Below, piece by piece: positions 1-64,000 of a DNA stretch of 64,000 nucleotides; position 1 is the stretch's first letter, and each line of letters starts with the position of its first letter. This DNA comes from an uncultured Chloroflexia bacterium (GTDB taxonomy: Bacteria > Chloroflexota > Limnocylindria > Limnocylindrales > CSP1-4). A program made the translations under genes and the position numbers. Under the pieces are notes generated by a model, which saw only the letters and a program-made list of their open reading frames with translations, was not told where the DNA came from and did no database searches. Where the stretch lies: assembly GCA_963768655.1 (NCBI GenBank), contig CAVYIM010000006.1, positions 1 to 64,000 on the forward strand. Reading direction: 5' to 3'.

Positions 1-438
1 GACGGATTCGTCGACCTCCATCCAGAGCTGGACCATGCCCTCGCCGAATGGTCCGTCGCGCATGACCGTCGGCGGAATGAGGTCCCAGCCGCTCGCCTCC
101 GAGACGGCGTGCGCGGCGACCTCGCGGCAGGCCAGCGTCCCGTCCGGGAAGTCGGTCAGCGGGCGCTCGCCGCGGATCGGCTTGTAGACGCAACTGGCCG
201 TGATCCCCGGCCTGCCGTCCGCCGGGCGCTCCTCGACGAGCCCGAAGAACGTGGCGTTGGAGGCCGAGAGCAGCCGGCCCACGACATCGAGCTCACCTTC
301 GCGCAGGACGCGCAGGGCCGTCGCCCGCTCGATCGAGCCCGCGACCTGGCGACCTTCGAGCGCGGCTGCCTCCATCTCCTCGCGCGTCAGGCGCGAGGCC
401 CGGGGCCCGGCGTTGTCCTCCGCTCTCGGTTCGGCCAT
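1..438 (-). CDS. SCO1664-family protein (PI3/4-kinase-like), runs off window edge
   Basis: Read by hand from ATG 438: ...GRLLSASNATF...VYKPIRGERPLTDFPDGTLACREVAAH...PPTVMRDGPFGEGMVQLW. Lies directly downstream of DUF3090, its usual partner. Confidence 0.85.
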   Translation of the reverse strand, partial: MAEPRAEDNAGPRASRLTREEMEAAALEGRQVAGSIERATALRVLREGELDVVGRLLSASNATFFGLVEERPADGRPGITASCVYKPIRGERPLTDFPDGTLACREVAAHAVSEASGWDLIPPTVMRDGPFGEGMVQLWMEVDESV

Positions 439-445
439 CCCATTC

Positions 446-1015
446 TCAATGCATGTAGCCGTTGCGCCGGGTGCAGATGTGCCCTTCGGGGTTGAGCGGC
501 TGGCCGCAGAAGGGGCACGGCGGGCGACCGGCAGCGACGACCTCGAGAGCTCGGGCGGCGAAGGCGAAGGCCTGGCGTGGCGCGAGGCGAACTCTTACGA
601 CATCACTGTCTTCGTCCGTGCCTTCGTCGGCGGCCTCCTCCACCTCGGTCGCTTCCTCCTCGGCCTCGTCCTCCGTGACCTCCCGGGCCTCGACGACGAT
701 GCTCTCGTCGTCGCCATCCCAGATGATCGCCATCGTGCCGACCCGGAACGTCTCGACCAGGGGTTCTTCCAGGGGAGCGCGATCGACCTCGTCAGCGGGC
801 GGCTCTTCAGGCACATCCGCCCCGCGGCTGCGCACCTCCGCCAGAAGCTGCGTCAGCCGTTCGGCCAGGAGCGCGACCTGGACCTTTTCGAGCGCGACGG
901 TGGTCACGCGCGTGCCCTCCCGGGCCTGCAGGTAGAAGGTGCGGCTGCCCGGCTGGCCGACCGCCCCGGCGACGAAGCGATCCGGGTTCTCGAACGCGTA
1001 CACCCGACGAGCCAT
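446..1015 (-). CDS. DUF3090 family protein
   Basis: FVAGAVGQPGSRTFYLQAR...LEKVQV, C-terminal GRPPCPFCGQPLNPEGHIC..NG. Confidence 0.88.
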   Translation of the reverse strand: MARRVYAFENPDRFVAGAVGQPGSRTFYLQAREGTRVTTVALEKVQVALLAERLTQLLAEVRSRGADVPEEPPADEVDRAPLEEPLVETFRVGTMAIIWDGDDESIVVEAREVTEDEAEEEATEVEEAADEGTDEDSDVVRVRLAPRQAFAFAARALEVVAAGRPPCPFCGQPLNPEGHICTRRNGYMH

Positions 1016-1192
1016 TGAGTCTCCAGCCGATCGAAGGCGCGCGGCGCGTGCCATGACGAATTTATACCTCCGGGCCAGACGGCTCCGGGCGCCGGACTCC
1101 GCTGCCCGCGTTCTGCGGTCGCCGACAGGCCGAACCGGGGCGTCTCTTCGGGGCGCTCGTCAGCGGGCCTGGCCGTATCTGGACCGCGGGAC

Positions 1193-1247
1193 TGCCAAAT
1201 TGGCAAGCAGACCTTGACAAATAGAAAGGCCAGATGCCATAGTGGCA
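1193..1247 (+). promoter_or_regulatory. sigma70-type promoter flanked by two TGCCA-N3-TGGCA palindromes
   Basis: TTGACA 1214-1219; TGnCATAGT extended -10 at 1235-1243; palindromes at 1193-1205 and 1235-1247. Confidence 0.7.
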
Positions 1248-1305
1248 ACCAACGAGGTCCAGGTCGGTCAGAGTACCGGCTGCGACCTCGAGAGTGAAGG
1301 AAACG

Positions 1306-1716
1306 ATGGCACGCGACGTAATCTCGACCTGTCCGGTCTGCTCGAGCGAGCTGTTCGTGACCCGGCTGCAATGCCGGAGCTGCGGCACAGCCATCGAGGG
1401 TGACTTCAGCGTCGGGCGCTTCGGCCGCCTCAGCCGCGAGCAGCTGGCTCTTCTCGAGAGCTTCCTGCGCGCTCGAGGCAACCTCAAGGAGCTCGAGCGC
1501 GAGCTCAAGCTGTCGTACCCGACGGTCCGCGCTCGGATCGACGCCCTGGTTCGGGCGCTCGGTCTGGCGGACGGAGCATTCGTCGACGACGGCTCCGAAG
1601 ACGGTTCCTGGCGGGACGAGATGAGCGGGCTACGCCGTGAGGTCCTGGAGCGGCTGGCTCGACATGAGATCACGGCGGACGAGGCAGCGGCCCTTATCCG
1701 CTCTCGGAAGGAGTAG
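1306..1716 (+). CDS. DUF2089 family protein (Zn ribbon + HTH + SHOCT-like tail)
   Basis: CPVC..CRSC, GNLKELERELKLSYPTVRARID, C-terminal VLERLARHEITADEA. Confidence 0.9.
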   Translation: MARDVISTCPVCSSELFVTRLQCRSCGTAIEGDFSVGRFGRLSREQLALLESFLRARGNLKELERELKLSYPTVRARIDALVRALGLADGAFVDDGSEDGSWRDEMSGLRREVLERLARHEITADEAAALIRSRKE

Positions 1717-1719
1717 GAG

Positions 1720-2889
1720 ATGGGCACGCTGGAGCGCCGCGAGACGCTCACCCATCGGCTGGGACCCGCCGGGCGACTTTCGGTCAAGACGGTCACGGGC
1801 CTGCTTCGCGTCCGGGGCATCGAAGGCGAGGACGTCCATGTGACCGTGACCTACCGCATCCGCGCGGCGGACCATGCCGCCGCGGAGAGGGCGCTCGAGA
1901 GCGGCCGGGTGGCCATCGACCGCGGCCCCGAGTCGCTCGCGATCGAGACGCCCGAACGGCGGCTCGCTTCCGGCCTGGCGTGGCTCTTTGCGGGCGCTCG
2001 GGTCGGCGCAGACATCGCCGTAGAGGTGCCATGGGGCGCGAAGCTGCGCTTCGAGACGATGAGCGGCTCGATCGAGGCGATGAACCTGGTCGGGGATCAG
2101 AAGTACCGGACCGTCTCCGGCGACATCCGGATGTGGTACCTGGGCGGGCTCGTCGAGGCGGGCACGATATCGGGCGGCGTCTTTCTCGACGGCGGGACGG
2201 CGCTGCGGCTGCGGGCCAGCACCATCTCCGGCGCGATCAGGGCCCGCGCCGGCCTCTTCCACAGTCTCACTCTGTCCACGACGAGTGGCAGCATCGCTGC
2301 GGTCGGAGCCCTGGACCCGGCCGGCGACTTCCGCGCCGAGTCCATTTCCGGCGGCCTGGATCTGACGCCACTGTCCGGAGTGACGGCCGAGCTCAAGACA
2401 GTTTCCGGCTCGGTCCATTCCGAGGTGGAGCATCGCCTCGAAGGTGGACGCGGCTTCTGGCGGGCGATCGTGGGCGACGGCCGGGCGCACCTGCGGGTCA
2501 ACTCGACCTCAGGCTCATTGCGCCTGCTTGCGCCCCGGCCATCCGACACGATTGCCGGGCAGACCTCCGAACCGGCGAGCCCTGCCGCGCCCGCGGGCTC
2601 TTGCGCCGGCCCCTCGGGCTCGGTGGCCGGATCGGTCGAGCCGAGCGCCACGTCCGGTACCGTCACGTCGGCGGCACCCGCGGCCACGTCCGATACGGCC
2701 GCCGGCGAAGAATCGGCCGAAAGCTGGAATCCGAACGAGACGGCCGAGGAAACGGCCGATCACGAACGCGACGACCTGGCGGACGAGGAGGAGCTGGCGG
2801 TCCTCCAGGCTCTGGAGCGAGGCGAGATCGGCGTCGATGAGGCCGCGGCCCGGCTCGAGCGCCGAGGAGGTAGCGACGATGTCCGGTGA
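1720..2889 (+). CDS. DUF4097 beta-strand-repeat protein with C-terminal SHOCT-like helix
   Basis: Repeated T(M/V/I)SG-x-I units; RBS AGGAG; tail VLQALERGEIGVDEA. Confidence 0.85.
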   Translation: MGTLERRETLTHRLGPAGRLSVKTVTGLLRVRGIEGEDVHVTVTYRIRAADHAAAERALESGRVAIDRGPESLAIETPERRLASGLAWLFAGARVGADIAVEVPWGAKLRFETMSGSIEAMNLVGDQKYRTVSGDIRMWYLGGLVEAGTISGGVFLDGGTALRLRASTISGAIRARAGLFHSLTLSTTSGSIAAVGALDPAGDFRAESISGGLDLTPLSGVTAELKTVSGSVHSEVEHRLEGGRGFWRAIVGDGRAHLRVNSTSGSLRLLAPRPSDTIAGQTSEPASPAAPAGSCAGPSGSVAGSVEPSATSGTVTSAAPAATSDTAAGEESAESWNPNETAEETADHERDDLADEEELAVLQALERGEIGVDEAAARLERRGGSDDVR

Positions 2890-3319
2890 GCTGGAAGCGC
2901 TGCTCCGCCTCGTCTCGGAGGGGCGTCTCACGGCCGAGGAGGCCGCCCCGATCGTCGCCGCTCTCGAGGAGAAAGCCCGCCTCGACGCCCGGGGCGCCGG
3001 CGCGGGGTCGGGCTCGGGCTCGGGCACGGGCGCCGGCGGAGCTGCGACTCGCGACGGTGGCCGCGATGGAGGCCGACGTGCCGGCCCTGTCCAGGAGCTC
3101 CTCGCGGACCGAAAACTGCGCGTCTACGTGGCCGAGGACGGGCGCCAGGTGATCAACATCCAGATCCCGCTGGCCGCGGCGGGGTTCGCGATCGACCAGG
3201 TGCCCGGCCTTTCGCCGGACCACCGGTCCCGCATCGTCGAGGCCATCCAGAGCGGCATGACCGGGCCGATCCTGGAGGTCTCCGACGATGGCGACGAGGT
3301 TCGCATAGTCATCGAATAG
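2879..3319 (+). CDS. SHOCT-like (YvlB/LiaX N-terminal-like) domain protein
   Basis: GAGGAG RBS, ATG 2879, MSGELEALLRLVSEGRLTAEEA...VINIQIPL...DGDEVRIVIE. Confidence 0.8.
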   Translation: MSGELEALLRLVSEGRLTAEEAAPIVAALEEKARLDARGAGAGSGSGSGTGAGGAATRDGGRDGGRRAGPVQELLADRKLRVYVAEDGRQVINIQIPLAAAGFAIDQVPGLSPDHRSRIVEAIQSGMTGPILEVSDDGDEVRIVIE

Positions 3320-3446
3320 TCGGGCGGCCGCGCGCCGCCGAACCCAACTCGAAGCGATCCCGGACCGCCCACCGGCCCGGGCCTGGACAGGTGTTGCCAG
3401 AACAGGGAGTCAGGGCGGCTCGCGAATGCCGCAAAAGGGGAAGGCA

Positions 3447-4409
3447 ATGTTGCTGGAAATCGAGAAGCTGACCAAGGTGTTCCGGACCGGGGTCCGGGCC
3501 AATGACGGAATCGACCTGTCGATCGACTCGGGCGAGGTGTTCGGCCTGCTCGGCCACAACGGCGCCGGCAAGACGACCCTGGTCAACCAGGTCATCGGTC
3601 TGCTGAAGCCGACCGCGGGCTCCATACGAATCGACGGCCGCGACATGGTCGCCGACCCTGGCCTGGCTCGCCGGCTGTGCTCGTTCCAGGCTCAGTCGCA
3701 GGTTCCGATAGACGGTTTGACCCCCCGCCAGGCCATCGAGCTGCTCGGCCAGCTCCGCGGCGGAAACGGGGCAGACGTCCGGCGCCGCCGCGCTCGCCTG
3801 GTCGACGCCCTCGATCTCGGGGAGTGGCTCGACGTGGACGCGGCCCGACTCTCCGGCGGCGTGAAGCGACTCGTGGCCTTCGCCATGGCCGCGGTCGCGC
3901 CCGGTCGCCTGGTCATGCTCGACGAGCCGACCAACGACGTCGACCCGATACGCCGGCGGCTGCTGTGGCAGCAGGTGCGGTCGCTCGCTGACCATGGCGC
4001 GGCCGTATTGCTCGTGACCCACAACGTCGTCGAGGCGGAGCGCTCGGTGGATCGTCTGGCAATCCTGGACGCCGGCCGCGTGATCGCCGAGGGCACGCCG
4101 GCGGAGCTCAAGGCGAGGCTTGGCGCCGAGCTTCGACTGGAGCTGGTGATCGACCCGACGACGACCGAGCTACCGGTTTCGCCATTCGGTCAGTCGGTCG
4201 TCCCGGTCGGCAACCGGCTCATGGTCGGCGTTCCGAGGGACGCCGCGGGCACGGCGCTCGGTTGGGCCGAGTCTCTGCAGCGGGCCGGCACGGTGGAGGA
4301 GTTCACGCTCGGCCCGGCGACTCTTGAGGACGTGTACGTGGCGCTGGTCGGCGGCCGGGAGGCGCGACCCGCCGAGATGGAGGAGAGCTTCGATGCAAGC
4401 GCTGCGTAG
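3447..4409 (+). CDS. ABC transporter ATP-binding protein
   Basis: Walker A GHNGAGKTT, LSGG, MLDEPT, VTH. Confidence 0.93.
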   Translation: MLLEIEKLTKVFRTGVRANDGIDLSIDSGEVFGLLGHNGAGKTTLVNQVIGLLKPTAGSIRIDGRDMVADPGLARRLCSFQAQSQVPIDGLTPRQAIELLGQLRGGNGADVRRRRARLVDALDLGEWLDVDAARLSGGVKRLVAFAMAAVAPGRLVMLDEPTNDVDPIRRRLLWQQVRSLADHGAAVLLVTHNVVEAERSVDRLAILDAGRVIAEGTPAELKARLGAELRLELVIDPTTTELPVSPFGQSVVPVGNRLMVGVPRDAAGTALGWAESLQRAGTVEEFTLGPATLEDVYVALVGGREARPAEMEESFDASAA

Positions 4410-5127
4410 CTACCGGTTGCTCGTGACCTGGCAGGCCCTGCGCAAGAAGGCTTACCTGCCGCTGATGATGGCGGTCCAGACTCTATTCTCGCTCGGCATC
4501 GTGCTCGGCTATCCGCTTCTCTTCCCGACGCTGGACCGCACGACGATCTACCTGATCGCCACGGGCGCGCCCGCGATCTCCATGGTCTCGGTCGGCCTCG
4601 TCGCGCTGCCTCAGACCGTCGGCGAAATGAAGTCCGAGGGCAGCCTGGCGTATATGCGGTCGCTGCCCGTGCCACGGCTCGCCTATCTGGTGGCCGACCT
4701 GACCGTCTGGCTGGTCATCGTCGTCCCGGGCGTCGTCCTTGGCGTCCTGGTCGGAGCCTGGCGGTTCGGCCTGGACCTCCAGGTCAGCCCGCTCGTCGTT
4801 CCGGCCGTTCTCATGGTGGCCCTCACGGCGACCTGCGTCGGCTACGCCCTGGCTTCGGTCCTGCCTTACATGCTCACCGTCATCATCACCCAGGCGATCG
4901 TCGTCTTCGTGTTCATGTTCTCGCCGTTGACCTTCTTGCCCGACAAGCTGCCGGCCTGGCTGGAGACGATCCACCGGCTGCTGCCGATCCAGGCCATGGG
5001 CGAGGTGACTCGAGGCACGATCGCTCCCAACGAGTTCCCGCTGCCCCCAGGCGCTTTCCTGACGCTGGCCGTGTGGTGCGTGCTCGGGTTCCTGGTGACA
5101 TACGCGGCGATCACGCGACGTGCCTGA
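4393..5127 (+). CDS. ABC-2 type exporter permease
   Basis: About 6 hydrophobic segments, LPAWL..I..LLP motif, overlaps the ATPase stop. Confidence 0.88.
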   Translation: MQALRSYRLLVTWQALRKKAYLPLMMAVQTLFSLGIVLGYPLLFPTLDRTTIYLIATGAPAISMVSVGLVALPQTVGEMKSEGSLAYMRSLPVPRLAYLVADLTVWLVIVVPGVVLGVLVGAWRFGLDLQVSPLVVPAVLMVALTATCVGYALASVLPYMLTVIITQAIVVFVFMFSPLTFLPDKLPAWLETIHRLLPIQAMGEVTRGTIAPNEFPLPPGAFLTLAVWCVLGFLVTYAAITRRA

Positions 5128-5190
5128 TGGGCGCCCGCAGGCGCGTTAGGCTTGGCTGATGACGCGGCGCGACGCAGAGACACTCCAGCG

Positions 5191-5913
5191 ATGAGCGGGC
5201 AGCCGGGCAGACTGCCCGCCCGCGACTTCGAGGAGATCCGCTTGGCCGAGGCGCTCGAGCGCCGGCGTTGCCCGATCTGCGATGCCCGCCAGGAGTCCGC
5301 CTACGCTGCTCTCCGCGGCCTGGCGCGCGAAGGCGCGACCGATCGCGGCCTCCGGGCCGACATCGACCGGGGTCTGGGGTTCTGCCAGGTCCACAGCGTC
5401 GGCCTCTCGAAGATGGAGCTGCTGCAAACGAGCAGCAAGCTGGCGACGGCGGTGCTGCTGGACGCGGTGCTGCGGCGACGCCTGGCGGCGCTCAAGAAGC
5501 TATCCGGCGCGGATGCCGTGGCGCAGGGGCGCGGGCTGGCGGACCTGGCCGATCCGCGATGCCCGGTCTGCGCCCGCGCTTCGGAAGCCTCGGGGATGGC
5601 CATCGATCGACTCCTTGCGCTCTCCGACGATCCGGCATGGTCGGCGGCCCTGGGCTCGGGTGAGCTGTGCCTGAGCGATCTCTGCGCCTTGTGGGCGGCG
5701 GCCGCGGCCGGCTCCCGGGACGTGCAGGAGCGTTGGCGCGGGATCCTGATCGTGCAACTCGCGCGCCTCGAGGCGCTGCAGAAGAAGCTCGCCGAGTATG
5801 CCCACAACAGCACCGTGGATCGGCGCCACCTGATCACCGGAGAGCAGCAGGAGGCGGCCGCCCTCTCGATCCGGCTTTTCGGCGGTTCCCCGGACCGCGA
5901 ACGAACTCGCTGA
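5191..5913 (+). CDS. DUF6062-like Cys-motif protein (copy 1)
   Basis: CPIC, GFCQVH, CPVC, LCLSD; -10-like GACACT 6 nt before the ATG. Confidence 0.7.
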   Translation: MSGQPGRLPARDFEEIRLAEALERRRCPICDARQESAYAALRGLAREGATDRGLRADIDRGLGFCQVHSVGLSKMELLQTSSKLATAVLLDAVLRRRLAALKKLSGADAVAQGRGLADLADPRCPVCARASEASGMAIDRLLALSDDPAWSAALGSGELCLSDLCALWAAAAAGSRDVQERWRGILIVQLARLEALQKKLAEYAHNSTVDRRHLITGEQQEAAALSIRLFGGSPDRERTR

Positions 5914-5918
5914 CGATC

Positions 5919-6172
5919 GCCGGCCGGGCGGCGCATCGCGGTGTTGGAACCTGCGTTCCTCGCTCACGCACCTTCTGGTGCGCTCGCTCCGGTACTCGGC
6001 TCCGCCTGGCGCTGCGCTCGCCGGGCCGGCGATCTCCGCCACGTGGCCGGCCGGGCGGCGCATCGCGGTGTTGGAACCTGCGTTCCTCGCTCACGCACCT
6101 TCTGGTGCGCTCGCTCCGGTACTCGGCTCCGCCTAGCGCTGCGCTCGCCGGGCCGGCGATCTCCGCCACGTG
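5919..6172. repeat. 127-bp tandem duplication (2 copies, 1 mismatch) of an imperfect palindromic element
   Basis: Units 5919-6045 and 6046-6172; central hairpin CGCACC-TTCT-GGTGCG flanked by CTCGCT direct repeats. Confidence 0.95.
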
Positions 6173-6252
6173 TCCGTCGGGCGGCGGAGTTCGTCTGTTT
6201 CCGTTGGCCCGCCGGCGCCGTGACGCGCGCGGCTGCTGCGCCCCGCGCCTCG

Positions 6253-7092
6253 TCAGTGCGGGTCGGCGAAACAGCGCTCGAATCCGGGAGTCCAGATCAG
6301 GCGCCCGTTCGAGCCGTCTCGGTCGGCCGTGATCGCGCAGCCCGCATAGCCGGCCAGTCCCGCGACCCAGGCCAGGCCCGTCGGTCCCATGGCGAACGCC
6401 GCGGTGGCGTAGGCGTCGGCGTAGGTCAGGCTCGGCCCCACGATCGTAATGCTCAGCACGTCGCCCTGGGGCGCCTTGCCGGTGAAAGGGTCCAGCACAT
6501 GATCGCCGCGCTCATACGCGCCCGACGTGGCGACGGCTCCGTCGTGGACGCTGACCACCGTGGCGACCTTGTCCGCCTGCAACGGATGTCTGATGCCGAT
6601 CCGCCAGGGCGCGGCCGAAGCCGCCTCACCGCGGATGACGATGTCGCCGCCGCCGTTGATGCAGTAGTTGCGCGCCCCTGCCGCCTCCAAGATTCGGCTG
6701 GCACCCTCCAGCGCCCAGCCCTTGACCAGTCCCGAAGGGTCGAGGCCGCCGTCCCAGCGGTGGGCCCGAATGTCGAAGTAGCCCTGGCTCGTTTCCCTCA
6801 CCCGCTCGCACAGTTCGAGGACCCGGCGCAGGTCGGGGCTGCAGTCGTCCTCGGATATCTCGCCGCGGCTCAGGCGGCTGACCTCGCTATCGGGTTTGTA
6901 GGTGCTGAAGCGCCGGTCGATGTCGCGCAGATGGTCGAAAGCCTCGTCGAGCGCCTCCGCCGGCACGTTCGCGTCGCGGACATCGAAGCTGATGGCCGTG
7001 CCCATGATCTGCTCCACTCGTCGTAACCCGAAGAGGGGCGCAGTGCCGGCCTGGGGCGCCAACCGCTCGATCTGCTCTCGGTCCGCGGTCAT
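6253..7092 (-). CDS. apbE: FAD:protein FMN transferase (ApbE family)
   Basis: MGT, FSTYKPDSEVSRL, DPSGLVKGW, NGGGD, VATSGAYERGDH, ADAYATA. Confidence 0.9.
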   Translation of the reverse strand: MTADREQIERLAPQAGTAPLFGLRRVEQIMGTAISFDVRDANVPAEALDEAFDHLRDIDRRFSTYKPDSEVSRLSRGEISEDDCSPDLRRVLELCERVRETSQGYFDIRAHRWDGGLDPSGLVKGWALEGASRILEAAGARNYCINGGGDIVIRGEAASAAPWRIGIRHPLQADKVATVVSVHDGAVATSGAYERGDHVLDPFTGKAPQGDVLSITIVGPSLTYADAYATAAFAMGPTGLAWVAGLAGYAGCAITADRDGSNGRLIWTPGFERCFADPH

Positions 7093-7816
7093 GGACGCAT
7101 TATGGTGCGCCGCCGCCGAAGTGCTCCGGGATTCTCTTCGAGCGGTGCGGTGGCTCCGGTGGGTCGGCGCTCGCATCTCCGGCGGTCAGCCGGGCGTCCC
7201 TGCGATGGGCCAGCGGGAGCCCCGACCGACACACCCGCGATACGCTCGAGGTGGCGCTCGTCGCCGCCGCGAGCGGCGTCCGCCGGCCCGGCCGGCTGCG
7301 GCGCGCGACCCGGCCGGTCGGTCCTGGGCCGAGCAACCGAAAGCGCGCAGTCTGCTCAGGCAAGTGTTTCAGAATTGTGCAATGCTGCCGCCAGCGGCGG
7401 CGCAGGCTGGCTGGCAGCGTCGCCGCCGCGATCCTCCGGACACTCACGCTTGCGCTCGGCGCCGGCTCGGGCCGCCCGGCGCTCGGGATCTGGTGGGCGA
7501 GCGAGCCGCAGGTGCCGGGATTGGGCTCGGCATCGCGAGGCCTGTTCTGCCGTCGGGCGGGCTTGCCCGGACTTTCCTGCGCCGCCGCAAGCATGGGCGC
7601 CGGCATGTGAAACCTGGGCGCCGCCGCAAGTTCGGGCGGCTGATCCGGCGATCATCGCGCACTCCTGCCAGCGCGGCGCCCTCGCAGTGGCCGAATCTTC
7701 ACAAAGCTGAGTATTGAAATCTCAGACTTCTCTGCTTAGGCTTTCGTACCCAGGGTCCGGCTGGCGTTCGAGCCGGGCGTCCGTGTATCGAACATTCGAA
7801 CAAGGAAAGGCGATCG

Positions 7817-8035
7817 ATGGCGATCTCGGTTGCCGCTGAGCCCGAGCCGCGCCCGGTGACCGCGCGCGCACAGGACTTGTGTCCGGCTGCGCTCCGCGCC
7901 ATGGTCATCTGGCCACGGCTGGACCGACGTGCCCTTGCGAGATGCGGCTGTGACTCGGCTCGAATTGCCAACTACGTCTCGCGTCGGACCCGTATGCCAG
8001 CCCGGTCCATCGAGACGCTGCTGAACCGGTCGTAG
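7817..8035 (+). CDS. small hypothetical protein (72 aa)
   Basis: AAGGAAAGG RBS before ATG; AT-richer promoter-like stretch 7695-7750. Confidence 0.55.
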   Translation: MAISVAAEPEPRPVTARAQDLCPAALRAMVIWPRLDRRALARCGCDSARIANYVSRRTRMPARSIETLLNRS

Positions 8036-8147
8036 AGCAACAGGCGCCGCCGCCGCTCCCGAGGGACCATTCGTTCCGTGCCCATCACGCCGACCGCTCC
8101 AGCCACTGGCGCGCCACAGAGTGTATTCGTGTGCGCACGCGGCGCCG

Positions 8148-8816
8148 TCAGCCGCGGTATAGGAAGCAGCCCGGAAGGTGGTCATCGACCAGCCCGACAC
8201 TCTGCATGAAGCTGTAGACGATAGTCGAGCCTACGAAACGGAATCCGCGCTTTCGCAGATCTGTCGACAGCACGTCAGATTCGGGCGTGGTCGCTGGTAC
8301 GTCCTGCAAGCCGCTGCCCTTCCTGCGAGTCGGGGAGGGTCGGGGGAGCCGGGCCGCAAGGTAGGCTGCGAACGAGCCGTACTCCTCGGCCAGCTTGAGT
8401 ACGAGTGCGGCGTTGCCGACCGTCGCGTCGATCTTGGCCCGGTTGCGGACGATCGCGGCGTCGGCCAGCAGTCGCTCTCGGTCGGCCGCACCGAACGTGG
8501 CCACGACTTCGGGCACGAAGCCGGCGAAGGCCAGTCGGAACGCGTCGCGCTTACGCAGGATCGTCGACCACGACAGCCCGGCCTGAAAGCCCTCCAAGGC
8601 CAACCGTTCGAACAGGGCGTTGTCGTCCGAAACCGGAACGCCCCACTCCTCGTCGTGGTAGGCGACCATCAGGGGATCGGTTCCGAGCAGGCCGTCCGGC
8701 CACCAGCATCTCGATCGTGAGTCGCCGGCAATCCGCTGCTCTGCCACCTCTGCCGCGTGAGTCGCGCTTCCTTCCGGAGTCGAGAGGCCAAGGGGCTGAC
8801 GTAGCGACTCACCCAT
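8148..8816 (-). CDS. tag: DNA-3-methyladenine glycosylase I
   Basis: RCWW...YHDEEWGVP...LEGFQAGLSWSTIL...IVRNRAKI...GFRFVGSTIVYSFMQSVGLVDDH..C. Confidence 0.95.
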   Translation of the reverse strand: MGESLRQPLGLSTPEGSATHAAEVAEQRIAGDSRSRCWWPDGLLGTDPLMVAYHDEEWGVPVSDDNALFERLALEGFQAGLSWSTILRKRDAFRLAFAGFVPEVVATFGAADRERLLADAAIVRNRAKIDATVGNAALVLKLAEEYGSFAAYLAARLPRPSPTRRKGSGLQDVPATTPESDVLSTDLRKRGFRFVGSTIVYSFMQSVGLVDDHLPGCFLYRG

Positions 8817-9199
8817 CAGGCGCTGCGCTCCAGGAATTTGACGACTGCGTCACGGAAGATCTCGGCCCGCTCCACGACGGAAACGGCGGACTCGAGGTCG
8901 ACGGGAAGATTGAGGTCGCCGGCGGCGGCCTTGCGGAGGTCCACGGCATCGAGCAGCCAGCGGTGGTAGGCCGAGTACAACCGCCCGGATCGGCCGAACT
9001 GACTTCCGTAGGCGAGACACACTGCCTGAGCGGGGCCCGGCGCGACGCCGTCCACGTCGAGACACGCCCTGGCCAGGCGCAGCATTGCCACACAGGCGCG
9101 CTCTGACGCCGTTTCGACATCGCCTGCCTCCAGCTCGCGTTGGGCCGAGACGATGGCCCTGTCCGCGCCGTCGACGAGTTGAGCAGCTCGCTCCCTCAT
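8816..9199 (-). CDS. HEPN-domain protein (UPF0332/COG1895-like), apparently degenerate
   Basis: Helical pattern A..A...L.AGD...A.SRA..AM...A.A.L...G; coupled to the MNT gene by an ATGA overlap. Confidence 0.7.
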   Translation of the reverse strand: MRERAAQLVDGADRAIVSAQRELEAGDVETASERACVAMLRLARACLDVDGVAPGPAQAVCLAYGSQFGRSGRLYSAYHRWLLDAVDLRKAAAGDLNLPVDLESAVSVVERAEIFRDAVVKFLERSA

Positions 9200-9933
9200 A
9201 CGGGCACCGCCTCAGATCGAACGGCCAGGAGTTGGCCGTCGGTCCGACTCTCCCAGGTGCTCTCGGCAACGAAGATGCGGCTCACGATCAACCCGAACTC
9301 GAGCGACAGCCCCGCGCACGTCGAGCTCGTTCGCTCCAGCTCTTCGCCGTAGCGGGCGACGGTGTCCAGAACGACGACGACCTCCACGTCCGCGTCCGGT
9401 CTGGCCTCGCCGCGGGCGCGCGCGCCATGCAGGAATATGCCGGCGAGCCGATCGGCGTAGAGCGGCCGCAGCACTTCTGCCAGACGGCCCGCGACTTCGA
9501 GGCCCAGAGCATCGGGTCGAGGAGGGTCCGTTTGCGAGAGTCTGGCCGCGTTTCCGGCGCGGGGCGGCCTGATTGGCGCCGGCGCTGTGTCTACAGGGCC
9601 AGGCAGGGTCGGCTCGGGACCTGGCTCCGAGGCGGGCGCGGCCGGGACGCTAAGGAGAGTCCGGACCATTGTCGCGAAGGGGGAGGAAGCGGCCGTGAAG
9701 TAGACCTGGTGCCCTTCAGCCCGACGGTCCGCGAGGCCGGCCGCTACGAGCCGCGCGAGCTCACGGCTGGCGGTTCCCGGACTCGTCCCGACGCGGCGCT
9801 GGATCTCGCGCAGGTGTAGGCGCTGCCCCGGCTCGGCCATCAGGAGGGCCAGGATCCGGCGCCGGATCGAGGATCTGCCGAGGGTTAGCTCAGTCGCGAG
9901 AATGTTCTCAGACACGAGAACGATCGTCCTCAT
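9196..9933 (-). CDS. winged-HTH + minimal nucleotidyltransferase (MNT) fusion
   Basis: N-terminal LHLREIQRRVGTSPGTASRELARLVAAGL; C-terminal LHGARARGEARPDADVEVVVV; start at 9933 or GTG 9915. Confidence 0.8.
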   Translation of the reverse strand: MRTIVLVSENILATELTLGRSSIRRRILALLMAEPGQRLHLREIQRRVGTSPGTASRELARLVAAGLADRRAEGHQVYFTAASSPFATMVRTLLSVPAAPASEPGPEPTLPGPVDTAPAPIRPPRAGNAARLSQTDPPRPDALGLEVAGRLAEVLRPLYADRLAGIFLHGARARGEARPDADVEVVVVLDTVARYGEELERTSSTCAGLSLEFGLIVSRIFVAESTWESRTDGQLLAVRSEAVPV

Positions 9934-9953
9934 ACATGGAACAATCGTACTCC
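9916..9953. promoter_or_regulatory. two imperfect GAAC-N4-GTTC-like palindromes at the MNT promoter/start
   Basis: GAGAACGATCGTCCTC (9916-9931) and GGAACAATCGTACTC (9938-9952); TACGAT -10 on the minus strand lies inside the second. Confidence 0.55.
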
Positions 9954-10075
9954 AAAACGAGGACAGATCACCGTTCCTCGCGAGGGGCGTGGCGGAGATC
10001 CTCCACGTCCCATGCCGGGCCTTCTCCGGCCTCAACTCGAGGGCGCCGGCCGATCAAGCTTGGCATACTCATGTC

Positions 10076-10909
10076 ATGACCGGACGGCCATCTCGCGAGC
10101 AAGCCTCGGACGTCCAGGAATCCGGCGGGGTTGGCCTGAGTCCTCGCTCCCGTTTCGACCGGCTCGACGAGCAGGCTCCGCCGCGGCCGTTGTGGCGATA
10201 CCGGTTGATCCGGTTGGCGCTCCGCATCGTGACGGAGGCATACTCGAGCTTCAGGCTCGAGGGCGCCGAAATGCTGCCGGCCGGGCCGTCGATCCTGTGC
10301 TTCAGCCACCAGAACTGGATCGACCCGTTCTTCCTGATAGCGGCGCTTCCCGCGAGGCCACGGACGTACTTCTTCGGGCCCGAGGAAGAGGACATGACCC
10401 GGGGCTTTCGGAACGGACTGATGCGCTGGAGCGGCGTCGCGGTGCCGTACCAACCCGGTCGGCGCGGCCTGGTCGCGGCCACGAGTCGGGTCGAGGAGCT
10501 GTTGTCCTCCGGTGCTCGCATAGCCATAGCCGGGGAGGGCCGCATTCACGCCGGGGAGGGCGTGATTCTGCCGCTCCTCGAGGGACCGGCCTACATGGCA
10601 TTGCGATCGGGGGTGCCGCTAGTTCCGGTGGCGGTCAACGGGACCAGCTGGCTGGCCTTTCGGCGCCGGGTTCGGTTGAGGATCGGGCGACCGATCGCTG
10701 CGGCTGAGGACGACTCGAGGCCGCCGACGAGCGAGCCTGTGCAAGCCCTGACGGCTCAGATTCAGGCGGCCCTGCTCGAACTGGTGTCGGACTTTCCGGA
10801 CCCGCCCCGATCGCGCTGGATCGGCGGGCGCCTGACGGAACTGTTCAACGATTGGCCGGAGGGGACTCGTCCGTCGGTTCCGCCGCGCGGAGGCACGGCG
10901 GATCGTTAA
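10076..10909 (+). CDS. lysophospholipid acyltransferase (PlsC family)
   Basis: SHQNWID (HxxxxD), AGEGR, VPLVPVAVNGT. Confidence 0.88.
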   Translation: MTGRPSREQASDVQESGGVGLSPRSRFDRLDEQAPPRPLWRYRLIRLALRIVTEAYSSFRLEGAEMLPAGPSILCFSHQNWIDPFFLIAALPARPRTYFFGPEEEDMTRGFRNGLMRWSGVAVPYQPGRRGLVAATSRVEELLSSGARIAIAGEGRIHAGEGVILPLLEGPAYMALRSGVPLVPVAVNGTSWLAFRRRVRLRIGRPIAAAEDDSRPPTSEPVQALTAQIQAALLELVSDFPDPPRSRWIGGRLTELFNDWPEGTRPSVPPRGGTADR

Positions 10910-11034
10910 GTGATCGAGTCGGGTTCGGGCGTCGACGAAGCTCCGGCGCTGCTCGGGTTGATCGGAAGCATTTCGGGCGAGGGGCTCCGGCTCTGAGTCT
11001 GCGATACTGCGGCCGACAAGCAGAAGGAGGAGAA

Positions 11035-11400
11035 GTGGGCGCAACGGGCCTTGCCGCCAACCCGACCGAGTACCGCAGGCGACTCGGCGAACAGACCGAC
11101 GAGCAGCTCGATTCCTGGGCCAGGGAGCTGATGAGGGACGTGGCCATCCGGCGAGGCGTGATCAAGGTCGTTGCGGATGTGCGGCGGACTGCACGCCTCG
11201 ACGAGGCTGGTCTACGGCGCGTTTACGCCCGCGGCGGCGGTGCCCCGGCGACCGTCGGCTTCGACGCCCAGGGCAACCTGATGGTCCCGGCCATCTCGCT
11301 GCACTGCCTGGTGAGCGGTCTGCGCGCAGACGTCCCCCATGCCCGGGCGCGCCTGATCGACTACCTGGTAGCCAACTTCGACGAGATCGTCTACGTCTGA
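11035..11400 (+). CDS. hypothetical protein (121 aa)
   Basis: AAGGAGG RBS then GTG 11035; coding-like codon pattern. Confidence 0.7.
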   Translation: MGATGLAANPTEYRRRLGEQTDEQLDSWARELMRDVAIRRGVIKVVADVRRTARLDEAGLRRVYARGGGAPATVGFDAQGNLMVPAISLHCLVSGLRADVPHARARLIDYLVANFDEIVYV

Positions 11401-11641
11401 CCCGGAGCCTGGCGAGTCCCACGGAGTCCGGGCGTGAGCGCCCGCCTGGTCGGTTACCGCCGCCTGGTCCATCCTTTTTCGTCCATCCTCGACGCGGCTG
11501 CGATTGGGAGTCCGGGCGGCAGGAGGGGATATCGGTCAGGTGCGGTCGGGCAGGGTAAGGGTCGATGCGGGGAGGTCAGCGCGGGCTGCCCATAAGGGTT
11601 GGTCCGACTGGCGCGTCGGGATTGGCCACCGGAGTCGAACG

Positions 11642-12676
11642 CTAGTGGTCTGCGCCCCGCCGCACCAGAGCGATGGCGTTCTCGAGCCGGACGCGGGCGA
11701 TCATGAGGTGCTTCGCGAGGTTTGCGCGGTCCGTGTCGTCGATCGTCTTCATCACGTCCGACTGGATGACCGAGATGAGATCCGTGATGGCGTCGGCCAG
11801 CTGCGATCGGACGGCAATCAGGGAGTCGTCCGTCAGAGGCCGCCGGGGGCCCGTCCCGATCCAGTTGGCCTCAGCTTCAGCCTCGATCTCGTCTTCGACC
11901 GTGGCAGAGGAACCGGCTGCCTTGGCGGCTGCCTTGGCGGCTGCCTTGGCGGCGGGCTTGATCCGCGGAGCCTCGTCGATCCGCTCGCGAAGTTTCACCA
12001 GCGAAAGCTCGCCGCGAGCAACCATTTCGGCCAGCTTCTTGCGCTTCTTGGGGTCCGCCACCTTCAGCAGCTCGTAGGCGTGGGACAGAGTGTCTTTGCG
12101 CACAGACACCAGCTCGCGAATCTCGGCCGGAGCGTCGGCCAGGCGAAGACGGTTCTCGAGATACCCCTTGTCCTTGCCGAGCTTCTGGGCCAGCTTCCGG
12201 ATGCTGTAGCCGTGCTGGCGGATCATCTTGTCGTAGATCAAGGCTTCGTCCAGCGGAGAGAGATCCTCGCGCTGCAGGTTCTCGATGACCGCGATCTCGA
12301 GCGCCGTGTCGTCGTCGATATCCTCGATCAGGGCGGGGATGGTACCCATTCGCGCGGCAGTGGCCGCACGCCAGCGACGTTCGCCGGCGACCAGCTGGTA
12401 GCGGCCCGCGGGCAGCGGCCGAACCAGGATCGGCTGCAGAACACCGTGTTCCTTGACGGAGGCCGTGAGGTCATCCAGGCCTGCCTGGTCCATCGCAAGG
12501 CGCGGCTGATTGGGGTTCGGGTCGACCCTGTCGACAGGGATGTTGCGGACCGCGGACGGCCGGATGACAGTCGTGTCGTCGGCGGCGAGCAGGCTGAGGA
12601 CGTTCTGCGAGAGCTCCTGACCTCTCTCCTCGTTCAGGCGAGCGGAGGCGGCGGCCCGGAAATCTGGCCTAGCCAA
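11642..12676 (-). CDS. parB: ParB/Spo0J partition protein
   Basis: PNPNQPR, GVLQPILVR, VAGERRWRA, IENLQREDLSPLDEA. Confidence 0.95.
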   Translation of the reverse strand: MARPDFRAAASARLNEERGQELSQNVLSLLAADDTTVIRPSAVRNIPVDRVDPNPNQPRLAMDQAGLDDLTASVKEHGVLQPILVRPLPAGRYQLVAGERRWRAATAARMGTIPALIEDIDDDTALEIAVIENLQREDLSPLDEALIYDKMIRQHGYSIRKLAQKLGKDKGYLENRLRLADAPAEIRELVSVRKDTLSHAYELLKVADPKKRKKLAEMVARGELSLVKLRERIDEAPRIKPAAKAAAKAAAKAAGSSATVEDEIEAEAEANWIGTGPRRPLTDDSLIAVRSQLADAITDLISVIQSDVMKTIDDTDRANLAKHLMIARVRLENAIALVRRGADH

Positions 12677-13436
12677 GTGCGATTACCTCCCTGGCGAGCT
12701 CCCGGAAGTTGTTGGCCGCGTCCGAGGCGCTGGCGTACTCGGTGATGGGCCGGCCCGTCAGCGGTGCCTCGCCGAGCTTGACGGCGTTTCGGATGATCGT
12801 GTCGAAGACGTGGTTCTCCCCATGCTCCCTCATCTCGTCGAGCATCTCGCGACCCAGGATGGTGCGAGGATCGTAGAAGGTGGGGAGGAGGCCCATGACC
12901 CGCAGGTTCTTGTTCAGCTTGGAGCGGATGGTCGAGATCACCTTGACGAGGGCGGCCAGGCCCTTGAGAGCGTAGTACTGGGTCTGCACGGGGATGATCA
13001 CGCTGTTGGCAGCGACAAGGCCGTTGATCGTCATCAGGCCAAGCGTCGGCGGGCAATCGATCAGAATGTAGTCGTAGTGGCCCCGGGCCCAGTCGTCGAC
13101 TGCCTCCGCGAGGGCGTACTCGCGGCCGATCGTGCTGAGAAGGTCGACCTCGGTCGAGGCCAGGTCGAGGGTGGCCGGGGCGACGTCGATGTTGGCCGTC
13201 TCGGTCGAGATGACTATGTCCTTGATGCGAAGCTGTGGATCGCCGAGGACGTTTGCCATCGAATGCTGGACCGTCGCCAGATTGATCCCGAGGCCGACCG
13301 TCAGATTTGCCTGAGCGTCCATGTCGACGCACAACACTCGCAGGCCCTTCTCCGCGAGCGCGCCCGCCAGATTGATGGCGGTGGTCGTCTTCCCGACGCC
13401 ACCCTTCTGGTTCGCGATCGCGATGACAATGGCCAA
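12669..13436 (-). CDS. parA: ParA/Soj ATPase
   Basis: NQKGGVGKTTT, DMDAQANLT, IDCPPTLG. Confidence 0.95.
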   Translation of the reverse strand: MAIVIAIANQKGGVGKTTTAINLAGALAEKGLRVLCVDMDAQANLTVGLGINLATVQHSMANVLGDPQLRIKDIVISTETANIDVAPATLDLASTEVDLLSTIGREYALAEAVDDWARGHYDYILIDCPPTLGLMTINGLVAANSVIIPVQTQYYALKGLAALVKVISTIRSKLNKNLRVMGLLPTFYDPRTILGREMLDEMREHGENHVFDTIIRNAVKLGEAPLTGRPITEYASASDAANNFRELAREVIALG

Positions 13437-13547
13437 GGGGTATCACCTCGCTCTTGGTGCTCGGTCTCGTGACGGTATTGATTGTGACGGGCCGGGATGG
13501 CGGAGTGGTGCCGAGATGCTACCGCAGCACGCTCCAGGCGGCCGAGC

Positions 13548-13632
13548 TTATCCACAGGAGTTCGAAGTTGTTCACCGATTCTGTGGATATCCACAACAAT
13601 CAATCCACCCCCCGAAGGTGTTATGTGGATGC
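13548..13632. promoter_or_regulatory. DnaA-box cluster upstream of parA
   Basis: TTATCCACA 13548-13556 (perfect); back-to-back TGTGGATATCCACA 13582-13595; weaker TTGTTCACC, CAATCCACC, TGTGGATGC. Confidence 0.7.
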
Positions 13633-14033
13633 GCTGGAGGAGCGATCTCGAATCAGCGCCCGTATCGCCTCCGGGCGTCTTTGCGCAAAGACGAGGACCC
13701 GGCCCGGTTCCACGGATCGCCGCTTGCATCACCCTCGGTAAGGGGCCCCGCCCAAGTTGCCTTCCAACGTCCCTCGCTCACGCAAATTGAGCGCCGGGAG
13801 CGGCCGTCGGCGCCGGCCGGCGCCCCTCGGCTCGGCAATCGGGCGGCGCCTCACCGACGCTCCGGCTCTAGGGGCTCCTCCCTAGCTGAGAACCCTGGCG
13901 TCAAGGATTGGCGAGAGCGTCGCAAGAGCCACGTTTTTCAGCACAGCTGGCTGGCACGGGAAGCCAGGTCCATGCCATCATCGACGAGCGCGCCCGCCTG
14001 GTCGGCAGGCGGAATTGCTGGAGGAAGCGGCAC

Positions 14034-15737
14034 GTGTCGGAGGACCAGGGAGTCAACCAGGGCGAATCGAAGGAGGGAGTCGCGCCCGATCCCGGTCGGG
14101 AGCGTTGGCGCGGTACCACCCGGGCAAGAGCGGTTTCCCGCTCTCCGGAGCGCCAGGAGCGGTTTCTTACCACGTCGGGAGTCGAGATCCAGGATCTCTA
14201 TACGCCGGCCGACGTGGCCGGCCTGGACGAGAACCGCGACCTGGGCCGTCCCGGCGAGTATCCCTACACCCGGGGCGTCCAGCCGACGATGTATCGCGGC
14301 CGCCTCTGGACGATGCGCCAGTACGCCGGGTTCTCGACCGCCGAGGACACCAACCGCCGCTTCCGGTACCTCCTCGAGCAGGGCCAGACCGGACTCTCCG
14401 TCGCTTTCGACCTGCCGACGCAGATGGGCTACGACTCGGACGCTCCTCAGGCCGAGGGTGAGGTTGGGCGGGTGGGAGTGCCGATCAGCTCGCTGGCCGA
14501 CATGGAGGTCCTGCTCGACGGGCTCCCGCTCGGAACCGTCAGCACGTCGATGACGATCAATGCCTCCGCCGCCGTGCTCCTGGCCCTGTACGTGGCCGAG
14601 GCCGAGAAACAGGGCGTTGCCCGTGGACAGGTCAACGGCACGACCCAGAACGACATCCTGAAGGAGTACATCGCCCGCGGCACCTACATCTTCCCCCCGC
14701 GGCCCTCGATGCGGCTGGTGACTGACATCTTCGAGTTCTGCTCGAAGGAGCTCCCTCGCTGGAACACCATCAGCATCAGCGGCTACCACATGCGCGAGGC
14801 CGGAGCCACTGCCGCCCAGGAGCTGGCGTTCACTCTCGCCGACGGCATCGCCTACGTCGAGGCCGCCCTCAGCCGTGGCCTGGACATCGACGACTTCGCC
14901 GATCGCCTGAGTTTCTTCTTCGCGTCATGGAGCGAGCTCTTCGAGGAAGTGGCCAAGTTCCGCGCCGCGCGCCGGATGTGGGCCCGGATCGTCAAGGAGC
15001 GGTTCGGCGCCACGAATACCCGCTCGATGGCCTGCCGCTACCACGTCCAGACCGCCGGCTCATCGCTCACCGCCCAATCGATCGACAACAACGTGGTCCG
15101 GACGACGGTCCAGGCGCTGGCCGCGGTCCTGGGCGGTGCCCAGAGCCTCCACACCAACTCCCGCGACGAGGCTCTGGCCCTGCCGACTGCCGAGGCCGCG
15201 CGGCTGGCGCTCCGGACGCAGCAGATCCTGGCGTACGAGTCAGGCGTCACCGAGACTCCGGATCCGCTGGCAGGTAGTTACTACGTGGAGTCGCTCACGA
15301 ATAGCCTCGAAGCCGCCGCCAACGACTATCTGGCCGAGATCGACGCGCTCGGCGGCACGCTGGCCGCGATCGAGGCCGGCTATCAGCAGCGCCAGATCCA
15401 GGAATCGTCCTACCAGGTCCAGCGAGCCGTGGAGAGCGGCAAGAAGGTCGTAGTCGGAGTGAACATGTTCCGCGACGAGACGACTTCCACTCCGCCGCTA
15501 CAGCGGATCGACCCGGAGGGAGAACGGCGCCAGTGCGCCCGTGTGCAGAGGGTTCGGGCGGAGCGCGATGCCGCGGCCTGGGAGGCCGCCCTGCGCCGTC
15601 TCGAGGATTGCGCCCGGGGGGAGGAGAACCTGATGCCGCCGATCATCGAGGCCGTCAAGGCTTACGCCACGGTTGGCGAGATCTGCGATCGGCTGCGGGG
15701 CGTCTGGGGCGAGCACCGGGAGTTGATCACGGTCTGA
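14034..15737 (+). CDS. methylmalonyl-CoA mutase, catalytic N-terminal subunit (split type, no B12-binding domain)
   Basis: [53 protein letters not shown]. Confidence 0.95.
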
Positions 15738-16011
15738 GGCGGTCCGTCGAGGCCTGCTCACGGGATAGCTGTCAGCAGCTGCGGCCACGCCCAAGTCTGG
15801 CAGCTGCCAGCAGCTGCCAGGGTCAATTCCCAGGAGCGGCTGCAGCCGGCCAGACTTCGAGAAGAACGCCCTTTCGAGCGTGAAGTGGAGGGCCGGCGAG
15901 GGTATCCGCCGTTTTCGCGCCACTGGACGAGCGCCGACGGGTACGCTACTCCCGGGCGAACATCGAACGCCTGTCCGGTCCGCCGCCCGCCCCGCTAATC
16001 GCAGGAGTGTC

Positions 16012-16476
16012 ATGGATCAGCTCGAGTCCTCCCTGCCCGAGAGCCTGAGAATCGGCAAGATCCACCATGTCGCCATCATCGTTCGCGATCTCCAGGTCGT
16101 TCTGGAGCTGTACCGAGACAAGCTCGGGCTCACTGTCGAGACCGTCATGCCGATCCCGTACGACCGTGTGACGATCGGATTCCTTCCAGTTGGCGAGGTC
16201 AAGATCGAGCTCGTTCAGCCGGACGACGATACGACTGGCGCGGCCAAGTTCCTCGAAGCGAAGGGCGAGGGGTTCCACCATGTCTGCTTCGAGGTGCCCG
16301 ACATCCAGACGGCGCTCGACAAGCTGGCGGCGGACGGTCTCCAGCTCATCGACAAGACTGCCCGAAAAGGGGCCGAGGGCCCGGTAGCCTTCGTGCACCC
16401 GAAGAGTTGCCACGGCGTGCTGGTGGAGCTGATCGAGGCCCCCGGCGGCCCGGCCTGGTCGAGGCTGGAGTACTGA
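16012..16476 (+). CDS. mce: methylmalonyl-CoA epimerase (VOC fold)
   Basis: KIHHVAI, KIELVQP, GEGFHHVCFEV, AFVHPKSCHGVLVEL. Confidence 0.9.
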   Translation: MDQLESSLPESLRIGKIHHVAIIVRDLQVVLELYRDKLGLTVETVMPIPYDRVTIGFLPVGEVKIELVQPDDDTTGAAKFLEAKGEGFHHVCFEVPDIQTALDKLAADGLQLIDKTARKGAEGPVAFVHPKSCHGVLVELIEAPGGPAWSRLEY

Positions 16477-16539
16477 GCCAGGCCGACCGCCGGCGGCGGC
16501 CAACGCTGCCTGAGTCTGCGCCGGAGCCATCGGCCGAAC

Positions 16540-17001
16540 CTAGATCGACCAGGCGAAGAGAACGTCTTCGGCGCCCTCGGCGCGGCGACAGAAGTCCAGG
16601 AGATCGCCGGCAAGCTCGCGCAGCATCGGCTTCTCGTCCGGATCGACGGAGCATTCCTCGCAATCGATGAGGTCGATCCAGCGCGCCGCGATGCGGTCCA
16701 GCTCGCCCTCGGGCAGGAGCGCCACGCCGTCGATCCATCCCGGGTCCACACGCTCCACGGTTCGGTCGCTGAGATTGGCCAGGTGACTCTCGAGTGAGAA
16801 GACGCTGTCACTGAATGGAGCGGGGGAGTCGGCACCTGTCATCTCGCGCGCGGCCTGGCTGAACAGATCGAGCCACGTCTGATCCATGCCGCCGCCCAGC
16901 GAGATGTAGGCGACGAAACGGGCGGGGTCGCGCAGCCCGGCCCAATCGTCCATGCCGACGGCGAGCAGGATCTCGCGGGCATCGCCCGCCACGAGATCCA
17001 T
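16540..17001 (-). CDS. hypothetical acidic protein
   Basis: ORF with coding-like composition ending ...[20 protein letters not shown]. Confidence 0.65.
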
Positions 17002-17100
17002 CAGGACACCCACACGCCACCCCGTTTCGAGAAACGTCTCCGCCGGCGGTCGCCCGAGAGTATGAACCGAGGGCACTCCCCGGCGACAGTCCGAATCCGC

Positions 17101-17986
17101 CTACGCGCGGTAGCCGGCCTCGAGAAGGAGCCTGGGCAGGCTGCGTGGGGGAATCTGCGACGCGAACGCCCGCGGCCTCGAGCGCGGCGATCTTCTCCGC
17201 TGCGGTCCCAGAGCCGCCCGAGATGATGGCGCCGGCGTGGCCCATGCGCCGTCCCGGCGGCGCAGTCCGCCCCGCGATGAAGGCGGCCATCGGGACGCCC
17301 TTGAGGTGCTCGGCGGCGAATGCGGCCGCTTCCTCCTCGGCGGATCCGCCGATCTCGCCGATCATCACGATCGCGTCGGTGTCCGGGTCGTCGCGGAAGA
17401 GCTTGAGCACGTCGAGGAACGTGGTCCCGATGATCGGGTCGCCGCCGATGCCGACGCAGGTCGACTGGCCCAGCCCGGCATCGGTCATCGCCTGCACGGC
17501 CTCATACGTGAGCGTGCCCGAGCGCGAAACGACGCCGACGCGACCCGGCTTGTGGATCGAAGCCGGGATGATGCCCACTTTCGCCTGGCCGGGCGACGTG
17601 ACACCCGGGCAGTTGGGCCCGATGAGCCGCGCTCCGGCGCGCCGGGCCGCCTCGACGACGGAGATCATGTCCAGCGCCGGGATGCCTTCCGTGATGCAGA
17701 CGATCGTCTTGATGCCGGCGTCGACCGACTCGAGGATCGCGTCGGGGGCGCCGCTCGCCGGAATGTAGATGACCGAAGTGTTGGCGCCGACCTGCTTCAC
17801 GGCCTCGGCAACGGTGTCGAAGATCGGGACGGTGCCGTCGATGGCCGTCTGGCCGCCCTTGCCCGGCCGCGTTCCGGCGACGACCTTCGTGCCGTAGGCG
17901 ATCGAGGCGCGGGTGTGGAACTCGCCCTCCCGACCGGTGATGCCCTGGACCACCAGGCGCGTGTCGCGCCCGACGAGGATGCTCAT
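17101..17986 (-). CDS. sucD: succinyl-CoA synthetase alpha subunit; apparent +1 frameshift near 17140
   Basis: [32 protein letters not shown]; removing one base gives ...[15 protein letters not shown] ending at 17101. Confidence 0.93.
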
Positions 17987-19161
17987 CGCGCCGCCCCCTT
18001 CGCCATCGCTACCGCCTTCTCGGCGGCCTCGTCGAGCGAGGTCGCCGTCTCGAACTTCGCCTCCTCAAGCAGGCGCGCCGCCTCCACCGCGTTTGTGCCG
18101 ACGATGCGGACGACCATCGGCACCTCACGCGACTGCTCGGCTCGGGCCTCGATCAGGCCCGCCGCGACCTCGTCGCCGCGCGTGATGCCGCCGAAGATGT
18201 TGACCAGGATCGCCTTGACTTTGGCATCGGCGAGGATCAGATCCATGGCCCCGCGGACCGTCTCGTGGCGGGCGCCCCCCCCCACATCCAGGAAGTTGGC
18301 CGGCTCGCCGCCGAAGTTCTTGACCAGGTCCATCGTCGTCATGGCCAGGCCAGCGCCGTTAACCATGCAGCCGATGGTGCCGTCCAAGTGGATGAAGTTG
18401 ATGCCGAGCTTTCGGGCCTGGGCGTCCGTCGGATCCTCCTCATCGAGGTCGCGCAGCTCCTCGAGGCCGGCGTGACGGGCCAGGCCGGAGTCGTCCAGCG
18501 TGATCTTCGCGTCCAGGCAGACCAGACTCTGCCGCGGCTTCCCGTCCGCGCCTGTCTCGGCGACGATCGCCAGCGGGTTGACTTCGACCAGGTCGGCGTC
18601 GTTGGCCTTCATCGTGGCGTACAGACCCTGGGCGATCGCGACGAACGGATTGAGGAGGGGATCGCGCAGGCCGATCGCCAGACCGAGGCTGCGCGCCTGG
18701 AAAACCAGCAGCCCCAGCTCCGGGTCGGCCGAGACCCTGTGGATGGCGCCGGGGTTCTGACGCGCCACTTCCTCGATCTCGACGCCGCCCTCGGCGGAGG
18801 CCATCAGCACGATCCGGCGGCTGGCGCGGTCGATGATCGCGCCGAGGTAGTACTCCTTCACGATATCCGCCGCCGCACCCACGAGGACCTTGCGGACGGT
18901 GATCCCTTTGATGTCCATGCCGAGGATGCTCGAGCCGACCGCACGAGCCTCGTCCGCGGTGGCGGCCAGCTTCACTCCGCCAGCCTTGCCTCGCCCGCCG
19001 ACGAGCACCTGGGCCTTGACGACCACGCGGTCCGCCCCGGAGGCGAAGAAGCGTTCGGCCGCTGCCTTCACCTCGTCCGGGTTGCGGGCCACTTCCCAGG
19101 GCGGAACGGGCAGTCCCTGGGCGAGCATGAGCGACTTCGCGTCTGCTTCCTGGATCTTCAC
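17983..19161 (-). CDS. sucC: succinyl-CoA synthetase beta subunit
   Basis: [44 protein letters not shown]. Confidence 0.95.
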
Positions 19162-19592
19162 GCCGGCCACTCCCGATATCTGGCAGACGAGGGGCGGTAC
19201 CGGAATCCACGGTGGCCCCCGGGTGCAATGGACCGATCCTAGCAGGAGGCAGGGGCGATGGCCTTCGCGCCTGCCCGAGAACCCCTACCCGTGGGACCCG
19301 GCCGCCCGGCGCTACCCGCCGAAAGCGATTCGAGGCCTGCGGACGCAGGGGCCAGGGCGGCCGGCCACCAGAATGGGCGTCGGCCGGTGCGGCTCTCATG
19401 CGTCGGCGTCTCTCGGTCGCTTTCGATCCGGGTCGCCGGGGAAGTCCCGTGTCTCCCTCGCCGCGACTGGCTGGCGTCGAGGATGCGTTGCAGGACGCCG
19501 CCGAGTCGAGCCACCGTGACCTGGTCGCCCTGGCCCTGCCTGGCTCCTCGCTCGCCTGTCGTGTCCGCCGGCTTCCCGATAGAATGCCCGAC

Positions 19593-20615
19593 ATGGCCCA
19601 GAAGGTGACGCTCATTCCAGGAGACGGCATCGGCCCCGAACTGGCCGAGGCTACCAGGCGGGTTCTCGACGCCTCGGGCGTGAAGTTCGAGTGGGAGGTC
19701 GTCGAAGCAGGCGAGGCGGTCATGGCGAAGGAGGGGACGCCGCTTCCGCAGTCCGTCCTCGACTCGATCCTTCGCAACAGGGTCGCCCTCAAGGGTCCCA
19801 TCACGACGCCGGTCGGGGTCGGCTTCCGCTCCGTCAACGTGGCCCTGCGCCAGACTCTGGGCCTGTATGCGAACCTGCGGCCGGTTCGGTCGATCCCGGG
19901 CCTCAAGACGCGCTACGACGACGTGGATCTGGTCATCGTTCGCGAGAACACTGAGGACCTGTACGCGGGCATCGAGCACATGGTCGGCCCGGACGCGGCC
20001 GAGAGCATCAAGATCATCACCCGGGCCGCCTCGGAGCGGATTGCCCGATTCGCGTTCGAGTACGCCGTCACCAACGGCCGCCGCAAAGTCACGGCCGTGC
20101 ACAAGGCCAACATCATGAAGTTCTCCGACGGCCTGTTCCTGGAGAGCTGCCGTACCATCGCCGCGCTGTACGAGGGCCGGATCGCCTTCGAGGACCGCAT
20201 CGTCGACAACATGTGCATGCAGCTCGTCCAGAAACCGGAGCTGTACGACGTGCTCGTCCTGCCCAACCTGTACGGCGACATCGTCAGCGACCTGTGCGCC
20301 GGGCTCGTCGGCGGGCTTGGCGTCGCCCCGGGGGCCAACATCGGGACGGAGGCGGCGGTCTTCGAGGCCGTGCATGGCTCCGCCCCCAAGTACGCGGGCC
20401 AGAACAAGGCCAACCCCACCGCGCTGATGCTCTCCGGCGTGCTCCTGCTCCGCCACATCGGGGCGCAGGCCGCGGCCGAGCGAGTCGAGAACGCGATCCG
20501 GGCCGTCATCGCCGACGGCCGAACCGTCACCTACGATCTCGGCGGCTCGGCCGGGACGAGCGAATTCGCCGACGCGATCGTGGCCCGCCTGGAGGCGGTG
20601 CCCACAACGGCCTGA
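19593..20615 (+). CDS. icd: isocitrate/isopropylmalate dehydrogenase family, likely NAD-dependent isocitrate dehydrogenase
   Basis: [50 protein letters not shown]; TCA-cycle context. Confidence 0.85.
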
Positions 20616-20668
20616 GCGGCCGCAACTCGGGATCGGTCGAAACCGGTCGAACTGGTTCGGGAGGCGCA

Positions 20669-21034
20669 ATGCTGCTGCTTCGCTACCGCGGCACCGAGGG
20701 GATGCTGGCCTGGGCATTCCACCGCATCTCGGGGATCGCGATCTGGGCCTTCGTGCTGCTCCACGTGCTGGACATCTACCTCGCCGGCGGCAACCCGAAC
20801 GTCTACGACGACATTCTCAAGTTCTACGCCAGCACGCCCGGCCGGATCCTGGAAATCCTCCTCGGAGCGGCGCTCCTGTACCACGGCCTGAACGGGCTGC
20901 GGATCATGGCCATGGACTTCTGGCCGCGGCTGACCGTCTACCACAAGCAGATCTGGTACGCGAACTGGGTCATCTTCGTCGTCGTCGGCCTGCCGGGGGC
21001 ATGGTTGATCATCAAGCCGGCCCTGGGTCTGTAG
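20669..21034 (+). CDS. sdhC: succinate dehydrogenase cytochrome b subunit
   Basis: AWAFHRISG, LHVLD, YHGLNGLRI. Confidence 0.9.
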   Translation: MLLLRYRGTEGMLAWAFHRISGIAIWAFVLLHVLDIYLAGGNPNVYDDILKFYASTPGRILEILLGAALLYHGLNGLRIMAMDFWPRLTVYHKQIWYANWVIFVVVGLPGAWLIIKPALGL

Positions 21035-21047
21035 GAGGAGCGTCGAG

Positions 21048-21440
21048 ATGGCTCTGTACTCGCGCTCCGGCCGGCCCAAGCCTCAGAGTGGCGGCTTCGA
21101 GCTCGCGTCCTGGTACTTCATGAGAGTGTCGGGCGTGGCGCTCTTCATCCTCGCCTTCGCCCACTTCAGCCTCGAGCACTTCCTGTTCGATCCCAGCCAG
21201 GAGAGCGCTACCTGGATCTTCAATCAGCGCTGGAACAGCCTCTTCTGGCGCAGCTTCGACTGGCTGCTGCTGATGATGGTGGTGCTCCATGCTTTCCTTG
21301 GCATGCGCACCGTGACCATGGACTACCTGAAGGGTGGCCGGCGGACGCTGGCCCTCGCGACCCTCTATCTGGTCGGCGTCCTGGTCTTCGTCATGGGCAC
21401 GATCGTCGTCATGTCCGTCCCACTCACGATGCCGAGCTGA
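21048..21440 (+). CDS. sdhD: succinate dehydrogenase membrane anchor
   Basis: WYFMRVSG, HAFLGMRTVTMDY. Confidence 0.88.
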   Translation: MALYSRSGRPKPQSGGFELASWYFMRVSGVALFILAFAHFSLEHFLFDPSQESATWIFNQRWNSLFWRSFDWLLLMMVVLHAFLGMRTVTMDYLKGGRRTLALATLYLVGVLVFVMGTIVVMSVPLTMPS

Positions 21441-21443
21441 CCG

Positions 21444-23203
<1,760 letters not shown>

Positions 23204-23208
23204 GGCCG

Positions 23209-23914
23209 ATGCCAATGAACGTCGATCTGCGCATCCTCCGCTACGACCCCGAGCGCGACCCGGCTCCGCACTGGGAGACGCTACCACCTCGCCGTCGATC
23301 CGATGGACCGCGTTCTCGATCTGCTGATCAAGGTGAAGGCGGAGCAGGACGGCTCGCTCAGCTTCCGGCGCTCCTGCGGCCACGGCATCTGCGGCTCGGA
23401 CGCGATGATGATCAACAACCGCAACCGGCTGGCCTGCCGGATTCGGGTCGACCAGCTGGGCAAGAAGATCTCGGTCGCACCGCTGCCGGGCCTGCCCGTC
23501 GTGAAGGACGTGGTCGTCGAAATGAGCGGCTTCTTCGGCAAGTACCGCTCCGTGAAGCCGTACCTCATCAACGAGCAGCCCGAACCGGAGCGCGAGAGGC
23601 GCCAGAGCCCGGAGGACCGGGCCCGCTTCGACGACACCACCAAGTGCATCCTGTGCGCCGCCTGCACCGCCTCGTGCCCGTCCTTCTGGGCGCGGCCCGA
23701 GTACGTCGGCCCGGCGGCGATCGTCCAGGCCCATCGCTTCATCTTCGACTCTCGGGACGAGGGCGCGGCCGAACGGCTGGAGATCCTCTCCGACGAGGAC
23801 GGCGTGTGGCGGTGCCGGACGATCTTCAACTGCGTCGACGCCTGCCCACGCGGGATCAACATCACGCGGGCGATCCTGGAAGTCTCTTCGGCGATCGTGG
23901 GGCGACGAGGCTGA
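23209..23914 (+). CDS. sdhB: succinate dehydrogenase Fe-S subunit (frameshift ~23280)
   Basis: FRRSCGHGICGSD, CILCAACTASCP, CRTIFNCVDACP. Confidence 0.92.
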
Positions 23915-23949
23915 GCGCTCGGGGCCGGGGCCGCCGGCCGGGCGCCACA

Positions 23950-24050
23950 CGCCGCTCTGACGAGCGCTGGCCAAGGCGCCGACGAGCACGGCAGCGAGCG
24001 CCCCTGAAGGTGCCTTAGCGTGGAGCACAGGAGGCAACACGGGCATGAGC
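23950..24050 (-). repeat. diverged inverted copy of the 5.9-6.2 kb repeat element
   Basis: Ungapped manual alignment to 5931-6031 gives about 73/101 identities. Confidence 0.8.
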
Positions 24051-24129
24051 CGGCTGAGCGAGCAAGACGCAAGCGCGGTCCGGCCGTCCCAGCCCCGGGA
24101 TCCGGAGTGCGGATTCCCTGTGGAGCTCG

Positions 24130-24650
24130 GTGGGTGCCGGGCCTGAGGCGCCGTCGTCCGGTGTCGCGGGAGCGGATGCCCGCGGGCTGCGGCTGATCGT
24201 ACGAACGGACGGCGCCGCCCGCGGGAACCCCGGGCCGTCTTCGTCGGGCGCGGTCCTGATCGACGCCTCGGCCGCGGGCGCGCGGCGGCCCGACGCCGTC
24301 GCCGATCGCGACGATCTCGGAGTACCTGGGCGTCCAGACCAACAACGTGGCCGAGTACACGGCCGTGTTGCGGGCGCTGGCTCTCGCCGAAGAGCTGGGC
24401 GCGCGTCGAGGTCGAGATGCTGCTCGACTCGAAGCTGATCGTGGAGCAGCTCCACGGTCGCTGGCGGGTCAAGGACGCCAAGCTGATCCCGCTCCACGCC
24501 GAGGCGAAGGCGCGGCTGGGCCGATTCGAGCGCTGGAGCGCCACGCACGTCCCGCGGGCTCAGAACAAGCAGGCCGACGCGCTGTGCAACGACGCGATCG
24601 ACAGGGCCCAGGCCGGCGGACCGCGGGTGGTCGTCGTTCGGCCGGGGTAG
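24130..24650 (+). CDS. rnhA: ribonuclease HI family protein (frameshifted ~24300 and ~24405)
   Basis: TDGAARGNPGP, TNNVAEY, DSKLIVEQLHGRWRVK, HVPRAQNKQADALCN spread over three frames. Confidence 0.85.
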
Positions 24651-24696
24651 GGGAGCGCTGGGGCAGGTCCGGTTCGCAGGCCGGGTGGCCGCCCCG

Positions 24697-25524
24697 CTAC
24701 ACGATCTTGAGTCCTTCGATGCCGGTCTCGGGCTCGGGGAACTGCGGGTTCAGCTCGTCGATGGCGTCGGCCACGATCTCGCTGACTGCCAGGTTGCGCA
24801 GCCAGTTGTGATCGGACGGGATCAGCTGCCAGGGCGCGTAGTCGGTGCTCGTTTCGGCGAGCATCTCCTCGAAGGCGGCCCGGTACTGGTCCCAGAACTT
24901 GCGCTCCGCGACGTCGCTCATCGAGAACTTCCAGCGCTTGGTCGGATCGTCGACGCGCTCCTGGAAGCGCTGACGCTGCGTGTCCTTGTCGATGGCCAGG
25001 AAGAACTTGAGGATCGTCACGCCTTCCTGGGTGAGCATCAGCTCCCAATCGCGGATCTCGCCGTAGTGGCGCCGCCACTGCTCCTCGGGCTCCAGGTTGT
25101 GAACGCGAACGATCAGGACCTGCTCGTAGTGGCTGCGGTTGAAGATGCCGATCTCGCCCTTGCCCGGGACGGCGGCATGGACCCGCCACAGGTAGTCGTG
25201 GGCCAACTCTATTGGTGTCGGCTCCTTGAACGAAGTGACCGGCGTGCCCTGGGGGTTGAAGGCACCGGCGATGACCCTGATCGTGCCGTCTTTGCCCGCC
25301 GCATCGATCCCCTGGAGGACGATCAGGACCGCGTGCTTGGCCTCCGCGTAGATGCGGTTCTGGAGATCCGTCAACCGGGTCAGGTTGGCCGCGAGAACCT
25401 CCTCGGCCTCGTCTTTCTGGCGCCCGAAGGTTTGCCCGCAATCGAACTTGGCAAGGTCCACCTTCTCGCCCGGCTTGATGCGCGTCAGCTCGCGCAGGCT
25501 GTGCTGGGTCGCCTTCTTGGCCAT
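24697..25524 (-). CDS. ppk2: polyphosphate kinase 2 family protein
   Basis: LQGIDAAGKDGTI, FKEPT, HDYLWR, FNRSHYE, KRWKFS. Confidence 0.93.
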   Translation of the reverse strand: MAKKATQHSLRELTRIKPGEKVDLAKFDCGQTFGRQKDEAEEVLAANLTRLTDLQNRIYAEAKHAVLIVLQGIDAAGKDGTIRVIAGAFNPQGTPVTSFKEPTPIELAHDYLWRVHAAVPGKGEIGIFNRSHYEQVLIVRVHNLEPEEQWRRHYGEIRDWELMLTQEGVTILKFFLAIDKDTQRQRFQERVDDPTKRWKFSMSDVAERKFWDQYRAAFEEMLAETSTDYAPWQLIPSDHNWLRNLAVSEIVADAIDELNPQFPEPETGIEGLKIV

Positions 25525-25604
25525 TTCCGCGCTCCTGCCACTGCGATCGTGGGGTTTCGGCCTGCATCGTACTGCCGGCTGCGGCTACCGGTCAGGAAGG
25601 GAGG

Positions 25605-26165
25605 TCAACCGTTGAGGTGGGCTCGATACCTGACCTCGACGGCAGATGTGCCGCCCAGCTCCAGCGCCTGGCGGCCGCCGTCGGGCTGCCAGCCCATCGC
25701 CTCGTAGAAGCCGCGGGCCCGAGCATTGTCCTCGAAGACCCAGAGGACCATGGTCTTCGCGCCGCCGCGGCGCCAGTGGTCCACCGCGGTGTCCAGCAGC
25801 GCCCGGCCCAGCCCCTGCCGCCACTCATCTTCGAGGACGTAGATCGCGTAGATCTCGGCCGCGGGCGATCGCACGTCCTCGTCCCGCGGCGGGCCGCTGC
25901 TAACGAAGCCGACGACGCGGCCGGCGCGCTCTACGACCCACGTCGGAGCGCCGGCGGCCACGTCTCGGGCCAGCCTTTCTCGCCATGCCATCTCCCGAAC
26001 GTCGACGCGCAGCCCATCGAGGAAGTCGTCGGGGAGCATCCCTCGATAGGCAGCCCGCCAGCCCGCGACGACTACCTCGGCGATGGCGCGAGCGTCGGCG
26101 AGGCCGGCCCTGCGAATCAGGAGCCCGGCCGATTCGACCTCGCGCTGCCGCCCAGCGTCCACCAT
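25605..26165 (-). CDS. GNAT N-acetyltransferase
   Basis: IYAIYV...WRQGLGRALL...LWVFEDNARARGFYEAMGW. Confidence 0.9.
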   Translation of the reverse strand: MVDAGRQREVESAGLLIRRAGLADARAIAEVVVAGWRAAYRGMLPDDFLDGLRVDVREMAWRERLARDVAAGAPTWVVERAGRVVGFVSSGPPRDEDVRSPAAEIYAIYVLEDEWRQGLGRALLDTAVDHWRRGGAKTMVLWVFEDNARARGFYEAMGWQPDGGRQALELGGTSAVEVRYRAHLNG

Positions 26166-26228
26166 CACCTCCTGCCGGACCACGAGACCGATTTGGCTCG
26201 CCCAGCCGGCTGGACTAGAATGCCGCCC

Positions 26229-26597
26229 GGCGAGTCGGCCGGACGATCGCGCGCATCCGGCTTCGGTCGGGGACGCGAGGAAAGTCCGAGCTCCTCAGCG
26301 CAGGGTAGCGGGTAACGCCCGTCCGCCGTGAGGCGAGGACCAGTGCCACAGAGACGTAGCCGGGCTCGGGGTGACCCGAGAGCGGTAGGTGAAACGCGGC
26401 AAACTCTGCTCGGAGCAAGGCCAAATAGGAGGACGCGGTTCGAACGCTCGGGCAACCGGTCGATCGAACGGAAGAGGTCGCGCTGCCCAGTCCTCGGGTC
26501 GGCCGCTTGAGCCGTCGGGTAACCGGCGGCCAGAGATGGATGATCGTCGCCACGACGCAGGTCGCGGCACAGAACTCGGCTTACAGGCCGGCTCGCC
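26229..26597 (+). ncRNA. rnpB: RNase P RNA (type A)
   Basis: GAGGAAAGTCCGAGCTC, AGTGCCACAGA, GGTGAAACGCGGCAAACTC, GAGCAAGGCCAAATAGG, ACAGAACTCGGCTTAC; complementary ends; TAGAAT -10 at 26216-26221. Confidence 0.97.
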
Positions 26598-26654
26598 GCC
26601 ACTCTGTCAGCCGCCATACAGTCGGGTGAACGCGGCCCGGCGCTCAGACGCGCC

Positions 26655-26897
26655 TCAGTCCTCGTCGGGTCGGAAGACGTGATCGGCCTGGCATAGAGCG
26701 CAGACCCCGGCGCTCGACTCGAGGTCGCCCAGCGGCAGCGGAAGCCGGCGATCGGGATACAGGCAGCTCACCTCGTAGACGGCTCGTCCCGCGATGTCCA
26801 CGCGACTCAGACGCCGGAAAGTGCAGCGGCGGATCCGGGGCGCCGCCTCAGGGGCGGCGAGGGGCGTGAGTTCGGTGATGCGCTGTGGCAGGGCCAT
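26655..26897 (-). CDS. small 4-Cys hypothetical protein (80 aa)
   Basis: RRCTFRR...VSCLYP...VCALC; GGAGG upstream. Confidence 0.65.
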   Translation of the reverse strand: MALPQRITELTPLAAPEAAPRIRRCTFRRLSRVDIAGRAVYEVSCLYPDRRLPLPLGDLESSAGVCALCQADHVFRPDED

Positions 26898-27037
26898 GGC
26901 GGCTGCTGGGAACCTCCGAAGGCCGGGAGGCTAGCATCGAATCTGGCGCCACGGCAAGGGTCGAAAGGTACTAGACTGCCGGGCGGCGGCTGTCCGGACC
27001 GAGTGGCCGGGGTCGTCGTCAACGTTCAGGAGAGTGC

Positions 27038-28102
27038 GTGGACGCACGCGGAGGGTCGAACGGCGAAGGGCGGGACGATCAGATCCCGCCCGATCAAGAC
27101 GGACCGAGGATAGGGCGCGGACGCGGAGCGGGCAGAGGTGGCTCCGGCGCCAACGATCCCCTCCTGATGGCTGTGCCCAAGGGCAGCGGCGAATCGGACT
27201 TGATCGGGGCCGAGACGCGCGGCGCGACTTCCCAGGACCTCGACCAGTCGGCTGCCTACCCAGATTGGGCCGAGGCGACTCCCGGCACCGACGGTCCGGC
27301 TTATTGCAAGTTCCTGCGCAGCATCAGCCCGGATGGCAAGCTCTTCGAACCTCGCGAGGACGCCGTCCCAACGCATCGCTGCGCCGCCTTCGGTGATCCA
27401 TTGCCTCTTTCGCTGCGTCAGCAGGAGCTGGTCTGCCTGCAGCGCGTCCACGTCAGCTGCCCTCGCTACATGCGCGGTACGCTGCTGGCCGAGGAATCCG
27501 CGGCGGCGGCCGCCGTAGCCAAGCCGCGCTCGGGCGTGCCCTACCTGACCATCGCGGGCCTCGGGCTCGTGGCCCTTGCGGGCGTCGTGTTGATCGCCAC
27601 GATGATGGGGGCCCTGCCGGGAATCTCGGGTGGCCCGGGTTCCACCGCGTCATCCTCCCTGGTTGCCGCAAACAGCCCCAGCGCGACGCCGACAGCTGTG
27701 TCGACGCTGACGGCCGTGCCGACGATCACCCTGGTCCCGACGCCGCTGCCGACTGCCACGCCGCTGCCTACCGCCACGCCGCTGCCCACCGCCACGCCGG
27801 TGGTGTCGCCCAGCCCCAGCCCCACGCCTGCGCCCACACCGGTCGCGTCCGCCACATGGCCGCCCGGCGCCACGGCATCCCGAATGAACCTGGTGGTGGC
27901 CTGTCCGGGCCAGGCGAATTGCTACATCTACACCGTCAGAGGACCGGGCCCGAGCGGCAACGGATCCAAGGTGGCGGACACAGCCCCGGGCATCGCGCAG
28001 TTCTTCGGGGTCAGCCTGAGCAAGATCTACGCCATGAACCCGGGGGCGTCCTCCGGCGTCCACCCCGGCGAAAAGTTGAAGATCCCGCCGCCCACCCGCT
28101 GA
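27038..28102 (+). CDS. bitopic membrane protein: Cys/His-rich N domain, TM, Pro/Thr linker, C-terminal LysM-like domain
   Basis: CKFL..HRC..C..HVSCP; hydrophobic helix; PTATPL repeats; [32 protein letters not shown]. Confidence 0.8.
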
Positions 28103-28268
28103 CGCGCGCTCAGGTTCCAGCCCAGCACGGCCATCGCCCGTCACGACCGCGAGCGAGACTCCGCCGGCGATCGGTGGACCCGGCTGGCGTCGTTTGCCCC
28201 AGGCAGCCTTCGTCGTCTTGCCCCTCCGCCGCAGAGGGCTCGGACACGCCAATAGTTCGGCCGGTGTC

Positions 28269-28295
28269 TCAGGAGACGGCAGGAATCGCCGAAAC
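28269..28295 (+). promoter_or_regulatory. sigma28 (FliA/SigD)-like promoter upstream of the MCP
   Basis: TCAG-N15-GCCGAAAC versus consensus TAAA-N15-GCCGATAA. Confidence 0.55.
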
Positions 28296-28427
28296 CTACC
28301 GCAGCAGCCGTATCCGACGGGCCGGGGTAGTGCCGACGCACCGCCAATCCTGCGGAAGGGCTGCTGTCCGGGCTCCGTGCCGGCCCGGCGCGGCAAATCG
28401 CCGCCGGCAGCCCGCGGAAGGTGTGTC

Positions 28428-30485
28428 ATGCGTCGCTCGCTCCAATTCAAGCTCATCGGCGTATTCGCCATCGTGATCGGCATCATGGCTGTCGCCGCTG
28501 CCGCGGCGGTGGGGTGCGCCCTGGCTGCCCGGACCGATACGACCAGGGTGAACAGCACCTACCTGCCGGCGACGCGCGCGGTAGGGGACCTGCACACCTC
28601 CGTAGCGAAGTACCACGGCGACCAGCTGTCCTTCCTGGCCGCCGAAGACCCGTCGTTTCAGGCGGCTGCGGCCTCCCGCATGGCGACGGATCAGAGCCAG
28701 GCTGACGATGCCCTCACGAGTCTGGCCGGGTTGGCGCTCAGCCCGGATGAGCGGACCAGGTACGCGGCCGTGGAGGCCGACTGGCAGGCATATCTTGGCG
28801 TAACCGCCGACCTGGCCACGGCCAACGTGTCCTTCGAGCTGGTGGCATTCGACGACGGCCGGCCGGGCACGACCTATGCGGCTCTCGATGCCGACATCGA
28901 CGGTCTCTACGGCGCTGTTTCCGCGACCGCCAACGGGGCGGCGCTGGATGCCAACTCTCTGATGGGGTCCCTGCCCATCTTCCTGGTCGGTGGCTGCGTG
29001 CTTGCGGTCGCGACCGGTTGGTTCTTCGCCCTGCTGCTTTCCCGCGCAATCGTGAACGGCGTCCGGGACGTTCATCGGACCCTCACATCGATGGCCGAAG
29101 GGTGCGCCGGCAGCCTGGAGGCCGGCCTTGCGGCGCTCGCCCAGAACGATTTGACGGTCCGGGTCCAGGCCGGCACCGAGCCGATCGACAACTGCGGCGA
29201 GGATGAGATCGGCCAGATGGCACAGGCCGCGAACGAGATGCTGGCCCGACTCCACGCCGCCATGGACAGCTACGAACAGGCACGGAACAATCTCTCGTCC
29301 GCCCTGGGTGAGGTCAACGTGGCGGCCCAGTCCGTGTCCCGGACGGCGTTCGAAGTCAACAGTGCCGCCGTCCAGTCGGGCCATGGGTCGCAGCAGATCG
29401 CCGAGACGATCGGTCAGGTGGCGTCCGGGGCCGCCGACCAGGCCCGCGCGTCGATGGAGACCACGGGCGCGGTGGGCGACCTGCGCAACGTCATCGAGCA
29501 GGTTCGCGGCGGGGCCGCCGAGACGGCCCGCAGCGTCGACGCGCAGGCGGCCGCCGTGGGCGAGATGACTCGCTCCATCCGCTCCGCGTCGCGCGCCTCG
29601 GCCGACGTCCACAGCCTGGGGGCGGCGGCCGCCGAAGCGGCCGGCAACGGCGCTGCGACCGTCCGTCAGACCGTCGATGGAATGACACGCATCAAGGACG
29701 CAGTTGAAGGTGCGGCGGCCGCGGTAGCTCAGCTCGGGGCCAAGTCCGACCAGATCGGCGCCATCGTCGAGACGATCGACGACATCGCCGAGCAGACGAA
29801 CCTGCTGGCGCTCAACGCCGCCATCGAGGCCGCCCGGGCCGGCGAGCAGGGCAAGGGCTTCGCCGTCGTCGCGGACGAGGTCCGCAAGCTGGCCGAGCGC
29901 TCGAGCCGCGCCACCAAGGAGATCGCGGATCTCATCGGCGACGTACAGCGCGAGACCGAGGCCGCGGTCAAGGCGATGACCGCCGGGGCCGGCGAAGTGG
30001 CCGCCGGGGCCGAGCTGGCCGAGCGCGCCGGAGCCGCCCTCGACGACATCTCTGGAGCTGTCCAATCTTCCAACGCGGCCGTGAGCCGGATCGTCCAGGC
30101 CATGGAGACGATGCAGAGCACCAGCGCCGGGTTGGTCGCTGCTTCTGACGCGATCGCCGCGATAGCCGAGCAGACCAACGCCTCCGCCGAGTCGATGTCG
30201 GGCAGCGCCGTCCAGGTCGGTCATGCCGTGGAGTCCATAGCGGCGATCAGCGAACAGAACTCGGCCTCGGCCGAGGAGGTCTCGGCCGCGACGGAGCAAC
30301 TCTCCGCCCAGGCAGAGGAGGTCGTGGCTTCGGCGGCGACATTGGCGGACATGGCCGCCAGCCTCGAGACGCTCGTGGCACGGTTCCGCCTGGATCGGAA
30401 CGCGGGGACACTGATCGAACCCCTGTCAGTCGGCGGTGCGAATGACGCCGGGGCTGGGGTCGTCGGGCGCCGCCGGGCCGCCTGA
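28428..30485 (+). CDS. methyl-accepting chemotaxis protein (4-helix-bundle sensor, HAMP, long signalling domain)
   Basis: Two TM segments, [44 protein letters not shown]. Confidence 0.95.
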
Positions 30486-30662
30486 CGCGGATCGTCTCTC
30501 CCAGCAGCCGCGAGCGTTTCCGCACCTACCCGGTTGGCTGGTGCGGTTGCGATCGGGTACTGGACCGGGCGGGCCCTATGGCACTGGCGGCGACCGAACC
30601 TCGGGAATGCAAGATAGGGGCAAGTCCGGCGAGTCCGCCGGCCCGAGGCAGGAGTCGAGGCG

Positions 30663-31067
30663 ATGACGATCGGTTGGCAGTCGAGCATGGAGACGGGCGC
30701 TCCACTCCTCGATGCCCAGCATCGGTCGCTCGTCGAACGGGCGGCCGCACTGGTTGCCGCCATCGAGCGCGGCGACGCGCGCCCGATCGTGGAGCGGGCC
30801 CTGCTCGAATTCGGCAACTACTCCGTCCGTCACTTCTCGATGGACGAGGATTGCAGCCTGCGCGGCAGCTGCCCGGCTCTCGAATGGAACGGCAACGCGA
30901 GGGCTCAGCTGATCCGGATCATGGCCGATTTCCGAGAGGCTTATGAGCGGGCCGGAGCCACACCCGAAGTGGCCGAGAGCCTTTCCTGCCGGCTCTCCGA
31001 TTGGGTCGCCCGCTACGTCCCCGGCCCCGCCACGATGGTTCGACCCTGCGCTACGAACTCGCGGTAG
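30663..31067 (+). CDS. hemerythrin-like protein, C-terminal iron ligands missing
   Basis: W...METG...LDAQHRSL...Y..RHFSMDE; later HxxxH and HxxxxD motifs absent. Confidence 0.7.
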   Translation: MTIGWQSSMETGAPLLDAQHRSLVERAAALVAAIERGDARPIVERALLEFGNYSVRHFSMDEDCSLRGSCPALEWNGNARAQLIRIMADFREAYERAGATPEVAESLSCRLSDWVARYVPGPATMVRPCATNSR

Positions 31068-31353
31068 CGAACAGCCTGGCGAAGCCCGGATAGGCCCGCA
31101 GAGGGATCAGCTCGAAGTCGATGAGCCCGGCCGCGACCAGGGGCAGGGTCGCCAGGACCAGCCGAGCTTCGTTTACGTCGGCGCATTCCAGAGTCAGCAC
31201 CGCCGCTGGGATGTCGGCCCGAAAGAACAGCTCGCGGATGGATCCGGCCTGATGCAGCTCCCACGCCCTGCGAGCCTCGGCGGCTGACAATTCTGGAGTG
31301 AACCGATCGTCGGCCACGCCGGGGACCGGCCGCTCGATCGCCAGGATGCGCAT
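31051..31353 (-). CDS. muconolactone delta-isomerase-like (dimeric alpha/beta barrel) protein
   Basis: AEARRAWELHQAGSIRELFFRAD..AVLTLEC...LATLPLV..GLIDFELIPL.AY. Confidence 0.7.
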   Translation of the reverse strand: MRILAIERPVPGVADDRFTPELSAAEARRAWELHQAGSIRELFFRADIPAAVLTLECADVNEARLVLATLPLVAAGLIDFELIPLRAYPGFARLFATASS

Positions 31354-31527
31354 GGCTCTCCTCCGGGCTCCACGGTCGCCGGCGCGACGACCGACGCTCG
31401 GATTGTGGCGCATGCCGGGCCGTGCCGCGTTGCGGGGGTCCGCGGCCGGGGTCCGCGGCCGCCGGCCGCCTGCCGTCTCCTGCCGGCCAGTGGAGATGCC
31501 GCCGGTAGAGCCCTCGCGGAACGGACG

Positions 31528-31597
31528 TTGACGTGTGGTGGGGCGGGTGTATGATCCGCGAAGTGGCGAATTGTGGTGGTTGGTGGTGGAGAGTGAA
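31528..31597 (+). promoter_or_regulatory. dcw (mraZ) promoter with MraZ-type GTGG repeats
   Basis: TTGACG 31528, TATGAT 31550; GTGG at 31563, 31573 and 31583 and GTGA at 31593 (10-bp period). Confidence 0.75.
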
Positions 31598-31730
31598 GGC
31601 ATTGCCCTAGACCAGACCCACCGGGTGGGGATCGGAACCCGATCGGAGCGCCGAACGGGGCCCGAACGCACAGGCCACCGGCCACATGGAATCGCGGCCT
31701 TCCGCGGATAGACGAGCAGGCAACGGATCG

Positions 31731-32159
31731 ATGTTCACCGGCGAATACAGACACTCGGTGGACGCCAAGGGTCGGGTAGCCATCCCGGTCCGTTTCCGCG
31801 CGCCGCTGGGCGAGGGCGCGATGCTGGCCCGCTGGGTGGACGGCTGCGCCGCCATCTTCCCCAGGTCCTCCTTCGAGGAGCTGGCCGAGAAGGTCTCCAA
31901 GCTGCCGATCTCCGACGAGCGCGCCAGGGCCTTCTCGCGGTTCCTCTTCTCGGGCTCCTTCGAGGTCGAAACCGACCAGCAAGGCCGGATCCTGCTGCCG
32001 GCCGCGATCAAGGAGTGGTCCGGGGTCGGGGCCGACGCCGTGGTGGTCGGCGCCCGAGATCACGTCGAGATCTGGGACCCGGGTCGGTGGGCGAAGTCGC
32101 AGCAGGCCGTCAACTCGGCCGACGCGCTCGCCTCGCACCTGACCGGGCTGGGCATCTAG
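31731..32159 (+). CDS. mraZ: division/cell wall cluster repressor MraZ
   Basis: MFTGEYRHSVDAKGRVAIP, DQQGRILLP, HVEIWD. Confidence 0.95.
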   Translation: MFTGEYRHSVDAKGRVAIPVRFRAPLGEGAMLARWVDGCAAIFPRSSFEELAEKVSKLPISDERARAFSRFLFSGSFEVETDQQGRILLPAAIKEWSGVGADAVVVGARDHVEIWDPGRWAKSQQAVNSADALASHLTGLGI

Positions 32160-32161
32160 CG

Positions 32162-33178
32162 ATGAACGACAACTTCCGGGATCCGCTCGGGCCGGCTTCC
32201 GACGGCGAGTCCGTCGAAGGCTCTCCCGAGGGGGGCGCCGAACGGGAGGTAGGGCACCTGCCGGTGATGGTGGACGAGGTCCTTGAAACACTCGCCGCCA
32301 ACGCCGACAGCCTCCAAATCGACGCCACCCTCGGTGGAGCCGGCCATGCCGAGCGGATCCTGGAGGCCAGCGCTCCTGATGGCCGCCTCCTCGGACTCGA
32401 CGCCGACGGGGCGGCCATCGCCAGGGCCGGACGCCGCCTGGCACGCTTCGGAGAAAGGGCTGTGCTGCGTCAGGCCAACTTCCGCGATCTGGCACAGGTC
32501 GCGCCCGAGGCCGGGTTCGGGGCCGTCGATGGGCTGTTCATGGACCTCGGGCTGTCCAGCTACCAGCTCGCCGACGTCGGCCGCGGCTTCGGATTCCGAG
32601 CCGGCGGCCGCCTCGACATGCGCTTCGACACCAGCCACGGGCGGCCCGCCGCGGACCTGCTCGCGACGCTGGACGCGGCCGAGTTGACGGCGCTGTTCCG
32701 TAAGTACGGCGAGGAGCCCTTCGCCGGCCGAATCTCCAAGGCGATCGTGGAGGCACGCAGCAAGGCGCCCATCGAGACGGCCGAGCAACTCGCGGCGCTC
32801 GTCGGGCGATCCGTGCCGGCCCCGCGCGCTCGCCGGATCCATCCCGCCACGCGCGTCTTTCAGGCACTCCGAATCGCCGTCAACGATGAGCTCGGAGCCC
32901 TGGAGGCCGGACTGGCCGCGTCACTGGTGCTGCTGCGGCCGGGCGGCCGCCTCGTGGTCCTGAGCTACCACTCCCTGGAGGACCGCATCGTCAAGCGCTT
33001 CATCGCCGCCGAGCAGCGGGGCTGTGTCTGCCCGCCGCAGGTTCCGATCTGCGTCTGCGGTCGCCGGCCACGACTTCGATCTCTCGGCAGGTCGCGCACA
33101 CCCCGCGCCGCCGAGATCCAATCCAATCCCCGTTCCCGCAGTGCGCGTTTGCGGGGCGCGCAGCGAGTGGCCGCATGA
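32162..33178 (+). CDS. rsmH: 16S rRNA m4C1402 methyltransferase
   Basis: HLPVM, DATLGGAGH, DLGLSSYQL, LDMRFD, HPATRVFQALRIAVNDE, SYHSLEDR. Confidence 0.95.
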   Translation: MNDNFRDPLGPASDGESVEGSPEGGAEREVGHLPVMVDEVLETLAANADSLQIDATLGGAGHAERILEASAPDGRLLGLDADGAAIARAGRRLARFGERAVLRQANFRDLAQVAPEAGFGAVDGLFMDLGLSSYQLADVGRGFGFRAGGRLDMRFDTSHGRPAADLLATLDAAELTALFRKYGEEPFAGRISKAIVEARSKAPIETAEQLAALVGRSVPAPRARRIHPATRVFQALRIAVNDELGALEAGLAASLVLLRPGGRLVVLSYHSLEDRIVKRFIAAEQRGCVCPPQVPICVCGRRPRLRSLGRSRTPRAAEIQSNPRSRSARLRGAQRVAA

Positions 33179-33203
33179 GCGCCGGCCGGGAAGGCGGAAC
33201 CCG

Positions 33204-33422
33204 ATGAGCAAGCGCCATCAAGCCAGCCGCCGCCGCAGCTACGGCCGCCGCCAGCACGAGTTGCATGAGTGGCACGAGATCCACGAGCGAACGGATCGAC
33301 CCGGCGGCGTCATGGACTGGCTCGGCGAGTCCGAATCTTCACGGACGGGGCACGGCTGGAGCGCCGGGACGGCAGTCCGTGGCGCGGCCGGGGCCTGGCT
33401 GCAGCTTCAAGGGATCGACTAG
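33204..33422 (+). CDS. small basic/His-rich hypothetical protein inside the dcw cluster
   Basis: GGAAGG upstream; MSKRHQASRRRSYGRRQHELHEWHEIHER; stop TAG abuts the ftsL ATG. Confidence 0.6.
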   Translation: MSKRHQASRRRSYGRRQHELHEWHEIHERTDRPGGVMDWLGESESSRTGHGWSAGTAVRGAAGAWLQLQGID

Positions 33423-33818
33423 ATGGCCGTCTATGAAGGCGCTCGGCCGCGCTCCACGTTCCTTCCGCGCCGGCGCCTGGAGGCCCCCCTCCTCCGCCCC
33501 CAGGCACCGGCTCTTCCGCGCCGTCGGTCTCGCGTGGCAATGCGCGCCAACCGGCGTCCACGCACGGTGGGCTTTCTCATCGGCGCGATCGTCGTTGCCT
33601 TCCTGCTGAGCTTCTTCTCACTCGTCCAGACCGTTCGCGTCTCGACCAGTGGCTACGACATGGCCGTGCTCAACGACGACTATCTGCAGCTCCAGAACCA
33701 ACAGCAGCAGATCACCTCCGACATAGATCGAATGGGTCGTCAATCCGCCATCAGCCGCCAGGCGATCGCCGATGGCCTGAGCCAGCTGCCCGCGCCGGTA
33801 ATCATTCCGGCCCGCTAG
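33423..33818 (+). CDS. ftsL: FtsL-like cell division protein
   Basis: Basic N-terminus, single TM, coiled coil; position before the PBP. Confidence 0.7.
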   Translation: MAVYEGARPRSTFLPRRRLEAPLLRPQAPALPRRRSRVAMRANRRPRTVGFLIGAIVVAFLLSFFSLVQTVRVSTSGYDMAVLNDDYLQLQNQQQQITSDIDRMGRQSAISRQAIADGLSQLPAPVIIPAR

Positions 33819-33830
33819 GAAGCCGGACAG

Positions 33831-35669
33831 ATGCTCGGCCGAACCGACTCTCGGGCCCGCCTCTTCCTGATACTGCTGGTCGTGATCGTCGTCTCGACGG
33901 GCATGACGGCACGCCTGGCGTACTGGCAGATCGACCAGAAACAGACCCTCTCGCAGGCCGCCGCCCAGGGATCGACCTACACGGAGACGACTCCCCAGCT
34001 GCGCGGCACGATCTACGACCGGACCTGCACGATCGTCCTCGCCCAGACCATCATGCTGTACCGGGTCATCGGGGACCCGCATGACCTCACGGATGCCCAG
34101 AAGGTCAGCACCGTCAGCGCCCTGGTCGACTATCTCTCCCTGAGCGACCAGGACGCGGGCAAGGTCCAGGCCGCCATGGCCGGCGACTCCTACTACGTCC
34201 TGCTCGCGACCAACGTGACCGCGGATGTCGTTCAGGAGATGAAGGCCGACCAGGCCGCCGGCGGCCTGCCCGGCATCTCGTTCGAAGAGCAACCGGTCCG
34301 GGTCTACCCGCAGGCAGGCGGGGCGCCGAACACTTCTCTGGCCTCGCAGCTCCTCGGATTCGTGAATGCCGCCGGACAGGGCCAATACGGGATCGAGCAG
34401 GAGTACGACTCGCTGCTCGCCGGGCGGCCGAGCGTGGTCCAGGTCGATCCTACGGACCCGGGACCGAACGGAACTACGGTCATCGATGCGGGGACGCCGG
34501 GTCAGGACATCTGCACGACCATCGACGCCAGCCTGCAGCTCCAGGTCGAGAAGGAAGTCTACGCCGCCTGGGTCGCCGACAAGGCCAAGACCGTCTCCTC
34601 GGTGGTCATGGATCCCAAGACCGGCGAGATCCTGGCGGAGGCGAGCTACCCGGCCTACGACGCCAACAACTACTCGGAGGTCGCCGATCAGGACCCCGAC
34701 CTGTTCAACGACCCGGTCGTTTCCCGTGACTACGAACCTGGATCGGTCTTCAAGATGCTCACGACCACCGCCGCCCTCCAGACGGGGACAACGGAGCTGA
34801 CGACCGAGATCGACGACTACGGCGTCCTCAAGTTGCCCGGCGGCCAGGAAGTCGACGACGCAGACAAGAAGCCCAAGGGCTGGCGGACCTTCGCCTACAT
34901 GGTGGCCTATTCCCGCAACGTCGGCCTCACCCAGGTGGCGTTCCGGCTTGGCAAGACCACTGCCGCCGCCTCCAAGGTGCTGTATCAGACATGGCAGAGC
35001 TACGGCATCGGCCAGAAGACCGGGATCGACGTCGCCGGCGAGGTGGCCGGCACGGCGCGCAACCCGGCCACCAATCCGTGGCAGGAGATCGATCTCGCCA
35101 ACGCCTCGTTCGGCCAGGGCGTGTCGGCGACGCCCATCCAGATCACGCGTGCCTACGCGGCCATGGTCAACGGCGGCACGCTGGTGACGCCTCGAGTCGT
35201 CCTCTCGGATGCCAGGATCGGAGGGTCCGCACCTGTCGCCCAGACCGGGCCGCAGGTGATCAGTGCCAGCCTGTCGAAGACCCTCACCAGCCTGATGGAG
35301 TACGTCGTGACGGTGGTCCCGTCGTACGCCCAGCGCACCTACATCAAGGGCTACTACGTCGGCGGCAAGACCGGCACGGCCCAGATCTGGGACCCGAACC
35401 TCAACGGCGGCCAGGGCGGCTGGAAAGTCGACGACTACAACTACAGCTTCTACGGCTGGGTCGGGCACAGCCAGCCCGACCTGGTCATCGGAACGGTGAT
35501 CTTCCAGGGCACGCCAACGCTCATAAAGCAAGGTGTCCTGGACATGCCAGTCCAGTCCTACGAACTGTTCCGTCGAATAGCGACGGACGCGGTGACCACC
35601 GAGCAGATCCCGCCCAACCCGGACGGGCCGGCGCCACCGGGAACCAGGAAAGCGACGCCGGAGGGATGA
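33831..35669 (+). CDS. ftsI: class B penicillin-binding protein (FtsI-like)
   Basis: RGTIYDR, YEPGSVFK (SxxK), SRN (SxN), GKTGTAQ. Confidence 0.9.
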   Translation: MLGRTDSRARLFLILLVVIVVSTGMTARLAYWQIDQKQTLSQAAAQGSTYTETTPQLRGTIYDRTCTIVLAQTIMLYRVIGDPHDLTDAQKVSTVSALVDYLSLSDQDAGKVQAAMAGDSYYVLLATNVTADVVQEMKADQAAGGLPGISFEEQPVRVYPQAGGAPNTSLASQLLGFVNAAGQGQYGIEQEYDSLLAGRPSVVQVDPTDPGPNGTTVIDAGTPGQDICTTIDASLQLQVEKEVYAAWVADKAKTVSSVVMDPKTGEILAEASYPAYDANNYSEVADQDPDLFNDPVVSRDYEPGSVFKMLTTTAALQTGTTELTTEIDDYGVLKLPGGQEVDDADKKPKGWRTFAYMVAYSRNVGLTQVAFRLGKTTAAASKVLYQTWQSYGIGQKTGIDVAGEVAGTARNPATNPWQEIDLANASFGQGVSATPIQITRAYAAMVNGGTLVTPRVVLSDARIGGSAPVAQTGPQVISASLSKTLTSLMEYVVTVVPSYAQRTYIKGYYVGGKTGTAQIWDPNLNGGQGGWKVDDYNYSFYGWVGHSQPDLVIGTVIFQGTPTLIKQGVLDMPVQSYELFRRIATDAVTTEQIPPNPDGPAPPGTRKATPEG

Positions 35670-35716
35670 CGGCCGGATCCGGTACCGAGCGCGGTTGCCT
35701 GTGCGACACTGAAGAA

Positions 35717-37204
35717 GTGACCGATGCCCGCCAACCGGAGGCTCGGCCCGGAGCGGGGCCGATTCCGCTGACCGCGCCCGAGATAGCCGCCGCAACCGAT
35801 GGCCGGCTCGTGCTTGCCTGCGAGCGACCGGTGTCGGGCGTCACGGTCGACTCCCGGCTGGTCCGGCCCGGGAACCTCTTCGTCGCGCTCCCCGGCGAGC
35901 GGACGGACGGCCATCGCTACATCGGCGCTGCTGTGGCGCTCGGCGCGGCCGCCCTCCTCGTCTCCGAGCTCACGGACGGGGATGCCGAGCTGGCCCGCGG
36001 CGCCGCGTCGGCGATCGTGGTCCCCGACACGCTGCTCGGCCTCCACGCCCTGGCCGCGGCCTGGCGACGGCGCTTCTCGCCGCTTGTCGTCGGAGTGACC
36101 GGCAGCATCGCCAAGACGTCCACGAAGGAGGCGATCGCCGCCGTCCTGGGCGAGCGGTTCGTGACCCTGAAGAGTGAGGGGAACGCCAACAACGAAATCG
36201 GCCTGCCTCTCACCGTGCTGCGGCTGGGCCCCGAGCACGAGGCCGTGGTGCTGGAGATGGGGATGTACGTGGGCGGCGAGATCGCCGCGCTGGCGGCCAT
36301 CGCACGTCCGAAGATCGGGGTCGTGACGGCCGTGCGTGAGGTTCATCTCTCGCGCATCGGCTCGATCGAGGCGGTGGAGAAGGCCAAGGGCGAGCTCGTG
36401 GAGGCACTCCCGGCGGACGGAGTGGCGATCCTCAACGCCGACGATCCCCGGGTCGTTCGGATGCGCGACCGCACGGCAGCGCGGGCCCTGACCTACGGCT
36501 TTGCCGCGGAGGCGGACGTGCGGGCCGAGGAAGTCGTCGCCGCAGGCCTCGACGGTATGCGCTTCACGCTGGTCACGCCCGCGGGGCGAGTCCGAACCGC
36601 CACGCCCGCGCTGGGGCGCCACGGCGTCCACAACGGCCTGGCCGCCGCGGCCGTGGGAATCGCCGCCGGCCTGGACCTGGATCTGATCGCCGCCGGGCTC
36701 CGCGCCGGCTGGCAGGCGCCGCACCGAGACCAGATCGTGCGCGTCGGCGGCCTCACGATCCTCGACGATTCGTACAATGCCTCTCCGGCGTCGATGATCG
36801 CCGCGCTCGAGCTGCTGGCGACCCTCCCGGGCCGGCACGTCGCCGTCCTGGGCGAGATGTTGGAGCTCGGCGAGGCGCATGATCGTGGCCACCGCCAGGT
36901 GGGGGCGGCAGCCGCCGGGTTGGCGGACGTCGTAGTGGTGGTGGGCGAAGCGGCGGCCGGAATAGCGGCCGGGGCAGCCTCGCTGGGCGAGGCGGTCGTG
37001 GCCGTGCCGGATCGAGACGCGGCCCTGGCCGTCCTGCGTGAGACGCTCCGGCCGGGTGACGCGGTCCTGGTCAAGGCTTCGCGCGGGGCAGAGCTCGACC
37101 TGATAGTGGATTCGCTGGCGGGAGACCGGGGGAGCTGGGCCGACGGCGCCGAGTCTGGATCCGACGCGGCGGCAATGAGTAGAGCCGTGGAGGCTGACCG
37201 TTGA
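35717..37204 (+). CDS. murF: UDP-MurNAc-tripeptide--D-Ala-D-Ala ligase
   Basis: DSR, DGH, GVTGSIAKTSTKE, NNEIGLPLT, DDSYNASPASM, VKASRG. Confidence 0.93.
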   Translation: MTDARQPEARPGAGPIPLTAPEIAAATDGRLVLACERPVSGVTVDSRLVRPGNLFVALPGERTDGHRYIGAAVALGAAALLVSELTDGDAELARGAASAIVVPDTLLGLHALAAAWRRRFSPLVVGVTGSIAKTSTKEAIAAVLGERFVTLKSEGNANNEIGLPLTVLRLGPEHEAVVLEMGMYVGGEIAALAAIARPKIGVVTAVREVHLSRIGSIEAVEKAKGELVEALPADGVAILNADDPRVVRMRDRTAARALTYGFAAEADVRAEEVVAAGLDGMRFTLVTPAGRVRTATPALGRHGVHNGLAAAAVGIAAGLDLDLIAAGLRAGWQAPHRDQIVRVGGLTILDDSYNASPASMIAALELLATLPGRHVAVLGEMLELGEAHDRGHRQVGAAAAGLADVVVVVGEAAAGIAAGAASLGEAVVAVPDRDAALAVLRETLRPGDAVLVKASRGAELDLIVDSLAGDRGSWADGAESGSDAAAMSRAVEADR

Positions 37205-38226
37205 ACGATCACGGTCTGGTGTTCATCCAGGGGCTGCTGCTGGCGTTCGCCTGCGTGGTGATCCTGATGCCGCCGTACATCCGGCTGCTGCACTGGCTGG
37301 GCATGGGCAAGAAGATCCGCGAGGAGGGTCCGGGGTCGCACCTGGTCAAGCAGGGGACGCCAACAATGGGCGGCGTCCTGCTGGTGGCCGTCATCCTGTC
37401 CCTGGCCTATGTCTTCGACGCCATGGACGCCTCGACCTATTCGCCGCTGGTGGTGCTTGCGCTCGTCGGCGCGCTCGGCGCCGTGGACGACTTCCTGAAC
37501 GCTCGAACCGGATTCGGCATCAGGGGCCGTCAGAAGATCGTGTGGCAGACGGTCGTGGCCATCGGCGTCGCCATCTACGTCCAGAACCACTTTGGCTTCA
37601 ACGGCTTTCGCATCCCGTTCGTAGGCAACGTCGAGCTGACCCAGACCATCCAGGTCCCGTTCACCGACCGCGGTTTCGAGGTGGGGGCGCTGTTCTTCAT
37701 AGTCGTCGCCGTGATCGCCATCGTCGGTGCCAGCAACGGCGTGAACCTGACCGACGGCCTCGACGGCCTGGCCGGCGGCACCCTTGCCTTCGCGTTCATC
37801 AGCTACCTGATCATCGCCCTCCTGAACGAGCCGGTCGCGCAGCCGAACCTGGCCCTCGTCTGCGCCATCGTGGTCGGCGCGATCCTGGGTTTCCTGTGGT
37901 TCAACGTCCATCCGGCCCAGGTCTTCATGGGCGATTCCGGCGCCCTCTCCCTGGGCGGCATGCTGGCCGTGGTTGCGCTCATCACCGGCCAGGTGATGAT
38001 CCTGCCCTTCATCGGCCTGATCTTCGTCCTGGAGACGGCCTCGGACATCATCCAGGTCGGCAGCTTCAAGCTCCGCCACAAGCGCGTCTTCCGCATGGCG
38101 CCGCTGCACCATCACTTCGAGCTCGGGGGCTGGGACGAGGAGAAGGTGACGATGCGCTTCTGGATCGTGGGCGCGCTGGCGGGCCTGCTCGGGGTGACGC
38201 TGTTCGTCTCCTCGATCCCGAAGTAG
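37201..38226 (+). CDS. mraY: phospho-MurNAc-pentapeptide transferase
   Basis: KQGTPTMGG, NGVNLTDGLDGL, VFMGDSG, MAPLHHHFEL. Confidence 0.96.
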   Translation: MNDHGLVFIQGLLLAFACVVILMPPYIRLLHWLGMGKKIREEGPGSHLVKQGTPTMGGVLLVAVILSLAYVFDAMDASTYSPLVVLALVGALGAVDDFLNARTGFGIRGRQKIVWQTVVAIGVAIYVQNHFGFNGFRIPFVGNVELTQTIQVPFTDRGFEVGALFFIVVAVIAIVGASNGVNLTDGLDGLAGGTLAFAFISYLIIALLNEPVAQPNLALVCAIVVGAILGFLWFNVHPAQVFMGDSGALSLGGMLAVVALITGQVMILPFIGLIFVLETASDIIQVGSFKLRHKRVFRMAPLHHHFELGGWDEEKVTMRFWIVGALAGLLGVTLFVSSIPK

Positions 38227-38233
38227 GCAGGCC

Positions 38234-39862
38234 ATGAAGCGACGCATCGTCGATCTCGATCACCTGACCGCCGCCGGCGTACGAGACGGCGCGCTCGACC
38301 GGCGGTCGGTCACGGTACTCGGGCTGGCCCGCAGCGGGATCGCCATGGCGCGCTTCTTCGCCGATGCCGGCGCCCGCGTGACGGTCTACGACGGCAGAAC
38401 GGCCGACGACCTGCGATCGGCGATCGAAGCCCTTGGCGGGCGACGGATCGATCTTGTCCTCGGGCCCGATGTCGAGCCGGCCGCCGCATGGGCATCGGCC
38501 GATCTGGTCGCGACCTCCCCGAGCATCAACCCGGACTTTCCGACGGCCGAGCCACGCCTGAGGGCCGCGCTCGCCGCGCTGGTCGAAGCCCACCGAGCCG
38601 ATCCCCGCGGGGCGCCCGCGCTGGTGAGCGAGCCCGACCTCGTCCTCCGCATGTGTCCCTGCCCGACCGTCGGGGTCAGCGGCACGAAGGGCAAGACGAC
38701 CACCTCGTCGCTGATCGCGGCGCTGCTGGCCCAGGATTCTGCGCACCCGGCGATCCTGGGCGGAAACATCGGGATCCCGCTCGTCGAGCGGTTGACCGAG
38801 CTCACGCCCGAACACCGGGTCGTCATCGAGCTGTCCGAGCTGCAGCTGCCGACTCTCTCCCGTGGGACGACGGTGGCCGTGTTCACGAACGTCACTTCGG
38901 ATCATCTCGACCGCCACGGCTCCGTCGCTGCCTACCGGGCGGTGAAGCGGCGCCTCGCCGAGCTGGTCGATCCTGCCGGCGCACTGGTACTGAACGCCGA
39001 GGACCCGGTCGTGGCCGCGTTCGCCGAGCTGCGCACGGCCCCGGTCGTCTGGTACCGGCGCGAGCGGCCGCTGCCGGGTGGCGTGGGCGTCGAAGACGGT
39101 TGGATCGTGGCCGCGGGCGTGGAGCGGCTACCCCTCGCCGGCGGCGGCGCCGCGCCGCTGGGGCGGAGCGGCCGGATCATGCCGATCTCCGAGCTCGCGA
39201 TCCCCGGCGACCACAACGTCTCCAATGCGCTCGCCGCGGTCGCCGTGGCGCTCCTTTTCGGCCTCTCCGACGAGACGATCCGGCCCGCCGCCGCCGCATT
39301 CGCCGGCGTGGAGCACCGCCTCGAGCAGGTCGCCACCGTGAACGGCGTGCGCTTCATCAACGATTCACAGGGGACGCAGCCGGACGCCGTCATCGCCGCG
39401 CTACGGGCGTTCCCGCGGCCGCTCGTTCTGATCGCCGGCGGGCGCGACAAGGGCGTCGATCTGTCCGGTCTGGGCCCGGTCGCTGCGGAGAGGGCTGACG
39501 CGGCCGTCTTGATCGGCGAGTCGGGACCGTCGCTGGCCGAGCTCTTCCGCAAGAGCGGCGTGGCACGCGTGGAGCAGGTGGCCAGTCTTGCCGAAGCCGT
39601 CGAGCTGGCGGATGCGATCGCCCGCCAGGCGCTGGCGGCGCGCACGGCACGACCGCCGCTGGGCGTTCCGGGCGGCAAGGGCGAGGCCGGTGCCAGGGCC
39701 GTCGCCGACGCCAGGGCCGCGGCGGGGCCCGCGACCGTGCTGCTGAGTCCGGCCGCGGCCAGCTTCGACATGTTCGCCGACTATGCCGCCCGGGGCGCCG
39801 CCTTCCGAGCCGCTGTGGAAGGCATCGCCAGACGTCGGGGGCAGGGGGGATTGCGTCGATGA
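38234..39862 (+). CDS. murD: UDP-MurNAc-L-Ala--D-Glu ligase
   Basis: GLARSG, GTKGKTTT, GGNIG, DHLDRH, EHRLE, LSPAAASFDMF. Confidence 0.93.
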   Translation: MKRRIVDLDHLTAAGVRDGALDRRSVTVLGLARSGIAMARFFADAGARVTVYDGRTADDLRSAIEALGGRRIDLVLGPDVEPAAAWASADLVATSPSINPDFPTAEPRLRAALAALVEAHRADPRGAPALVSEPDLVLRMCPCPTVGVSGTKGKTTTSSLIAALLAQDSAHPAILGGNIGIPLVERLTELTPEHRVVIELSELQLPTLSRGTTVAVFTNVTSDHLDRHGSVAAYRAVKRRLAELVDPAGALVLNAEDPVVAAFAELRTAPVVWYRRERPLPGGVGVEDGWIVAAGVERLPLAGGGAAPLGRSGRIMPISELAIPGDHNVSNALAAVAVALLFGLSDETIRPAAAAFAGVEHRLEQVATVNGVRFINDSQGTQPDAVIAALRAFPRPLVLIAGGRDKGVDLSGLGPVAAERADAAVLIGESGPSLAELFRKSGVARVEQVASLAEAVELADAIARQALAARTARPPLGVPGGKGEAGARAVADARAAAGPATVLLSPAAASFDMFADYAARGAAFRAAVEGIARRRGQGGLRR

Positions 39863-41211
39863 GGGATCTCGGCGCGGTTTCGCTCGGCAGCCACGAGACA
39901 GTGGAGATGGAACGGCTCAGTCGGGCCGGCGGCAGGAGATCCGGCGCCCGGGACCTGCCGGTTCGACCGCCGGCAGTTCGACCGAATGCACTCGAACCGA
40001 AGGGCGGCCCCAGGCGAGAGCTCCACGATCCGGATTGGGTGATCGCCGTTGCCGTCACCGCCCTGGCGGCGGTCGGCATCCTGATGGTCTACTCGGCCTC
40101 GGCCATCGATTCGTACGCGAACACACAGAACACCTTCCAGCTGGTGGTGCCCCAGATCGGGGCCGGCCTGGCCGGAATGGCGACCATGATCGTCCTTGCC
40201 CGCATCGACTATCGGTACCTGCGCAAGGTCAGCCTCCTGCTGGCCGTCGCGGCCCTGGCACTGCTGATCGCCGTCCTGAGCCCGAAGATCGGAGTCTCGT
40301 CCGGCAGCGCGTCGCGCTGGATTCAGCTCGGCCCGTTCTTCGAGATCCATCCGGCGGAGATCGCCAAGCTCGCCCTGGTCGTCTACCTCTCGCACTGGCT
40401 GGCGACGCGCGGTACCCAGATCAGGAGTTTCTTCCACGGCACGGTGCCGTACTGGATCATCGTCGTGCCGTTCGCGTTTCTGATCTCGCGCGAGCCCGAC
40501 ATCGGGACGACCAGCATCATCGTGCTCATCGCGCTGCTGCTCTTCTTCGTGGCGGGCTGCAACATCTTCCACCTGGCGATGGCGCTGGCAGGCGGTGTGG
40601 CGGGCGGCGTGGTCCTGGTGCTTTCTCTCGGCTCCTACCCGCTGGCGCGGATCCAGGCTTTCCTCGACCCGTGGTCCGCCCCGCTTGGGACCGGGGACCA
40701 GACCATCAAGGGCCTGGAGGCGCTTGCCGCCGGTGGGCTCTTCGGCACCGGCCTGGGCAACGATCGAGTGCCCGTGCCCCAGGACTACAACGACTTCATC
40801 TTCTCGGTCATAGCCCAGGAACTGGGATTCGTGGGCGGCCTGGTCGTCATCGCATTGTTCGTGGCACTGGCCTGGGCCGGGATCCGGACCGCGCTTCGGG
40901 CACCGGATACCTTTGGCGGTCTGCTGGCAGCCGGGATCACGGCCTGGATCTGCTTCCAGGCGATCGTCAACATCTGCGTCGTGCTGGCGCTGGTTCCGGT
41001 AACCGGCATAACCCTGCCGTTCGTGTCCCAGGGCGGCTCGTCGCTCGTGGTGAGCTTCGCCGGGGTGGGGATCCTGCTGTCCATCTCTCGTGAGACCGTG
41101 GAGCGAGGTTGGGTCAATGCGTCTGCTGATCGCGGGCGGGGGTACGGGAGGACATATCTACCCGGCTCTCGCGGTGGCTCGATCGTTGCAGGCCCGACCG
41201 GCCGCGCCTGA
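39859..41211 (+). CDS. ftsW: SEDS peptidoglycan polymerase FtsW
   Basis: MVYSAS, RWIQLG, PAEIAK, EPDIGT, DFIFSVIAQELG, LPFVSQGGSS. Confidence 0.92.
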   Translation: MRDLGAVSLGSHETVEMERLSRAGGRRSGARDLPVRPPAVRPNALEPKGGPRRELHDPDWVIAVAVTALAAVGILMVYSASAIDSYANTQNTFQLVVPQIGAGLAGMATMIVLARIDYRYLRKVSLLLAVAALALLIAVLSPKIGVSSGSASRWIQLGPFFEIHPAEIAKLALVVYLSHWLATRGTQIRSFFHGTVPYWIIVVPFAFLISREPDIGTTSIIVLIALLLFFVAGCNIFHLAMALAGGVAGGVVLVLSLGSYPLARIQAFLDPWSAPLGTGDQTIKGLEALAAGGLFGTGLGNDRVPVPQDYNDFIFSVIAQELGFVGGLVVIALFVALAWAGIRTALRAPDTFGGLLAAGITAWICFQAIVNICVVLALVPVTGITLPFVSQGGSSLVVSFAGVGILLSISRETVERGWVNASADRGRGYGRTYLPGSRGGSIVAGPTGRA

Positions 41212-42268
41212 GCTGGCCTGGATCGGCGGCCATCGCGGCCTGGAGTCCCAGGTCGTGCCGGAGACCGGGATCCCGCTCCGGCGTCTGGCTCTGCGCTCGC
41301 TTCGGACGGTCGACCTCGACGTGCACGCCGTTCTGGATCCGATCCGGCTGTGCGTGTCGATGCCGCAGGCGGTGGCGCTGCTGATCGCGCGGCGCCCGGC
41401 GGCCATCTTCACGACCGGCGGATACGTGGCCCTGCCGGTACTGGTCGGGGCAGGGCTGCTCCGCATCCCGGTGGTCATGTGGGACGGCAACGTCTGCCCG
41501 GGGCGGAGCGTCCGCTGGACGGCTCGGATGGCCCGCTGCCTGACGGTCAGCTTCGAAGCGACTTGCCGGGCCATCGGCGGGCGGAAACCCTGCTTTCTGA
41601 CCGGGACGCCGATCCGAAACCCCGGCGCGGTGGATCGCGCCGCCGCCCGTGGCCAGCTGGGCGTGGGGCCGGACGAGCGACTGTTGTTGATCTTCGGCGG
41701 GTCGCAGGCGGTGCGGCGGTTCAATCTGGCGGTGGTCGAAGCCCTGCCGAGGCTCGTCGAGAAGGCGCGAGTCCTGCACGTGACCGGCGATGCCGGGTTC
41801 GATGCGGCGGTCAGCGCGCGAGCCGCGCTGCCGCCGGAGATGCGCGACCGATACCGCCCGGAGCGCTTCCTGCGCGACGAGATGACCACGGCCCTGGCGG
41901 CGGCCGACCTGGTCGTGGGGCGGGCGGGTTCCTCGACGCTGGCGGAGGTGGCGGCCTTTGGCCTGCCGATGGTCGTCGTCCCGTATCCGCATGCCGCGGG
42001 CCATCAGCGCCACAACGCGGAGGAGATGGTTCGCGCCGGTGCGGCGCGCCTCGTGGAGGACGAGGCCTTCGACGCGGAGGCTCTCCTGGCCGCCGCCGCC
42101 ATCCTCGACGATCCCGCGCAACGGGCCGCGATGGCGGCGGCCGCCGGGTCGCTGGCAAGGCCCGGGGCGGCGGAGGCAGTCGCGGAGCTGGTGATGGCGG
42201 CCGCGGAGCGGCGCCGTTTCCCGGATCCGGCGGCGCTCGACGCCGTCTCTCGGGGAGTGGCCCCGTGA
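41117..42268 (+). CDS. murG: MurG glycosyltransferase
   Basis: GGGTGGHIYPA, TGGY, GGSQ, RAGSSTLAE, HQRHNA. Confidence 0.94.
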   Translation: MRLLIAGGGTGGHIYPALAVARSLQARPAAPELAWIGGHRGLESQVVPETGIPLRRLALRSLRTVDLDVHAVLDPIRLCVSMPQAVALLIARRPAAIFTTGGYVALPVLVGAGLLRIPVVMWDGNVCPGRSVRWTARMARCLTVSFEATCRAIGGRKPCFLTGTPIRNPGAVDRAAARGQLGVGPDERLLLIFGGSQAVRRFNLAVVEALPRLVEKARVLHVTGDAGFDAAVSARAALPPEMRDRYRPERFLRDEMTTALAAADLVVGRAGSSTLAEVAAFGLPMVVVPYPHAAGHQRHNAEEMVRAGAARLVEDEAFDAEALLAAAAILDDPAQRAAMAAAAGSLARPGAAEAVAELVMAAAERRRFPDPAALDAVSRGVAP

Positions 42269-43326
42269 CGGGCAAGCTGAACACTCCCAGGGCTGCGCAC
42301 CGGGACCCCGGCGCCGAGTGGGCCGCGCTCGGGACCCCGGCGGGCGGGTGGGCCACGCACCCGACCCCGGCCGGCGGGTGGGCGGCGCTCGCGGCCGATA
42401 TCGCCCGCGTCGTCGGGGTGCGGCCGCGCCGCGACGAGATGCTCTCCCGCCACACGACGATGCGCGTCGGAGGTCCGGCGGATCTGATGGCGGTCGCCCA
42501 CGACGCAACACAGCTTGCCGCGCTGGTTCGTTTCGCCCGCGTGGTCGGGTTGCCGCACGCGGTCATCGGTCGCGGCAGCAATCTGGTGGTGAGCGACGCC
42601 GGCGTCCGCGGCCTGGTCATCCTCTCGCGGGCGGAGAGATGCCGCGTCGAGGGCACTCGTCTCATCGCCGAGGCTGGCGTGCCACTGGCTCGCGCCGCCA
42701 CGCTCGCCCAGCGGGCCGGCCTGAGCGGGCTGGAGTTCGGGCTGGCAATCCCCGGCACGGTGGGTGGCGCGGTCTGGGCCAACGCCGGCGCCCACGGCTC
42801 CGACATGGCCACCGTCGTCGAATCGGTCCGCATCCTGCGCGCCGACGGCACGGAGGCGGACGAGCCGGCCGCGGCGCTCGGCCTGGCTTATCGCGACAGC
42901 CGGCTCAAGCACGAGGCAGGGCGGCGGAGCGGCGCCGGTACCGAGGCGGTCCTGGAGGTCGCGCTCCGACTCACGCCGGCCGATCCAGCCGCGATCAAGA
43001 CGCGCCTCGACGAGATACGCCGCTGGCGCCGGGAGCATCAGCCGCTCAACCTGCCTAGCGCGGGGAGCATCTTCCGCAATCCGCCGGGCGACTCGGCCGG
43101 CCGCCTCATCGACGCCGCCGGGCTCAAAGGGGCCCGCATCGGCGGCGCCGCGATCAGCGAGCGGCATGCCAACTTCATAGTCAACGATCGGGGGGCCACC
43201 GCCGCCGACATCCGCCGCCTGGCGGACATGGCCCGTGCGGAGGTCGCGCGCAGGTTCGGAGTCGACCTGGTATACGAGGTTCAGTTCATGGGCGATTGGT
43301 CCGACTGGGGTCAGGAGGAGAGATGA
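42265..43326 (+). CDS. murB: UDP-N-acetylenolpyruvoylglucosamine reductase
   Basis: HTTMRVGGPA, GRGSNLVVSD, IPGTVGGAVWANAGA, SAGSIFRNP, HANFIVN. Confidence 0.94.
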   Translation: MTGKLNTPRAAHRDPGAEWAALGTPAGGWATHPTPAGGWAALAADIARVVGVRPRRDEMLSRHTTMRVGGPADLMAVAHDATQLAALVRFARVVGLPHAVIGRGSNLVVSDAGVRGLVILSRAERCRVEGTRLIAEAGVPLARAATLAQRAGLSGLEFGLAIPGTVGGAVWANAGAHGSDMATVVESVRILRADGTEADEPAAALGLAYRDSRLKHEAGRRSGAGTEAVLEVALRLTPADPAAIKTRLDEIRRWRREHQPLNLPSAGSIFRNPPGDSAGRLIDAAGLKGARIGGAAISERHANFIVNDRGATAADIRRLADMARAEVARRFGVDLVYEVQFMGDWSDWGQEER

Positions 43327-44486
43327 GCGGCGACATGACCGACCCGAAGACGCGCACGACCGAGCGCCGCAGAGAAGGCAAGGCAGTCGCAGTGCTGCTG
43401 GGCGGACCCTCCGCCGAGCACGACGTCTCGGTCGTTTCGGGTTGGGCGATCGCCGACGCCCTGTCGGATTCCGGGTACGCCGTCGAGCGGTACTTCATCG
43501 ACCTCTCGGGCCGGTGGTGGCAGGTCCCGGCCACAGCCGTTTCGGGCCGGCCCCGTCCCGGCACTTTCGACGACCCGGCCGCCGTGGGCGCTCGGGGGCC
43601 GTGGCAGCCCGCCGAGGCGCTCGGTCGCATCGCCGCGCGCCCCGTAGCCCCGATCGTCTTTCCCGCGCTCCACGGTCCGTTCGGCGAGGACGGCACCGTC
43701 CAGGCCCTGCTCGAAGCCTACGATCTGGCGTACGCCGGAGCGGGCGTGGCCGCCTCGGCGGTCGGAATGGACAAGGCGGTGTTCAAGCGCCTGGTCCGCG
43801 GCCTGGGCATGCCGGTCGTGGAATGGGTGGAGATCACGGGGCCGCGCTGGGCGGGCGCGCGTCAGGCCGTCCTCGAGGAGGTCGCCGCCTTTTCAGAGCG
43901 CTGCAACGAGCGCCGGCTGATGGTCAAGCCGGCCCGCATGGGGTCGTCGGTGGGGATGTCGATCGCACATACCGCGGCCGAACGCGGGCGGGCCCTCGAC
44001 GAGGCCTTCCGGTTCGACAGCCTGGCCATCGTCGAGCGCTATCTCGACCACCCGCGCGAGCTCGAGGTCGCGGTCGTGGGCAACGACCCGGCCGACCTGG
44101 CAGCCTACGGGCCGGGCGAGGTTTTCCCGGGCCGGGAGTTCTACGACTACGTGGCCAAGTACAGCGACGGCGTCTCCGAGGTGACGCCGAAAGCGGACGT
44201 TCCCGAGGCCCTGGGCACGCGGATCCGTTCCGTCGCCGTGGACGCCTACCGCGCCATCGGCTGCGAGGGCTTCGCCCGTGTCGACTTCCTGCTTGCCGGC
44301 GACACGGTCTACCTCAACGAGATCAACACCATCCCGGGCTTCACTCCCATCAGCCTCTTTCCGCAGATGGCGGCAACGGGTCTGGGCAGCTTTGGGGCCG
44401 TCTGCCGGCGCATCGTGCAGCTGGCCGAGGAGCGTCAGGCGGCGCGCGTCCGGAGCCGTCTGACCACCGCGGACCTGCCGCGCTGA
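43323..44486 (+). CDS. ddl: D-alanine--D-alanine ligase
   Basis: GGPSAEHDVS, LHGPFGEDG, GSSVG, FYDYVAKY, NEINTIPGFT. Confidence 0.95.
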   Translation: MSGDMTDPKTRTTERRREGKAVAVLLGGPSAEHDVSVVSGWAIADALSDSGYAVERYFIDLSGRWWQVPATAVSGRPRPGTFDDPAAVGARGPWQPAEALGRIAARPVAPIVFPALHGPFGEDGTVQALLEAYDLAYAGAGVAASAVGMDKAVFKRLVRGLGMPVVEWVEITGPRWAGARQAVLEEVAAFSERCNERRLMVKPARMGSSVGMSIAHTAAERGRALDEAFRFDSLAIVERYLDHPRELEVAVVGNDPADLAAYGPGEVFPGREFYDYVAKYSDGVSEVTPKADVPEALGTRIRSVAVDAYRAIGCEGFARVDFLLAGDTVYLNEINTIPGFTPISLFPQMAATGLGSFGAVCRRIVQLAEERQAARVRSRLTTADLPR

Positions 44487-44499
44487 GGGCGCCGTGCCG

Positions 44500-45660
44500 A
44501 TGCCGATGAGACGCGATCTGCCGCTCCGCCGCACAGGAGTGCAGGTCCGGCGCCAGCCGATCCGCCGGGCATCGGCGCCACGGCTCCGCTCGACGCAGAT
44601 CTATGCCCTGGTGCTGATGTTCCTGTGCGTGCTGACGATCATCTCGCTCGGCAGCTCGTCCCTCTTCGTGGCCCGGCACCTCGAGGTCCACGGCGCGACA
44701 TTCACCGGCGAGCAGGCCGTGAGCCAGATCGTAGGTATGGACGGCTCCCCGAATCTCTTCCGCCTTCGCACCGACCGGGTCGCCCAGGCGCTGGCCGCAC
44801 TGCCGGCCGTCGAGTCGGCCCGGGTCGAAGTCAAGCTGCCGGACACCGTCGTCGTCACCGTCGTCGAGCGTCAGCCCAAGCTGATCTGGGTGATCGGCGA
44901 TCGGCGCTATGTCGTCGACGACACCGGCCTTCTCTTCGGCGAGGTGGATTCGGTCGGCAATCCCGTATACCCGACGCCCGGAAGCCTGAACCCGTCGAGC
45001 GCGGCACCCAGCCAGTCCGCCGGCGCGTCAGGTTCGAGCCCCGGCGCCTCCGCCAGCGGGCCCGCGTCGACCGATTCTCCCGATGACAGCGCGAATGCCG
45101 GCGCGGACGAGGGGTCGGCACGGGGCCAGCCCATCGGCGCGGTGATGATGGCGGCGAAGGCGACGCCCAGGGCCAGCACGGCCGCCAGCCCGACGCCGGA
45201 GCCCAGCCCGACAGCGACCCTGGAACCGGTCCCATCGCTCCTGCCGGTTCCCACGGCCGATCCGGCCGCGACGGCGGGCCCGCAGGTCGTGAACCTGCCC
45301 GCCGTCTACGATCGTCGCGCCGACGACGCCGACCTGTCACTCGGCGACGTCGTGGACCCGATCACGCTCGATGCCGCGTATCGCCTGGCCGGCATCACCC
45401 CGGCCGACGTCGGCAGCCAGGCGTCGAGCCTGGACATCGTCGTCGACGACCAGTACGGCTTCACCTTGAGCTCCGGCCCGAACGGCTGGGTGGCCGACTT
45501 CGGGTTCTACACCGAGACTCTGCGCAAAGACACGGTCATACCCGAGCAAGTGCGCGACCTGCGGTCGCTGCTGCTGCAATACGGCGAGAGCCACGTCGCG
45601 TGGGTCTTCCTCGTCGCGGATATCGCGGACAATCACATCGACACGTACATTGCCCGCTGA
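44500..45660 (+). CDS. ftsQ: FtsQ/DivIB-type POTRA protein with a long low-complexity insertion
   Basis: TM then NLF...LPAVESARVEVKLPDTVVVTVVERQP; position between ddl and ftsA. Confidence 0.8.
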   Translation: MPMRRDLPLRRTGVQVRRQPIRRASAPRLRSTQIYALVLMFLCVLTIISLGSSSLFVARHLEVHGATFTGEQAVSQIVGMDGSPNLFRLRTDRVAQALAALPAVESARVEVKLPDTVVVTVVERQPKLIWVIGDRRYVVDDTGLLFGEVDSVGNPVYPTPGSLNPSSAAPSQSAGASGSSPGASASGPASTDSPDDSANAGADEGSARGQPIGAVMMAAKATPRASTAASPTPEPSPTATLEPVPSLLPVPTADPAATAGPQVVNLPAVYDRRADDADLSLGDVVDPITLDAAYRLAGITPADVGSQASSLDIVVDDQYGFTLSSGPNGWVADFGFYTETLRKDTVIPEQVRDLRSLLLQYGESHVAWVFLVADIADNHIDTYIAR

Positions 45661-45750
45661 GAGGCGGTAGGCGAACTGCCCCGGTCGGACGCGGCCGGAT
45701 CGGTCAAGATTAGCGAGACGGAGCGAGACACTAGACCGAGGACTGAGCGA

Positions 45751-46983
45751 GTGGAACGCGAAGCGGTACTGGTCGGAATCGACGTCGGTACGAGCAAGGT
45801 TTGCGCGCTCATCGGCGAGGTGGGGCGCGATGGCGGCCTGACCATCGTCGGCAAGGGCGTCGTGCCGTCGGCTGGTCTGAAGAAGGCCGTCGTCGTCAAC
45901 ATCGAGCAGACGGTCCGGTCGATCGCCGGCGCCGTCGAGCATTCGGAGCGCTCCTCCGGATATCAGATCGACCGCGCCTTCGTGGGGGTCGGCGGTCAGC
46001 ATGTCGAGAGCCAGAACTCACGCGGCGCGGTCGCCGTCAGCGGCCACCACCGCGAGGTGACCCGAGAGGACATCCTCCGCGCGACGGAAGTCGCGCGCGC
46101 CGTCACGATCCCGTCGAACCGCGAGGTCCTGCACGTCCTGCCGCGCGGCTTCATCGTCGATGGCCAGGAGGGGGTCAAGGATCCCCTCGGCATGAGCGCC
46201 ATCCGCCTCGAGATCGAGACCCACATCGTCACCGCCTCCGCGACGGCGGTTCGGAACCTGGCCAAGTGCGTGCAGTCGGCCAACGTCAAGATCGACGAGC
46301 TGGTGGCAGCCTCCCTCGCTTCGGCCGAGGCGGTTTTGTCCGAGACGGAGCGTGACCTGGGCGTCGCCGTCGTCGACATCGGCGCCGGCACGATCGATCT
46401 GGCGCTCTTCATCGACGGCCAGGCCTACAAGACCGCGGTCCTGCCGGTCGGCGGCAACAACGTCACCAACGACGTCGCGATCGGTCTCAAGACCACTCTG
46501 CAGGTCGCCGAGGAGCTGAAGATCCAGCACGGCAGCTGCGACCTCTCGACCGTTCGAGCCGACGAGATGATCAGCGTCTCGATGCTGGGCGAGCCGGCCG
46601 GCCGGACGGTCAGCCGCCTGGACATCTGCCAGATCATCGAGGCCCGCATGCGCGAAACCTTCGAGCTTCTGCGGGCCGAGATTCGAATGGCCGGCGAGGG
46701 CATGCTTCCGGCCGGTGTCGTCCTGACGGGCGGCTCCGCTCAACTCGGCGGAGCGGCGGCTCTGGGCCGCGAAGTCCTGGACATGCCGGTCCGGGTGGCC
46801 GGCCCCACGGACGTCGGTGGCCTTACCGACAACATCCTGAACCCGGCCTACAGCACCGCGATCGGGCTGCTGCTGTGGGGCGCCAGGGGCCTCGAAGGCG
46901 CCGACGGATCGCGCTACGAATCCGCGCCGGCGGGCGGCGCGGCGGGCCGGGTCCGCGACGCTCTCCGCCACCTGTTCCCCTGA
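45751..46983 (+). CDS. ftsA: cell division protein FtsA
   Basis: DVGTSKV, DIGAGT, VGGNNVTNDVA, GVVLTGG. Confidence 0.95.
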   Translation: MEREAVLVGIDVGTSKVCALIGEVGRDGGLTIVGKGVVPSAGLKKAVVVNIEQTVRSIAGAVEHSERSSGYQIDRAFVGVGGQHVESQNSRGAVAVSGHHREVTREDILRATEVARAVTIPSNREVLHVLPRGFIVDGQEGVKDPLGMSAIRLEIETHIVTASATAVRNLAKCVQSANVKIDELVAASLASAEAVLSETERDLGVAVVDIGAGTIDLALFIDGQAYKTAVLPVGGNNVTNDVAIGLKTTLQVAEELKIQHGSCDLSTVRADEMISVSMLGEPAGRTVSRLDICQIIEARMRETFELLRAEIRMAGEGMLPAGVVLTGGSAQLGGAAALGREVLDMPVRVAGPTDVGGLTDNILNPAYSTAIGLLLWGARGLEGADGSRYESAPAGGAAGRVRDALRHLFP

Positions 46984-46996
46984 ACCGAGCCAGCCC

Positions 46997-47401
46997 GTGA
47001 AGAGGCAGGAGCTGACCATCGAGACCGGCCGGCGCCGCGGGCTGCATGATCTGACCGCGGCCTGCGAGCAATTCGTCGCCGGCGAAGGCGACGGGCTGCT
47101 CGTCGTTTTCGTCCCCCACGCCACGGCCGGGGTCGTGGTCGTGGAGCTGGGCGCCGGGTCCGACGCCGACCTGATGGCGACCCTGGATCGGCTGCTTCCT
47201 CGGAGCGCCAGCTGGGTTCACCAGCACGGCGCGCCCGGCCACGGCGCCGACCACGTGCTGCCCCTGCTGGCGCCGCCGTCGCTGACGGTGCCCGTGGTTG
47301 CCGGTCGTCTCACGCTCGGCAGCTGGCAGTCCATCGCTCTCCTGGACCCCAATTCGGACAACTCCGTTCGGACCGTTCTATTGACCTTCGCGCCAGCCTG
47401 A
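46997..47401 (+). CDS. YjbQ/UPF0047 family protein
   Basis: FVPHATAG, HQHGAPGHGADH, LGSWQSI. Confidence 0.88.
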   Translation: MKRQELTIETGRRRGLHDLTAACEQFVAGEGDGLLVVFVPHATAGVVVVELGAGSDADLMATLDRLLPRSASWVHQHGAPGHGADHVLPLLAPPSLTVPVVAGRLTLGSWQSIALLDPNSDNSVRTVLLTFAPA

Positions 47402-47464
47402 GACCGCCCGCTCGGGCGGCTGCCGAGGGAACTCCCGGCGTCGGGCGGCTCCGCGTCCCAGATG

Positions 47465-47556
47465 CGCACATTTGTTCGTATCGCACGCTCAGAGGTCGCG
47501 TTTCAGCGTGCGATTCAGAGGGCATGCAAACGAAACTCGGCGTATACTTGTCCACA
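47465..47556 (+). promoter_or_regulatory. ftsZ promoter region with overlapping DnaA box and a near-SOS box
   Basis: TATACT 47543-47548 overlapping TTGTCCACA 47548-47556; CGCACATTTGTTCG 47465-47478. Confidence 0.5.
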
Positions 47557-47651
47557 TCCGAGCCGGCCCTGCACAGCGCTACACCTCTACCAATCTCGGG
47601 CGGCCGGACCGAACGACAGGCATCTGCCGGAGAGCCACCGGAGGATAAGAA

Positions 47652-48923
47652 ATGCCGCTACGGTCCGATTCCGAGAACTTCGCCCTGATACGTGTCATCG
47701 GTGTCGGGGGCGGCGGGTCCAACGCCGTCAACCGGATGATCCGGGCCGAGATGATGGGCGTGGAGTTCATCGCCTGCAATACGGATGCCCAGGCCCTTCT
47801 CCAGTCAGACGCGCCCCACAAGATTCGCATCGGCGACAAGATCACGCGCGGTCTCGGGGCGGGCGGCGATGCCTCCATAGGCCAGCGGGCGGCTGAGGAA
47901 GACGCCGAGAAGATCACCGACGCGCTGCGTGATTCAGACATGGTCTTCATCACGGCCGGACTGGGCGGCGGCACTGGCTCTGGCGCCGCCCCGATCGTAG
48001 CCGAGATCGCTCGGGACCTGGGCGCGCTCACGATTGGCGTCGTTACCAAGCCCTTCGCCTTCGAGGGTGTCCGCCGCAAGCTGGTGGCTGAGCGAGCGGC
48101 CGAAGCTCTCAAAGCCAAGGTGGACACGCTCATCACCATCCCCAACGATCGACTGCGCGACGTCGTCCAGAAGAACACCTCGTTGGTCGAGGCCTTCCGT
48201 TTCGTCGACGACGTCCTGCGCCAGGGCGTCCAGGGGATCAGCGACATCATCACCGTTCCCGGCCTGATCAACCTCGACTTCGCCGACGTTCGAGCCGTCA
48301 TGAAGGATGCCGGGTCGGCCCTGATGGGCATCGGTCGGGCGACCGGCGACAACCGGGCCCTCGACGCGACCCGCCAGGCTATCGCTAGCCCGCTCTTGGA
48401 GATCAGCATCAACGGCGCCCAGGGCATCCTGTTCAACGTCTCGGGCTCGTCCAACCTCAGCCTGTTCGAGGTCACCGAAGCCGCCGAGGAGATCCGCTCC
48501 GTGGCGGATCCGGAGGCGAACATCATCTTCGGCACGAGCTTCGACGACCGCCTCGGCGACGAGGTCATGATCACCGTCATCGCCACGGGCTTCGACGCCA
48601 GTCGCAAGCGCGAGTCCGCGCGGCGAGAGGCGGGTGCGGCCACACCGGGCACCGGCTACTCACAGCGCACGGACACCGCGGACTTCCTGGCGGAGCTGGA
48701 GCGCCAGCGCATCCACTCGGTGGAGCCGGTGCCGGTCCATATGCGGGGCGCGGGAACGTACGGTCCCACGGGCACGCTCGAGCGCGCCCCGGTGCCGGTG
48801 CCGATCCAGACCACGCCATCCGTTCGCCGGCCGCAAGTCGATCGGCCGCGGCCCACCTACGACGACACGGATCTCGAGATCCCGAGCTTCCTGCGGCGGC
48901 CGCCGCAGGAGGAGCAGGCGTAG
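47652..48923 (+). CDS. ftsZ: cell division protein FtsZ
   Basis: [26 protein letters not shown]-terminal LEIPSFLRR. Confidence 0.97.
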
Positions 48924-48935
48924 CCGCTGGCCGCC

Positions 48936-49661
48936 TTGGCCGGTCCCGATCCCGAAGACGTAGCGGCGTTTTCGGCCGCGCGTGCGCGCCTCCTTTCGGT
49001 CGTCGACAATGCGTGCCGGCGGGTCGGGCGCGACCCTGAGCGCGTCCAGCTCGTTGCCGTCTCCAAGACCGTACCCGCCGTGCGGTTGGGCGCTGCCGTC
49101 GCGGCCGGGCTGACGGTCCTCGGCGAGAACCGTGTCCAGGAGGCCGAATCGAAGGCACCATTGCTGCCGGGCGCGAGCTGGCATCTGATCGGCCCGCTGC
49201 AGTCGAACAAGGCCCGCCGGGCGGTCGAGCTCTTCGACGTCATCGAGTCGGTCGACTCGCTCGATCTGGCACGCAGGCTCGATCGGCTGGCCGGCGAGCT
49301 CGGCCGGGCGCCTCTGCGCATCTATCTGCAGGTGAACGTGGACCGCGACGAGGCGAAGGCCGGCTTTCTGCCCGAAGCCCTGGCGGTGGAGCTGGCCGAG
49401 CTCGCGGGGCTGCCGAATCTGCGCTTGCTGGGGCTGATGACGGTCGGCCGGCTGGTGGGTTCGGCCGAGGAGGCAAGGCCCACGTTCCGGCGGTTGCGGG
49501 AGCTGTCTGGGCGGCTGCGCGGGGCGCCCGGGCTCGGCGCGCCCGGGCTCGGCGCGGGGCTGTCGATGGGCATGACGGACGACTACCCTGTGGCCGTGGA
49601 GGAGGGCGCCACGGTCATCCGCGTCGGCCGAGCCCTGTTCGGGGCGCGGCCGGCCGGGTAG
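48936..49661 (+). CDS. yggS: PLP homeostasis protein (YggS family)
   Basis: VAVSKT, GENRVQE, WHLIGPLQSNK, LSMGMTDDY, IRVGRALFG. Confidence 0.94.
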   Translation: MAGPDPEDVAAFSAARARLLSVVDNACRRVGRDPERVQLVAVSKTVPAVRLGAAVAAGLTVLGENRVQEAESKAPLLPGASWHLIGPLQSNKARRAVELFDVIESVDSLDLARRLDRLAGELGRAPLRIYLQVNVDRDEAKAGFLPEALAVELAELAGLPNLRLLGLMTVGRLVGSAEEARPTFRRLRELSGRLRGAPGLGAPGLGAGLSMGMTDDYPVAVEEGATVIRVGRALFGARPAG

Positions 49662-49710
49662 GGGTGAGCAGGCGTCTGCGGGCCGCCGGGCGGGATGATC
49701 GGGCCGTCGA

Positions 49711-50064
49711 GTGGCGACTTTACGGAACGCGACCATAATCGGGACGCGATGGAATCCGATTTTCGTTTCGCGGATCGAACGCGCCGCTCGGAGGTTCGAA
49801 TTCGCCGTGCGCCTGACGCCCCGTGGCGGCGCCGATCGAGTCGACGGCGTGAATGAGGAGGGCGTGCTGCAGGCCAGGGTTTCGGCGCCGCCCGTCGGCG
49901 GTGCCGCGAATGCCGCCCTCGTCAGGCTCCTGGCCGATGAGCTGAACGTCGCCCGCAGCGGCGTGCGCCTCGTGGCGGGCGCGACCGGGCGGCACAAGCT
50001 CGTGGTCGTCGAGGGAGTCTCGCCCGAGGAGATCGCGGCCCGCTGGCCCGGCCTCAAGCTGTAG
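49711..50064 (+). CDS. DUF167 (YggU-like) protein; start uncertain
   Basis: VRLTPRGG...RVSAPPVGGAANAALV...GATGRHK. Confidence 0.85.
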   Translation: MATLRNATIIGTRWNPIFVSRIERAARRFEFAVRLTPRGGADRVDGVNEEGVLQARVSAPPVGGAANAALVRLLADELNVARSGVRLVAGATGRHKLVVVEGVSPEEIAARWPGLKL

Positions 50065-50106
50065 GGAGTGGCGCCGGCAGGCCGTCCCCGTCGCGGCGTG
50101 GCGCGC

Positions 50107-50372
50107 GCGGCCCCGGCCCAATCGCGGCGCGGCCCCGGCCCAATCGCGGCGCGGCCCCGGCGCGGCCCGAGCTCGGTCGCCCCAGTACGGCCCGGCCCAA
50201 TCGCTTGGGCTCCCCCGGCGCGGCCCGGCCGTCGCCGGCCGTCGCAGCCGGGGCCCGCCCCGGCGCGGCTAGTCGCGGCCCCGGCTGTCGCGGCGAGGCC
50301 CGTCGCGGCCCGAGCTCGGTCGCCCCAGCACGGCCCGGTCCAATCGGCTTGGGCTCCCCCGGCCCAATCGCT
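50107..50372. repeat. complex GC-rich intergenic repeat
   Basis: 22-bp tandem GCGGCCCCGGCCCAATCGCGGC x2; ~59-bp direct repeat at 50161-50219 and 50304-50363; recurring GGCCCAATCG. Confidence 0.8.
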
Positions 50373-50446
50373 CCGGGGCATCTGGTCAGACTTGCGCCCC
50401 ATGAGAGTTGGAGCGGATGAGACCGCCTCCGGCGTCCCCGGACCGG

Positions 50447-51227
50447 TCATCGGCCGCCCATCGAGCCCGCGCCCGAGCGTGGCCTTGGTGGTCGCGCGTG
50501 CTCCCGCCGCTTCACCACCCGCTGCAGGGCCGCGATCGGATGGCCAACTTTCGCTCCAGGCAAGTTCGGACCAGAAGGCGATGCCGGATTCGGGCCCACG
50601 CTCGGGGTGGAGGAAGAGGGGCCCAAGGGATCTACCGTCTCGCGAGAGGGCCGACCTCAGCAGGGTGCGGTGGTCGGCGACCCTGCGGCGGTTGGTGCTC
50701 GAGGCGGCGACTATCAGCCAGCCACTTACGGATCGGGCCGGCCAACCGCGGCTCGCCGCGATTTGGGCCGCCAGCCGGCGCTTCCGGTCGAGCGTCCCGA
50801 TGAGCTCGTCCACGTCGACGATGGCGGTCTTGAGCTCGATCACCGCGACCGAGCCCGTTGCGGCGTGCCAGGCCAGGAGGTCGATGACTCCGCGCTCGCC
50901 GTAGATGGCGAAGGAAACCTCGGCAACCACGACCCAGCCGGGCCGGCGTGCGATCCAATCAGCGACGTGTTCGCCCAGTGCCGCATGTCGGGCGTTGATG
51001 ACGCGGTCGAACTCGCCGCCGGCTGATCTCGGGACGAGTTCCAGGCTGACGCCGAGCTTCGCCGCGATTCCGCGCAGAACGCGCAGCGATGCCCGATCGA
51101 GTTCGCCGTGCTCCAAGCGAGACACGAGCGCGGCTGACACTCCGGCCTGCGCCCCCAGATCGATCTGACGCAGGCGGCGCCTGACGCGAGCGGCTCTGAG
51201 CGCGAGGCCGAGGTGGAGATCATCCAT
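50447..51227 (-). CDS. XRE-HTH + PD-(D/E)xK nuclease-like protein (probable frameshift ~50568; stop estimated)
   Basis: LRAARVRRRLRQIDLGAQAGVS..VSRLEHG; EVSF..GERGVIDLL...VIELKT; the 855-aa ORF is read-through. Confidence 0.75.
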
Positions 51228-51386
51228 CTACGCCAGGATGGACCGCGCGCCTCAACTTGCACTTATCTGGCGATTGCCCCCACGTCTCCGTGCCCCGCCT
51301 TCGGGCGCCAGGGGCGCGGTGTCGGCCCCGCCTTCTGTCGCCCGCCCGGTATAATCGGCCTCCGTCGCCGCCCCGACGCATGACGT

Positions 51387-51463
51387 GGGCGATTAGCTCA
51401 GCTGGTTAGAGCGCGCGGTTCACATCCGCGAGGTCACTGGTTCGAGTCCAGTATCGCCCACCA
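51387..51463 (+). tRNA. tRNA-Val(CAC)
   Basis: GGGCGAT/ATCGCCC acceptor, anticodon arm CGCGG-TTCACAT-CCGCG, GGTTCGAGTCC, encoded CCA; TATAAT -10 upstream. Confidence 0.97.
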
Positions 51464-51550
51464 ATCGCTCCTCTTCCTTTAGGCTGACATCGCCCGCGGC
51501 CGGCGGCTGGCGCCGCCCACCGGCGCCGCCCACCGGCGCTGCGCGGGGCG

Positions 51551-52921
51551 CTACGCGGCCAACATTTCGGCTCGCGGACCGTTCGCCCAGAGCCGGCGGA
51601 GCAGCCTGGCAAGGGCGGCGCCGTGGACCGCCAGGGGCGCCGGATAGCTGAACGTGAGCGTCCGGCTGGAACCCCGCAGCGTGACGCGGGCGATGAGCGG
51701 CGACAGAACCATCCCCACGCTTCGCATCTCGCGAAGCGACAGCCGTTCGGGCCGCGGGCCGACCACGCCCACCTCATCAGGACTCAGCCACAGACCGAGG
51801 GGCTGGCGCTGGCCTTCCCGGCGGGGGCTGTAGACGAAGGCGAGCAACTCACCCGCCTCGCGCCGGGCTGCATCATGGAGCGCCTGAGCTTCGTCGAGCT
51901 GGCGAAAGCGCTCGGCTGTTTCCTCGACGAACTCGACGGCCTCGGTCACATAGACACGACGCAGCCGTTCGCGGTTGCGCTCGGGCAGGAAGCTCGATGC
52001 GAGGGACTCGAACACGCGGACCTCGGCCTCGAGCTCCACCGGAAGGGCCACGTTGTGCCGGCCTCCCCCCGTCTGGAGGACGAGCCGCAAGGCATCGCGT
52101 TCATCCTCCACCCGCACGCCCGTGAGTTGCTCGACGGGCACCATGTCGACGTCCACGCCCCAATCGAAGAGGTACGAATCCGGGTTCGTGTGGTCGACCA
52201 GCCACAGGACCTGGCGGTCGGTGAGGAGCAGGAGTCCGGAACGGTGGTCTCTTCCGCCGCGGACGCGGGTGAGAAGCCCGGCGTCCGAACGCCACGGCCG
52301 CTCGATCGAGTAGTGCAGGCGCTCGTCCGGATCGAGCATGCCTTCGAGCCCGCGCAGGAAGCGCGGCGGCAGTCGATCCAACGAACGTTCGGCCTGGCTG
52401 TAGACGCCGCCCGACCGGAGAGCCTCCTCGGACATGCCCTCGGGCGGTCGCCATGCCAGACCGCCCGTGATCCGGCCGCGTCCCCGACGCTCCCGGAACG
52501 CCCGTCTTGCCGCCGAGGCGTGCTCCGAAGCGCGCGCCGCGTCGATCCACTCGGCGTCCGGCGACACACGCCCGACCGCTCGCAGAACGGCGTCGACGGG
52601 GAGCGTGGCGCCCGGCAGACGAGCCACCAGGACGAGACCGGCAGCGTCCGAGAAACCGCCGGCTAGCTCGGCGTCGATGCGAGCCCCAACGAAGCTGGAC
52701 GCCGGAAGCACCACCAGAGCCGGCACCTCGCGGCCGTGGCCATCGTCGGAATCGACGAGGAACCCCCGGTCGGCGCCGAGCCACAGGCCGCCGGCTCGGG
52801 CGCCGCGCGCCACGATGCCACCACGCGCTAGGTCGCGTTCGTAGTCGAGGCCCGGGCCGAGTGCCTCCTCGACCTCGACCAGGAGGGTGTGGCGGGAGTG
52901 GCGCGCGTCGCGGGCGGTCAT
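51551..52921 (-). CDS. hypothetical protein: degenerate family-I pyrophosphatase-like N domain + PH-like C region
   Basis: LVEVE..DYE...ADRGFLVDSDDGHGREVPALVV..SSFVGARI....GGFSD echoes the PPase fold; GLLLLTDRQVLW; ATGA-coupled to the upstream gene. Confidence 0.6.
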   Translation of the reverse strand: MTARDARHSRHTLLVEVEEALGPGLDYERDLARGGIVARGARAGGLWLGADRGFLVDSDDGHGREVPALVVLPASSFVGARIDAELAGGFSDAAGLVLVARLPGATLPVDAVLRAVGRVSPDAEWIDAARASEHASAARRAFRERRGRGRITGGLAWRPPEGMSEEALRSGGVYSQAERSLDRLPPRFLRGLEGMLDPDERLHYSIERPWRSDAGLLTRVRGGRDHRSGLLLLTDRQVLWLVDHTNPDSYLFDWGVDVDMVPVEQLTGVRVEDERDALRLVLQTGGGRHNVALPVELEAEVRVFESLASSFLPERNRERLRRVYVTEAVEFVEETAERFRQLDEAQALHDAARREAGELLAFVYSPRREGQRQPLGLWLSPDEVGVVGPRPERLSLREMRSVGMVLSPLIARVTLRGSSRTLTFSYPAPLAVHGAALARLLRRLWANGPRAEMLAA

Positions 52922-54306
52922 TGCGCGCTCCGGTGATGCGGCACGGCCCGAGCCGCTCTCCGCAGCTGCCGCCAGCGACCGATCGCGCGAGCCGTTTCTC
53001 GCTCGCTGATCGCCGCCCGCCCGTAGACCGCCAGTTCGTAGTCCGCGGCGAGCAGCCCGAGCGGCAGGCGCGGGAGCCCGAGTGTCCCTGTGCGCGCGGC
53101 GTGGACTTGGGGCGTCTCGGCCGGTCGCCGTCCCAGCTCGCCACGGCCGGCGAGCTCGTCCAGGAGCGCGAGGTACGCCTCCGGGGCCGTCGCTGGACGC
53201 CGCGGCAGGGCTGCGCGAGGATGGATGGCGAGGCGCGGCAGGTGGAGGTTCAAGCTCGGCGGGTGGACTTCCCTGCGGCGCTCCTCGCGTGGGGGCGTGG
53301 CGACCTTCGGTTCAGGCCGACTGACGGCGAACCTGCGGAATCCGACGGCCAGCAGCACGATGACGGCGACGACACCGGCCACCACCAGCCAGCCGAGGGG
53401 CAGCGAGCCCCCGGGCACGGGTCCGCCGAGTGACGACACAGTGTGCGGGCCGCCGGAGCTCCCGGCGGCGGTCCCGGTCGTGGGAACGCTTCCACCTGTG
53501 CCGAAAAGGGAAGGCAGATGTATGCCGTTGAGCACCTGCCCGATCGCGGCCGCCAGCGCGACGAGAAGACCGCCGAGCGGTGCGAGCAGCAGGCCGATCG
53601 CACCACCGACCGGGCCGCCGATCGCAGTCAGCCCGTCCCGGGCGGAGGTCCCGCTCAAGATCGCGATCGGGATCCCCAGAGCCGCGACCACGACCACTAC
53701 GCCGGTCGAGACCATCGCCCAGGTGCGCCCGCCACGGCTTTCCGAGCCGAGTAGCTCGAGCTCCCGCAGGCGAGCGTGGCCGATCGCGAGCAACCCAGCC
53801 GCCACGCAGACCGCCGACCCGACGAGGGCCGGCCCAACGAAGGGGCCGGAGGATCGAAGGTGGGGCAACCACGAGGCGGCCAGCACCGGGAACGCATACG
53901 CGAGCGCCCGGGTCGAGGTTTCGATCTCGTCGTCCGCGTGCTCGTGGGCTGCGCCTCGAAGAACCGCGACGCCGAGCAGCCAGCCTGCGGGGTGAACGAG
54001 GAGGGCGCTCAGCGGGTTGTCCAGGGCCGCGAGGGTCGTCCGGGCCGCCGGATCGACGAGCCACCCGAGAGCGCCGGCAAGCACGGCGAGAGCCGCGATC
54101 CACGGCACCCGCGGCGTTGATCGAGGGCGCAGGCGAGCCCAGACGAGCCCGGCCACGGCCGCCGGGCAGAACTCGACGAGTGACAGCGGTGCGCTCGAGC
54201 TCGCGCCCAGGAGCGCGATGGCGGCGTACGCGACGCCTACGAGGCTGCCTTCGAGCAGGCCGTCGAGGGCAAGAGGCAGAAGATCAGCTCGCCAGGACCA
54301 ACGCAT
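52918..54306 (-). CDS. multi-pass membrane protein with C-terminal DUF4129 domain
   Basis: Many TM segments; AYLALL..L...G..RRPAETP..HA...LAADYELAVYG. Confidence 0.8.
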   Translation of the reverse strand: MRWSWRADLLPLALDGLLEGSLVGVAYAAIALLGASSSAPLSLVEFCPAAVAGLVWARLRPRSTPRVPWIAALAVLAGALGWLVDPAARTTLAALDNPLSALLVHPAGWLLGVAVLRGAAHEHADDEIETSTRALAYAFPVLAASWLPHLRSSGPFVGPALVGSAVCVAAGLLAIGHARLRELELLGSESRGGRTWAMVSTGVVVVVAALGIPIAILSGTSARDGLTAIGGPVGGAIGLLLAPLGGLLVALAAAIGQVLNGIHLPSLFGTGGSVPTTGTAAGSSGGPHTVSSLGGPVPGGSLPLGWLVVAGVVAVIVLLAVGFRRFAVSRPEPKVATPPREERRREVHPPSLNLHLPRLAIHPRAALPRRPATAPEAYLALLDELAGRGELGRRPAETPQVHAARTGTLGLPRLPLGLLAADYELAVYGRAAISERETARAIGRWRQLRRAARAVPHHRSAQ

Positions 54307-55519
54307 CGCTCGTCCGCCAGTCCGGGGCCAGAGACCCGCTCGTCGCGGTCAGTCCGACCGCCCGCGCCGCCGCCACGGCACGCGGGCCGTCCGCGCCGAG
54401 CCCAACGAATTGCACCGGATGGCCCGACCGGTCGAGCCGGGTGAGAGAGGTGAGGTAAGGCGCCGGGTCGCGGGCGGCGAGCACGATCACGGTCGTGCCC
54501 GGCGGGATCGTCCACGGCAGCCGGGCGATGAGCCGCTCGAACGGCGCCGAAGGGACCTCGCTCAGGCGCCCCAGCAGGTCGGTGATGGCGGCCAGCTGGT
54601 CGCGGCCGGCTCGAGGCGCGACGAGGGCGAACCGATCGACCGTCCGGCTGAACGCAGCCGCGGCAAGCCCGCACGACGCACCCTGGGCGAGGGCGTGGCG
54701 CGCCAGCGACGCCGCCGCGACCATCAGGCTCTCGACGAGTTCTTCGTCGAAATGGAGCGTCCAGTGCGGGCCCGGCATCGTCTGCACGTCGAGCGCGATG
54801 AGGACCTCACGCGCCCGCGATGGGTCGAACCGCTTGCTCACCGCCGCCCCCGTCCTGGCCGTCGCCCGCCAGTGAACGCGTCGCAACGGATCGCCAGGCT
54901 GATACGGGCGGACACCGGCGAAGAGAGCCGGGTCTTCGAACAGGCTTCGCTGGGCGGGCAGGAATCCGAGTGGCAGGCGCTGCGGGCTGGCGATCCGCAC
55001 GGGCACGCTGCGCGGCCGGACGATGTACGTGGCGCGGTCTTCGTGCTCCTCGGTCGCGGCCCCGCGCCCGAACAGGTCGGCGACCGTGACCTGGACGGGG
55101 CCGAAGGAGTAGACGCCGCGGTGGTCCGCGGCGATCGTGAGGTGGCGCACGACGCGCTCGTACCAGCCTACGGTCCAGCGACTGCGCAGAACGGTGAATC
55201 CCGGTCGGTCGCTCCGCGCGAGCGGTTCGTCGCGCACCACGGCGCCCTGCGTCGCAAAGTCATCGATCGACAGCCAGGCCAGCGGCAGGGGTTTGTCGTT
55301 CCAGACGGCGATGTCGAGCGGTACTTCGTCGCCCCACACCGCCCGGTCACGGCCGATCCGCCTCTCGTAGTGGAGGTCGCGCAGGCCGTAGCGGGTCCAC
55401 AGCTCTGTTACGCCGGTGGTGAAGAGTGCGAGGAGCCCCACGAGCACGAGCCCCGGCGCCGCCGCGACGGCGCCGGCTGCCACCATGGCGAGGCCGAAGG
55501 CGAGTCCCCAGCGGGTCAT
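54284..55519 (-). CDS. DUF58 (vWA-like) protein
   Basis: RGVYSFGPV...DLFG, GVRPYQPGDPLRRVHWRATARTG. Confidence 0.9.
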   Translation of the reverse strand: MTRWGLAFGLAMVAAGAVAAAPGLVLVGLLALFTTGVTELWTRYGLRDLHYERRIGRDRAVWGDEVPLDIAVWNDKPLPLAWLSIDDFATQGAVVRDEPLARSDRPGFTVLRSRWTVGWYERVVRHLTIAADHRGVYSFGPVQVTVADLFGRGAATEEHEDRATYIVRPRSVPVRIASPQRLPLGFLPAQRSLFEDPALFAGVRPYQPGDPLRRVHWRATARTGAAVSKRFDPSRAREVLIALDVQTMPGPHWTLHFDEELVESLMVAAASLARHALAQGASCGLAAAAFSRTVDRFALVAPRAGRDQLAAITDLLGRLSEVPSAPFERLIARLPWTIPPGTTVIVLAARDPAPYLTSLTRLDRSGHPVQFVGLGADGPRAVAAARAVGLTATSGSLAPDWRTSDALVLAS

Positions 55520-56520
55520 CGCTCGCGCACCGGCACCGGCACCGACGCAAGCACCTCGGCCAGCACCCGCTCGATGGTCGCGCCGCGGAGCTGGCGGTCC
55601 ACGTCGAGCAGGAGGCGGTGGCCCAGCACCGGGCCCACGACGGCGGCCACGTCGTCGGGCAGGATGAAGGCCCGGCCCTCGAGCGCTGCCCATGCCTGGC
55701 TCGCCCGGAACAGGGCCACGCTCGTCCGCGGGCTCGCCCCAAGGCGCAGATCGTCGTGCTCGCGCGTAGCCCGGACCAGGTCGACGGCATAGCCTTCGAC
55801 GGCATCGCTCACGACGATCTCGCTCACGGCCCGCCGCAGCGCGAGCAACGTGTCGCGATCGACGATCGGCGTGATCCGGTCGAGCGGCTCGTCGCCGCCT
55901 TGATAGCGCCGGGCGATGCGCCGCTCGTCGTCCCGGCTCGGGTAGCCCAGGGTCACGCGCAGCAGGAATCGGTCGAGCTGGGCTTCGGGCAGCGAGAAGG
56001 TTCCCTCCAGCTCGATGGGGTTCTGCGTGGCGACGACGAGGAAGGGCGCGGGCAGCGGCCGGGTTTCGCCCTCGATCGAGACCTGGCGCTCCTGCATCGC
56101 CTCCAGGAGCGCGGACTGGGTCCGCGGCGTGGCGCGGTTGATCTCGTCGACGAGCAGGACGTTGGCGAAGACCGGACCCGGCAGGAAGCGCAGACGTCCG
56201 GCTTCGAGAATGCTCGAACCGGTTACGTCGGTTGGCAGCAGGTCGGGCGTCCCCTGGATCCGGCCGAAGGACAGGCCCAGGGATTGCGCGAAGGCGCGCG
56301 CCAGCAGTGTCTTGCCGACCCCGGGAACGTCCTCGATCAGGGCGTGACCGTCGGCGAGCAGGGCAACGGCAAGGAGACGCAGCGCCGGCTCGTCGCTCAC
56401 GACCGCGACGGCGACGGCATCGCGCAGGTCGTGCCAGAAGCGGCCGACGCGCGCCTGACCGGAACTCGGATGCCCGGCGGCAGGCGTGGCCTCTGTCTCG
56501 AGCGGCTCCGTGGCGCTCAT
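55516..56520 (-). CDS. MoxR-family AAA+ ATPase
   Basis: [61 protein letters not shown]. Confidence 0.95.
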
Positions 56521-57062
56521 CGTTCCCCGCCGGGAGCGGTCGTGTCTGCGGGATCTGCCGCCCTCGGATCTGCCGCCCTCGGATCTGCCGCCCTCGGATC
56601 TGCCGCCCTCGAGGTGTCCGCCGGCGGATTGTCCGCCCGGGCGCCGAGTCGCTCGATCGCGCGTTCGAGCAGCTGCCGGTCGGCATCGTGCGTTAGCATC
56701 CGCAGTCCCTCCTCCAGGCTCACGAACCTCGCCTCGGCGAAGATCGGCTCGTGCTCGATCTCGCCGCCGACGCGGTGGGCGAGGAACCAGTCGACCTGCT
56801 TGCGGTTCGCCGTGCCGTTGTGGCTCTTGAACTGGTATCGCGTTGACCCAAGCGCGTCATCCAGCGCGATCTCGACGCCCGTCTCTTCGCGGACCTCGCG
56901 GCGGGCGGCAGCTTCGGGCGCCTCGTTTCGCTCGAGGTGGCCCTTCGGGAACGCCCACTCGTGCCCGCGCCGGATGAGGAGACACCTCCCCTCGTCGACT
57001 ACCACCGCACCCGCCGAGTGGTGGAACACGAGTCGAGATCGAGATGAGACGATCGAGCTCAT
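56517..57062 (-). CDS. NUDIX hydrolase (Ap4A-hydrolase-like)
   Basis: [33 protein letters not shown] Nudix box; GGAGG RBS before ATG 57062. Confidence 0.9.
56551..56610. repeat. 15-bp tandem repeat x4 in the NUDIX C-terminus (RAADP)
   Basis: GGATCTGCCGCCCTC x4. Confidence 0.95.
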
Positions 57063-57080
57063 GGCTCGGCCTCCGCAATG

Positions 57081-57111
57081 AAAAAGGCTCCCGGACTGCG
57101 GTCCAGAAGCC
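57081..57111 (-). terminator. intrinsic terminator, riboswitch expression platform
   Basis: GGCUUCUGGAC-CGCA-GUCCGGGAGCC followed by UUUUU; 5' arm overlaps the aptamer pseudoknot strand. Confidence 0.85.
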
Positions 57112-57151
57112 ATCACCCGTCGACCGGGAAACTGCGCGAGCTTCATCGCGC
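57105..57151 (-). promoter_or_regulatory. fluoride riboswitch (crcB motif) #2
   Basis: GCGC-GAUGAAGCUC-GCGC ... CCCG..CGGG-UGAUGGCUUCU; GAAGCU/GGCUUC pseudoknot; TAGCAT -10 at 57167-57172. Confidence 0.85.
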
Positions 57152-57192
57152 GTTCAACTAACCGACATGCTACCGCGTCCCGGCCTGGCTGG

Positions 57193-58011
57193 CTAATCGT
57201 GTGGTTCGGTGTGGCTCGTGGCCCGATCCGTACCCTGGCCGTGCCCGTGCCCGTGCCCGTGCCCGTGGCCGTGGCGCCACTCCCAACCTTCGCGCCCGCC
57301 GAGCACTTCGGTCGCCTGCGAGGCGGAGACGTGCTGCTCATGGGTCAGGCGATGCTGGCGGTCGTAGGTGCTGTCGTGCGCGTAAGCCTCAAGCGATGCC
57401 CGAAGCTCCGCCAGCCGCTCGAGCTGTCGGTCCAGGACGGGCCGGACGCTCGCCAGCCGCTTCTCGTCGGCGGAGGCCGCCCGGGCCAACAGGACGATGT
57501 CCGGAAGGCACAGCGGCGCGCGGGCGAGCGCCTCACGCCAGCGCGCGCTGTCGAGGCGATGGAGCAGTCGCTCGATGGCGCGCTCGACCGCGTCGTCTTC
57601 GGCGGCACAGGCAGGGCAGTCGGACGCCGCGGCCGCCCGGTCGAGCTGGCGCGCACTCGTTCGACCCGGCTCGGCGTTCGCGTCGGCCAGCCGCTCGATC
57701 CGCTGGCGCAGCACCGACTCGAGGAGAATGGCGGCGCCGAGCGTGCCGCCCATCTCTTCGCGATCTGCCTCGAACAACCCGACGGTGTGGCGCCCGCAGA
57801 AGCCGCGCGACCTCTCCAGCACGCGCCGAAACCCTACGTCATTGACGCCTTCGTTGACGAGCGACCGGAGGAAGCGCCGGCCCTGGGCGACCCGGTGGCG
57901 GCACAGCGGGCAGCCGGCCTCGAACAACTCCTCGGATAGGCCGATGTCGACGTTGTCGTGCGCTTCAAGCTCCGCTGCCTTGCGACTCGCCTCGGTGTCG
58001 CGGCGGGCCAT
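57193..58011 (-). CDS. DUF6062-like Cys-motif protein (copy 2) with HG-repeat tail
   Basis: GCPLC, GFCGRH, CPAC, LCLPD; tail [10 protein letters not shown]. Confidence 0.72.
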
Positions 58012-58012
58012 C

Positions 58013-58516
58013 TCAGGCCTCTCCGTCAAGGGCCGGGCCGGCGGGCGGTTCCACGAGCGAGGCTGAGGCCACGCCGTCCGGCGATCCCGAAACCGGCCCG
58101 TTCGCCTCCAGGCCGACGTCTTCGAGGGCGGAGACGAGCTCCATCAGCCGCTCGACCGCCGGATCGAGCGTGGCGCGCAGGGCCGGGTCCACGTGACCGT
58201 AGGCTCGAAGACGGCGACTCTTGACCTCGGCCAGGCTCTCCCAGGAAACCCTCATTAGCCCGGCGATCTCGCGGGCAGAGTCGCGCTGTTGGATGGCGAG
58301 ATGGAACGCCTGGGAAACCGACGCGATCGTCGAGCGCAAGTCGGCCAGCGTCGTGTCGACGCGCGCTCGCTCTTCGCGCGACCAGGCCGGCCGAAGGCGG
58401 TGGTACAGGAGGCCGTCCTCGTCGCGGTCGAGCAGCTCCTCCACGCGGGCCAGGCGCTCCTCGAGCAGCCTGAGCGCCACGCTCACGGCGCGCTCCTGGT
58501 CGGGATTGAGGCTCAC
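58013..58516 (-). CDS. hypothetical helical protein
   Basis: LNPDQERAV..L..LEERL...W..L.E....RLRAYGHV; between eno and DUF6062. Confidence 0.75.
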   Translation of the reverse strand: MSLNPDQERAVSVALRLLEERLARVEELLDRDEDGLLYHRLRPAWSREERARVDTTLADLRSTIASVSQAFHLAIQQRDSAREIAGLMRVSWESLAEVKSRRLRAYGHVDPALRATLDPAVERLMELVSALEDVGLEANGPVSGSPDGVASASLVEPPAGPALDGEA

Positions 58517-58574
58517 GGTTGGCCCGGACGAGTCGGGCCCCCATACGAAGGGCCCGCCGCGTCTTCAGGCTGGC

Positions 58575-59885
<1,311 letters not shown>

Positions 59886-60008
59886 TCAGCCTTTCCGCCG
59901 GCGGCTGGCCGGCCAACTCTGAGCGTGCCGGCGCCGAGCCAGTGTCGGAGTTTGGGGGAAGATCCGCGAAGGACCATGCTGGCTCCGGCTGCGGGTTGCT
60001 TCACGAGA

Positions 60009-60080
60009 AGAAGCTGTCATCGGCCGAGCCGCGGTTCGCCGGCCCCGGTCTTGGGAGGTCGGCTGGCGAGCCTCATCGCC
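60009..60080 (-). promoter_or_regulatory. fluoride riboswitch (crcB motif) #1, upstream of eno
   Basis: GGC-GAUGAGGCUC-GCC ... UGAC-AGCUUCU; GAGGCU/AGCUUC pseudoknot; TACAAT -10 at 60087-60092; competing GCUUC/GAAGC hairpin. Confidence 0.7.
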
Positions 60081-60110
60081 GCCGCCATTGTAGCCGCAAT
60101 GCCGGCTTGA

Positions 60111-60605
60111 TCAGCCCGGCGGGAACCGAGCGCCGGCAGGTTGCCTCCGCGCCCCGGACTCCGTGTCCGGCTCGACCACGACGAAGCGTCCGCCGGGTCG
60201 CAGGGACCGCGAGAGTGCCGCCAGCGTGGCCGGCAGCGCGGCCCGATCGACGTCGTGCAGGACGAAGTGGGCGAGGATCACATCGAAGCGAGCGTCCGGC
60301 AGCGCCAGTGCGGGTGCCTCGCCGAGCAGGAACCGCACGTTGGCCTGGCGCCGAAGCCGCTGCCGCGCCTCCGCGAGCCACGCCGGCGAGACGTCCAGGC
60401 ATGTCAGCCGTCCGCCGCGATTCAGGGCCCAGGCGAGGTAGACGGCCTCGGAACCGGCGCCGGAACCGAAGTCGAGGACGTGCTCCGTGCCGGTGAGCTC
60501 GAGCGACGCCACCAGCCGGCGCAGGTAGCCGGCCCGGAGCGGGTCGTACACGAGGCGGTATCCGGCGCGGGCGAGGCGAGACGGGGCGGTGTAGTTGTGG
60601 GGCAT
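60111..60605 (-). CDS. class I SAM-dependent methyltransferase (short, possibly truncated)
   Basis: VLDFGSGAG, CLDVS, FDVI..HFVLHDV, LRPGGRFVVVE. Confidence 0.8.
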   Translation of the reverse strand: MPHNYTAPSRLARAGYRLVYDPLRAGYLRRLVASLELTGTEHVLDFGSGAGSEAVYLAWALNRGGRLTCLDVSPAWLAEARQRLRRQANVRFLLGEAPALALPDARFDVILAHFVLHDVDRAALPATLAALSRSLRPGGRFVVVEPDTESGARRQPAGARFPPG

Positions 60606-60802
60606 CGGTGTCTCCAGGTCACGGATTCGATGCCGCAATGCTCGGCGGCAGATGTGCGCAGGTTGTGAAGGCGGGACGGATGCTTTGGGCAGGTGCGGGA
60701 GCACGTGCCAGGCGGCCGCGCTCGGCCGCATCGCCGTCGCGCTCGGCCGCACCGCCGTCGCGCCGCCCTGCGACGCATCGAGCCAGCGGCGAGAATAGGC
60801 GC

Positions 60803-62464
60803 ATGGAACGCCAACTCCTCTCGGGCGACGAGGCAGTCGCGCTGGCGGCACGGGACGCCGGCGTCGCGCTGGGCACCGGGTATCCCGGCACTCCCTCGAC
60901 GGAGATCCTCGAGGCGTTCTCGGAGCTGGGCGGGCGCGCCCAGTGGGCGCCCAACGAGAAGGTGGCGCTCGAGGTTGGCCTGGGCGCCGCGTTCGCGAAT
61001 GCCCGCACGATCGTGACGATGAAGCACGTCGGCCTCAACGTCGCCGCCGATCCGCTCTTCACCTCCGCCTACACGGGCGTGGCCGGCGCGCTGATCGTGG
61101 TCACCGCCGACGACCCGGGCATGTCCTCTTCGCAGAACGAGCAGGACAACCGCCGCTACGCCGTCGCGGCCGGGCTGCCGGCGATCGAGCCGTCCGACTC
61201 GCAGGAGGCCTACGACTTCTTCTTCACGGCGGTCGAAATCTCGGAACGGTGGAAGATCCCGGTCCTCTACCGGATGACCACCCGCGTCTGCCACTCCAAG
61301 TCCGTCGTGGTCGCCAGGTCCGGCGGCCGCGGCGCGGGAGACCGGGAAGCGGCGCCTCCGCGCGCCCCGCACTTCGAGCACGACATCTCCGGCCGGGTGA
61401 TGATCCCCGCCAACGCGCGGCCGGCCCACCGCCGGCTGCGGGCCAAGCTGGCCGAGATCGCAGCCTGGGGCGAGGAATGCGCGCTGAACCGCGTCGAGCC
61501 GGGCGATCGAAGCCTGGGCATCGTCACGGCCGGCGTCTCGTACCTGCACGCCGCCGAGGCCGCTCCCGGCGCCAGCTTCCTCAAGATCGGCCTCGTGAAC
61601 CCGCTGCCGATCGAGCGCGCCCGGGCGTTCGTGGCCGGCGTGGACCGCGCGGTCGTCGTGGAGGAGGGCGATCCGGTGATCGCCGACTCGCTGCGCGCCG
61701 CCGGCATCCCCGTCGAATCGAAGGCGGAGATGTACCGCTTCGGCGAGCTGGACGTGGCGCGCGTCCGCCGCATCCTCGCCGGCGACGTCACGCCGGAACC
61801 GGCTCCGCCCCGCGGCAAGCCGCCGGAGCTGTGCCCGGCCTGCCCGTACCACACCGTCTACGGCACGCTGGCGAAGCACGACTGCATCGTCGCCGGCGAC
61901 ATCGGCTGCTACACCCTCGGCGTTCTGCCGCCGTACATGGCGATGGATTCGTGCGTGGCCATGGGCGCCTCGATCGGCGTCGGCCTGGGGCTGCGCCACG
62001 TGTTGCCGCCGGCGGAGGCCCGGCGTGTGGTCTCGGTGATCGGCGACTCCACGTTCGTCCACTCCGGCATCAGCGGCCTGGTCGAGATGGCCTACAACCC
62101 GCCGCCCACCGGGCACGTGGTCCTCGTGCTGGACAACGGCACGACGGCCATGACCGGCCAGCAGGAGCACCCGGCCACGGGCCGAACGCTCGACCACGGC
62201 CCCACGAACAAGCTCTCGATCGAGGGCATCGCCACGGCCATCGGCATCGGCAGCGTCACCGTCATCGATCCCTACGCCGACCCGGACGGCTTCGAGCGCC
62301 TGCTGCTCGAACGCCTGGCTGCGTCCGACCTGTCGGTCATCGTCGCCCGCCGGCCGTGCATCCTCGCGGCGGCCGACATTCGACGCTGGGAGCAGCAGGC
62401 GGCCGAGCTTCGGGCGAAGGCTTCGGCGCAGGCGGCGTTCGACCTGCAGGGCGGCGACGAATGA
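60803..62464 (+). CDS. iorA: indolepyruvate ferredoxin oxidoreductase alpha subunit
   Basis: GYPGTPSTEI, NEKVALE, MKHVGLNVAADP, SSQNEQD, LCPACP, GDIGCYTLG, GDSTF, LDNGTTAMTGQQ. Confidence 0.92.
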   Translation: MERQLLSGDEAVALAARDAGVALGTGYPGTPSTEILEAFSELGGRAQWAPNEKVALEVGLGAAFANARTIVTMKHVGLNVAADPLFTSAYTGVAGALIVVTADDPGMSSSQNEQDNRRYAVAAGLPAIEPSDSQEAYDFFFTAVEISERWKIPVLYRMTTRVCHSKSVVVARSGGRGAGDREAAPPRAPHFEHDISGRVMIPANARPAHRRLRAKLAEIAAWGEECALNRVEPGDRSLGIVTAGVSYLHAAEAAPGASFLKIGLVNPLPIERARAFVAGVDRAVVVEEGDPVIADSLRAAGIPVESKAEMYRFGELDVARVRRILAGDVTPEPAPPRGKPPELCPACPYHTVYGTLAKHDCIVAGDIGCYTLGVLPPYMAMDSCVAMGASIGVGLGLRHVLPPAEARRVVSVIGDSTFVHSGISGLVEMAYNPPPTGHVVLVLDNGTTAMTGQQEHPATGRTLDHGPTNKLSIEGIATAIGIGSVTVIDPYADPDGFERLLLERLAASDLSVIVARRPCILAAADIRRWEQQAAELRAKASAQAAFDLQGGDE

Positions 62465-62991
62465 GCGCGGACAAGGGTGCGCGCGGCGGCCCTGCCGCGC
62501 CCGGCGTCACCAACGTCGTCCTCGCCGGCCTCGGCGGCCAGGGCGTCATCAAGGCTTCGGACATCCTGGCCGATGCCGCGCTTCGGGCCGGCTTCGACGT
62601 CAAGAAGGCCGAGGTCCACGGCATGAGCCAGCGCGGCGGCTCGGTCACCTCCGATGTCCGCTTCGGGCGCAAAGTGCTCTCGCCGATGGTGCCGCCGGGC
62701 GAGGCCGACTTCCTCCTGGTCCTCGAGCCGTCCGAGGTCGAGGTCACGCGGCCGCTGCTCCGTCCCGGCGGTGTGCTTCTCGCCCCGGATCTCGTCTCGG
62801 ACGCGCAGCTACCGAACAAGCGCAGCCTGAACGTCGCGCTGCTCGGGGCCCTCAGCCAGTACCTGGATCTGCCGGCGGAGGCGCTCCTCGACGCCGTTCG
62901 CGCCGCCCTGCCGGCCCGGCTCCATCGCGTCAACGAGCAGGCCTTCGCACTCGGCCAAAAACTCGCCGCGCGGCAGGGCACAATCCGCTAG
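62461..62991 (+). CDS. iorB: indolepyruvate ferredoxin oxidoreductase beta subunit
   Basis: GLGGQGVI, EVHGMSQRGGSV. Confidence 0.9.
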   Translation: MSADKGARGGPAAPGVTNVVLAGLGGQGVIKASDILADAALRAGFDVKKAEVHGMSQRGGSVTSDVRFGRKVLSPMVPPGEADFLLVLEPSEVEVTRPLLRPGGVLLAPDLVSDAQLPNKRSLNVALLGALSQYLDLPAEALLDAVRAALPARLHRVNEQAFALGQKLAARQGTIR

Positions 62992-63054
62992 TCGGGAGCC
63001 CGACCGTCCGGGCCACCCGCCGGGGCAGTGACCCCGCCGTCAGAGGAGGCCGCG

Positions 63055-64000
63055 GTGAGCGCCTGGAACGATCCGCCGGGTGGGTTCCACCCTGTCAGCA
63101 CGCCCGACTATCTGCCCCGTCCGCAGCTGCTGGCGATCCAGCTGCAACGGCTCCAGTCGGTCGTCACCCGCGCCTACGACCGCGTGCCGCTGTTCCGGTC
63201 GCGGATGGAGGAGCGGCAGCTCACGCCCGCCTCGATCCGCTCGCTGGCCGACATCGCGCGGCTGCCGTTCACGGTCAAGGCCGACCTGCGCGACACGTAT
63301 CCCTTCGGCCTGTTCGCCAGCCCGATGGAGGAGATCGTCCGTCTCCACGCATCCTCGGGCACCACCGGGAAGCCGATCGTGGTCGCCTACACCCAGTCCG
63401 ACCTCGACGTCTGGACCGAGGTCATGGTCCGCAGCTTCGCGGCCTGCGGGATCCACCGCGGCGACGTCATCCAGAACGCTTACGGCTACGGGCTGTTCAC
63501 CGGCGGCCTGGGCATGCACTACGGCGGAGAGTCGCTGGGCGCGACCGTCATCCCGATCAGCGGCGGCAACACCGAACGCCAACTCATGGTCATGCAGGAC
63601 TTCGGCGTCACGGCGCTGTGCTGCACGCCGAGCTACTTCCTCTATCTCCTCGAATCCGCGAAGGAGATGAAGATCGACTTCTCGCGTCTGCGGGTCGGCG
63701 TCTTCGGGGCCGAGCCTTGGAGCGAGGCGATGCGCGATCGCATCCAGGCCGAGAGCGGCATCCGCGCCCACGACATCTACGGTCTCTCGGAGATCATCGG
63801 TCCCGGCGTGGGCATCGAGTGCTCGCGCCAGCACGGCCTCCACGTCTTCGAGGATCACTTCTACCCGGAGATCATCGATCCCGACACGGGCGAGGTGCTG
63901 CCCGACGGCGGCGAGGGCGAGCTGGTCCTGACGACGCTGTCCAAGCAGGCGATGCCGATGATCAGGTATCGAACCCGGGACGTGACCTCGATCATGGCCG
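63055..64000 (+). CDS. paaK: phenylacetate-CoA ligase family protein (runs off window)
   Basis: GTG 63055 after GAGGAGG; [49 protein letters not shown]. Confidence 0.9.

Follow-up and report, generated by a model that had tools for sequence, protein, structure and literature searches.

A dead pyrophosphatase fold with predicted tandem PH-like domains in the fluoride-riboswitch regulon of Chloroflexota

Introduction

The usual explanation of fluoride resistance invokes exporters and extra copies of fluoride-sensitive enzymes. The genes of the known fluoride-riboswitch regulon include crcB/Fluc, CLC-F, enolase, pyrophosphatase, Na+/H+ antiporters and mutS-like genes. The accessible part of one report places pyrophosphatase, enolase and the Na+/H+ antiporter among the genes most often linked to these riboswitches (PMC11139923), and the accessible part of another adds mutS-like genes (PMC2864571). 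The protein family discussed here also sits behind riboswitches that score above the threshold of the Rfam model RF01734. It would, however, be no exporter and no replacement enzyme, the "pyrophosphatase" in this lineage being catalytically dead as judged from its sequence. A further difference is that the leader RNAs in the DNA analysed here are sub-threshold variants.

The described proteins that it resembles fall on two sides. On one are the family I soluble pyrophosphatases (PPases; PF00719), such as Rv3628 (1sxv/1wcf) and E. coli Ppa (1ino/1faj). They share the fold of a whole domain with the protein (114 of 160 residues, 23% identity with 1sxv), but it carries in addition a C-terminal extension of about 300 residues that holds two PH-like domains. 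The vacuolar soluble PPases of trypanosomatids (5cuy, 5cuu; VIA Z 12.0) likewise join a PPase core to a non-catalytic accessory domain. In their case the extra domain is an N-terminal EF-hand domain and the enzymes, going by their PDB titles, are catalytically active, whereas here a dead core is followed by PH-like domains at the C-terminal end.

On the other side are tandem-PH proteins (BBS5, Rtt106, Spt16M), in which two consecutive PH-like sandwiches are each capped by a C-terminal helix, as the C-terminal part of this protein is modelled to be. Bacterial PH domains (3b77 and 3hsa) resemble the C-terminal model with Z of 7.2 and 6.6. Z values in this range are a claim of shared fold only: the protein reaches no Pfam PH threshold, and the processes in which the eukaryotic matches act are unrelated. 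Literature searches on PPase-like and PH-domain proteins, on pyrophosphatase pseudoenzymes and on Chloroflexi fluoride riboswitches found no paper describing this family.

The gene and its family

The gene lies at 51551..52921 on the reverse strand of the window, by which is meant the whole stretch of 64,000 nucleotides from an uncultured Chloroflexia bacterium. An open reading frame with an ATG start matches these coordinates exactly and encodes 456 amino acids, arranged as a PPase-like domain, a flexible linker and two PH-like domains. The gene is conserved: homologues were found as 78 protein clusters, and 61 genomic loci were collected.

Searches of Pfam and NCBIfam with the whole protein and with its halves gave nothing significant. 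PF00719 does not match it up to an E-value limit of 10, the gathering score is not reached, and 0 of 43 members of its own, close clade are matched at E <= 0.01. The way in is through a second, more remote Chloroflexota clade. There PF00719 is found at E <= 0.01 in 29 of 30 members, and homology between the two clades extends over their full length (450 columns, hhalign E 1.5e-53, probability 100%). The protein is homologous to family I PPases by way of these PF00719-positive intermediates. Members of the remote clade go under the database name "inorganic pyrophosphatase", and the catalytic set is absent from them as well.

A complex prediction with two copies of the protein (2 x 456 aa) scored 0.38, with the mark at 0.42, which speaks for self-association as little as against it. 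By eye, the N-terminal segment of four short relatives (P0194, P0200, P0201, P0206) resembles a ribbon-helix-helix. This is a lead: Pfam has no family for that segment at E <= 1, and the sole matches, with E 0.11-0.23, fall in the C-terminal part of these proteins.

The PPase fold and the lost active site

Residues 7-146 (52484..52903, reverse strand) form a family I PPase fold with a degenerate active site, as seen with Foldseek, VIA and hhalign. Sequence searches of the PDB give a first hint. A phmmer search with the protein returned a single match, the PPase 3d63, with a non-significant E of 1.5, and a profile of 43 family sequences returned seven matches of which six are PPases (E 0.09-2.3). 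Profile comparison goes further: hhalign against five genuine PPases gave a probability of 75% and E 2.5e-5 over 135 collinear columns that cover the whole PPase. The full-length AlphaFold2 model has pLDDT 87.2 and pTM 0.64, and all 50 of the Foldseek matches listed for it are PPases, the best with E 5.6e-7. Alignment to the M. tuberculosis PPase 1sxv with VIA gave Z 12.6 and an rmsd of 3.2 A for 114 aligned residues, spanning model residues 10-144 and 0-159 of the 1sxv chain. The resemblance thus extends over the whole domain, five-stranded barrel and flanking helices included. The preliminary description of this DNA had proposed that the first ~140 residues follow family I PPases collinearly and that a predicted fold unrelated to the PPase barrel would speak against it; the fold found is that of a PPase, and the collinear resemblance is real.

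What has become of the active site? We take it to consist of 14 residues, in E. coli numbering E20, K29, E31, R43, Y51, Y55, D65, D67, D70, D97, D102, K104, Y141 and K142. Only the equivalents of E20 and E31 are kept in the protein; the other 12 are lost, among them all five metal-binding aspartates. The segment DGHGREVP (D60-P67) overlies the DxDxxD motif and puts H62, R64 and P67 at the positions of D65, D67 and D70, and D26 stands for K29, L48 for Y51 and R52 for Y55. Alignment of these residues to PPases bears out what had been read from the sequence at first, namely that DxDxxD is replaced by DGHGREVP and that the K and Y residues are gone. The loss is not peculiar to one protein. K29, Y55, D67, D70, D102, K104, Y141 and K142 are kept in none of 74 close-clade and none of 75 remote-clade members. 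The barrel is without the residues that bind metal and pyrophosphate: it is a dead PPase fold, and hydrolysis of PPi by it is not expected.

The genome leaves some room for an unorthodox enzyme, because no soluble PPase of family I or family II was found in it, and PF00719 was found in only 4 of 21 related genomes. Could the protein be a fluoride-insensitive pyrophosphatase that uses different residues? It has the fold, its relatives are under fluoride-riboswitch control and the remote ones bear the enzyme's name. Against this stand the 12 of 14 catalytic residues lost, with every metal-binding aspartate, and no alternative conserved acidic cluster is common to the two clades. A membrane H+-PPase (760 bits) is present in the genome, moreover, and covers PPi hydrolysis. 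Such an enzyme is therefore very improbable.

Binding without catalysis is another matter. In the close clade, acidic and basic motifs (DRG, SDDGxG) are strongly conserved in the region of the old active site, and these could still bind something, so that a pure scaffold is not proven. One alternative is that the remodelled site has become a pocket for small anions or complexes (phosphate, pyrophosphate or Mg-fluoride species), the protein acting as a sensor or sponge whose PH-like domains relay or localise the signal. Where metal-binding aspartates once stood there is now Arg, His or Pro, and all 74 of the 74 close-clade members have R52; this could make a metal-independent anion pocket. The DRG and SDDGxG motifs lie in the same region. 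PPi is, in addition, expected to rise when fluoride inhibits PPases, according to the accessible part of one report (PMC11139923). Nevertheless, Asp or Glu stands in place of K29, an exchange unfavourable for anions. The N-terminal domains of the two clades, compared in a 72-sequence alignment, have almost no polar residue in common, and only two glycine columns are nearly invariant. On balance we regard anion binding as unlikely, and prefer to see the barrel as a non-catalytic part of an adaptor or sensor.

The linker and the PH-like domains

The linker (residues 147-199; 52325..52483, reverse strand) has two parts. The first is of low confidence, with pLDDT 52-68 for residues 141-180. The second carries superfamily-wide motifs: W157, A177, E178, L184, P185, R187 and L196 are nearly invariant in the 72-sequence alignment of both clades. 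Most of the polar residues conserved across the superfamily follow in PH-like domain 1 with its C-terminal helix (residues 200-310; 51992..52324, reverse strand), assigned from the C-terminal model, VIA and conservation. PH-like domain 2, again with a C-terminal helix, occupies residues 359-447 (51581..51847, reverse strand), as seen with Foldseek and VIA.

The C-terminal part was modelled with pLDDT 92.0 and pTM 0.90. Among the 50 VIA matches listed for this model nearly all, classed from their PDB titles, are PH, GRAM, PTB or similar PH-like domains, with Z from 8.7 to 5.6; the best of those listed is MTMR2 (Z 8.7), and the bacterial PH domain 3b77 is also among them. Foldseek puts tandem-PH proteins on top (BBS5, E 4.7e-5; Rtt106, E 1.1e-4), and the PH domain of p62 aligns with residues 169-298 of the C-terminal model with Z 6.0. 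With the order of secondary-structure elements in the models, these matches predict the PH-like superfold, a seven-stranded sandwich capped by a C-terminal helix, twice over. The segment LLLTDRQVLW had been read as a strand of a bacterial PH-like domain. It was rightly placed in such a domain, residues 230-240 making two strands of PH-like domain 1 in the models. With the dead PPase fold this accounts for the composition first suggested for the protein, a catalytically inactive PPase fold joined to PH-like domains.

Sequence models of PH domains scarcely register it. None of the Pfam bacterial PH families (bPH_1 to bPH_11) reaches its gathering score and the matches are weak. That of bPH_11 to the protein (E 0.11) lies on the N-terminal piece; bPH_3 matches 1 of 30 remote members at E 0.0021 and, among 7 short relatives, 2 at E 0.0045 and E 0.0058. 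In the ESM Atlas, residues 150-456 meet only unnamed clusters at 0.92, and clusters of DUF4429, bPH_3 and BBS5 at 0.81-0.82, which are leads.

Fluoride riboswitches upstream of the homologues

The link between this family and fluoride comes from RNA. The gathering threshold of RF01734 is 34 bits, and an RNA model of our own, R1, was used beside it. What is new here is the linkage of the family to riboswitch-type RNAs. In 28 of 61 loci an R1 match lies within 650 nt upstream of the homologue, and in a further 18 a strong R1 match heads a same-strand gene string that leads to it. Four loci have only a weak variant of 53 nt (see below). No upstream element was found in the remaining 11; in seven of these a contig end lies close upstream of the gene or its string, while L012, L018, L057 and L059 have full flanks.

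Eleven directly linked loci were tested with the Rfam model. Six are above threshold directly upstream of the gene (L060 46.8, L047 43.1, L015 41.6, L033 40.0, L032 39.5 and L044 36.3 bits), and L014, L016, L017, L022 and L048 are below. At the level of the operon, above-threshold riboswitches are found in L056 (CBS-DUF190, then the homologue) and L010 (Na+/H+ exchanger, then the homologue). The remote clade has them in 3 of 14 loci, directly upstream in L080 and L081 and about 800 nt upstream in L075. The fluoride link proposed for the gene from the window has thus become stronger, with above-threshold riboswitches directly upstream of homologues in both clades. The neighbours point the same way: enolase, Na+/H+ exchanger, MutS-V and NUDIX genes accompany the family, much as the accessible parts of earlier reports describe for this regulon (PMC11139923, PMC2864571). 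We assign the family to the fluoride-riboswitch regulon of Chloroflexota. Since every locus is from a single phylum, though, some of the linkage could reflect inherited synteny.

The gene string and leader RNAs of the window

In the window the gene closes a string of five on the reverse strand. The string begins with a NUDIX hydrolase (181 aa, 56517..57062; PF00293, 76.5 bits) and continues with a MoxR-type AAA+ ATPase (334 aa, 55516..56520; AAA_3 194.5 bits, AAA_lid_2 71.1 bits), a DUF58 protein (411 aa, 54284..55519; PF01882, 42.2 bits) and a DUF4129 membrane protein (52918..54306; PF13559, 33.4 bits), whose stop overlaps the start of our gene by 4 nt. Overlaps of 4-23 nt run throughout, and the chaperone-like MoxR-DUF58 gene set is present here in translationally coupled form.

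Perhaps, then, the protein serves the MoxR-DUF58-DUF4129 machine as a dedicated accessory or client and has no role of its own. Its 4-nt overlap with DUF4129 is suggestive, and so is the near-constant order MoxR-DUF58-DUF4129-(unknown 493-aa gene)-homologue wherever the set occurs. But only 17 of 61 loci have the three genes within 5 kb of the homologue. The 28 loci with a homologue directly behind its own riboswitch-type element have no MoxR set detected, NUDIX is followed directly by the homologue in L003, L006, L007 and L009 with no such set between, and in L047 the set is downstream. The neighbourhood is therefore not constant and MoxR/DUF58 is no obligatory partner; a mere accessory role is improbable.

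The preliminary description had the gene ending a riboswitch operon. Its position at the end of five overlapping genes stands. The riboswitch part is less secure, both RNAs of the window being below the 34-bit threshold. The first is a fluoride-riboswitch-like element with an inserted hairpin (60004..60089, reverse strand; RF01734 20.0 bits) upstream of an enolase gene (58575..59882, reverse strand; Enolase_C 384.7 bits). Two enolase genes were found in this genome, the other being at G000:C3:622747. The element with the inserted hairpin is conserved upstream of enolase in L005, L006, L007, L009 and L036 and aligns with above-threshold riboswitches that bear the same inserted hairpin. With R1 it is the only strong match in the genome; eight others have E 0.003-0.07.

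The second RNA is a riboswitch-like leader upstream of NUDIX (57086..57159, reverse strand). Its 53-nt aptamer (57097-57159) scores 14.6 bits with RF01734, again sub-threshold, and 18.3 bits with R1. An intrinsic terminator (57111-57086), an 11-bp stem followed by a T run, overlaps the GGCUUCUGG tail, and its hairpin is present in the predicted fold. It is the only terminator-like site between 51200 and 60300, and its overlap with the 3' tail of the aptamer is the arrangement of an expression platform. The enolase leader is unlikely to regulate the gene directly, since this separate aptamer and terminator lie between DUF6062 and NUDIX. Most plausibly it is the second element that governs the gene.

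Is the 53-nt RNA a structured element? Thirty-three copies were aligned from related loci. Compared with the Rfam consensus the linker is UUU, AAU or UAU instead of AAC and P1 differs, but the variant retains P1, P3, both GAUG cores and a 5-bp loop-to-tail complementarity. Covariation scores 0.083 against 0.057 in shuffles, with 0 of 500 reaching 0.083. The high conservation of the class makes this signal weak: 9 of the 16 pairs are the same in every copy, and several pair types occur at 3-20 only. A stronger argument is that two pairs of the loop-to-tail complementarity are changed on both sides (GAAGC/GCUUC against GGAGU/ACUCC in the Rfam consensus).

In the whole genome (88.6% complete) nothing scores above the RF01734 threshold and no canonical fluoride riboswitch was found. 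With both RNAs of the window sub-threshold as well, fluoride control in this particular genome is something that we infer from homology with relatives. What if the leaders have decayed or been retuned, so that the operon is constitutive or answers another signal? The low scores of 20.0 and 14.6 bits, the departures in linker and P1, and the fact that no CrcB was found in the genome would all agree. Against this stand the retained P1, P3 and GAUG cores, the loop-to-tail pairing changed on both sides and the overlapping terminator. The variant, furthermore, precedes NUDIX and MutS-V genes in loci that also hold canonical fluoride riboswitches, and divergent fluoride-riboswitch families below the Rfam threshold are reported in the accessible part of a preprint (bioRxiv 10.64898/2026.10.21.760802). 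An operon that ignores fluoride is improbable, and control by fluoride is the reading kept here.

A probable non-catalytic role in the fluoride response

In the response to fluoride stress the protein probably plays a non-enzymatic part, because it has the shape of a PPase without the catalytic residues and its homologues stand directly behind fluoride riboswitches. That it works there as a PPase-fold/PH adaptor or sensor is the reading we lean towards, the binding or adaptor role being the part that goes beyond the observations. It would be a cytosolic, non-catalytic relative of family I PPases in which the barrel is kept as a scaffold and a flexible linker connects it to two PH-like domains that form a rigid unit. 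The end of the linker and PH-like domain 1 are probably the working surface, since the residues conserved across the superfamily sit there. Its gene would be the final cistron of a NUDIX-MoxR-DUF58-DUF4129-target transcript, which is released when the divergent fluoride-riboswitch-like leader prevents the terminator from forming. Most likely the protein would then bind a partner protein or a ligand during fluoride stress, as adaptor or sensor, with no hydrolysis of PPi.

A wider proposal is enticing and more doubtful. The family might be the non-transport protein arm of fluoride defence, which recognises a fluoride-induced state by means of the dead PPase barrel and the tandem-PH module and then protects, sequesters or passes on what it has bound to quality control by MoxR or MutS-V ATPases. 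Within the same tentative proposal the state could be a build-up of PPi, Mg-fluoride-phosphate adducts or phosphoryl-transfer enzymes, enolase for instance, that fluoride has poisoned. If true, such an arm would explain how a genome with no detected CrcB channel copes with fluoride.

Several consequences follow for the lineage. In Chloroflexota the family is among the genes with the most consistent linkage to fluoride riboswitches, and the "pyrophosphatase" of this regulon would be a conserved pseudoenzyme with a tandem PH-like module that could not serve as a replacement enzyme. The name "inorganic pyrophosphatase" given to its remote relatives in databases is corrected, and two divergent classes of fluoride-riboswitch-like RNA that the Rfam model misses are brought to light. 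The family provides a clear example of an ancient housekeeping enzyme fold that has been put to use again with no catalytic function. A concrete, testable handle on a fluoride response other than export is gained as well, and this bears on the engineering of fluoride tolerance for the degradation of organofluorines.

A diverged pyrophosphatase fold

The target gene is a single conserved open reading frame that fills window positions 51551-52921 exactly, as the preliminary description had placed it; it is read from the minus strand, starts at ATG and encodes 456 aa. The protein is recognized by neither Pfam nor NCBIfam. A word-indexed search retrieved 78 homologous protein clusters with 40-90% identity to it, none of which has a Pfam domain or a name beyond "hypothetical", and a scan of species-representative genomes located a homologue at 61 loci. 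Nearly all of these are in Chloroflexota MAGs labelled Limnocylindrales/Limnocylindria, Chloroflexia or Chloroflexi. An exhaustive profile search reached 221 representatives at E <= 0.001. Outside the close clade these include a remote clade, with proteins of ~470-560 aa that can be aligned with the target family from end to end (hhalign probability 100%, E 1.5e-53, 450 columns). Pfam Pyrophosphatase (PF00719) is matched at E <= 0.01 by 29 of 30 remote-clade members and by none of 43 close-clade members. Because the remote clade is both alignable throughout and PF00719-positive, the window protein has, judging by sequence, diverged within a family that descends from PPases. A convergent PPase look-alike is ruled out by the same end-to-end homology.

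The proposed collinearity of the N-terminal domain with family I PPases is seen at every level tested. phmmer against the PDB gives a sole match, a PPase, at a non-significant E of 1.5, and with a 43-sequence family profile PPases make up six of the seven PDB matches (E 0.09-2.3). hhalign against five genuine PPases drawn from related genomes gives a probability of 75% and an E of 2.5e-5 over 135 columns, the whole enzyme span. An AlphaFold2 model of the target (pLDDT 87.2, pTM 0.64) was submitted to Foldseek, the check suggested for the fold; PPases only are among the 50 matches listed, with a best E of 5.6e-7. VIA-align pairs model residues 10-144 with the entire chain of the M. tuberculosis PPase 1sxv (Z 12.6, rmsd 3.2 A, 114 residues aligned, 23% identity).

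The active site tells a different story. The yardstick was a true PPase of a related genome, with residues numbered as in E. coli PPase. Of 14 active-site residues the window protein retains only two, those matching E20 and E31. The DxDxxD aspartates D65, D67, and D70 have become H62, R64, and P67, while K29, Y51, and Y55 have become D26, L48, and R52, and counterparts of D97, D102, K104, Y141, and K142 are absent. The effect is family-wide: K29, Y55, D67, D70, D102, K104, Y141, and K142 are kept in 0 of 74 close-clade and 0 of 75 remote-clade members. With eight catalytic residues missing from every member examined, the database name PPase is in all likelihood a misnomer throughout the family. 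Six of ten remote clusters checked (P0122, P0131, P0221, P0109, P0114, and P0125) bear the NCBI or JGI names "inorganic pyrophosphatase" or "inorganic diphosphatase", likely a systematic misannotation. Could the target be an unorthodox PPase all the same? Its own genome assembly, which is 88.6% complete, yielded neither a family I nor a family II soluble PPase, and a membrane H+-PPase is present there (C2:2-2077, 760 bits). An unorthodox PPase is very improbable; the dead PPase barrel is established, and the losses described beforehand in the ORF are real.

The linker and tandem PH-like module

The C-terminal part had been described as PH-like, and as a fold it is. Residues 151-456 modelled alone (72 sequences; pLDDT 92.0, pTM 0.90) form a pair of sandwich domains that pack rigidly together, and a long helix caps each of them. 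Foldseek places tandem-PH proteins at the top (BBS5, E 4.7e-5; Rtt106, E 1.1e-4), and in an independent all-against-representatives search nearly all of the 50 matches listed are PH, GRAM, PTB or PH-like, judged by PDB titles. The best of these 50 is MTMR2 (Z 8.7), and the bacterial PH domains 3b77 and 3hsa reach Z 7.2 and 6.6; from values of this size no more than a common fold can be claimed. The model is of low confidence at residues 141-180, and the connection between the PPase-like domain and the PH module is therefore probably flexible.

Nearly invariant polar residues common to both clades (W157, E178, R187, E200, R201, R208, D235, D243, and E264) are located at the linker end and in PH domain 1, and the PPase-like domain has just two glycine columns common to both. 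Since the invariant residues cluster in this way, the likely working surface is the conserved linker/PH1 region of an established rigid tandem-PH module rather than the former catalytic pocket. This makes it unlikely that the target is an anion sensor or sponge that works through the old active site, of which the two glutamates remain. Four short relatives (P0194, P0200, P0201, and P0206; 355-379 aa) consist of the linker and tandem-PH module without the PPase-like domain, preceded by a different segment of ~50-80 residues. They are a hint of a modular sensor or adaptor. By eye the segment resembles a ribbon-helix-helix; it has no Pfam match at E <= 1.

Riboswitch linkage in relatives

The main new result is the linkage of homologues to fluoride riboswitches, which bears out the suspected fluoride connection. 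Among 11 directly linked loci tested, six (L060, L047, L015, L033, L032, and L044) have a riboswitch above the Rfam threshold (RF01734, 34 bits) directly upstream of the homologue, and five (L014, L016, L017, L022, and L048) fall below it. At L010 an above-threshold riboswitch precedes a Na+/H+ exchanger and then the target, and at L056 one precedes CBS-DUF190, the target and two MutS-V genes. Of the remote-clade loci, 3 of 14 have an above-threshold riboswitch upstream within the 1.5-kb flanks available (directly in L080 and L081, ~800 nt away in L075), and five more have weaker upstream same-strand matches to our own covariance model R1.

R1 was built from four above-threshold and six window-type elements and gives 137 matches at E <= 0.1 in the window and the 61 loci. 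A match lies within 650 nt upstream on the same strand, without a labelled gene between, at 28 of 61 loci; at 18 there is a strong match farther upstream, and every labelled gene between the nearest such match and the target is on the same strand; at four the sole match is the weak 53-nt variant preceding NUDIX, and 11 have no upstream match, counts less independent than those of Rfam because R1 is self-built and includes window-type sequences. Seven of these 11 run into a contig end a short way upstream of the target or of the gene string it belongs to; the flanks of the other four (L012, L018, L057, and L059) are complete. At L016, the single locus examined of those at a distance of ~500 nt, a small HEAT-repeat protein lies between RNA and target.

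The leader in the window and divergent RNA classes

In the window the target is the last of five minus-strand genes overlapping by 4-23 nt: NUDIX (56517-57062), MoxR AAA+ (55516-56520), DUF58 (54284-55519), DUF4129 (52918-54306) and the target. The NUDIX C-terminus (56520-56600, -) carries an in-frame repeat, AADPR x4. Past the target's stop codon by ~90 nt is a tRNA gene on the opposite strand (51387-51460, +), and beyond it an 855-aa protein (48660-51227, -) with an N-terminal HTH_3 as sole Pfam match. The only terminator-like site within 51200-60300, at 57086-57111, overlaps the 3' tail of a fluoride-riboswitch-like 53-nt element (57097-57159, -) with the P1 stem, both GAUG cores and the P3 stem. 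Its 5-nt loop-to-tail complementarity is GAAGC/GCUUC, compared with GGAGU/ACUCC in the Rfam consensus; that is, two pseudoknot pairs are altered on both sides. The target was said to end a riboswitch operon. It does close a string behind a single attenuator, which is established along with the riboswitch wiring in relatives, but the leader scores only 14.6 bits.

What if fluoride control has been lost in this genome? Neither a canonical fluoride riboswitch nor CrcB/Fluc or DUF190 turned up in this assembly (88.6% complete), and there is one CLC gene (C3:574111-575151). The class of the 53-nt element comprises the window copy (57086-57159, -) and 32 more in L001-L060 (alignment A9) and is very conserved, with the pattern CGCGAUGAAGCUCGCG ... 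CCCG-loop-CGGG-UGAUGGCUUCUGG. The copies displayed are followed by a hairpin, in most with a T-rich tail, and at the loci examined they lie upstream of NUDIX genes, MutS-domain-V gene pairs and an unknown 262-aa gene. The class looks like a fluoride riboswitch with the two pairs changed and a different linker. The window copy, the one scored with Rfam by itself, stands at 14.6 bits against the threshold of 34. Sub-threshold variants are plausible by analogy, since a divergent family lying wholly below the Rfam threshold is reported in a 2026 preprint (10.64898/2026.10.21.760802). Loss of control is decidedly unlikely.

Upstream of the NUDIX leader are DUF6062, an unknown 167-aa gene and enolase (58575-59882). 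The DUF6062 C-terminus (57193-57260, -) has a run of GH dipeptides. A second divergent element (60004-60089, -; Rfam 20.0 bits) precedes this group and recurs upstream of enolase in L005 (3414-3490), L006 (1308-1385), L007 (7233-7308), L009 (4330-4402), and L036 (9488-9564). Between its P1 and P3 a hairpin of ~25 nt is inserted, which is also found, with covarying stems, in above-threshold riboswitches of the lineage. The complementarity between loop and tail of this element seems to be displaced by two bases. The genome has another enolase gene (C3:622747-623619), and the window enolase, being behind a riboswitch-like leader, may be a stress-induced extra copy.

Recurrent neighbors and the role of the protein

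Within 5 kb of the target, across 61 loci that are not independent because all the genomes belong to one phylum, the recurrent genes are MutS domain V (31 loci, mostly a tandem pair), MoxR, DUF58, and DUF4129 (17 each), enolase and an MFS transporter (14 each), NUDIX (13) and CBS-DUF190 (9). The company is constant while gene order and orientation vary, which speaks more for a connection in function than for synteny alone. With MoxR at 17 of the loci, a dedicated MoxR accessory is quite an unlikely role. The MutS-V proteins are ~500 aa with domain V as only Pfam match, in variable orientation (e.g., L031 11320-14291, -; L056 5311-8348 and 11564-14640, +), and in several loci a riboswitch-type leader of their own, canonical or of the 53-nt class, precedes the genes. 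At L056 the riboswitches ahead of the MutS-V pair and of CBS-DUF190 (5184-5272 and 8436-8524) are identical across 89 aligned nt, which suggests a recent leader duplication. Pyrophosphatase, enolase and Na+/H+ antiporter are among the genes most often linked to fluoride riboswitches (PMC11139923, citing Baker et al., 2012), and the crcB motif precedes mutS-like genes (PMC2864571). No description of a PPase-like protein with PH domains was found in the literature searched, though such genes could be entered as "pyrophosphatase" in the supplements of Baker et al.

Rising fluoride would fold the leader RNA, the terminator would then fail and the operon would be transcribed. The target protein would then probably bind a partner or ligand via its linker/PH1 surface, with the barrel as scaffold or remodelled binding pocket. 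Of the earlier reading as a dead PPase reused as sensor or adaptor, the dead fold, PH-like module and fluoride linkage have held, and the role itself we infer. The target is a PPase-derived pseudoenzyme of new architecture, firmly tied to fluoride riboswitches: not a PPase, but part of the fluoride regulon.

Follow-up and report, generated by a model that had tools for sequence, protein, structure and literature searches.

Does the short gap upstream of a NUDIX hydrolase gene in an uncultured Chloroflexota genome hold a fluoride switch and, if so, what does it control? In the 64,000-nt stretch of DNA analysed here (the window), 130 nt of the minus strand separate the stop codon of a DUF6062 gene (57193) from the NUDIX ATG (57062), and this gap contains the whole of a leader element that had been predicted, from the letters, to be a compact fluoride riboswitch with a complete transcriptional ON switch. 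Our results put at roughly 80% the probability that the element is a divergent fluoride riboswitch that acts by anti-termination as an ON switch and drives a NUDIX-MoxR-DUF58-DUF4129 operon. This assessment draws on the observed anatomy of the leader and the order of the genes behind it, on how the leader is conserved and covaries, and on the fact that the pseudoknot and the terminator cannot form together.

Anatomy of the leader element

All of the elements listed by the original prediction for the minus strand between 57172 and 57081 are there:

57167–57172, minus strand: −10-like promoter box TAGCAT, read from the sequence; the transcription start associated with it is predicted
57134–57151, minus strand: stem P1, 57151-57147 paired with 57138-57134 around the 8-nt loop AUGAAGCU (57146-57139); RF01734 positions 10-25 by alignment
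57129–57133, minus strand: linker AGUUU, where the RF01734 consensus has ..AACC (sequence and Rfam alignment)
57116–57128, minus strand: stem P2, CCCG / loop GUCGA / CGGG, 57128-57125 paired with 57119-57116 (4 bp), read from the sequence; this is the CCCG/CGGG hairpin of the original prediction
57105–57115, minus strand: 3′ tail UGAUGGCUUCU (sequence and Rfam alignment)
57081–57111, minus strand: intrinsic terminator, an 11-bp hairpin (57111-57086) followed by U5 (57085-57081), from a terminator scan; fold energy −18.4 kcal/mol
57060–57073, minus strand: ribosome binding site GGAGG (57073-57069) and NUDIX ATG (57062-57060), read from the sequence and kept in the NUDIX-type copies described below

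The fluoride riboswitch fold consists of two stems, a pseudoknot and two long-range A-U pairs, a reversed Watson-Crick and a reversed Hoogsteen pair (A6-U38 and A40-U48 in Thermotoga petrophila numbering), and holds fluoride through three Mg2+ ions on backbone phosphates, with the A40-U48 pair as the linchpin (available parts of PMC11586693 and PMC8752731). The window element has the corresponding parts. The P1 loop begins with AUG and is preceded by G, which is the stem-1 feature of RF01734 (57151-57134), and both conserved blocks, GAUG and UGAUG...CU, occur. A pseudoknot is formed by the 5′ strand in the P1 loop (57144-57139) and the 3′ strand in the tail (57111-57106), with 6/6 pairs, one of them U-G. 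At the positions matching the long-range A-U pairs stand A57146, U57115, A57113 and U57105, an observation on the presence of the bases. The consensus end CCUAC becomes CUUCUGG in the RF01734 alignment.

The 5′ arm of the terminator (57111-57101) includes the entire 3′ strand of the pseudoknot, as the original prediction had proposed for an 11-bp terminator ending in UUUUU, and pseudoknot and terminator are therefore mutually exclusive. The terminator stem has 7/11 G-C pairs and a loop of 4, is followed by TTTTT, and is the sole site found between 56800 and 57500, compared with a mean of 0.3 sites when shuffled sequence is put through the same scan. The distance from the end of the U run (57081) to the NUDIX ATG, anticipated at about 18 nt, is exactly 18 nt. 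For crcB RNAs, terminators that reach into the 3′ part of the motif are described in the part of PMC2864571 that was available.

These features suggest the following mechanism. Transcription probably begins a few bases past TAGCAT, and the nascent leader would fold P1 and P2. With Mg2+ and fluoride, the predicted ligand, the P1 loop and the 3′ tail would lock as the 6-bp pseudoknot, capped by a long-range A-U pair; this would keep 57111-57106 from pairing with 57096-57086, so that the terminator would not form and RNA polymerase would continue. When fluoride is absent the pseudoknot would be transient, the 11-bp hairpin would form and transcription would end in the U run, with 18 nt still to go to the start codon. 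Read-through, the predicted direction of the response, would yield the coupled operon of an ApnA-hydrolase-like NUDIX protein, a MoxR AAA+ ATPase, a DUF58 protein, a DUF4129 protein and one further ORF.

Significance of the fold and the Rfam match

A sequence-neutral descriptor (a 5-bp stem with an 8-nt loop starting AUG and, 8-70 nt later, UGAUG-N5-U with 6/6 loop pairs) matched once, at the window site, on both strands of the 3,368,982-base genome, and had 0 matches in each of five first-order Markov genomes. The element is more than chance. The minimum free energy of a 126-nt fold is ordinary (z = −1.39), which is to be expected since such a fold cannot include the pseudoknot.

At Rfam gathering thresholds, the whole window gave an RNase P RNA and one tRNA only. 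When the 66-nt stretch was searched by itself, RF01734 was the best Rfam family (14.6 bits, E 0.027), below its gathering cut-off of 34 bits, and the alignment spans the full model (1-64) with the linker and P2 of the window copy skipped. The window site went unreported by RF01734 when 351 nt (E-value mode) or the whole genome was searched. The top RF01734 match in the genome is another element, at 60004-60089, which precedes an enolase gene and scores 20 bits.

These scores bear on whether the leader could belong to a different class of riboswitch linked to NUDIX genes (for example ykkC subtype 2c, which senses nucleoside diphosphates) or be a chance or coding feature, which we consider extremely improbable. 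RNAs of ykkC subtype 2c are known to target NUDIX genes according to the available part of PMC7266159, and the two share the placement of a riboswitch before a NUDIX hydrolase gene; however, the architecture of subtype 2c is unrelated, and the Rfam scans detected neither sequence nor structural similarity to it. On local stretches, at E values up to 10, neither ykkC nor any other riboswitch family was matched, the remaining hits of 9-16 bits being noise. A chance origin is opposed by the descriptor counts given above. A coding origin would find formal support in an ATG-started ORF (57341..56517) that covers the region, but the copies of the element in related genomes differ by 1- and 2-nt indels in the linker and the P2 loop, which excludes coding. 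The ykkC-type and coding readings were accordingly rejected, the former for lack of an Rfam match and the latter for these indels.

Copies in related genomes

In total 33 copies of the element were found, the window copy and 32 more, in two families of the same uncultured Chloroflexota class. A blastn search with a 116-nt leader query gave 19 places at E ≤1e-6 in 13/51 genus genomes. These 19 aptamers were made into a covariance model, which found 14 places at ≥46 bits in 11/151 genomes of the family; the model also brought in more copies from the second family of the class. The count of 33 leaves out matches below 46 bits, and the overall model tallies of 115/151 genomes (family) and 34/151 (second family) are mostly weak-match noise. 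Inspection of 19 loci scoring 21.7-26.8 bits gave three canonical fluoride switches and one of the enolase type, the rest resembling unrelated G+C-rich sequence. Among 151 genomes drawn from the phylum, no match above 39 bits lay outside the class. A second match in one genome (G069, locus L088, 31.7 bits) was dropped, having no core motif.

Across the 33 copies there is almost no variation in the stem-1 loop, the P2 core or the tail, while the linker (3-11 nt) has no fixed sequence and the P2 loop differs by 1- and 2-nt indels. Among the 19 genus copies the outermost P1 pair is GC in 12, GU in 4 and AU in 2; the four core pairs of P2 are invariant, its loop differs in length as well as sequence, 17/19 copies have a fifth pair, and the six pseudoknot pairs show no variation. 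Over all 33, the pseudoknot has a single one-sided change (G for A at position 10, in 2 copies).

The expression platform is conserved as well. In 33/33 copies the first pseudoknot base is also the first base of a hairpin (10-12 bp, −16 to −22 kcal/mol), which is followed in 32/33 by a U-rich tail (at least 5 U within the next 10 nt), and its distal stem changes between copies yet stays paired (GGAC/GUCC, AGAG/CUCU, GGUC/GACC). The TAGCAT box, named as a −10 element by the original prediction and located at 57172-57167, has counterparts: a TANNNT box lies between −32 and −9 of P1 in 23/33 copies, compared with 119/6600 background windows (1.8%), and at −21 in 13/13 NUDIX/MoxR-type copies of the genus. 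A sigma-70 consensus scan at the element returned no full promoter, and it is this conservation that supports the putative −10 box. A look for RNA sequencing runs containing the stretch gave none.

Relation to accepted fluoride switches

An alignment of the 33 copies with 10 canonical switches of the class (43 sequences) has 98.3% of P1 and pseudoknot cells paired (P1 98.1%, pseudoknot 98.4%), whereas sliding the partners by 1-3 columns left 34-52% paired. Changes on both sides occur in 5/11 pairs (3/5 in P1 and 2/6 in the pseudoknot); pseudoknot pair 9-46 is AU in 36 and GC in 6 sequences, and pair 10-45 is AU in 33, GU in 4 and GC in 3. The covariation score was reached by 0/500 shuffles. 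The sequences are related, the two groups are defined by sequence, and the pseudoknot covariation arises only versus the canonical switches; within these bounds the covariation supports, short of proof, a fold shared with the canonical switches. The columns of the long-range A-U pairs are invariant in this alignment, which concerns the bases and not the pairs themselves.

Compared with RF01734 switches such as that of Bacillus cereus crcB and the T. petrophila aptamer, the window element has the same two stems, the same pseudoknot between P1 loop and tail, the GAUG and UGAUG blocks, both partners of each long-range A-U pair, and a terminator with the pseudoknot strand as its 5′ arm. It differs in its P1 (GCGCG/CGCGC), in P2 (CCCG/CGGG, consensus GCCc/gGGC), in the linker (AGUUU, consensus ..AACC), in the end (CUGG, consensus CUAC) and in the genes downstream, which are NUDIX-MoxR-DUF58-DUF4129 with no exporter. 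The four canonical switches of the genus (L008-L011, 41-46 bits) share with the element the UGAUGGCU.CUGG tail, a terminator on it and the upstream TANNNT box. They differ in having an additional hairpin and GAACC in the linker, in a pseudoknot that has, with one mismatch, G-C where the window element has A-U, and in standing before crcB or a Na+/H+ exchanger gene rather than NUDIX. The departure from CUAC to which the original prediction drew attention is real, the end reading CUGG here, but this copy is no exception: CUGG is usual in the genus, even in the 44-46-bit switches before crcB, and the CUGG end is on these alignments a lineage trait.

Intermediates link the subtype to accepted members of the family. 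One copy within the subtype clade (G121b) has a CAAACC linker, scores 30.7 bits on RF01734 and has its P2 aligned by Rfam. In another Chloroflexota genome, a 40.9-bit RF01734 switch (L119), 15 nt before a CrcB gene, has the linker AAUUU, nearly identical to the AGUUU of the window, so that the lack of AACC is no bar to family membership. As judged from the alignments, the element probably belongs to the fluoride riboswitch family, divergent in sequence but grading into accepted members through such intermediates. The transcriptional ON-type reading of the original prediction, with fluoride as the predicted ligand, is supported by RF01734 as best Rfam family, by the hairpins in 33/33 copies, by the covariation of P1 and pseudoknot, and by the MutS-like genes behind some of the copies.

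Genes controlled by the element

The element lies downstream of enolase and DUF6062 genes and upstream of the following genes:

56517–57062, minus strand: NUDIX hydrolase, 181 aa, most like ApnA hydrolases (Pfam NUDIX, E 2.6e-21)
55516–56520, minus strand: MoxR-type AAA+ ATPase, its ATG overlapping the NUDIX stop (ATGA) (Pfam AAA_3, E 7.6e-58)
54284–55519, minus strand: DUF58 gene, its ATG overlapping the MoxR stop (ATGA) (Pfam DUF58, E 6.7e-11)
52918–54306, minus strand: gene for a DUF4129-domain protein, overlapping the end of the DUF58 gene by 23 nt (sequence and Pfam)
51551–52921, minus strand: 456-aa ORF without a Pfam match, overlapping the DUF4129 gene by 4 nt (sequence and Pfam)

Since start and stop codons overlap at every junction, the NUDIX, MoxR, DUF58 and DUF4129 genes and the 456-aa ORF make up one operon. 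The original prediction placed the switch before a NUDIX gene; this gene does come first, but the unit is not NUDIX alone, the gene overlaps indicating a translationally coupled NUDIX-MoxR-DUF58-DUF4129 operon.

The best solved relative of the NUDIX protein is the Ap4A hydrolase 3i7u (E 1.4e-15), and its nearest structures are Ap4A and Ap6A hydrolases. For enolase under a fluoride switch, the accepted rationale is an extra supply of an enzyme that fluoride inhibits. The rationale for NUDIX is likely the same, more of a fluoride-inhibited enzyme, since many Nudix hydrolases are fluoride-sensitive and the window NUDIX is closest to Ap4A hydrolase. Strong inhibition by fluoride is described for many Nudix hydrolases, a plant Ap4A hydrolase having an IC50 of 3 uM, in the available part of PMC2248764.

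The first genes behind the 33 copies are as follows:

NUDIX: 12 copies
MutS-like: 8 copies (6 Pfam-tested as MutS_V)
MoxR: 4 copies
Small protein without a Pfam match: 3 copies
MFS transporter: 2 copies
244-253-aa protein of no known kind: 2 copies
466-aa protein of no known kind: 1 copy

The remaining copy (G170b) has no first-gene assignment, and two of the MutS-like genes are so called by N-terminal similarity only, the locus ending early in one (G047c) and the frame closing after 186 aa in the other (G024c). NUDIX is followed by MoxR in 6 loci, the window included, while MoxR comes first in 4 loci, and in one genome (G024) NUDIX and MoxR each stand behind a copy of their own. On this gene order, NUDIX and MoxR are linked to the switch independently of one another. 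In the same genome the NUDIX gene behind one copy is frameshifted, and one copy is clustered with a 44-bit switch, crcB, DUF190-CBS, enolase and DUF6062 genes. Elsewhere in the phylum, the subtype covariance model picked out fluoride-like elements before MoxR and MutS-like genes, and mutS is a published gene association of the crcB motif (PMC2864571, available part). Overall, this gene context may fit a fluoride response. A link between a fluoride riboswitch and NUDIX or MoxR was not found in the literature searched, where co-mentions were unrelated; the gene lists and supplements of Baker 2012, which fall outside the scope of that search, may list them.

Exporters, and the case for another ligand or a relic

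Directly behind the element, a crcB, CLC or riboswitch-linked Na+/H+ exchanger gene was found in 0/33 copies. In the genome of the window, which is 88.6% complete, neither CrcB (with the CrcB family and the CrcB protein of a relative as queries) nor a homologue of the riboswitch-linked Na+/H+ exchanger was found, and a single CLC is present, 676 aa long, upstream of which no riboswitch was matched. Across the genus, CrcB occurs in 15/51 genomes and the Na+/H+ exchanger in 5/51; among the 13 genomes carrying the subtype, CrcB was found in only 2 and not in the other 11.

This distribution might suggest that fold and switch logic are unchanged but that the subtype has been retuned, or its ligand changed, so as to govern a separate set of non-exporter genes. 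In line with this, the four canonical switches of the genus precede crcB or the exchanger and no subtype copy does, CrcB is missing from the search results for 11 of the 13 carriers, and P1, P2 and the pseudoknot have an almost constant sequence peculiar to the subtype, which has no AACC. However, the positions tied to the fluoride site, GAUG, UGAUG and both A-U partners, are all kept (as judged against the available parts of PMC11586693 and PMC8752731). Furthermore, fluoride contacts backbone phosphates via Mg2+ and not the bases (PMC8752731, available part), and base changes elsewhere therefore offer no obvious path to a new ligand. The controlled genes are those expected for fluoride (the enolase neighbourhood, NUDIX, metallophosphoesterase, MutS-like and DUF6062 genes), the intermediates at 30.7 and 40.9 bits grade into accepted members, and the fluoride-like elements elsewhere in the phylum also precede MoxR and MutS-like genes. 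Nothing positive favours another ligand, though there may be room for a retuned or re-targeted subtype; taken as a whole, we judge this explanation improbable.

Alternatively, the leader might not respond to any ligand, being either an attenuator that acts constitutively or what remains of a fluoride riboswitch decaying since crcB was lost. A Rfam score under threshold, the failure to find known exporters in the 88.6%-complete genome, and the frameshifted NUDIX gene in G024 would all agree with this. A relic is not expected, however, to hold about 40 aptamer positions invariant in 33 copies, in two families and before at least 6 kinds of gene, nor to keep its promoter box and a terminator that changes sequence but stays paired. 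We thus regard a relic or attenuator as highly improbable, and a fluoride-responsive ON switch remains the preferred reading of the element.

Implications

The switch mechanism itself is textbook, and our understanding of it is unchanged by this element. The novelty is modest: a conserved subtype below the reporting threshold, new controlled genes, and few known exporters in the carriers. That CrcB was found in so few of them raises the question of how such soil and peat bacteria cope with fluoride. One answer, unlikely but consistent with the absence of a detected CrcB or riboswitch-linked exchanger in most genus carriers, is that the subtype marks an exporter-free fluoride response. If so, the switch would turn on spare or extra fluoride-sensitive phospho-enzymes, namely the ApnA-hydrolase-like NUDIX protein, a second enolase (through the sister element) and a metallophosphoesterase, together with the MoxR-DUF58-DUF4129 system and small proteins of no known kind. 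In the literature searched, no tie of MoxR-DUF58-DUF4129 or of the small proteins to fluoride was found. In a bolder form of the same idea, the subtype may have been retuned to a different threshold or ligand.

For the fluoride family more widely, the Rfam cut-off misses a whole conserved subtype of uncultured Chloroflexota, and annotation pipelines will therefore leave such leaders, and the genes they control, unmarked. Among these genes are candidate new parts of the fluoride response: an ApnA-hydrolase-like NUDIX enzyme, the MoxR-DUF58-DUF4129 system, a family of small proteins without Pfam matches, and an MFS transporter.

A second fluoride-like element upstream of enolase

The probable divergent fluoride riboswitch is accompanied in the window by a second, still more divergent element, which lies upstream of an enolase gene and is directly followed by a short reading frame recognized by eye.

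60004-60089, minus strand: fluoride-like (enolase-type) element
59879-59977, minus strand: 32-codon open reading frame directly downstream of the element
58575-59882: enolase gene

With 20 bits against RF01734, the Rfam fluoride riboswitch family, the enolase-type element is the top match across the whole genome, and elements like it scoring 18-22 bits are found in four related genomes (G001, G003, G011 and G024). Its linker, the stretch between P1 and P2, contains a long hairpin as well as GAACC, and where the fluoride riboswitch family has UGAUGG the element carries UGACAG, so that the loop U is able to pair with the A of this variant segment. No terminator was evident at the element. The start of the short reading frame is preceded at 7 nt by GGAG, its TGA overlaps the enolase ATG (ATGA), and comparison by eye shows that the GGAGCC..AUG start is kept in 4/5 related leaders; this frame could encode a leader peptide or act as a coupling ORF. 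Since the genome contains two enolase genes (G000:C3:622747-623619 and 58599-59462 of the window), the enolase behind the fluoride-like element is a second copy.

Gene neighborhood of the two leaders

Two further genes separate enolase from the switch, and repeats lie in the DUF6062 and NUDIX genes.

57193-58516, minus strand: contains both a 167-aa protein and a 278-aa DUF6062 protein
57228-57273: 6-bp repeat, 7.8 copies, encoding the His-Gly tail of the DUF6062 protein
56551-56611: perfect 15-bp tandem repeat, 4.1 copies, within the 3′-terminal part of the NUDIX gene

The 167-aa protein has no Pfam or NCBIfam match, and the DUF6062 assignment rests on 28.7 bits against a cut-off of 27. The 15-bp repeat adds a PRAAD-type repeat to the NUDIX protein, which accounts for its length of 181 aa in the window versus ∼151 aa in relatives.

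In G024, three fluoride-type leaders are found within one 8-kb cluster (locus L018, G024:C3:497000-509000). The first is an enolase-type element followed by enolase and a HEAT protein; the second is a canonical switch (44 bits) followed by crcB, whose Pfam match falls in two pieces, one containing an in-frame TGA, and by DUF190-CBS; the third, a copy of the divergent subtype, is located after DUF6062 and precedes a frameshifted NUDIX gene. The crcB-DUF190 pair of this genome also has a DUF6062 gene after it.

A known fluoride exporter was not found in the assemblies of many genus members among the 51 genomes searched: CrcB is present in only 15 (6/20 of the high-quality ones), and a riboswitch-linked Na+/H+ exchanger was detected in five. 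In three genomes the first gene after the switch encodes a member of a small-protein family.

L050:1575-1988: small-protein family member
L058:1622-1951: small-protein family member
L085:2135-2437: small-protein family member

The members have repeated QWAG motifs and share a glycine-rich C-terminal block; Pfam, run on two of the three proteins, and NCBIfam, run on one, returned no match. The next gene in G047 encodes a metallophosphoesterase.

A possible alternative helix in the main leader

Two other RNAs were identified in the window, the second just past the operon end.

26231-26599: bacterial RNase P RNA class A (189 bits)
51387-51460: tRNA (69 bits)

In the minimum-free-energy fold of the main leader, the GAAC preceding P1, the first stem, pairs with the linker GUUU with one A bulged (57129-57157, minus strand), lengthening P1 by four pairs. 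NUDIX/MoxR-type copies within the genus retain the 5′ partner GAAC; MutS-type copies do not. This GAAC/GUUU helix could be a competing OFF-state helix.
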